In this document: positions 1 through 64,000 of the stretch, piece by piece
Position numbering within the stretch: the stretch's first letter is position 1
Layout: every line of letters starts with the position of its first letter
Origin: Amoebidium appalachense
Taxonomy: Eukaryota > Protista > Ichthyosporea
DNA length: 64,000 nt
Reading direction: 5' to 3'
Assembly (NCBI GenBank): GCA_963693365.1
Contig: CAVNZM010000018.1
Coordinates: 2,146,728 to 2,210,727, forward strand
The notes under the pieces: model-generated
Told to the model about the DNA's origin: nothing
Database searches by the model: none
The model's input: only the letters and a program-made list of their open reading frames with translations
Program-made: the position numbers and the translations under genes

Positions 1-124
<124 letters not shown>

Positions 125-264
125 TGGGGGGGGGGGGGCAAATCAATCCCACAAATAGTGCAAATGGGACCATGAAACACGAAGTTTTCTTTCGGCATGG
201 GCAGCGTGATGTCAACAATTACCATGAATGGCTTTTTCCTAACACGTCCTATTGGTTGGTGCAG

Positions 265-19263
<18,999 letters not shown>

Positions 19264-20244
19264 TGCACCAATCATATAGCTGTTTTTAAACCAGAGTATG
19301 TATAAAATTAACTAGAATACTCATTTATTTGTGCATAATTGGCATAAGTTTGGCATAAAGTTTAAGCAAACGAGCCGTGTAAATTGTATGTGTGATAAGC
19401 CTTGTTTGTGCGCCATATATCTTTTCATTATTGTATCAACAATATGTTCTGTATAGCATAGCCTAACTCAAAGAAACACATTTCATTTCTTTTCTCATCT
19501 CCTGTCGTTATACGGAACAAGGCGCTATTATAGGCTACCGCGCAAGTATGTGCCACTGCCCCGTTTATTTGGCGCTTTTGAGTATTCGGTTAGAAATATG
19601 CCCGGCTGATGATTGTTTCCCAACCATTATATGGTTTTCGTCTTTATCCTTGCGAAAGTATGCAACCAAAAGTGTTGTGATTATATGACGTTTTGTATTC
19701 TTGCGCTCTTTCCCCCTGTAACGATGAAGATATTCCATTCATGTGCGAAAATGTGAATGTGTTGTTGACAAATAATACAGTTTAGTTTCTTGTAAACCAC
19801 ATCCTAAACCCTTGACACGCGCGATATGATAGTTTTCTGTACGATATAGTGAACAGTTTACCTCCCCCATATGTATCAAATTTAGGAAGTGATGTTTATA
19901 TATGCCTTGGGCAGGACGGTGAATAAATGACTTGGGTTTTCTTGGTTTTGAAATCTCTACAATCCAATCACAGTCGCAACTTGATCCCCCCCCCCCCCCC
20001 CCCCCCCCCCCCCGCCGCCCAAAGGCAAAAAAAAAAAAAAAAAAAAAAGGAGAAAAAAGAAAAGAAAAGAAAAACAAGAAGGGCTCGAAACCTCATCCCC
20101 TTTAAAGCTCGCCTCCTATACCCGTCCCCTCCTTTCCCCTCGGTGCATGTTACAGCTCTTACGGAGAGTAGCTATATGCCATGTGTGTGTGGTGGTGATA
20201 GTGTGGTGTGTGCATGCATATATGTGCAGGTGGGGAGAGAGGGT

Positions 20245-20276
<32 letters not shown>

Positions 20277-20344
20277 GCCGGTGGTATACGGTGTTCCTTC
20301 TTGGTGAACGTCGCACATATGCATTATATTAGTACCAGTACGAA

Positions 20345-20437
20345 TACTACAGTTTAAGTAGTACTACAGTTTAAGTAGTACTACAGTTTAAGTAGTTACT
20401 CTACAGTTTAAGTAGTACTACAGTTTAAGTAGTACTA
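20345..20437. repeat. 17-bp tandem repeat (TACTACAGTTTAAGTAG) x~5
   Basis: Read directly; one unit carries a small insertion. Confidence 0.9.
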
Positions 20438-20787
20438 TCAAACCGGTGCACGGGACTCTCAGGACTGAGCCTTGGACGAATTACTACGTATACCGAAACC
20501 GGCGCCTGCCATCATCTTAGCTAAGACTTTTGTAGATCCAGAACACCTTATATAGAGCAGTAGTTATTTGTTGTCAGACTCTCTTTAAATTTATCATTGC
20601 TAGTGGACCGACCATTTTGCAATTTGTAATTATAAGCCTTGCCCGTGGGGTGCTGACCGGGTTGATTTTGTATCCGTATACGAAACCCGGCATAACATAC
20701 ATATCCGCAGCTTTACATTTTGTTACTGTTGCTGCTTGTTGGTTGATTCGTTGGGTAGGTGGTTGGTTGGTTGGTGGTGGTGGTGCA

Positions 20788-20823
<36 letters not shown>

Positions 20824-21153
20824 CCCCCCCCCCACACACACACCAAGATGAACCCCCATCCTTCCCTTCCCGTTGTACCCCATCCGTCCACCCTAAGGAA
20901 TGAATTAGCCCGAGCACAACTCGCATTCTCTATGACCCCACTAGGGCCACCTTTCGCTCTGCATTTCTCACCAAACAAAAAAACCGTTACAGATTTGTTC
21001 ATACCTTGGTATTAAAATATAATTATCCAGGCTAGAGTCGTTCCTCATCTTTCGAGCCCCCCCCTCCCCCCCCCCCCCCCCCCCCCCCCGTGTGTGGGTG
21101 TGCGTGTATGTTTGCAATGGGGAGGGGACTCACACCTTGTTAAACTCAGACCC

Positions 21154-21185
<32 letters not shown>

Positions 21186-21681
21186 AAAAAAAAAAAAAGA
21201 TTGAGATCAACCGGATCGATCATGGGATCGATCGCACTGCGCGCGCCCCACATGTCCCCCCCCCCCCCCCCCCCCCCAACAAACACACACACAAACACAC
21301 ACACTCACACATACGACAACCGCCTCATTTTGCCTTGAACCCTGAACTATCGGTTTGCTTGGCTCACAGCTTTTCAATTTGATGGCCAACTGCAAAAAAC
21401 ATGTGTGCCAGCAAGCAGTCAGCAAGAATGATTGACACAAGCAAACACACATGACACAAGAAGAGAGTGGATAAAATTTAAATTCCAGAGGGGGCTGTGA
21501 GGGAGGCGTAGAGAGGGTGGGAGGGAGGGAGAGAGAGCGTGAAGGAGGGGACGGAGAGCGGGAGGTAGGGAGGTGAGGGAGGGAGGGAGGGAGGGAGAGA
21601 GAGGGGGGGAAGGGATGGAGGGATGGATGGAGGGGGAGGGGGGGGGGGGGGGGGGGGGGGGGGGAGGGAGGGGAGGGGGGG

Positions 21682-22382
21682 TTTTTGAATGCGTCAAAAA
21701 GTACGAAGTACACAAGAACAAACGGATAACACGATGCAGAATGCAAGCCATACATAAAGAGGATGCATAATAAGCAGAGCCCATCCTCAGGGGGGGCCCA
21801 CGTCATCCACAGTACCCGAGTTTCGACCTATTCCCCTCGTTAACGAAACCCAACTCAGATACTGTTTCACTTGAACATGAGTAGGTCACCCGTCTTGATC
21901 AGAGACGAGCAGGGTTGCTTATGCAGGCAAGGGCAGTGGGAAAGGCCGGGGGTTAAAGTTGCAGCAGTAAGCAGAAGCAAGAAAAATATAGATAGGAACT
22001 CAGGAGACGGGGCTTCTAGGAAGCTCCCCCGTCGATACCTAAGTCGATACTTCCCTGGCTAACATACTACACCAGCTGAAAAGAATTAAGTCCCGAAGGC
22101 CGCAGAATTCGCAATCAGAGGGGAAAATATGAGATTTGACCCACGCCGCAGGGTAGTAACACGCTTACTAGGGCGGAACTTTATCGTCTTCGAACGGAAA
22201 GCTATGCCCCCGGATGTCAGCCGGAAATATGGTATCACCCATTGCTTTGGGCTTGAAAAAAGCCAAACCGATAGTCCGAGTTATGTTACGCCGGCGGGTA
22301 ACATGCCGCATGGGTTCCAAGGGAGCTGTCGCCAACAGAGCGGTGTGTGCATGCGTGCGCGTAACGCAATGTGTGAAGTGTG
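21682..22382 (-). mobile_element. Hammerhead-retroelement family 1, copy A (5'-truncated, Penelope-like)
   Basis: ~700 bp nearly identical to 61074-61768. It shares its 3' end (minus strand ...GACGCATTCAA followed by poly-C) with copies at 53836 and 55336, and is flanked by G/C-rich tracts on both sides. Confidence 0.85.
21770..21922 (-). ncRNA. Putative non-circularly permuted hammerhead ribozyme (family 1)
   Basis: Minus strand: GUU triplet 21854-21852, GAAA 21824-21821, CUGAGGA 21790-21784. Stem III ACAGUAUCUGAGU/ACUCGGGUACUGU, stem I GGG/CCC, stem II GACCUA/UAGGUC, closing stem AUAAGCA/UGCUUAU. Confidence 0.65.
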
Positions 22383-22634
22383 GGGGGGGGGGGGGGGGGG
22401 GGGGGGTGGAGAGAGAAAGATAAGAGAGCGAGAGCCTGGGGGAGAGAAAGAGAGAGAGAGGGGGGAAGGGGGGGGGGGGGGGGGGGAGGGAGGGAAGGAA
22501 GGAGGGAGGGAGGGAGGGAGGGGGGGGGGGGGGGGTAGGGAGAGACAGAGAGCAGAGAGAGAGCGGGAAGGAGGAGACGGAGATAGGGAGGTAGGGAGGT
22601 AGGGAGGGAAAGAGAGGAGGGAGGGGGGAGAGAT

Positions 22635-22689
<55 letters not shown>

Positions 22690-23000
22690 AGGGAGAGAGG
22701 GAGGCCGAGAGGAGGGTAAGAGAGTGTAAACGGGGTGAGAGGTAAAGAGAGCCTCCCGAAGGTGAGAGAAGGAGAAGGAGAGGGAGGGAGAGGGGTATGG
22801 AGAGGGAGGGTGAGCGAGAGAGGGTGGGTGCGTGGGCGGGTGGGGGGCAGGAGGGAGGAGATATAACCAAGAGAGAGCGTACCACACACCTAAATACAGC
22901 GCTAGCTAGCAGCTGTTGTTACCAGTAGTGTTCCGACATACAACTCTGTGTTTGTGTGTGGTGATGTGTGTGTGTGTGTGCGTGTTTTTTTTTTTTTTTT

Positions 23001-23050
<50 letters not shown>

Positions 23051-23377
23051 GCTGCTCAGGCCAACAGTTCACGGCAGGGAGTGCCACCTATGACTTCAAA
23101 ACATCAAGAAAGCCCATACGACATCATTGCTATACCCTTGCTGACCTAAAGCCTGAAAGTAACAATAAAAGCCTGCACCCCAATAGACATAGGTGATATC
23201 AATCATGTTGCCATCTATATTAAAAATAAGCAGAAATTTCCATACTAAGTGTGGATGTGGGCATGCTTGCATGCATTCAAGAATTAAACATAACGTCTTA
23301 CAAAAAAACCAGCATTTTTTCGACGTTAACCTGCTAGGACATTTGGCCTATCATCGGATATTCATACATACACACAT

Positions 23378-23414
<37 letters not shown>

Positions 23415-23609
23415 CCCCCCCCTCCCCCTCCCCCCCCAACACACACACACACACCAACAACAACAACAACAAACACACATACACAAAAAAAAAAAAAAAA
23501 AAAAAAAAAGATAAGAAAAAGGGAAAGAGAGAGCCCATCCAAGGTATTGCCCTTGGAAAAGGCTTCACACATCGTATATACCCATTTATGTATACATACA
23601 TACATACAT

Positions 23610-23655
<46 letters not shown>

Positions 23656-24082
23656 TGTACACCTGTCAATCCCCACCCGATATGATATGTACAGTATGCT
23701 AACACAACCCACATTTCCCCCTCCGTTTTTACTAAATATTAGGCTGTGTTATGCCCTCCTTCCCCACCACCCACTTTGAATTTTCGTTCCTAGAGTCCCC
23801 ATCCGCCCCCGAAACTGACCACCTTTCGCATTCAAACCTCTGCTTTTCTGCTCCACCCCTGCCATTACACCCGCGCCTGAGCCGTGCCTAGCCATCCCGT
23901 GATCATTCCTAAATGACGTCATCCACAGCCAATGGGGTGTCCTTGCTGTTGCTCTGTGGGGTCGACTCGACCTGCCTGCTGCTTTGAGGTCAATTATTGG
24001 CATTGTCGTGGCCGTGGGTTGCATGGGGGGGACGTGGTGCCGGTTGGGAATGTGCGTTGGCGGCTGTGTGCGTAACAATAGG

Positions 24083-25081
24083 TCACTGGGTAGGGGTTTT
24101 GATAGCGGGTTCGGTTTTGGTTACTGGTGCAGGGTTGTAAAAGGGTGGGGGCAGAGGGAGTTCGTATCCGTATTCGGTCGGACAGAAGTTGGTTGGGGGC
24201 AGGGGGCCGCGTGGTTCGTTTTGCTGCGCCCATGCAGCCAGTGCGTCTCGATCGTATGCCCGGCCAGCCTCGGTGATTGAAACGAAATAGCCGAGACATT
24301 TCCTAAGCCGAACTGAAGCAGAAGTATCTAGTCGCTGCGCCATAAAGGGGTTGGGTAAACGGGATCTGCGTGTTTGGAAGGAGGCACCTATGCACCCCTC
24401 CTTCTCTGCTTCCACTCTATTCAAATAATCGCTAGGAAGGAAAAAGTTTAGGCGCCACAGTTTCTCTCGCTTTGGAATGTCCAGAGCCCTTATCACCTTG
24501 TCCCTCGCTAGCGCCGCTTCCACTTCTGTTGCGTAGGAGCCGCGGTAACCTTCCATCTTATACTGTAACAGCGCTATCCACGGTTTTTGAATGGAACTGG
24601 TGTGGTAGTACACGCCCTTGTACACTGATGATCGCGTCTTTGTTGTTTTCTTTGCCCACCACTCCTCCACCCAAGCCACATCATCGGCTGTTGGCTTAAA
24701 TTTGCGCAGATTCCCGAGACTAACATTTTTGAAATCCAGGTGTCTGTGAGGAAACACCCCTTTCTGCACCAAATAATCCATCGCTACATCCCGCTGGCGT
24801 GCAGCCATATGGATGTTGTCGTAGGATCCCACAAAAAATCTTCCTGCCCAAGCCCTCCACTTTCCCATGCTAATATCACATGTTACTCCACGGTAGAGCT
24901 GGCGTGTGTCTTTCACATTTCGGGTCGAGAAAGTACAAACGGGCATGCCGAGTGTCTGAGAGCCGTGCGCCGTTGCCTGCTGGGCCTTCCTTGAGTTACG
25001 GGGTAAAAGTGGAAATGCCTTTATATTGCCAGGGTGATTATTGAGTTCCAAGATGAAGCCAATCGTATGTGTTAACGCACC
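24083..25081 (-). CDS. AP2/ERF-like DNA-binding domain protein (three AP2-like repeats), large terminal exon
   Basis: 322-aa non-repetitive ORF containing [57 protein letters not shown] and [28 protein letters not shown]. In-frame acceptor at 25082-25083. A phase-compatible upstream exon lies at ~25497-25586, with probably more up to ~27600 (not resolved). Confidence 0.75.
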
Positions 25082-25145
25082 TGCACCTGATCCTTACAAT
25101 CATTTGTTTGCTTCAATCCGTAAGCGCTTTTTTTTTATTTTTTAT

Positions 25146-25208
<63 letters not shown>

Positions 25209-25264
25209 TGGTGGTGGTGGTGGTGGTCCCTTTTTTCTTTTTCTTTCTTTTTTTTTTTTTTGGT

Positions 25265-25299
<35 letters not shown>

Positions 25300-25373
25300 A
25301 GGGGGGGGAGTGTGCATGTAGTGTGTGCATGTGTGCGCGTGTCTGACAATGTGATCTTTTCCGTGTCTTTATG

Positions 25374-25416
<43 letters not shown>

Positions 25417-25444
25417 TGGTGGTGGTGGTGGTGGTGGTGGGGAA

Positions 25445-25478
<34 letters not shown>

Positions 25479-26341
25479 TTAATTTTAAGCACATACCTTT
25501 ACAAACATTCCAAAGGGAGAGGGTTGACCGAGGAGTGCCTGCACATGCTGGACTCCGGACAAAGTAGGTGGTGTGGATTTGAGTCCTGAGCCAAATTGGG
25601 TAAGAGGAGTCCTCCCCCCCCCCCCCCTCCCCCCCCCCCCCTCTCCCCCTCCCCCCCACACACCCTTTTTTCTTGTGTACATGGGCAAAATGTATGGGCC
25701 ATTTGTCAATGCTTGTCTGATAATTCTGCATACGCTCATGTGTGTCATGCGAGTCTGTGCTTCTGGTTGGTGGGCAGGCAAGCAAGACCCTGTTGATATA
25801 CACACACACTGGGAATACACCAATATGCTCTCCTCATTCGCTGTGCATTTCACAAACACACACTCTAGTGCATAAGAAAATAATACAGGATGTTAAAAGC
25901 AGGAGACGAATAAAGTTAGCATGTCACTAGAGCGTTCACGGGGGAAAAAAACACATAAAGACATATCCCTTGACACACCACCACCCACCTCTCCCCTGGA
26001 CCACTGCGTGGAGTGACCGTTTACTCATCGACAGGACAGTTTTGGAGGTGACGTCACCCATGCATGTTGATTGGCCGCTGGATACTGCAGCCAAATGGAT
26101 TCTCTGTTGGAGCAAAGTAAGCTAGCTAGAATTTTCGAACCCTTGTGCGACAAGGTGAGAAAATGATAGAGGCGGCACTGTGTGGGGTATAGACTAATTA
26201 TAGCTTGTTAATGAGGATGTTTCAGTGGGAATAGATGGGGCAGATGGGGATCATATGGAGCTATATCTGTGCGAAAGGTGATATGTGTGCATGTGTGTGT
26301 GTGTGCGTGTGCACCGATGCGGATGTGTGTCTGTGTGTATA

Positions 26342-26376
<35 letters not shown>

Positions 26377-27347
26377 TCCATATGTAAGAAAGTGCAACAG
26401 GTGCGCTCTTGTTTGTGTGTAAGTGTCTCACCGCCACTGCACGTTTACTTGCTACACATGAGTGGCTGTTTGGATGCATGGTTGTCCAATGTATCTTACT
26501 GTACCGTACCTGACTCACACATTATACTTGTTTGCATGTATGAATGTGAAGATATCTGCAACTTTTTACACCCCCTGATGAAAGAAATCAAAACCTGCCA
26601 ACCTTTTCAAACTACCGGAATCTTCCTCTCTAAAAGGTTTGCAAATACGAGCTGCCAGCTGCAGGTGCTGGTCAGAAAGGGGGAGTGGCAATGAGCGAGG
26701 GAGGCTGGGCTGGACAGGAGTTACCGAGGTGGGAGGGGTGTGTGTAAGGTGTGTGTGTGTGCGGGTGGGGGGAGGGAGGGAGGGGGGGACGACAGAAGTG
26801 TGTGTGTGTGTGTGTGTGTGTGTATCTGTGTGTGTGTGTGTGTGTGTGAGCGCGCGTGCGTGTGTGCGGGTGTGCGTGCGTGCGTGCGTGTGTGTGTGTG
26901 TGTGTGAAGGGGGCGAGGAAGAGGAGGGGGGGGGGGGGGGAGGGGGGGGGACGGCGACCTTCCCAATCGTGATTGCATGTTTAGAGCCTGAAGCAGCACA
27001 TCGAGGCAAGTGCCTGAACATCATCTCTTGGTAGGCAGTGAAGCCAGCGGCTCAAATCTGCAAGAAGGAGCAAGGGGCCGATGAGAGCCAGCCGAAAGTT
27101 GCTTTACAGGTCTGAAAGCAAGACATGCACACATCCCGTCATATTTTGCCCAGTGGTAGGTATACAACTTCCATATGCTTTCGTTTCTCAACCCGTTATT
27201 TATCTCATTCACGTTGTTAGAGTCTCGTGTATAATATTCCTTTCCAAATACGACTGGTGACTTCTTCGTCTGTAACCCCCTTCCCCTCGCCCCCCTTCTC
27301 TTTCCTTCCCCGCCACAACTCTGGCAGGGCTGGGGGAAGGAGGGGGA

Positions 27348-27386
<39 letters not shown>

Positions 27387-27453
27387 ATAGCGCATGGGCA
27401 TTGGATAGACGTAGAGCGCCAGGGGGAAGGAGGAGGAGGGGGGAGGGAGGGAG

Positions 27454-27499
<46 letters not shown>

Positions 27500-27836
27500 A
27501 GATGACAAGTGCGTGCGTGCGGGGGGGGGGGGGGGGAGGGGAGGGGTGAGGGGGGTCCCCACGGGGAGGGGGGGCCGAGGTGGAAAGCACCACGACTGCC
27601 GCCATCGCAGCTTACATTTCTTTCTGGTGATCTTTTTGGATATAGTTTTCCGCTAGACTGATAGTGAGAGAAAAATGGGCTTATGGTGGTAGAAAGATGG
27701 TAGAGAAATTGAAAGCAACTAGGTACGTATATATTTTTTGTTGGAATATACAACCCCAATATCACCATATTATTCGTGTTTGTGATATATTTACTATGTA
27801 AGCATCCAACAGCGGTGTACGCGTGTTTTCGTCTGG

Positions 27837-27996
27837 CACGTACTGACGGTGCCTGGGCTGCTATGACTTGCCGTTCGCCTCACACCCAGCACGTACTGAC
27901 GGTGCCTGGGCTGCTATGACTTGCCGTTCGCCTCACACCCAGCACGTACTGACGGTGCCTGGGCTGCTATGAACTTGCCGTTCGCCTCACACCCGG
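27837..27996. repeat. ~53-bp tandem repeat x3
   Basis: gcacgtactgacggtgcctgggctgctatgacttgccgttcgcctcacaccca repeated head-to-tail three times. Confidence 0.9.
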
Positions 27997-28398
27997 GCAC
28001 GTTGGCTTTTATGATCACGTACAACAGCCAATCAAAACGTTGTACAATAGATCGGCCAATCGGCGTGTTGTATCACTGTTTAGGGTATGCGTTTCGACCC
28101 GTGAAGGCTTGACCCCACCAAGCCCGAAAATTCAGAAAATTTTGATGGTATTTTTTCAAGCCCCAATTTATTTTGGGTTTCGGGTTATGGTATTTTTCGT
28201 ACCATGTCATTTGGCGGGGCACTGTTTGCGCAATCTAACCTCGGGAGTTGGCTCCGTATCTTGCGGGCATGTCTTATCTAGGGGCGTGCGCGTACGCGCA
28301 GATGTGTGTATGTGATGCGTCGTGTTTTATAATATATATGTGCATATGTGTTTGTGTGGGTTGTCTCTCTCTCTCTCTCTCCTTCTCTCCATATATCT

Positions 28399-28480
<82 letters not shown>

Positions 28481-28484
28481 CCCC

Positions 28485-28516
<32 letters not shown>

Positions 28517-28537
28517 GCTCCCTCCCTCCCTCCCTCT

Positions 28538-28719
<182 letters not shown>

Positions 28720-29029
28720 GTCTGTCTCTCGACTCTCTCTTTCTCTCGGCTCTCTCCCTCCCTTTAGCTCTCTGGAGCTCCCGGGCCCCAGCACAGGTCA
28801 ATCTAACTTGAATAGATGGTGACGCACGCAAAGTGGGACTCAACAACGTTGATAAATAGCATCAGCATTCTCCAGCAATACTATGGCAGAAAGAAATAAA
28901 TAATGGGGCGTACACCCCTCCCATATTTATAAATAAAAAGGTGCACTACCAATAAATTTAGTAATAGTGTGTACCGATTGAAACTTCTGTTTGTCGGACT
29001 CGGGCCCTGGCCGATTCCATGGTGGTGGC

Positions 29030-30078
29030 CTACGATAGCCATATATGGTTATTAAGCATCGTAATGATTGGATTTAACATTTGCTGCTTCTGGCTTCCGG
29101 TTGGCCCCCTGAATGTATCAGGAATTATCTCGAGATCAGGCTGCCTGCAGATGCATGCAGTTTGTGTTACAGTTGCCATGTAGTTGTGCATTGTACTGCT
29201 GACGTTAGGAGCAGAAACACAGTAGGGCTTGTTGCAGTCGTGAAATGGGGCCCAAAATACCTGCGGGCCCCTCCCGGCCTCCTCCTGTTGCAAGTTCAAC
29301 TGGTCAGGCAGACCGTAGATACAGGCAGCTGCAACCTTCACAACGCACTATAGGGGATTTCTTGCCCGTTTTTCTCGGAGGGAAAGTTAATAAACCCGAG
29401 AAAACGGGCATGACAACACACCCACGCCCCTCACGTCAGGTATCCGACCAGGACAAGGAATCAGATTGCTCACCATCACGAATTAGGTCATCCATATATA
29501 AACACCATTAGTTCAAATGACGGAAACGAATCCAGCCCCTTAGCAGATCTAGAAGGGCCTTTTTCCCCTGCACGCACACACAGTGCAAGCAAATCACCCT
29601 CCGAGATTCACACCCCTAATAGAGACCCACACACGACCGCGCCCACAGCCAAATCACCATCCCCCGCAATCACCCCGCCATCAGCCAAACCACCAACCCC
29701 CCAACGCAAATCCACACCCGCAGCCCAAACTTCGACCCCACCACGCAAATCCACACCGGTACCCACAGCCCAACCACCGACCCGTGTGTGTGTGTGTATG
29801 TGTTTGTTTGTGTGAGTGTGAGTGTGTGTGTGTGTGCAGTGTGCGTGCAGTGTATGTGTATGTGTGTGTGTGTGTGTGTGTGTGTACATGATGTGTGTGT
29901 GTGACGGTGTGTACATGTGTATGTGTGTTTGTCAGGGCTGATCAGTACGGGGGACGGGCGTGTACATGTGTGTGTGTATCATGATGTGTGTGTATGCCAT
30001 GATGTTTGATACGGTGTGTGTCAGTGTGTGTGTACGGTGTGTGTCACAGTGTGTGTGTGTGTGTGTGTGTGTGTCTGT

Positions 30079-30146
<68 letters not shown>

Positions 30147-30204
30147 TATGTGTGTGTGCGTCACGGTCACAGTGTGTGTGTGTCACGTGTGTTTGTTTGT
30201 GTGT

Positions 30205-30245
<41 letters not shown>

Positions 30246-30669
30246 TGTTGTGTGTGTGTGTGTTTGTGTGTGTGCGTGTACGTGAGTGTGTGTGTGCATG
30301 TGTGTGTGTGTGTTAACGTGTGTACATATGTGTGTGTGTGTCAGTCAGTCACGGTGGGTGTGTGTTACAGTGTGTGGCGAGCGTGTACGTGTGGTGTGTG
30401 TGGATGGGTGGGTGGGTGTATGTGTGTGTGCTCTGTGTGTGTGTCACGTGTGTGTACTAGTATGGCAGTGTGTGACGGTGTGTGCCGGTGTGTACGCTTG
30501 TACAACACTGTGTGTGTGTGCCACAGTGTCACGTCCGTGAGTATATACCATATGTGTGCCGTGTACATGTGTGTCTGTGTACGTGTGGGCCGGAGTACTA
30601 GCTGTGTGCGTGTCTGTGTACATGTGTGTGTGTGTGTGTGCCACGGTGTGTGAAGGTGTGTGTGTGTGT

Positions 30670-30701
<32 letters not shown>

Positions 30702-30907
30702 CGTTGCCACACGCGCACGAGCGCACACGTGCACGTGCACACACAACTTTTCACACACATGCACACAAACACACACGCGTGGGCACACACACACACACCG
30801 CGCATACAAAAACAAACGGCACCGCACACAGGCACACACGCGCATGCGCACGCACGGGCATACACACACACACACAAGTACACATGCGCACACATCGCGC
30901 GCGCATG

Positions 30908-30938
<31 letters not shown>

Positions 30939-31070
30939 ACATGTACACACACACACGCACACACACACACACACATGTACACACACACACACACACTTTC
31001 ACACACACACACGCACACACACACACACAGTAACACACAGTACGCACACACACATACACACACGAACACA

Positions 31071-31124
<54 letters not shown>

Positions 31125-31156
31125 CACACACACACACACACACAACACACACAAAC

Positions 31157-31193
<37 letters not shown>

Positions 31194-31387
31194 TACAGGC
31201 ACGCACACACATACACGGACGCACACATAGCACACACACACACACACACACCGTGGCACACACGCACACACGTGGCGCCACTACTTTGGAATATCCGTAT
31301 CATTTGATGCCTATATACGTATGATATCATGGTTTACCACATGTGTTGTGTTATAATACGCAGCCATATGCATGGGGGCCGGGCGGG

Positions 31388-31435
<48 letters not shown>

Positions 31436-31708
31436 CTTACCATGTCTTACCATGAAACCTCGGGAAGCTTACCATGAATCGAAATTTTGTTGGTATTTTC
31501 AAATGTTTCTGGGTATTTTTTACCGTAAAAACGGGGTTTATGGTCGGGCTTGGACCCCACCTTGAGGCAACTTTTAAAATTTAAATTTAAAAGCCAATCG
31601 TTGGATAGGTACGAAGCGAAGCAAAATCCGAAATATTGCATGATATTGAGGCAGGCCAGATAGGGCATCACGTCAGCCGCTGGCAGTACCTCAGTGGTGA
31701 CGGTGTTC

Positions 31709-31761
<53 letters not shown>

Positions 31762-32083
31762 CCGCCTGGTATAGAGGCCAATTTATCGACTGTACATGTA
31801 TCATACATGCTAACATGACACAAAACATGACACAAAAAACATGATACATCACTTGATAAAACGTCTAGCTACCTGCATCTACACATACTGATTTACGGAC
31901 ACAAACAGTCGGAGATTCACACATACAGAACATGTACATTGTGGAAATTCTCTCTCTCTCTCTCTCACATGAGGCTCCTCACCGTGCCCACTCCCCTCTG
32001 TCTTTCTCTCTCTTTCTTTCTCTCTCTCTCTCCAAGGCTCTCTCTCTCTCTCTCTCTCTCTCTCGATATCTGTCTCTGTCGAC

Positions 32084-32124
<41 letters not shown>

Positions 32125-32180
32125 GTCTCCCTCTCTCTATCTCTCTCTCTCTTTATCTCTCTCTCTCTCTAGTCTCCCTC

Positions 32181-32233
<53 letters not shown>

Positions 32234-32721
32234 CTCTCTCTCTCCCCCCCCCCCCCAGCTGCTCCTTCTAGATATCCCCCCCCCCCCCCCCCCCCCCTGC
32301 CCCAAGAATTTCCCCCTTCCCTTCCCCTCCCCCTTAGCCCCCCCCCCCCCCCCCCCCCCCCAAACCCCCCAACCTCACCCCTGGCACGTACCCTCCGCCC
32401 TTTCCCCCACGAACTATACTTCCAGGCCCATGTTTGATCGCCATATGGACGTCGACCAGCTAACCTCAGCACGTAGCGCCGGCATCGCGGATTTACACAT
32501 TGCACGACCGTACCGACATAATGTGGCATCATGGGGCAGCCCATCCCACAAGCACAACACAAATATCCCACGATCTGGTGAACTTGAACCGCGTTTGGTG
32601 GAACCATCGGCATTGGGAAAGGATTGCGTATATGGGGCAGAATCGGCCGCTGGGAGCCAAGGCCCTGACTCGGTGGAACAATAAGGGAATTTGGCGGTGA
32701 GCTGCCACCAGATGTATCCAT
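29030..32721 (-). CDS. Tentative two-exon hypothetical protein with an N-terminal zinc-ribbon motif
   Basis: Exon 32721-32392 (ATG, 110 codons, donor GTACGT) encodes YLCCACG-x-VVQCVNPRCRRYVL. A phase-0 terminal exon 29347-29030 follows acceptor CTATAG. Joining the two exons is inferred from phase only. Confidence 0.4.
29785..31275. repeat. Large degenerate (TG)n tract switching to (CA)n near 30710 (imperfect inverted microsatellite)
   Basis: ~900 bp TG-rich sequence followed directly by ~560 bp CA-rich sequence. Confidence 0.85.
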
Positions 32722-34012
32722 TAGATCTACCCCTGCTGCATGTTTGGTTGCTGGGAAGGTGCTGATTGTTTGCTCACCAACTTAATTTTACTCTTTACAC
32801 ACTCTAATTAGCTACCTTCCAACTAAAGAAAAGTCGCACATTAGACTCTCTGATCAAGCTAAACATGATTCCGAAAGCTTATCTGTTAAACTTTATAAAC
32901 TAAAATTCTTTTTTAAAAAAAGCTAACGTCTCTTCTATGTTTTTTTTATCTTTCCGCCAAGCAATGGCTTTTAAATAAAACCCAGGGGATTGACTGAACG
33001 CATCACCCGGGTTAATTATAGAGGAGATATTTTTTATCCCCACACTACCCTTTAGCAACCATCATACTCTACACGGTGCTTGGATCAAAAAAAAAAAAAA
33101 GAAAAAAAGAAAAAAAAGGAAAGAAAAAAAAAGAAAATAGAAAAAGAAAAAGAAAAAACATCAGATAATAATGATATCATAATACAATAAAACATGGGGA
33201 CCTTCCGTTGTTAAGAAACATATCCTGCGTAATTATCCACTCCGGTTTAGTTAGGCTATCCAACACCCTCAACAAAAAACCTCGCACAACTTTTTTCCTC
33301 CCTATTTAGTGTCTATCTTGCATATCTACTTCAGCAAATCAAGAAGGGTTTATATGTGCTTATTATTTATCGTGCCATGCAAATATCCCCAGGGCCAATT
33401 CCACCTAAACACCCAACCGGGTCTATATTCCTACTTTTTTGTTTTTTTATACATAGCCAACCACACCCTGTGATCTATGTATCGCGCACGTACTTTAGCT
33501 TGAAGACACGCAAGCATTATACCTACTTCAAAAGAGCTTATCTACTTCAGACTATTTCACTATATCCAATCAACCACACATGCCTAGCTCAACAAGCATT
33601 CCTACGTCGTTCGAACGGAAGAACACTGCAACAAATATTATCTACTTTCACGCAATCCGGATTGTGTGCACACGCAGCACATCTCTATTTTTAACATAAG
33701 TATAAATAATATCTACCTTAACGCTAACAAGTTAACCATTGAATGTGTACACCAACCGTTAGAGTATATCTATTTTACCGCGTTAACCCAAACTGCTTTG
33801 CATCCTTTCTAGGATCACACAAGTATATCTTCTTAGTTTCTTCTTCAGCACAAAAAGCACCTGATTCCATCCTTTATATCTACTAGTATATCTACTTTAG
33901 CCCAACAATCATTGCATGCATACAAGTACATGTACTAGTATATACTAATATATCCAATATAAATATATACTAGTATATCTACCTTATTAGCACTGCATGC
34001 ACACCATTATAT

Positions 34013-34234
34013 CTACTTGAGTGCAATCATATTAGGGCGTAGATATCCAAAATGGATAGCCACCGGCAGGCATGCCAGCATGGTGCATATCCCCACCCAC
34101 ATCCACCCACTGCCCCTCTGTTCCTGCTCAAGACTGGCAAGCACACCGTGAAGGGCTTGGACCTGCAAGGGGGGAAAAGAATGACCGTCCGTGCGTCCGT
34201 GCGTGCGTGCGTGCGTGCGTGTGAGTGTGAGTGA

Positions 34235-34313
<79 letters not shown>

Positions 34314-35879
34314 TGCGCGTGCGCGTGCGTGCGTGTATGCATCAGGTACGAATCACCTCAGCTGGTTCCTATGTTTGCAATGAAGTCATGCAAATATCGA
34401 AAGGTGTCCACCAGAGAAAGCCGTCTGTGAGCTAGCGTGTATTTTCATGTGTTTGGAAGATATATTCATGTGCTTCTTTGTGTTTACATGTTCCTTTTTG
34501 TCTTTGCATGTGTCTTTGTCTGCATGTGCTTGTGTGTTGTTTACACGTGCTTGGATGATTTGTGTGTACTGGAATTGTGCTTGCATGTGCTTGTATGTTT
34601 CTACGTGCCTACATTGTTGTGTTTGCATGTGCTCGTATGTTTCTACGTGCCTACATTGTTGTGTTTGCTTGTGCTTGTATGTTTCTACGTGCCTACATTG
34701 TTGTGTTTGCATGTGCTTGTATGTTTCTACGTGCCTACATTGTTGTGTTTGCATGTGCTTGTATGTTTCTACGTGCCTACATTGTTGTGTTTGCATGTGC
34801 TTGTATGTTTTTACGTGCCTACATTGTTGTGTTTGCATGTGCTTGTATGTTTCTACGTGCCTACATTGTTGTGTTTGCATGTGCTTGTATGTTTCTACGT
34901 GCCTACATTGTTGTGTTTGCTTGTGCCTGCATGGATGCAAATGTCCTAACCATTGAACAAGCCACAAAGAGAACGACGTTCTGACCCACACTTCGGATAT
35001 AATGCAAACCGACCCATTTGGGTAAAAACCAACAATAGAGACAGGAATTAACAAACAAAAAAAAAGAACACAAACAACGCACCTTTTCAGTGTACATCGG
35101 AATCAGCTGTTGCGCGACGGCATGTGTCGTGAATATGTCGTGTGTCTGCTTAGCCAACAAATGCTCAGAAAGGCGTGCCCACAGCTCCGCAGCGGTGCCG
35201 TTTGCGGCGAGTGACGCTGCACCAATCACTGGGCCCAGACGGGCAATCTCGTGCTGTGATTGGAGTAATATCAGCAACCACTTTGGTAATTTGGTGGGGG
35301 TGGGGTGGGGCAGAAGTGTGTCCGGGCGCATGTCTCTGGTGATGGGTGTTTAGGCGGGTTTTGAGGGGTAGGGAAAAAGGGGAGGGGAGGGGGGGGGGGG
35401 GGGGGGGGGGATGTGTGCATTGGAGGGTCGGAAACATGGAGGAGACATTAAGGGCCATATGGGGGAGGAGGGGGGGAACGAAGGGGGGGGAGGGGGGGGG
35501 GGGGGGGGGGATGAGTTGATGATTTGGTGCAGGTGAAAACCACTTTGCTTTTGATGGGTAAGTAGGTACTGGAGCGTCAGACAAGGGGGGGACGGGTTGG
35601 GCGCCGGCGCGTGGGGGGGGGGGGGGGGGGGGGGGGGGGGAGGGATGTTACCTGCAGGCCCATATTCTGAATCTCGAGACCCACCAACTGACGATACAGA
35701 TACCATAAAAGGAAAGCGAGCAGAAGCACACACCCACCGGCCACTTGTGCAAGGATCGGGAGGTCGGCGATTTTGATTGGCTGCGTGGCTAGATTAACCA
35801 GGCTCGCAGTTCCCAAAAGACCGGTCGGCGCAGGTGGCGGGTTTTGGCTGACGCTCTTTCCTGCTGTAAGATCCAGCCT

Positions 35880-35910
<31 letters not shown>

Positions 35911-36635
35911 GGGGAGGGGGGGTTGTGTGTGTGTGTACGTGTGTGTGTGCTTGTGTGTGTTTGTGTGCTTGTGTGTGCGTGTGTGTGTGTGTGTGTGTGT
36001 ATTGGTGTGTGCGTGCGGGTGTATTTTTGCACAAAATGTAGGCATGAGATTGTGTATCGTGTAAAACAAGTCAGAGAATTAGTCAGGATCTACCAAGCTC
36101 CCCAATTGCCTAACATGCCTGAGTGCTCACACGTGTGTATGAGGTTGGAGCGAGGGTTGGAAGGAGAGGGAGAGAGGGGCGAAGGATGCATTTAAGGGGG
36201 GCGAAAGGGGGTAGGGGGAGCGGGAGGGGGAGGAGATAGGGGAAGAGAAATGCAGGGAGGAAGCGAGGGAGGGAGAAATGAGGGAAGAAGAGAGAGAAAC
36301 GGGAGGGTTGGGTTTGTATGTGTGTGTGTATGTGCGTGTGTGTGTGTGGGGGGGGGGGGGGGGAAGGGGGGGGGGGGGGGTGGGTGGAGGGAGGGGAAGG
36401 GGGCGCCCGGGGGCATTGGGGGGGGGGGGGGGGGAGGGGAGGGGGGGGGGGAGGGGGGGGGAGGGGGGGGGGGGGGGGGGGGAAGTAAAAATCAGTATAG
36501 TGTGCCGAAGTACACATTCAAAACGGATATCGCAATGCAGAGTGGAAATCACACAACAAAATAACCACACAAATCTTATGCATAGTAAGGAGAGCCCATC
36601 CTCAGCGGGGCCCAGAGTCATTCCACAAAGGCGGG

Positions 36636-36666
<31 letters not shown>

Positions 36667-37274
36667 AACGTACTTGCTCTCACCAAAGATTGAGCTCTGT
36701 TGCAGATCTGTAAGCTCCTGGAATACACGCACAAGAGAGCTGCGACGCTTCTTGGGTGGGGGCTGGGATATACACATGTGAGATATATGTGCTAGATATT
36801 AGATAAGATTTGATAGATAATAAGATTGGCTAGATATTGAATAAAATTGGCTAGACATTAAATTTATTTGCTAGAAAATATGTTATATATTTTGATAGAC
36901 GTCGTGGTGTCCAGGAAATAAAGTAGATAGTCCCAATGTGAGATGTGCATTCGCGCAGATAAGACATGTTAAAGCTCTGTAGTGCACTCTGGGAGGACAT
37001 TGGTGGTGATTGCCTCATTTTTATTCTTTGTTATATTCTTGGGGTTTTTTTTGTGTGTGTGCGTGTGTGTTTGGGAGGTGTTGAATACAAGAGAACAGAT
37101 TGGAATCGAAACGAGCAAAAGGAAAGGAGGAAAAAAAAAAGGGGGGGGGGGGAGGGGTACCCGCAGTAAAACAGAACACAAAACCGACGTAAGGGACGAG
37201 GGGATTGACGGGAAGGAGGGAGATAGGGCAGAGACGGAGGGAAGAGAGAGAGAGGAGAGGGAGGGGGGCGGAAG

Positions 37275-37305
<31 letters not shown>

Positions 37306-37749
37306 GGGGGGGGAGGAGGAGGGGGGGTTGATGTATGCCTTAGAGGGGGGGGAGGGGGGGGGGGGGGGTTGAATGCATGAGGTATCACAAGAGATCAAAA
37401 AAATGAAAATAAACGGGAAGCTCTAGCTACCTTTGCCCCCTCGGCCTGGGGCTGTTCACTCTCCACCCTCACATTCTCCCTCTCCTCCTCCTCGATTCGA
37501 CGGGCCAAGATCTCAAGAAGACGTCCCTGTGCCCGCGCACTTTCGATGGCCGGTCCGGCAGCGGCACTGGAAATAATTCCTGGAAATCTCGGTGGGTAAG
37601 TCTATTGTACTCATGGTGGGACGGAGGGGAAGAAGTAGTGGGACGGGGGGGGTCGGGGTATTGTATTGTTTCTAAGATTGCATTCTTTTCTTTTCTTTCT
37701 TTCTTTCTTTCTTTTCTTTTTTTTCTTTCTTCCTTTTTTTTTTTTTTTT

Positions 37750-37806
<57 letters not shown>

Positions 37807-37904
37807 ATATTGTTTCTAATATTGTGTTTCGTTTTCTTTTCTTTCTTTCTTCTTCTTCTTCTTTTTTTTTTTTTTTTTTTTTTTTTTTTGGTGGTGGTGG
37901 TGGT

Positions 37905-37966
<62 letters not shown>

Positions 37967-38212
37967 CCGTACCCTTCACCCAGCATGATTTGACCCACTG
38001 GAGATCATAGATCATCTGTGTGTGGGCGCAAAAAGGGATTAGGTTTAGAATACCACACATGGCATGACGTTCAAATCAGAAACAAATAGCACACCCGGGA
38101 AATGCACAAGAAGAACATCCTCAGCAGGATGGAGCACAAGCAGAGCCCAACTTCACCCGGAGGGGGGGAAGGGGGGGGAGGGAAAGGTCGTTGCTGGGGA
38201 AAAAGGAAGGAA

Positions 38213-38248
<36 letters not shown>

Positions 38249-39237
38249 GATGTATGTGTTTGAGGGTTGGAAATATGGAGGAGACAACAACGAGCAACAA
38301 CAAAGCGTCACAAAGGTGGGAAATCCAAAATCAAACAATTTAAGCGTGCAGGCAGAAGACACTTGAACAGAGCCCATCATCAGGGGGGTTCCTATGCCTC
38401 CCCAAAAGCATGGGTTTCGACTCTTTAACCTCTTGCGTGTGGTTCCCAACCCATACTTTGTTTCAACAGCAATAGGCGAGTCCACCCGTCTTGGCCAAAG
38501 ACGAGCAGGGTTGTTCAAGGAGCAGCAATCTCAGAAAACAGAGTCGACAAAATCTGCAAGCAGACAAAAACCAAGAGAACAAGCAGAGAAGTAGAGCATA
38601 AGCCGGGCTTCTACAAGGCTCCCCGACTCCCTAACCGATAGAGAAGAGGAGCGAGGGGAGGGGGGGGGGGGGGGGGGGGGAGGGGGGGGAGGGAGGGGGA
38701 GAGAGGGAGGGGAGGGGGAGAGAGAGGGGGAAGGGGGCGGGGGGTAGGGGGAAGAGGGGAGGGGGGGGGGGGGGGGGAAATGGAGACAGAGAAAACAGGG
38801 GGGAACTTAACCTGGCAACTATTGCTTTATTAGAGGGTTACCCCACGTAATAAACCAATAGGTTTGACCCATGCCACTGGGGGGCAGTGCACCTGGGGGG
38901 GGGGGGGGGGGGGGGGGAGAAAGGGGGGAGGGGGAGGGGGGGGGGGGATGTCATCCGCCGTACTCAAGTGGGTGGGTGGGTGGATGAGTTCTATAGTGGA
39001 AAGGGCGGGGGGGGGGGGGGGGGGGGGGGAGAAGGGTGGGACCTCCACGAGCGAGTTAACACGTCTTGGGCACAGACGGAGGGGGGGGAGGGGGGGGGGG
39101 GGGGGGGGGGGGGTATATATCACCTTGAGTTGAGTTTGGGTGGGAGCTACTGCTGTAAAGATCCACCACACGTCAATCACAAAGGTGTCAGCGTAGGGCG
39201 CATTGGAACCCTGCGCACGGGTACGGTACACTAGCTC

Positions 39238-39298
<61 letters not shown>

Positions 39299-39382
39299 CA
39301 ATCACAAAGGTGTCAGAGTAGGGAGCATTGGACCCCTGTGAACATGTACGGTACACTAGCTCCCTGTGTGTGTGTGTTGGGT

Positions 39383-39413
<31 letters not shown>

Positions 39414-40001
39414 GATGTATGTGTTTGAGGGTTGGAAATATGGAGGAGACAACAACGAGCAACAACAAAGCGTCACACGGGAGGGGGGGGAGGGGGGAGG
39501 GGGGAGGGGGGGGAGGGGGAGGAGGGGAGGGGGAGGGGGGATGTGTGTGTGCATGTGTGTGTGTGGGGGGGGGGGGAGGGGGGGGGATGTGTGAGTGTGT
39601 GCGTGTTTGGGGGGGGGGGGGGGGGGGGGAGTGTGCGTGTGTGTGTGTGTGTGTACGTGTCCGCATGTGTGAATGTATTTGTTTGCGCAGGGAGGGGGGG
39701 GGGGGGGGGGGGGGGGTTGAATACGGAACACGGTACGAAGTACGCATACACGAAGGACACATGCAAAGGCAAACATTCAAGTATGCAACATCAGCCATGC
39801 GCACAGTATGCGTCATAAGCAGAGCCCATCCTCAGGGAGGGCCCAAGTCATCAATTGCGTCTGAGTTTCGACCCCTTAGCCCGCGTATATACGACTTTTC
39901 AACTCGAACAGCAGCATCAACTGAACTTGGGAGGGTCACCCCGTCTTGATCAAAGACGAGCAGGGTTGCTTATGCAAGGTGAGCAAAACGGTAAAAGGGG
40001 G

Positions 40002-40038
<37 letters not shown>

Positions 40039-41099
40039 AGAGGGTGATGTATGCATTAGAGGGTCGGAGATATGGAGGAGACACCAAAGGACAAAAATGT
40101 AAAACGTCACAAAAGCACAAAAAAAACGGAATAGAGCCATAAAATAGAAGTAATAATGATAAAAAGGCAGAACAGACTTGAACAGAGCCCATCACCACGG
40201 GGGTTCCTATGCCTCCACCAGAGGGGGGGGGGGACAGATGAGGGGCAAAGCTGTCGCAGGAAGGGTGTGGGATGTGGGAATGGAATGGGTGTGTGTGTAG
40301 GGGGGGGGGGGGGGGGTCTATACTTGTCGGAATTCCAGTACACTCTGTGCCACTGTTCCACCGGAAGCTTGACCATCCCGACAAGGGGAAGGTCCTGCGG
40401 GGGGGACACAAAGTTGATCTTGCGCTGAAGGCAGCAGGCATCGGGGGATACCTCCCACTTGCTGTGGGTGTACTCTGCCATATTTGGAAAAAAATATACT
40501 ATTAGTGAATCAGCCAAATCTCCCTTTTGGTGTGGGTATACTTGGCCATTTTTGGAGAATTACCATTGGTGATTCAGCCAGACCTCCCATATAGCTACTT
40601 TCTTTTAGTATTTTCTAGAAACGTTTTGGCGTGGGTATACTCTGCGTTTTTCTTTTTTAATTTTCATTAGTGATTCATAAGGGTTGTGGGAGTTGGACGT
40701 TTTTAGCCGTATTTGGAAAACTTCCGGGGGTTTTGACGTCCTTCCCAGTCGTTTTTACTCAGTGAATGCCCTTTTTCTATAGTATTGGGGTTTTTTTGAT
40801 AACATAAATATGATGTTGTTGGGTCGCAATAGATAGTGAATCAGCCAACCACTGGGTCCAACGGGTAACCATATTAGGTTATATGTGTTGTCAATAGCTG
40901 AGAAATGTGTGTGGGGGGGGAAATGGGACATTCAGAGAAGGGCAAGTCTTCACTAAAAATTACCCCCGTCTTTTTTTCGTCTTTTTTTCCTTCCTTTTTT
41001 TTGTTGCTTTTGAACACAACTGTGTTGGATTTACCCGAAAGGATTGGACATTTAGAGTTTTTTTTTCTTTTTTTTTCTTTTTCTTTCTTTTTCTTTTTT

Positions 41100-41168
<69 letters not shown>

Positions 41169-41568
41169 AGGGGGACAAAAGGTGACAAGTGTGTGTGTGT
41201 GTGTGTGTGTGTGTGCGGGGGGGGGGGGGGGGGGGGGGGGGGGATGTTGAGCACACACCCTGCAGCGGGTGTTGCATGAGAGGATCTGTCACCATGTACA
41301 TGTCAAAGATATCGTTGTCTGTGTCATCGCTGAAAAACGACGGTACAATGTCTTCGAGTTTGCATGTTAGGACAGTCTCGAAGACACCTTCGTTGGTGTT
41401 CCTGTGTGTGGGTGGGTGTTTTGGGGAGGAGGGGGGCGGGGGGAGGGGGGGGGGGGGGGAGAAGGGGGAGGGGGGGAGGAGGGTTGTGTGTGTGGAGGCG
41501 GGAGGGGGGGGGGGGGAGGGTGTGTGTTGGGAAGGGGGGGAGAGGATGGGAGGGGGGGGGGGAGGAGG

Positions 41569-41623
<55 letters not shown>

Positions 41624-43130
41624 CATGTGTGTGTGTGTGCGCGTGCGCGTGTGCGTGTATGTGTTACCTGGCAGGGGAGAAGGGGGGAGGGGGGTAGAGA
41701 GGAGGGGAGGGGAGGGGAGGGGGCTACCGGGGCAGTTTTAGAATGTGGTATAGAGTACGGAGAACACGTCCATGACGGATACCACAATTCGTTTGGAGTA
41801 CAACGCACAGAGCATGCATAATAACCAGAGCCCATCCTCAGGGGGGGCCACCAGGGGGATGAGGTGGGGAGGGTGGGGGTTTTTTGAGGGGGGGGGGGGG
41901 GAGGGGGGCATATAAGGTTCCTTCCACGAGTGGGTGTGCAATTTTTTTTTTTTTTTTCGTGCTTGGTCCATGCTGCTTGGGTGTGGAGTAGATTCTACAG
42001 CAGGGGGGTGGGGGGTGGGGTTTGTGGGGTGAAGGAGGGGGGGAGGGGGGGGGAGATGTATGCGTTAGAGGGTTAAAGATATGGAGGAGACAAGGGGGGG
42101 GGGGGAGGGGGGGGGGGGGGGGATCAGTGAAGCGGCGCAGGTGTAGTGCGTACCTATGCGTACGTGACCGTGTACGAATATGTGTGCCTGTATCGAGTAT
42201 GTGCGTGTCTGTGTCCGTGTATGAGTGTATGCATTTGTAAGTGCGTACCTTTCTGGGTTACACCATACCTATGTTTTTGTATGCTTGTGTGGGTATCTGT
42301 GTGTTCTGACAATAGCAAGGATGTAGGGATGGGGTGAGGGACTTAAGGGTCGTGGGGCACGGCAGTGATCGACATGGTGGAGATTGGAAAACAACAAAGC
42401 ATAATCATATGAGGTAAGCTAAAACTGAATTGACTGCATTGGCTAGAAAACATTGCTTCTAAGTTCTACGTGCAAAAAAATAGCTGAGTTTGGCACTCTT
42501 GCTCCTTACTAGTCTAGTCTCTACATAAGGATTATTTTATCGCCCTGTTGACAACCACGTAAGGTATGTGCACACTAAGACACGTTCTGACAGACAGCCT
42601 GGTGTGTGTGAAACACTAACCTACATGCTCAAGCCATTTTGCAACACACCAACACATCTGCTTGAATGTGCGCATTGAAGGGTACATTGCATCATCCTTA
42701 CACCAACACTGCACACACCTTGTTACTTACACACACCGACAACACTGCACACACACACACAAACTTGCAAACTGCTCACGGAAAAACACGCGCACACGTG
42801 CCTGCAACGCACACAGGCCGACCTGTATGTATACTCAGAGGAGCACACACAAGCACACAAACGAACCAGCGCATCAATCCAAGCAGCCACACATCCATGC
42901 AGCTTGTGGCTCACACAGAGAAAAACACGCACAAGCACACACGAACACGCATGGGCACACACAGAAACATACACATACATGCCCACACGCACACGCACAC
43001 AAGCGTGTACACGCACACACACGCACACACGCGCACACACGCGCGCGCACACACACACACGCACACACATACATACACACACACAACACACACATTCACC
43101 TGCTCAGACACACACACACGTACACACACA

Positions 43131-43171
<41 letters not shown>

Positions 43172-43377
43172 ACCTTGCTTCCTTCCAGTGCCCACATTTC
43201 TTACCCTTTGGCACCTCGGGCATCGTCACCTTTGGAGCATTCTCCGCTCCCTGCGCAGCCTGTGCCTGTAACTTTTTTTCCGTCTCAGAGGGCCCAAACT
43301 TGGGCACGGGTTTCTCGTTAACCCCCGCTACGTTCTGGTCCTGTTCAGAGAGTGCTTGTTTCGCCATGTTGACCTGT
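34013..43377 (-). CDS. VASt-domain (Aster/LAM/GRAMD1-like) lipid-transfer membrane protein
   Basis: Approximate exons 43377-43172, 41401-41259, 40460-40324, 39238-39124, 38892-38842, 38015-37973, 37579-37431, 36760-36673, 35877-35651, 35253-35083, 34162-34013. VASt-like motifs [25 protein letters not shown]-x-TQLKV and [12 protein letters not shown]. Hydrophobic segments [17 protein letters not shown] and [19 protein letters not shown]. Confidence 0.7.
34582..34926. repeat. 42-bp intronic minisatellite x~8
   Basis: Near-perfect tandem copies of tgcatgtgcttgtatgtttctacgtgcctacattgttgtgtt. Confidence 0.92.
36484..36625 (-). mobile_element. Short 3' fragment of a divergent relative of family 1
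   Basis: After poly-G: cgaagtacac...acggata...atgcatagtaaggagagcccatcctcagcggggcccagagtcat, which shares the gagcccatcctcag core. Confidence 0.6.
38248..38640 (-). mobile_element. Hammerhead-retroelement family 3, longest copy
   Basis: Starts after a long poly-G with tgatgtatgtgtttgagggttggaaatatggaggagac, an end shared with 39413, 40044, 42055 and 62058. Shares gggcttcta..gctcccc and aagacgagcagggttg with family 1. Confidence 0.8.
38363..38518 (-). ncRNA. Putative non-circularly permuted hammerhead ribozyme (family 3)
   Basis: Minus strand: GUU 38450-38448, GAAA 38418-38415, CUGAUGA 38383-38377. Stem III AAAGUAUGGGU/ACCCAUGCUUU, stem II GACUC/GAGUC, closing stem UUGAACA/UGUUCAA. Confidence 0.65.
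39413..39477 (-). mobile_element. Family-3 3'-end stub (~65 bp) between G tracts
   Basis: Matches 38248-38311. Confidence 0.85.
39717..39996 (-). mobile_element. Hammerhead-retroelement family 2, copy with a degenerate stem I
   Basis: Highly similar to 46725-47018. Core motifs at 39829-39835 and 39866-39869. The strand after GUU reads GAAA instead of GGAG. Confidence 0.85.
40044..40220 (-). mobile_element. Divergent family-3 fragment
   Basis: tgatgtatgcattagagggtcggagatatggaggagac ... acttgaacagagcccatcaccacgggggttcctatgcctcc, bounded by G tracts. Confidence 0.75.
41735..41850 (-). mobile_element. Short 3' fragment of another family-1 relative
   Basis: ttttagaatg...atgcataataaccagagcccatcctcagggggggcc, G-rich on both sides. 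Confidence 0.6.
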
Positions 43378-43901
43378 CCTGTTAGGTGGGTTGGAGAATA
43401 TATCACAGATGGGCCATATAAAACTATCACCACACAACACACACAACTTGGGCGAACAACTGAGCTCCGTGTTTTGTCACTGCGGCATCTGAGCAAAAAT
43501 TCTTGATCGCCGTGGCTCACGATTACACAGCCTGATCGATTGCGATCTGGCCGAAATTTGGATTTTCGTGATTGATATATCTCGGTGGATATTTGGTGAA
43601 GTGTAGCTATCTGAGCGATTATCTCGTTGTGTCTTTGGCAATTGCACTAATATGCATGTATATGCTCTAATCCAAACAAAAATGAATTTATAAATAAATT
43701 TGAAAAAAAAAATATGGGCACTTGTGCCTATTTATTTTCAACTAAATAGTGGTGGACATGGTCATGCCCACATATGGTTAATCGATATTACCTTGGAATG
43801 CCCATATAGATGGTTCTAATACACATGCCTCGATCCACATTTCATCTCTGGTTTGAAACAAAAGAAGTTGAAGGTCTCCTTATCTGGGGGAGGCCGAGAG
43901 A

Positions 43902-43934
<33 letters not shown>

Positions 43935-44264
43935 CTTCCCGAGACCTCGGGTGTAAGCAGCTGACAGCCAGGCCCTCGGGCGGAAGGGAGGTGAAGGGGA
44001 GGAGAGGGTGCACGTGGGGGGAGGGGATATCGTGGGAAGGAGGGTTGGGGAGAGGAAGGTCATAGGAAGGTTGAGCGGGGAAGGACGAGGCCTCGGGGGG
44101 AGGAGGAGGAGGCGAAAACCTTTCATTAAGGGAGTGGGGGGGGGGTGGGGGGGTCAGCGATACGTGTGGCCCTCCCTAAGCCCAAATTCTTCTCCATACG
44201 TTCACTCCCCCCCCCCCCCCCCCCCCCCGGAATATATATCCGTATCATGAATGGCAGGCAGTCT

Positions 44265-44299
<35 letters not shown>

Positions 44300-44579
44300 G
44301 GCTCCCAGCTCACCCCCACCCCGAGCCCATCCTTGCGCATGCCATAATATCCCCCCCCCCCCTTCCCCCCCACTGCCCCCCCCCCCCCCCCCCCCTCCAC
44401 CCCCCGCCCCGCCCCCTCCCCCCCCCCCCCCCCCCCCCCCCTTCCCCCCTTCCGGAGAAAGACACGAAATTCGAAGGGGGGCGACTCGCGCAGAGTGGGG
44501 TGGCAGCCTGAGGTAAAGGGGTTGTGGTGGGGGTTAAGAGGCAGGAAGGGAAGCGTCGGGAGGGAGAGAGGGTGGGTGG

Positions 44580-44616
<37 letters not shown>

Positions 44617-45653
44617 GGGGGGAATATTATAATATGATACGATTTTTTTTTTTTAGAGAGCTTAGAATGAAAGTAGAGTACAGTTGCTCGAGACACAACA
44701 AGACAGTCGCTGAGATAGCCCATCGGATATCCAACGAGGAATATCCAACATGAAGTCTCTAGATCTATTGATCGATTCATAAATTCTGGGAACCTGAAAA
44801 CTCACATACCATTCCACAAAAACAACGATCCCAGACTGACAGAACATTGGCCACCTAAGAAACTAAAATACACCGCTGTGTGCCGACCGTTTTTTAATCA
44901 ACCAATTGCATAGAATTACAAAGATTTGCTCACCCCGCCGGTGTGCAGTTAATTACGTTGTTAAACGCCTTCCGGGATTATTGTGACCCCCCCCCCCCAC
45001 CCCCCGCCCCAAAGAAACTGATCTCCCTCTGTCTCTTCCCCTCTCTAGCCCCTCCCCCCACCCCCCCCCCAGCCCCTCCCACCCCGGTACCTCTCCAAAG
45101 AAATTGAACTCCCTCTGCTCTCTCCCCTCACCAGTTGCCCCCGCTTCCATCCCCCCCCCCCCCCCCCCCCCCCCCCCGGCGTCCCGCCCCTCTCTCAGTC
45201 GTGGGACTAATGCTCCTCCGCTACAGGATAATAAGCATTTAACGCCTGAGCCACCGTTTTCTCCTGTGTATTATGTAGCAGAGGCGTCAATCTGTTAAAG
45301 GGGCCTTCGTGTGTGTGTGTGTATTTGTGTGTGTGTACATGTGTGTGTGTCTTCAAGGGACCTGGGGGCGGAGGGGAAGGAGGGGCACGTCTTTTCCTTA
45401 CACTGCATAAAACTTGTGTTGTGAGACTTCAAATATATATCATGTATGGGTTAAAGTATACATGTCCCAGCAACTGTGTAGTCGATTAAAGCAATTTGCG
45501 TCATACCCATGTCCAGCACGGCAAAAAGCAAACCTCCTTTAACGGCCCTGTCCGTTCCGCATTTGGCTATTATCTCTGTGAGGCTATTGGCTAAAGCACG
45601 CAGTATCCATCTCTGCATTCTGCCCTTAAAAGGTTAACACATCTGCACATCCC

Positions 45654-45687
<34 letters not shown>

Positions 45688-45992
45688 CCCCTTCCCCCCT
45701 CCTCATCCCGGGGGCCCACAGTAAACGTGTCGTTAAAAAAACAAAAAACAACACCTTTTCCCCGACACATATACATTATACTTAATTAAGTTCATCTCAT
45801 TCAAACTACAAACAATCCGGCTGTTACACCCGCGGCACCGCTAGAAAAATATTCCCCAGAACATTGTCACCGTCCAGTTACAGAAAAGGGTTAAATTTGT
45901 CCTACGCACCAAATCACTATTCAATTAAACCATCACTACCCGCGCGATTCGCTCATGCACCGTCTCTTGCACAAGCCTTACGTAAGCCCCCA

Positions 45993-46693
45993 CTACCACT
46001 CGAAATCCGGGTCCTCCTCAATTTCGGCCGCCGCCCATTGGAATTTGGCCCGGAGGGTCTTGTTGAAGATCTTTTCGATTGGCAGACCAACCTTGTTACA
46101 CCTGCCAATCAAAAAACAGTAAAGTATGAGATTACTATATATGGGCCAAACAAACCATTGTAAGATTACTATATATGGACAAAAGAAATAATTGTATGAT
46201 TAGTATATATGGGAAGTCATCATTCTTTGCCTGGAGGGGTTTGCGTTATATACCCCCCCCCCCCCCCCCCCCCCCCCCACAAAAAAAAAGAAAAACCCCC
46301 TCCACAAAAAAGAACAACAAATATTAAACTACTTAATTCTCATAATAAGAAAGGTACATATTGCACAAAAACTGAAATATACAAGAACAAGAGGTGTGGC
46401 TATTAGTAAATGGCGTGTACTTATAATTTCAGTCCTGAATTCTCAGAAATGGGGTGATGCGACATCTGCATGAGATGGTGGTGGCGGTTGCAACCCCCCA
46501 TTTTATTTATTTATTTATTTATTTATTTTTATTATTTTTTTTTTTTGTTGGGGGGGGGGGGGGGGGGGGGGGGGGAGAAGAAGAAAAACGTACCATACAC
46601 ATGTACGCCATATTATCACAAGAGGTAACCAATGAAGCGTGCAGACAGGACAAACTTGCACAGAGCCCAAAATAGTTTTTTTTTTTTTTTTTT

Positions 46694-46724
<31 letters not shown>

Positions 46725-47117
46725 TTTGAATGCGGAACACAGTACGAAGTACGCATAGACGATGAGAAGCATGGTGCAGGACACATGCAAAGGCAAACAT
46801 TCAAGTATGCAGCATCAGCCATGCGCACAGTATGCGTCATAAGCAGAGCCCATCCTCAGGGAGGGCCCAAGTCATCAATTGCGTCTGAGTTTCGACCCCT
46901 TAGCCCGCGTATATACGACGCTCCAACTCAGACAGCAGCATCAACTGAACTTGGGTGGGTCAACCCGTCATGATCAAAGACGAGCAGGGTTGCTTATGCA
47001 AGGTGAGCAAAACGGTGAAGATGTGTGTGCAAACTAATGCAGTGCAGCGACAAACGCGTATGTGCTTACAGATGCACGAAACAGAGCAACCATGCCCGGT
47101 TGCATGGAAGTAAAGAT

Positions 47118-47151
<34 letters not shown>

Positions 47152-47259
47152 GAAGAAAAACGTACCATACACATGTACGCCATATTATCACAAGAGGTAA
47201 CCAATGAAGCGTGCAGACAGGACAAACTTGCACAGAGCCCAAAATAGTTTTTTTTTTTT

Positions 47260-47308
<49 letters not shown>

Positions 47309-47512
47309 CCCGTACCATGCATATGTGATGCGGGGGTCCATGTAGTTGATTTTTGAGGTGCCCAGGGCAATGGTCTTGTTCTCATCCTGCCGGAAAGGAA
47401 AGGGATTAAAATAAAAATAAAAGGAACGAAAAAAATTTAAGATACGTAAAAAAGTGACAGGGAGAAAGAAAAATAAGCCGACTTTTGGCATATTGCTCTC
47501 CACCCCCCCCCC

Positions 47513-47546
<34 letters not shown>

Positions 47547-47728
47547 TCCCCCACACCCACCCACCCATCCACACACGTACCCTGTCCGTCATCAGAATCT
47601 CCTTCTTCCTGATTCGCTCCTTGAGATTTTTCATCTTTTTCTCCACTTTGGCCTCCTGCACCGGGGGCTAAGGGTCAGCAACAGACATTTATGGCAATTC
47701 ACCTCTACTTATAGCAACCTGCCTGTTT

Positions 47729-47813
<85 letters not shown>

Positions 47814-47976
47814 TGTGTGCACGTTTTGTGTATGCACATACTCGTGAGTCCACCTGTTTACGTGTGTGCTCGTATTTGTGTGTGCACATGTTCGTGTGTG
47901 CACGTGTTTACGTGTCTGTGTGTGCAAGTGTTTACGCACGTGTCCACAAGTACACATGCGCGTGTGTGTACGATGT

Positions 47977-48027
<51 letters not shown>

Positions 48028-48079
48028 CATGTTAGTGTGTGTGTGTGTGTGTGTACCATGTTGGTGTGTGTGTACCATG

Positions 48080-48124
<45 letters not shown>

Positions 48125-48128
48125 CATG

Positions 48129-48201
<73 letters not shown>

Positions 48202-48205
48202 CATG

Positions 48206-48250
<45 letters not shown>

Positions 48251-48391
48251 CATGTGGGTGTGTGTACCATGTGGGTGTGTGTGTGTGTGTGTGTGTGTGT
48301 ACCATGTTAGTGTGCGTGTGTGTGTGTGTGTGTGTGTGTACCATGTTAGTGTGTGTGTACCATGTTAGTGTGTGTGTGTGTGTGTACCATG

Positions 48392-48434
<43 letters not shown>

Positions 48435-48548
48435 CATGTGGGTGTGTGTACCATGTGGGTGTGTGTGTGTGTGTGTGTGTGTGTACCATGTTAGTGTGCG
48501 TGTGTGTGTGTGTGTGTGTGTGTACCATGTTAGTGTGTGTGTACCATG

Positions 48549-48615
<67 letters not shown>

Positions 48616-49037
48616 CATGTTAGTGTGTGTGTGTGTGTGTGTGCACGTGTATACACCCACCGTTCCATCCTTCTTTGCCTTTTTGAGTTCATCCTTCAGC
48701 TCCTTGTACTGCTCCTTCATCTCGTCGATCTGTGATTTACAGCCAATCAAAAACGAGAAACCACCACAGCAAAACATCCAATCAAATAAGGGATAACCTA
48801 ATATCATCAAAAACCTTTCTATAAAATGGATCTGTGGGCCTACACATTAGTCTATCCACATGAACCAAAGTTGTTGATGTGTAGGGCAAGTGATCCTTCA
48901 ACACCGTGTGTATGCACGCGCATGCTAAAACGTGCCCCTCCCCCCCCCCTCCCCCCCCCCCCCCCCCCCCCTTTTCTTCCCCTCAACTTCTCTTTCCTTT
49001 TCCTTTCTTTATTATATATATATGTATATACATATAC

Positions 49038-49092
<55 letters not shown>

Positions 49093-49378
49093 CTTTTCCT
49101 TTCTTTATATATATTGTGTGTGTGTGTGTGTGTGTTGGGGTGGCGGATGTGTGTTATGTGTGGAAGGGGATAGTGAGAGGAATACGTACGACTTTCTTCA
49201 GTTTCTCCATGGATTCGCTGTGTGTCTTTGGCACTGACCGTTGATGGTTGCACAGCACGGCAACCTCACGATTGGCGCGGTTGTAGGCTAGGAGTAGCTC
49301 GGGCACTGTGTGTGTGTGTACGTGTGTGTGTGTGTGTGTGTACGTAGGTGTGCGTGTGTGTGAACTGTGTGTTTGTGC

Positions 49379-49459
<81 letters not shown>

Positions 49460-50631
49460 CAGGTGTACGTGTACATGTGCGTGTGTAGATTTACGCGTGT
49501 GAGTGGGGAGGGGACTCAGTATGGTTGTAAGGGCCAAATTCTCTACCTGAAAGAATCTCAAATCAATACCATAGGGAACAAAAGATTGAAAAGGCCATGC
49601 AAGGTACAGGAACACCCAAAGCATGGGGGTTTATCAACTGCCATACTCCGAGCCCATGTTTGAGCGGTTACTACGCGTGTGTACACACACGCGCACAAGC
49701 ATTTTGTCTGCCTGCATGCCACGTGCGCATGTGCTTTGTATGTGTGCACGAACACGTGCGGGTGGTGTGCGTGGGAACGTACCCGTCAGGCCCTCCCAGT
49801 CGACCTTTGCCAGCTCCGACTGGAGGGTGCTAGAAGCATTGTAGGTGCGGAACACCTTGGCAGTCAGCCCGGGCATCATCTTCTGAAGGTGCTTGTTGAG
49901 CGCTGGCACCTGTAAAGAAATGGCGCCACTGGCCGGTTAGAAATTTAATCACGCCATCGGTCAGTTATGGCCTAAATCACACCATTCATCGCACGCATCA
50001 CACACATGAACCCAGCCTAAGGAAATCATCCAATTAAAAACCCTCGTTTTTTTAACATATGCAAACATGTACGCATGCATTCACACACGCACCCGCGGAC
50101 GTGAACACGCGCACGCAAAACAAAAAGCAAGAGATCCAGCCAACCACAAAACCACTTTATGGTTTAGCACATACAGAAGATCTGTCGAGGTGCACAAACC
50201 TATGTGCACATGCGCACACCAAAATAAACCGAGAAAAGCATCCAATAACAGGCCCTCGTTACTTTTTAGCACATACCGACAACCGTTTGAAAGAAGTACG
50301 AGCACGCACATGAAATTATGTAGAGAGAAACCAGCCACAAGGCCCCGTTATAATTTAGGATTTCTATCCAAGTGCGCACACGGTTAAACAACAGAAAAAG
50401 AGCTCTCCAATCACAAGCCCCCGTTACATTTTAATTTTAGCACGTACCGACAGCCTGTCGAACAGCATGTTCTTCTGATGTTTCACGTACAAGCTATGCT
50501 ATTAAGAAACAGAGATAAAACCAACCAACCGCAAGCTCTCATTAATTTTAGCACATACCAACATTATGTCACACGCACGTGTACGAACACACGCAAAAAA
50601 ATAACAGAGCAAATCAACCAATAAAGACCCC

Positions 50632-50662
<31 letters not shown>

Positions 50663-53123
50663 AAAAAAAAAAAAGGAAGAAGAAGAAGAAGAAAAACCTC
50701 GGCCAACCACAAACCCCCATCACATTTTAGCACATGGCAAAAGTCTGTCAAAGCACGCACACACACCCATTTTGACAGAGAAAAACGGCCAACTATTAAA
50801 TCTTAAACCAACCACCGCTTCTCCCATTTTAGCGTCTGGCCGCTGACCAGCCGAGAGCCACATTTCTCAAGTGCGTCTCACCAATCATGAGACTTAATCA
50901 AATTGTGTCACATGCCGATGTCGACATACGACAGAGCCTTTCGCGCCCTTTTCAGGGCGACACGGCGTCATGGAATTTGTGCACAAAATGACGTCACCAA
51001 TGTGGCTCGCCGCCCAGAGGCTAAAACGGAAGTAGCGGTGGTTGCTTTAACACAAACCAACAGCATGCCAATCTCTACGCATGGACTTCAAAGCAGAGAA
51101 AAATCAGCCAATCGCAAACCCTAACTATATTGTAACAAATGCCGACAATCAGTCGAACAATTCTGCCAAGAGCAGAATTATTCTGCTGAAGCAGAATCAC
51201 ATGCATGCGCTCATACGAAAACAGACAAAAACCAGGCCCCGCGCCCCGCAAAATACACATGCCTAAACAAGAAGAAAGGGAAAAAGAAGAAAGAAAAAAA
51301 GAAAAAAAAAAGGAACCAGCCAATCACAAACCCCCATTATATTTCAGCGCACACCAAGTCTAGCGCACGCAAGCTAAAACAGACAGAAAATGAACCAGCC
51401 AATCCCAAGCGCCCGTTAAAACATCAAAATTTTAACACATACCGACAGCCTTTCGAAGAGCATGTTCTCTATATCCTTGTTCTTTCTGGACAGTTTGACG
51501 TTCTTCGCGAATATGTGCAAACGACACACGAGAATACGCAGAGGGAAACAGAGAAATAACAACCAACCTCAACCTCTCCTACCCCTTCTACGTTTTCAGC
51601 GCATAACGCCAACCCGTCGAGCACGTGCACACTCAGCACTCAGACAAAAACAGACAGAAAATGAACCAGCCAATCCCGAGCTCCCGTTAAAAATTTAGGG
51701 CATGCCGACAACCTGTCGAGCAGGCAAAAACAAACAGAACATGAACCGGCCAACCCCAATCCCCCGTTAAGAAAAATTGAAACGTACCGAGAGCCTGTCG
51801 AAGAGCATGTTCTCCTTGTCCTTGTTGTTTCTGAACAGTCACATCCCAGCGTGTGCACAAGAAGTCACACACACACACAACTTACAAACATGATCACGCA
51901 CACAAAGACGCGCACACAAAAACAAAAACAAAGAGAACTAACCAATCACGAGACCACGTAAAAAATTTCAACACACACCGGCAACCTGTCGAGCACGCGC
52001 ACACTCAGCAGTCAGACAAAAAAAAAATCCCACAAAATGAACCGGCCAACCACAAGCTCCCGTTAGATTTTAGCACATTTTAACACATACTGAGAGCCTG
52101 TCGAAGAGCGTGTTTTCGGGTCCTTGTTCTTTCTGAACAGTCACATCCCATCGTGTGCCCAAGAACTCACACACACACACACACAACTTACAAATGTGAC
52201 CTGCAACACACAGACGCGCACACAAAAACAAAAACAAAGAGAACCAACCAATCACAAGCCCTCTTTAAAATCTTATAATTTAACACATACCGACAGCCTG
52301 TCGAACAGCATGTTCTCCTTGTCCTTGTTCTTTCTGAACAATTTGACGTTCTTGTAGACCTGGGGGATGACAGTGACCTGGTTCTGGTAGCGGATACTGT
52401 CCTTGCCCAAGAAGTCGAAGGCTACCTGGTCTGGTTCAATGAGCTGTGTACGTGTACATGTGGGCATGTGTATGTGTGTGTGTGTGTGTGTGTGTGTTGG
52501 GGGATGGGGGGGGGGGGGGGGGGGGAGGGGAGGAAGAGGGGGGAGGGAGCGAGGGGAGGGGGGAGGAGGAAGGGTGTGGTGAGTGAGTGAGTGTGTGAGT
52601 GAGTGCGAACGTGTGTGGTGTGCGCAAGCCGGACGGGTAGGTGGGTGGTGGAAATGAGACACACAGTATGCAAACATGCTCACATACACACATGTAGACA
52701 TGTGCACACCCGCACATGGCACACGCACACGTGTTCACCCACACCTGCGTTTACACCCACACCCAAAACCACATCACAACCACACCCACAACCACATAGA
52801 CACCCACCCATACACCCACATCACCCCCCCCCCCCCCCCCCCCCCCCCCCAAACACACACACACCACATACACAGCGAGCACGCATCATACAGCGAAAAA
52901 ACACATGAGCAACCGTCCACTCCCCCCCCCCCCCCCCCCCCCCCCCCAACACACACACACACACGTACACACATACATTCACACCACCCTCAACCAGCAG
53001 AAGCCCACCATATCCAACCCCACACCCACTTCCACATTAACCCCCCCCCCCCCCCCCAAAAAAAAAAAAAAAACACACACACACAGCAAACACGTATCAT
53101 ACAATTTCAAAATCCGTGAGCAA

Positions 53124-53193
<70 letters not shown>

Positions 53194-53649
53194 ACATACC
53201 TCCACGTGCTCCACTCTCAACGAACAGCAGCCCACCGTATCCGCCTCCTCATCCGTATCCTTCTCATTCCCCACACGCAGTGCAAGCTTGTCGATAAAAT
53301 AAAGCGCCGTTGCCCTTTGTCTCACCATCATTTCCTTGTTTTTAAGGTCTTCCATATAGTCGCGGCGGATTACCTCAATGTGTTTCTGTTCGTGCGACCG
53401 GTGAAAAGTTGGTTTTTAGGAAAAAGGTTTTTCACCGTTCGCGCGAGCATAAACATCATTGAGAGGTGGCGCGGGAGGTGGTCCTTTGGGGGGGGGGGGG
53501 GGGGGTATTGCTGGGAAGGGGAGGAGAGGGAGATACCAAAAAAGGGTTGGCTGGCAACTTGGATTGGTGGCCAATGATTGGCTACAGCAAATGTCGTATT
53601 TGGTGGCGCATGATTGAATACAAGGTCCTATTCCCAGGTCTAAGGGGAA

Positions 53650-53683
<34 letters not shown>

Positions 53684-54107
53684 TAGAAAAGAAGAAGGAG
53701 AGAAAAAAAAAGAGGTCAGGCCGGGACCGGGCACGTCGAGGAGGCAGCAAGATGGGGTGAGGATTGGGTTGGAATGGGGAAGGGGGGGGGGGGGGGGGGA
53801 AGGAGGGGGAAGAAGAGGGTGGGGTGGGGGGGGGGTTTTTGAATGCGTCAACAAGTACGAAGTACACAAGAACAAACGGATAACACGATGCAGAATGCAA
53901 GCCATACATAAAGAGTATGCATAATAAGCAGAGCCCATCCTCAGGGGGGGCCCACGTCATCCACAGTACCCGAGTTTCGACCTATTCCCCTCGTTAACGA
54001 AACCCAACTCAGATACTGTTTCACTTGAACATGAGTAGGTCACCCGTCTTGATCAGAGACGAGCAGGGTTGCTTATGCAGGCAAGGGCAGTGGGAAAGGC
54101 CGGGGTG

Positions 54108-54139
<32 letters not shown>

Positions 54140-55215
54140 GAGGGGTTTTATGCATAATTGAGCGAAAATTCCCACCTTGAGCTCCCTAGCCTTCTCGTAC
54201 TTCTTCATGTCGTTTTCTCCCTTGAGTCTGCTCTGGGCATTGAGCATGACGTACTTAATGTTGCCAACAATGTTCTCCGTCCAGCTGGCTAGCCACGTGA
54301 CCTGCGGCCAATAGAGCTTGGATTAGCCACGAGGAACCAATCGTATCACGAAGCAAAGCCAGGGACCAATCAAATCATGACAAAACACATGGATCTTGCC
54401 GCGCGCCGAATGAATCAAGGTGGTGCATGTTGTGGTTTAGATCGAAGTCACCCACTGCCCATCAATTACACACACAACGCACACAGAGGCACACCCTCAC
54501 ATACATCCCACACCCAACCACGCACCCCCCCCCCCCCCCTCCCTCCACCCCCACACGCACGCCCTGCAACCCGTCCCCCCTCCCCCCTCACACACACACA
54601 CACACACACACGCACACACACATACACACACACACACACATACCCCCCTCCCTCCCTCCCACACACACGAACACTTACCGTGTCATCGTGCACGACCTTC
54701 TTCCACTTGTGGCCCGGTGGGGGCTCGGGAACCTTTGCGACCTTGCCGATGTTAATGGTGATGTCCTCGGGCATAATGCGTTTCTATTGGTCGAGGAGAG
54801 TGTCAGTTGCCAAAAAAGGTAATTCACACGTGTTTCTATTAGCCGAGGAGAAGAAAAATTAGCGCACAAACAATAGTGGCGGGCATTATGTGCTTCCATT
54901 GATCGAAGAAAACTGTTAGTTGCCATAAAAAAAGGCAATCTTAAGTAAAGTGTTGTGTTTCTATTGGTCAAATAAAGTCGACAAATGCTTTTAAAAGGGG
55001 AAAAAGATGAAATTCTGGTTAGGATGACGGAATGCAATGTGTGAAAATATGTCGGCGTGTGTGTGAAGAAGACATGCATGGCCGTGTGAGAGCTTTCTTT
55101 CTTCTTCTTATTCTTCTTCTTCTTCTTCTTTTTTTTTATTTTTTATTTTTTATTTTTTTAAGTGTGCATGTGTGTGTGTGTGTGTGTGTGTGTGTACGTG
55201 TTTGTGTGTGTAGGG

Positions 55216-55260
<45 letters not shown>

Positions 55261-55609
55261 TATATTAAGTATTGGACGGCGGCGAGAGCAAAAACTAAAG
55301 AATTTAGGGGGGGGGTGGGGGGGGGGGGGGGGGGTTGAATGCGTCAAAAAGTACGAAGTACACAAGAACAAACGGATAACACGATGCAGAATGCAAGCCA
55401 AACATAAAGAGTATGCATAATAAGCAGAGCCCATCCTCAGGGGGGGCCCCCGGGGGAAGGAGATAAGGCGATTACCTTAATAAGACCCATCTTAGGGTGC
55501 TCACCACGGCCACGGAAGAGGCCGGGAGGTTCGACCATAAAGTTGCCTACACGCTCACGGTGCCCGTCTGTACGTGTACGCATGTATGTACGTGTGTGTA
55601 CGTGTGTGT

Positions 55610-55681
<72 letters not shown>

Positions 55682-55733
55682 ACGTGTGTGTGTGTATGTA
55701 CGTGTGTGTACGTGTGTGTGTACGTGTGTGTGT

Positions 55734-55768
<35 letters not shown>

Positions 55769-56024
55769 CGGCACAGTGGTTTGAAAAAAAAATGGTTGGT
55801 TAAACTGCAGAAAAGATGTAACCCAGTACACGCTTACTTGGATCATCGTTTCCAAGCACAGCAGCTCGGGGAGGAAAAATAAATAAATAAATAAACAAAT
55901 AAGGAACACCACCGGGAACAATATAATACTAATAATCACAATCACAATCTTACTAACAAGAACAACAACAAAAAACAGTAATAATAGTACGTAGAGCTCA
56001 CTACCGCTTGGACTGGGGTGAAGT

Positions 56025-56058
<34 letters not shown>

Positions 56059-56223
56059 GGACACAGACCGACTACCGCCCAGCCAAACTCTTCGATGAGT
56101 TTTTCCCTTTCGGCCTTCTTTTCGGCCTTTTCTTCTTTCGTCATCGCCTTACGCTCGGCTGACTTCTGCTCAAAGTGTGCCACCATCTTGGAAAAGTCAC
56201 TGTGCGCGCGCGCGCGCGCGCGT

Positions 56224-56277
<54 letters not shown>

Positions 56278-57947
56278 CGTGCATACTTTTCGTTTGCTTG
56301 TGTGTGTCAATGTGTGTGTTTGTGTGTGATTAGAGAATCCGTTTCACACATCGATATCCACCTGTAGTGTACACACACACACACAGACAGACACACACAC
56401 ACACAGACAGACACACACACACACACACACAAAAAGAAAGAAAGAAAGAAAGAAAGAAAAACCCACACAATCACGTGCATCAAAACACGTGTAAGTGGGC
56501 ACATCCTTCCCGTTCAAGTGAACAGAACGTGGCCCACCTCCACCAGAGCAATGCCCACACAACTACTCGAACACACACACACAAAAACTCGCCAACACAC
56601 ACCCCCCCCCACCCACCCAAACATCCCCCCCCCCCCCCCCCCCCCGGGGCCCTACACACACACAGAGGCGAAACCCTTACCATTTCTTCCAGTCTTTGAT
56701 CAACTTCTTCTCCTCCGGGCTCATGTACTGCAACCCACCCTACGTTAGTCCTACACCCACCAAGTTAGGAAGGGGAAGGTAAACCAAACATGTAAAATGA
56801 TTCAAACTTTACAAAAAGGGATAATCTTCCGTTTTCCTGCCAGTCGTTGAATAGGTTGTTGGTGAATATGTGGCTAGCCTTTGGAGGGTAATGGTAAAAG
56901 TATAACTATTTGTAAAAACTAAAAACAATAAAAAGGTAACCTCCCTTGAAGAAGTGTATGTGTCCTTGCTTGCATAGAAGAGAAGGGGCCGTAAAAATAA
57001 AACCATCTTAAATCTTAATTTAATAATTAAAAGGTTTCTTCTTGCGTTTTCCTGGCAGTCCTTGAAGAAAAATGTTAATAATTCGGTCCTTGCTAGCATA
57101 GCAGAGGGGGTGATGTATGCATTAGACGAAGAAGGGGGGAGGGGGAGTGTGGGGGGGGGGGGGGGGGGGGGGAGGGCTAAATCCATTAGAAACCAATTTT
57201 ACGATTTAATATTAAGATTTAAACGAGTATAATCTTACGTTTTCCTGCCAGTCCTTGAAGAAGTTGTTTTTTGAATATGTCCTTACTTGCATAGTGGACA
57301 AGGGAGGGGAAGGGAGATGGGGTACAACTAAACCGATCTTCAACCCCTTTTAACTTTAATTTTAAATTTAAAGGGATTAAATTAATATTCAAAGTGGTAT
57401 AACCTCACGTTTTCCTGCCAGTCCTTGAAGAAGTTGTTTATGATTATGTCCTGGCTAGCATAGGGGAGGGTGACCGTAAACCTAAAAACATGTAAACCGT
57501 GATTTAAAATCTAAATACAATAGTATATTTTGAAGGGTATTATTCTTACGTTTTCCTGCCAGTCCTTGAAGAAGTTGTTTATGAATATGTCCTGGCTAGC
57601 ATAGTGGAGGGTGACCGTAAACCTAAAAACATGCAAACCTTGATTTATAATCTAAATACAATAGTATATTTGAAGGGTATTATTCTTACGTTTTCCTGCC
57701 AGTCCTTGAAGAAGTTGTTTATGAATATATCCTTGCTAGCATAGTCTGTCTTGATCATGGCCGCATAGAACCCGGCAACCTCCTCGCTCTTCTCACACAG
57801 GTCCACCGGCTTGCCTGTTATGGAAGGCAAAATCAGATTAAAATAAGAAAAAGGGGGGAGACAAACTAAAAAGGGGGAAAGGGGGATGGGTGGGTGGGTG
57901 GGGGGGGGGGGGGGGAGGGGGGGGGGGAAACATGCTATGGGGGGCTC

Positions 57948-57997
<50 letters not shown>

Positions 57998-58249
57998 GGG
58001 GGGGGGGGGGGGGGAATGCTTTCTTCTACCAGGCTCCTACATACAAGACTGCATCTGCTCCCCCTCTCCCCCCTCCCTGCCCATCACCACCAAGTGCACG
58101 GATGCATTAGATGAAAAAAAATATGTGTAATAGGGAGGAGGGAAGGGGGGGAGGGGGGCGGGGGGGGTCCTCTACCGTCATAGTAGAACTTGATGTTAGA
58201 GGGGAGTCGTTGGTAGGCAGGGGCCAACACGGGGCACTTGTGCTCGAGG

Positions 58250-58294
<45 letters not shown>

Positions 58295-58321
58295 CGTGTG
58301 CGTGCGTGCGCGTGCGCGCGC

Positions 58322-58352
<31 letters not shown>

Positions 58353-58697
58353 TGGTTATGTCCGTGCACATAATGAGATGAATGCAATGTGAGAACATGA
58401 GCAAACCAAAAAAAATATGTACTCCTTTATACCAAAGGATTGTGAGTTGAATATGGGGGGAAACCGTGCTCTGAACTTTAACCGTATAATCGTACCGACG
58501 ATTTCCTCCACATGTCAGGGGACGGGATATTGGCACATCATACATCACTAAGACCCCCCCCCCCCCCCCCCCCCCCCCCTCTCCCCCCACCCCATTTTGG
58601 GGAAAAAGGCAGGGAAATACACGCATGCACATTCACAGAGGCAGCAGACATGTGAGCAGGCAGGCATGCAGGGAGGAAGGCATGCACACCTCCACCC

Positions 58698-58762
<65 letters not shown>

Positions 58763-59084
58763 ACACACCTTCCACCTCTGCCCCTCTGCAAGGTCCAGCT
58801 TCATGTTCCACCACTCGTGCACCGGCTCCTCCTCCTTCTTGGCACGTCCCTTCTTGGGCGTCTCCCCATTGGCCTAAATGTCACGAAAATTAGACAGAAT
58901 TGCCAAATATGGCTATTTTCCTACACATGATATTGGATATAATGTAACGATTGAAAAATTAGATAACATTGACATTTATGGCCATTTTCCTAGACATGAT
59001 ATTGGGTATGGCGGGCTTGTTGGCTTCTGCTGTGCGTGCCCGTGCATATATGAACATATACACCAGCACACAGGAGAAAGGTTG

Positions 59085-59133
<49 letters not shown>

Positions 59134-61039
59134 GCTCATACATGTCCTTTGTGTATGAGTGTGTGTATATATCTGTCTGAGAATGCATAATTGACGTGTG
59201 TGTTTGCGCGTGCATGCGCGTGAATGTGTGTATGCTTGCCAGGTGTGCGTGTGTGCGTGCGTGTGTGTGTTTTTTTTTTTTTTTATACATGTGTTTCCTG
59301 CATGTGTGCGTACCCCACATGTGCCCCTCCCTCCCCCCCCTCCCCCCTCCCCCCCCCCCCCCCCCCAAACATGCTCCCACACGTGTGTGTGTGTGTTTTT
59401 ATGGTCATGTGTGTCTGCATGCCTGTGCACCCCACACAAATTGTGTACCCATACATACACACGTGCAACATATACTCATGCACATGCTCACAAGTGCACC
59501 CACCCACCTCCTCCTTTTTAACCGATTTCTTTGCTGCTGGCTTCTTTTCGTCTTTCTTTGCCGTCCCCTTCTTCGCCTCCTTCTTGGGCTCTTTCTTCAC
59601 ATCCTTCTTCTTGAGGTTCTGTGCGGAGAAAATTAAAAATTTAAAATGTAAAAAACATCCGTTGTCATTACCGGTTATGTTTCCCTATGTTGTCAATATC
59701 TTGCTATCTTTAGTATCTAGGTTTGCGCATTTTGAAGAAAACAATGTAGGCCTGGTGCCGGAACCCAATCACAGCTTTATTGCAAGTCGGCGATTTACAG
59801 AACATCCCATATGCTTCCTTTTCCTTCCTTTCCTACCTCTTTTGCCTTTTCGCTTCTTACTTTCTTTACTTCCTTCTCAATTCTCCTCTACTATTCTTTC
59901 GTTTTTTATTATTTATTTATCCATATACTTGATTGTTTAAGTGTTAATATATTTATAATATTAATATATTGACAATTATTTTACAAGCGCGGGGAGGGGG
60001 GAGGGGGGGGGGGGGGGGGGGGGGGGGCAACGTACTGCAATTGGCTCATCGTCGCTGCTATCATCATCCTTCTTCTTCTTTGACTCCTTCTTGGCAGATG
60101 CCTTTTTGCTCCTCAGATTCTGTAAACCATTCACCATATCAACAGCTGGCACACAATTGCAGAGCGAATCAACCTCCCACCCAAACACACACACACAAAG
60201 AAAAAAACTTCCCTTCAAAAGGCAAAGACGAAAAAAGAAATATTCACACATGCTCACATGCTACACACATGTACCCCGTGCCCTCCCCCCCCCCCCCCTC
60301 CCTCCGGACAAACACAAACACAAACACACACACACACACACACACACGTACGCACGCACGCACGCACAACCACATACACCCACACCCAGCTCTAATATCC
60401 TCTACTCTTACTTTAATCTGTTTTGAACCCACAAACGCACGGACACATGCGTGCGCACACACACACCCACGCGCACTCACACCAACGCGCACTCACACCC
60501 ACACAAACCCACACACACACGCGCGCACACCCACCCACCCACCCACACGCACACACACATCCACACGCACACACCCGCAAACACAAACACAGGCGCAACA
60601 TACCGCCAGTGGCTCGTCCTCACTGTCAGATTCCTCCTTCTTGGCCTTCTGCACCATGAAAGAAACGAGGGAAACAGCGTCAGACGATAACATTTCCGCA
60701 TATCCTTATATCGGAGCATGTTTACTTATAGGAGCACATTTCCTTAGATAGCAGCCCATTTCCTAATAAAGGAGCGCATTACATAGGAGCGCATTTTCTT
60801 ATAAAGAAGCGCATATCCTTATATAGGGGCACGTTTCTTTATATAGGAGCGCATTTCCTTCAAGAAGCCGAACCACATGAAATCCTATTTTCAAATTTTC
60901 ATTTTTATGTGGGTGATTTGATGATATTGGATTCCGTCCCAACAGAAACAAACCCTCCGATTTCTAAACAAAGCCCATTCTCAAGGAAAGGGGCCAAGTC
61001 ACCCAAAGTGCACAAATCCACAGTCCCCCAGAGGCAGAA

Positions 61040-61075
<36 letters not shown>

Positions 61076-61873
61076 TGAATGCGTCAAAAAGTACGAAGTA
61101 CACAAGAACAAACGGATAACACGATGCAGAATGCAAGCCATACATAAAGAGTGTGCATAATAAGCAGAGCCCATCCTCAGGGGGGCCCACGTCATCCACA
61201 GTACCCGAGTTTCGACCTATTCCCCTCGTTAACGAAACCCACCTCAGATACTGTTTCACTTGAACATGGGTAGGTCACCCGTCTTGATCAGAGACGAGCA
61301 GGGTTGCTTATGCAGGCAAGGGCAGTGGGAAAGGCCGGGGGTTCAAGTTACAGTAAGCAGAAGCAAGAAAAATATTGATAGGAACTCAGGAGACGGGGCT
61401 TCTAAGAAGCTCCCCCGTCGCTACCTAAGTCGATACTTCCCTGGCTAACATACTACACCAGCTGAAAAGAATTAAGTCCCGAAGGCCGCAGAATTCGCAA
61501 TCAGAGGGGAAAATATGTTTTGACCCACGCCGCAGGGTAGTAACACGCTTACTAGGGCGGAACTTTAACGTCTTCGAAAGGAAAGCTATGCCCCCGGATG
61601 TCAGCCGGAAATATGGTATCACCCATTGCTTTGGGCTTGAAAAAAGCCAAATCGATAGTCCGAGTTATGTTACGCCGGCGGGTAACATGCCGCATGGGTT
61701 CCAAGGGAGCTGTCGCCAACAGAGCGGTGTGTGTCCATGTGTGCGCATAACGCAATGTGTGAAGTGTGTCTATAGTTATGAGAGGGGGTATGCAGAAGTG
61801 GACAGATGAAGTGTGTGGAGAGAAAAACAGTAGGAAGAAAGGTAGACACCGGTGTGTGCAACCCCGCACAACA

Positions 61874-61910
<37 letters not shown>

Positions 61911-61978
61911 AGAAGATTACAGGTAATCAACCAGAACAACAAATGACAAGCAAAACAACAGGCGCCAAAAAAAAAAAA

Positions 61979-62058
<80 letters not shown>

Positions 62059-62437
62059 TGATGTATGTGTTAGAGGGTTGGAAACATGGAGGAGACAACA
62101 GAGGGCAACGACGAAACGTCTCCAAAATGAAAAATCCGAAATCAAACTATGTAAGTGTGCAGGCGGAAGACACTTAAACAAAGCCCATCATCAGGGGTGT
62201 TCCTAAGCCTCCACAAAAGGGGGGGGGGGGGGGGGGAGGGATGCTATTATATAGCAAACATAGAAGCAGAGACATTGAAAAACCGTGAAGACAAAAAACG
62301 ACAGAAATAAAACAAAATCGTGCAAGCAGAAGATACAGAAACAAGGCCATTGCACGGGGAGGTGAGGGGGGGGGGGGGGGGGGGGGGAGGAGGTCTTATG
62401 CCTTGACGAAAGAGCGTTTTTTTTTTGTTTTTTTTTT

Positions 62438-62480
<43 letters not shown>

Positions 62481-63496
62481 CTTACCTTCTTAGGAGGCGC
62501 TTTTTTCTTCAGATTCCTGGAAAAAAAAAAAAAAAACCTTGTTAGCTCTCAACTTAAATTGCGAAACGATAGGTCACATTCCACCAGATGCTTATCGTCT
62601 TTACCCGTCGCATAGCAACAGGCCCTCATCCTATCTATGCGCTCACACACAATAAAAACGAAAAAAATAAACTAGAAAAGAACGAAAGAAACGTGCAGGC
62701 AGAAGACACTTGAACAGACCAAATCATCAGGGGGATTCCTATTCCTCCACCCGGAGGGGTGGGGTGGAGGGGGGTTTGAATGCGGAACACGGTACGAAGT
62801 ACGCATACACGACGAGAAGCATGGTGCAGGACACATGCAAAGGCAAACATTCAATTATGCAACATCAGTCATGTGCACAGTATGCGTCATAAGCAGAGCC
62901 CATCCTCAGGGAGGACCAGGGGGGGGGGGGGGGGGGGGGGGGGCTACCCAATGGGGATATCGTCATCCGAGTCGGAGGACTCGGCGTTACGTTTCTTCGT
63001 GTCTTTCTTCTTCTCTTCCTTCTTCTTTTCTCCTTTTTTCTTTTCCTCCTTTTTTGGCTCCTTCTTCACCTCTTTCTCCTTCTTATTCTCCTTGGGTTTG
63101 GCCTCCTTTTTGAGTGCTGCATTTCCAGGTGGGACGGTGTTAGTATATAATAGAATATATAGTATAATATAATAGAAGGTATAACATACTACAAAATGAT
63201 ATGATATAGTATAATATACTATATAACATAAAATAACAGACATGAAGTGGAGTTGAAGATGAAAACATTTAGGAGGGAATGCCCATGCCGTCTCATCCAT
63301 CCCCCCTCCCTCCTCCATCCCCCCCCTCCCCCCCCCCCCCCCCAAAAGGAGGATTCTACATACGAGATCTAAACACTCCCCCCACCTCCCCACCCACCCG
63401 CCCACACACACACACCCATACACACAGACACCTTCCCCTCCCCCCACCCCCGCTCCTCCCCTCCCCTCCCCCCTTTCTTTTTGGCTGGGATGGGGT

Positions 63497-63527
<31 letters not shown>

Positions 63528-64000
63528 GGGGGGGGGGCTGCAGTAGAAGAAGACGGAAGTTGGGACGGGGTTGTCTAGAAAGGGGGAAGAGGGGGAAGGG
63601 GAGGGGAGGGCGGGGGGGGGGGGGGGGGGGGGGGGGGACGGGGAGGTGTTTCTCTATTATTTTTTTTTCCTTTGGAGGAGGGGGGGATTACCGGACAGAA
63701 GCACATCTTCGTCATCACTATCATCCTTCTTGGCCTTCTTGACACCGTTGGTGTAGCCTGTGTATGTGTGTGTGTGTGTGTGCGTGCGTGCATGTACGTG
63801 TGTGTGTGAGGGAGGAGGGGGAGGAGGGGAGGGGGGGAGGGGGGGGTAGTTGGTGTGTGTGGTGTGTGTGTGTAAGTGATATGGTTCTGGTGGTTGAAAT
63901 GCAGAGAGAGAATATGCCAAGTTTGAGTTGCTGGACCCCCTCCCCCCCCCCCCCTTCTTCCCTGCCAACACAGACATACATACAGACACACACTCACCCG
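45993..64000 (-). CDS. TOP1: DNA topoisomerase IB (start codon beyond the window end)
   Basis: Exons encode [160 protein letters not shown] (catalytic Tyr, ~47344) and [19 protein letters not shown] at 45995-45993. Lysine-rich N-terminal exons extend to 63757, with another donor at ~63996. Confidence 0.97.
46576..46676 (-). repeat. ~100-bp element (family-3-related end), duplicated at 47151-47247
   Basis: agaagaaaaacgtaccatacacatg...gcgtgcagacaggacaaacttgcacagagcccaaaatag is identical at both sites, each copy with (G)n before and (T)n(G)n after. Confidence 0.85.
46725..47117 (-). mobile_element. Hammerhead-retroelement family 2, longest copy, in the last TOP1 intron
   Basis: Same 3' end as 39717 and 62775 (tttgaatgcggaacac); G tracts at both ends. 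Confidence 0.85.
46839..46997 (-). ncRNA. Putative non-circularly permuted hammerhead ribozyme (family 2)
   Basis: Minus strand: GUU 46927-46925, GAAA 46893-46890, CUGAGGA 46859-46853. Stem III GUCUGAGU/ACUCAGAC, stem I GGAG/CUCC, stem II GACCC/GGGUC, extra helix CCCAAGU/ACUUGGG. Confidence 0.68.
48024..48625. repeat. Compound minisatellite (TG)n-TACCATGTTAG / TACCATGTGGG with higher-order duplication
   Basis: More than 15 TACCATGT interruptions in a TG tract; the block at ~48248-48430 recurs at ~48432-48610. Confidence 0.9.
50807..51046. mobile_element. Kolobok-like MITE, copy 2
   Basis: TTAA at 50803-50806 and 51047-51050. Ends accaaccaccgcttctcccatttt / aaaacggaagtagcggtggttgct match the TIR of 13630-13876; the interior differs. 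Confidence 0.7.
53836..54105 (-). mobile_element. Family 1 copy C (270 bp) with an intact ribozyme-like domain, in a TOP1 intron
   Basis: Near-identical to 21682-21951; truncated at gaaaggccgggg, which runs into poly-G. Confidence 0.9.
55336..55450 (-). mobile_element. Family 1 copy D (115-bp 3' stub)
   Basis: Matches 21685-21798 and ends just after catcctcaggggggg. Confidence 0.9.
61074..61810 (-). mobile_element. Family 1 copy B (longest), with a putative RT C-terminal ORF remnant
   Basis: Near-identical to copy A. A minus-strand ORF ends at 61552 with [70 protein letters not shown]. The cleavage triplet is changed to GGU (61243-61241). Confidence 0.85.
62058..62215 (-). mobile_element. 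Family-3 fragment
   Basis: tgatgtatgtgttagagggttggaaacatggaggagac ... gaagacacttaaacaaagcccatcatcaggggtgttcctaagcctcc between G tracts. Confidence 0.8.
62690..62916 (-). mobile_element. Adjacent family-3 fragment (62690-62751) and family-2 3' stub (62775-62916)
   Basis: cgtgcaggcagaagacacttgaacagaccaaatcatcagggggattcctattcctcc, then a G-rich spacer, then tttgaatgcggaacacggtacgaag...gagcccatcctcagggagg. Confidence 0.8.

Follow-up and report, generated by a model that had tools for sequence, protein, structure and literature searches.

Hammerhead ribozymes of types I–III arrange their conserved blocks in the cyclic order C (CUGANGA), G (GAAA) and S (UH). Non-circular permutations have been published by Eckert et al. 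(2023, PMC10085705); in the passages of that paper covered here, the six permutations assume an uninterrupted CUGANGA block with its stem II strand adjacent, and the non-circular forms come almost only from unassigned environmental sequence. One of them, type SGC (HRIMA-1 and variants), appears there as an RNA of ~80 nt from metatranscriptomes with demonstrated cleavage, two core pseudoknots, a stem II strand within 1–2 nt after CUGANGA, a short unpaired linker (3–4 nt) leading to the stem II strand that precedes GAAA, and an extra helix 'I' that connects the distal ends of stems I and II. In the pseudoknot-containing hammerhead of Zhan et al. (2024, PMC11300833), helix II likewise forms by a pseudoknot and the core is unchanged; its blocks follow the classical order, the stem of one loop is made of A9, G10.1, C11.1 and G12, and the passages covered here describe no opening at A9/G10.1. 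That site tolerates an extra base in hammerheads (PMC1636495, PMC3705267, PMC4209133), as seen in a viroid hammerhead, in which a U there raises the rate 3–4-fold (PMC3705267), and in Penelope hammerheads, which retain such a base (PMC4209133).

Among mobile elements, canonical Penelope type I hammerheads and non-LTR retrozymes (PMC4209133; 10.64898/2026.07.22.740005) are described, in the parts covered, as lying in the tails of Penelope-like repeats, with the classical cyclic order, a very short stem III, a base between 9 and 10.1, a palindromic loop, tandem arrays and non-autonomous derivatives. The Naiad and Chlamys elements of Craig et al. (2021, PMC8557442) show 5' truncation and insertion into microsatellites, Naiads preferring (TA)n and Chlamys (C)n and (CA)n; the portions of that paper covered here list Naiads from animals only and report no canonical hammerhead in them, marking only 'HHR_core' or 'HHR_half_core'.

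We analyzed a window of 64,000 nt of chromosomal DNA from the ichthyosporean Amoebidium appalachense, for which an initial annotation had proposed a hammerhead core with its blocks in the opposite cyclic order. Judged from sequence, the motif is a real and new variant of the non-circularly permuted hammerhead in a non-animal host, with cleavage predicted. We consider it probable that a rewired hammerhead core, with a predicted cut after GUU, lies in the tail of a high-copy, non-coding Amoebidium repeat, which is likely a non-autonomous Naiad-type Penelope-like element. The annotation had stated that natural non-circularly permuted hammerheads have been reported but are rare, and the passages of Eckert et al. 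describe such permutations (PMC10085705). Set against these published forms, the linear order here is that of type SGC, whereas the wiring of the stem II strand differs.

The blocks run S, G, C, so types I–III are excluded. With type SGC the motif shares this order, the two core pseudoknots, the short unpaired link before GAAA and a counterpart of helix 'I', which we term P4. It departs from type SGC in that the strand covarying as stem II lies upstream rather than directly after CUGANGA, in that a gap in the chain at A9/G10.1 is bridged by helices P0 and P0b and a hairpin, in that the helix 'I' counterpart is linked to stem III on both strands via a kink-like loop, and in its size of ~155 nt; it is also chromosomal DNA of a named eukaryote with predicted cleavage. 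Nor is it a tandem type I hammerhead of the Penelope/retrozyme kind: the order is reversed, stem III is long and the copies are dispersed. The openly available full-text literature searched yielded no description of this wiring or of Naiad hammerheads, and neither is described in the passages covered from PMC13159263, PMC13725137, PMC10162972, PMC6765202 and 10.64898/2026.07.22.740005. New here are the non-animal host, the C-run targets, the GUU site, loop palindromes that vary in concert, and copies lying in sense orientation within introns of the DNA topoisomerase I gene (TOP1). As a natural form, at high copy in a culturable eukaryote, that breaks the assumption of an uninterrupted CUGANGA, the motif implies that descriptor searches must allow more.

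Copies of the motif and the repeat that carries them

A scan of the window with the pattern GUCGAAAC...CUGANGA gave exactly six matches, all on the minus strand and at the coordinates claimed in the initial annotation. They form three families (family 1, n = 3; family 2, n = 2; family 3, n = 1), and their 5'-3' block order is UH, GAAA, CUGANGA (S-G-C), as had been proposed. The elements are as follows.

21684..22381, minus strand: ~700-bp element of family 1 in which no coding remnant is recognisable and whose 3' end adjoins a C-run
21770..21922, minus strand: rearranged hammerhead of family 1, intact (pattern, descriptor, stem pairing)
38248..38640, minus strand: family 3 copy, intact layout at 38363-38518
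39717..39995, minus strand: family 2 copy, stem I broken (ribozyme 39815-39973)
46726..47117, minus strand: family 2 copy, intact layout at 46839-46997, sense in the last TOP1 intron; 5' end approximate
53836..54105, minus strand: family 1 copy, 5'-truncated, intact ribozyme layout at 53924-54076, sense in a TOP1 intron
61074..61767, minus strand: full family 1 copy, cleavage triplet GGU, likely dead, sense in a TOP1 intron
55335..55452, minus strand: short 5'-truncated copy, C block and tail only
Starts near 62917, 62749, 62219, 61012, 41849, 40220, 38155 and 36627, minus strand: other short copies
Starts near 18129, 5881 and 1908, plus strand: other short copies

A descriptor combining the upstream stem II strand, UH, GAAA and CUGANGA, with stems of at least 3, 4 and 4 pairs, recovered four of the six copies, against one match in 200 dinucleotide-shuffled windows. 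It returned the three predicted cut sites that had been claimed (21852/21851, 46925/46924 and 38448/38447) and placed a fourth at 54006/54005. The hammerhead core letters C3-U-G-A-N-G-A9, G12-A-A14, A15.1-U16.1 and H17 are complete, with their stems, in four of the six copies. The claim that all copies keep the GUU triplet fails for the copy at 61160, which lacks U16.1 (GGU rather than GUU), and the copy at 39815 has lost stem I; these two decayed copies are the ones that the descriptor misses. On family 3, the 40 of 44 variant rows listed (runs X1 and X3) include none at a core position; 8 map to the ribozyme (156 nt), and the tail (108 nt) has 14 variant positions.

None of the 150 of 191 whole-window Rfam matches listed is a hammerhead, and in a local scan the best hammerhead was Hammerhead_1 at 14.2 bits (E 4.2; gathering score 34). 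The comparison with Rfam models that the annotation had proposed thus stays below gathering (14.2 vs 34), yet this match pairs the same upstream strand as stem II. Pattern matches in metagenome (9 loci) and viral contigs (12 + 44 loci) were set aside as chance, 0 of 65 fitting model R1.

The family 1 element at 21684..22381 and the copy at 61074-61767 are 96.7% identical over 700 nt and share their ends, and the ribozyme sits 170–200 nt from the 3' end of the repeat. A profile search of the window found 18 copies at E < 0.1 (a 19th match, E 0.44, was left out), 6 with the whole layout and 12 short; 16 of the 18 end at a C- or CA-run. Copy number is high, with 10,866 contigs of run X1 aligning on family 1 and 2,792 contigs of run X1 and 1,020 of run X3 aligning on family 3. 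Adjacent copies cluster at 61–63 kb and 38–40 kb, and one contig of run X1 contains a head-to-tail joint of family 3. The longest frame of the family 1 element has no homologue, and no reverse transcriptase or endonuclease was found among the 146 of at least 237 window frames scanned; neither a GIY-YIG endonuclease nor a CxC motif was present in these 146 frames either, parts that a non-autonomous element would in any case be missing. A CPEB3/HDV-like Rfam match in the 5' part of family 1 (22101-22189, minus strand; 13.6 bits) was rejected, P1 and P2 not being formed by eye.

All 12 short copies are 5'-truncated within the 3' part of the ribozyme. Seven of them start 15–32 nt before the extra U that follows A9, in P4 and the kink strand, and none of the 12 starts at the predicted cut, 69–73 nt before that U. 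The cluster has a post hoc binomial probability of ~1e-4, calculated for a 16-nt window though the span is 18 nt, and with tail-only fragments uncounted; it fits stalling of a reverse transcriptase at the fold. Microhomology between the stem I C-run and the target was discarded as its cause, as several letters of the element remain at the junctions upstream of that C-run.

Three further features of the repeat were observed. A short motif ~110 nt upstream of the ribozyme is common to families 1 and 3 despite their differing flanks (22030-22060 and 38600-38630, minus strand). Two identical 97-nt repeats at 46579-46675 and 47151-47247 (minus strand), preceded by A-runs, begin with the same GGGCUCUG tail start and are a further family of the element. 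One contig of run X1 represents another family, which differs in the letters of stem III but shares GAUGAC ahead of P4.

Strand wiring and covariation of the core

Read 5' to 3', the RNA starts with a closing strand, followed by CCC, a hairpin and the G10.1-bearing strand of stem II; next come P4, UGA, and a stem III strand with GUU, then a stem I strand, a palindromic linker, the other stem II strand, GAAA, the other stem III strand, a bulge with GA, and P4, and last a stem I strand, CUGANGA, U, GGG and the closing strand. In the intact family 1 copy these parts lie as follows.

21916..21922, minus strand: closing stem P0, 5' strand, pairs 21770-21776; 7 bp, 3 double changes in family 3
21912..21914, minus strand: helix P0b, 5' strand CCC, pairs GGG 21780-21782 just after A9-U (RNAalifold; invariant)
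21888..21910, minus strand: hairpin P0a directly 5' of G10.1, palindromic loop UGAUCA, UGGCCA in family 3 (RNAalifold)
21883..21887, minus strand: stem II 5' strand GACCU, G10.1 = 21887, detached from CUGANGA (15/15 Watson-Crick cells; Rfam match)
21875..21881, minus strand: helix P4, 5' strand, pairs 21797-21803, joins far ends of stems I and II (RNAalifold)
21867..21869, minus strand: UGA that contributes to a K-turn-like motif linking stem III to P4; opposite it, a 3-nt bulge with GA near 21805-21811
21852..21865, minus strand: stem III 5' strand and GUU triplet, predicted cut 21852/21851 (descriptor, pairing)
21849..21851, minus strand: GGG strand of stem I (GGAG in family 2), located 3' of the cut and paired with 21791-21793; register ambiguous
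21837..21846, minus strand: linker palindrome, between the strands of stems I and II; 10-nt in families 1 and 2
21809..21829, minus strand: stem II 3' strand AGGUC, G12-A13-A14-A15.1, stem III 3' strand (pattern, pairing)
21783..21793, minus strand: stem I strand, C3-U-G-A-N-G-A9, extra U (pattern, pairing)

The stem II 5' strand lies ~100 nt upstream of CUGANGA instead of adjacent to it, an arrangement absent from the initial annotation. Together, sequence and covariation show the backbone of the predicted core to be interrupted between A9, which one extra U follows, and G10.1, a gap that standard searches overlook. The earlier reading is supported as to the hammerhead core, the non-circular S-G-C order, the pseudoknotted fold and the predicted sites; it missed the A9/G10.1 opening and also omitted two more helices, the K-turn-like motif and a carrier repeat whose wiring is matched in Naiads.

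The pair counts use one intact copy per family, anchored on the motifs, and compare three related families only, too few for a significance test; a MAFFT alignment, which puts stem I of family 2 and also stem II of family 3 out of register, was unsuited to these counts. The stems pair as had been written, and their strands change together between families 1, 2 and 3, with a caveat on the register of stem I. Closing stem P0 is paired in 21/21 cells with 3 double changes, stem II, built with the upstream strand, in 15/15 cells, all Watson-Crick, with 2, stem III in 24/24 with 3, and stem I (3–4 bp) in 9/9 with 1; the total is 9 double-change pairs in P0 and stems I–III, with no broken variable pair across the three families. 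In slid registers, Watson-Crick cells reach at most 7/21 for P0, 5/15 for stem II and 8/24 for stem III, whereas the register of stem I is ambiguous, slid registers reaching 8/9.

The nested RNAalifold consensus comprises P0, P0b, P0a, P4 and stem III and contains 41 pairs, of which 11 show a double change; save for two weak pairs, the strands of stems I and II take no part in it. Since this scaffold leaves these strands free, they would have to pair as pseudoknots. P0b and P0a are both invariant here, and the case for them therefore comes from folding and from by-eye readings of Naiads; P0b recurs with other letters in Naiad tails in the portions of the PMC8557442 supplement covered. P4 sits 1 nt after the stem II strand and before the stem I strand, and an A>G variant at 21880, at ~45% of depth in run X1, converts a U-G pair of this helix to C-G. 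In family 1 the strand after the cut has a competing pairing with the GAAAC strand. Nested folding energy is no better than that of shuffles (z -0.4, -1.1 and -0.9, for 150-nt pieces that lack part of P0).

A K-turn consists of a canonical stem, a 3-nt bulge and tandem G-A/A-G pairs. Between stem III and P4 the UGA is invariant in six of six copies; the K-turn-like fit is clear in family 2, and in families 1 and 3 the canonical stem amounts to one pair plus a bulge.

Naiad and Chlamys counterparts

We read Naiad and Chlamys sequences by eye only, at four NCGAAAC words (79 occurrences) and six C-block words in the portions of the PMC8557442 supplement covered. The split wiring appears in seven Naiad consensus records: three near-identical ones from Acropora, two from Octopus, and one each in file parts 12 and 19, which by their order are Morbakka and a crustacean, respectively. 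The letters of their stems bear no relation to those here, and P0b and the hairpin are kept. An unsplit C-S-G form occurs in seven other Naiad records, six of them nematode by order and one in part 16; the latter, since it includes both the extra U and the joining helix, is a circular permutant of the Amoebidium form. That split and unsplit forms are mutual circular permutants suggests how such wiring may arise in tandem retroelements. Limulus and Darwinula Naiad tails (file parts 13–19) contain further S-G-C-like variants by eye. Type CSG, the unsplit form of the nematode Naiads, was known before from only two metagenomic sequences. In the Chlamys file, the NCGAAAC places shown held no split wiring by eye, a search that leaves other G-block contexts and line-broken motifs outside.

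Because no reverse transcriptase was found in the 146 window frames, the carrier clade is inferred, and the tie to Naiads is drawn from the RNA wiring and the insertion pattern. The latter includes the frequent 5' truncation (12/18 short) and the ends at C- or CA-runs (16/18) typical of Naiad and Chlamys elements as described in the parts of that paper covered. Chlamys and derivatives such as MRC1 likewise combine (C)n/(CA)n insertion and 5' truncation with short non-autonomous forms and non-animal hosts, and the C-run targets, a Chlamys trait, count against the Naiad-type reading, as Naiads prefer (TA)n. The element here also differs from the Naiads in its ichthyosporean host, its lack of coding capacity and its GUU triplet, the triplets seen by eye in Naiad tails being GUA or UUC. 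We regard the repeat as a likely Penelope-like retroelement of Naiad type, and a non-autonomous one. If Amoebidium does have a Naiad-type tail, the group would reach beyond animals. The split wiring offers a direct answer to why Naiads seemed to be without hammerheads in the passages covered from Craig et al. (PMC8557442).

Proposed mechanism, alternative readings and host genes

Sequence and covariation show a nested scaffold (P0, P0b and P0a; P4, the internal loop and stem III) that frees four short strands; these pair as stems I and II in two pseudoknots, and P0b and P0a rejoin the chain ends across the A9/G10.1 gap. In the mechanism that we propose, the kink between stem III and P4, whose fit is best in family 2, may turn the chain around so that it reaches the distal ends of stems I and II, and would thereby overcome the geometric difficulty noted for type SGC by Eckert et al. 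in the passages covered (PMC10085705). Cleavage after GUU would follow the usual hammerhead chemistry, with G12 as base and the G8 2'-OH as acid, as described in the portions of PMC11300833 covered. P0, P0b, stem II, P4 and stem III together span the cut with ~30–35 bp, so the products should stay together; cleavage would yield a held-together, probably re-joinable nick rather than two free pieces. Activity is probably slow or switched, given the GUU site, a stem I of 3–4 bp, loops whose palindromes might bring two RNAs into pairing, and perhaps a protein. GUU is a weaker hammerhead triplet than GUC or GUA. Likely roles would be the trimming of read-through or tandem transcripts and the marking of a 3' end for a partner's reverse transcriptase, which would copy the RNA into C-runs and often stall at P4. 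For the anole Penelope hammerhead, a protein is needed to cut and the ribozyme is dispensable for insertion in vitro, according to the parts of PMC11167929 covered, which by analogy would count against a ribozyme role in insertion.

The main reading has to accommodate the short, sliding stem I and the flat folding z along with the lack of truncation at the predicted cut and the GUU triplet. The latter two would be expected if the fold were real but no longer cut, being kept as a 3' recognition structure for a reverse transcriptase or a K-turn-binding protein; copies with intact layout in sense orientation within TOP1 introns, and hammerhead mutants without effect on anole Penelope insertion in vitro (parts of PMC11167929), also point that way. 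This reading is unlikely, as all catalytic letters are fixed in three families whose stems differ freely, and the 40 of 44 variant rows listed for family 3 include no core variant. A cutting ribozyme could account for the sense copies, since held-together products, a GUU triplet and a short stem I could make intronic copies harmless; nicking that leaves the two halves attached to each other would explain why the introns of an essential gene tolerate them.

Two fixed loops hold palindromes that change in step between families. The P0a loop reads UGAUCA, or UGGCCA in family 3, and the linker has different 10-mers in families 1 and 2 and, only with the majority letters of run contigs, a 6-nt palindrome in family 3; palindromes of at least 6 nt occupy 1.6% of positions as background, and the loop positions were picked after the fact. 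They may switch activity via dimers, as in canonical Penelope hammerheads. A stronger version, in which the ribozyme works only as a dimer, two RNAs meeting via the palindromic loops and swapping strands to build the core, draws on these changes at both loops, on the dimeric action of canonical Penelope hammerheads (in the portions of PMC4209133 covered) and on one run X1 contig with a head-to-tail joint of family 3. It is improbable: stem III is long (8–13 bp), so no dimer is forced, most copies in the window are solitary, the loops of the Naiads inspected are non-palindromic by eye, and the cofold gain of 10–14 kcal/mol is expected of any hairpin-rich RNA.

We give still less weight to an ordinary type SGC hammerhead, in which block C would be unsplit and stem II formed by GGCUC after CUGANGA with a 2-nt insertion. 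This strand pairs as stem II in 14/15 cells, with 4–6 bp per family, and Eckert et al. allow 1–2 inserted bases (passages of PMC10085705); only 9/15 cells are Watson-Crick, however, with no double change, and its duplexes (-2.2, -3.5 and -4.4 kcal/mol) compare with -5.4, -7.1 and -5.0 kcal/mol for the upstream strand, whose covariation would be left unexplained. In Acropora and Octopus Naiads the strand after CUGAUGA is unable to pair as stem II by eye. A chance match of short motifs within an ordinary repeat, already disfavored despite the common ancestry of the three families and the want of an Rfam hammerhead at gathering score (among the whole-window matches listed and in the local scan), is scarcely credible against 4 descriptor matches vs 1 in 200 shuffles, 9 double changes, and animal Naiads that show the same wiring by eye with unrelated stem letters.

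Beyond the rewired, cutting core that we favor, we tentatively entertain a bolder combination as possible: a seventh hammerhead wiring outside the six permutations, its core broken at A9/G10.1 and restored through an inserted junction together with a kinked helix, which would act as a stapled, reversible nick switched by loop-loop dimers and would mark a Naiad-type lineage in Ichthyosporea, whether by pre-animal ancestry or by transfer from arthropod hosts.

The TOP1 exons (63006-45996, minus strand) match an Amoebidium parasiticum EukProt protein, mostly at 93–100% identity, and the copies within their span are sense in 8 of 8 cases, two with intact layout. In the first 19 kb, 3 of 3 copies are on the plus strand, as is the local ABCA-type gene. 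C-run strand bias (24 vs 14 and 36 vs 33) accounts only partly for the sense orientation. The main text of the Amoebidium genome paper, in the parts covered (PMC11244446), contains no 'Penelope', 'PLE' or 'ribozyme', and its supplements may annotate such elements. Several other features of the window were observed alongside. ABCA-type transporter exons lie at ~3100-17700 (plus strand), and TOP1 has decayed extra exon copies, that at 57815 being echoed at 57615, 57462 and 56926 and that at 52449 at 51874 and 51505. Exon-like stretches at 41254-41400 and near 40326-40400 (minus strand), for which no homologue was found, belong to a gene at 33–46 kb; because this gene could not be named, its strand is read solely from splice-like flanks. 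Finally, a 336-codon frame at 24083-25093 (minus strand) has a weak AP2-domain match (Pfam E 6e-4, below cut-off), its nearest Atlas clusters being AP2 (score 0.93, low recognition), and is possibly a double-AP2 gene or a mobile gene.
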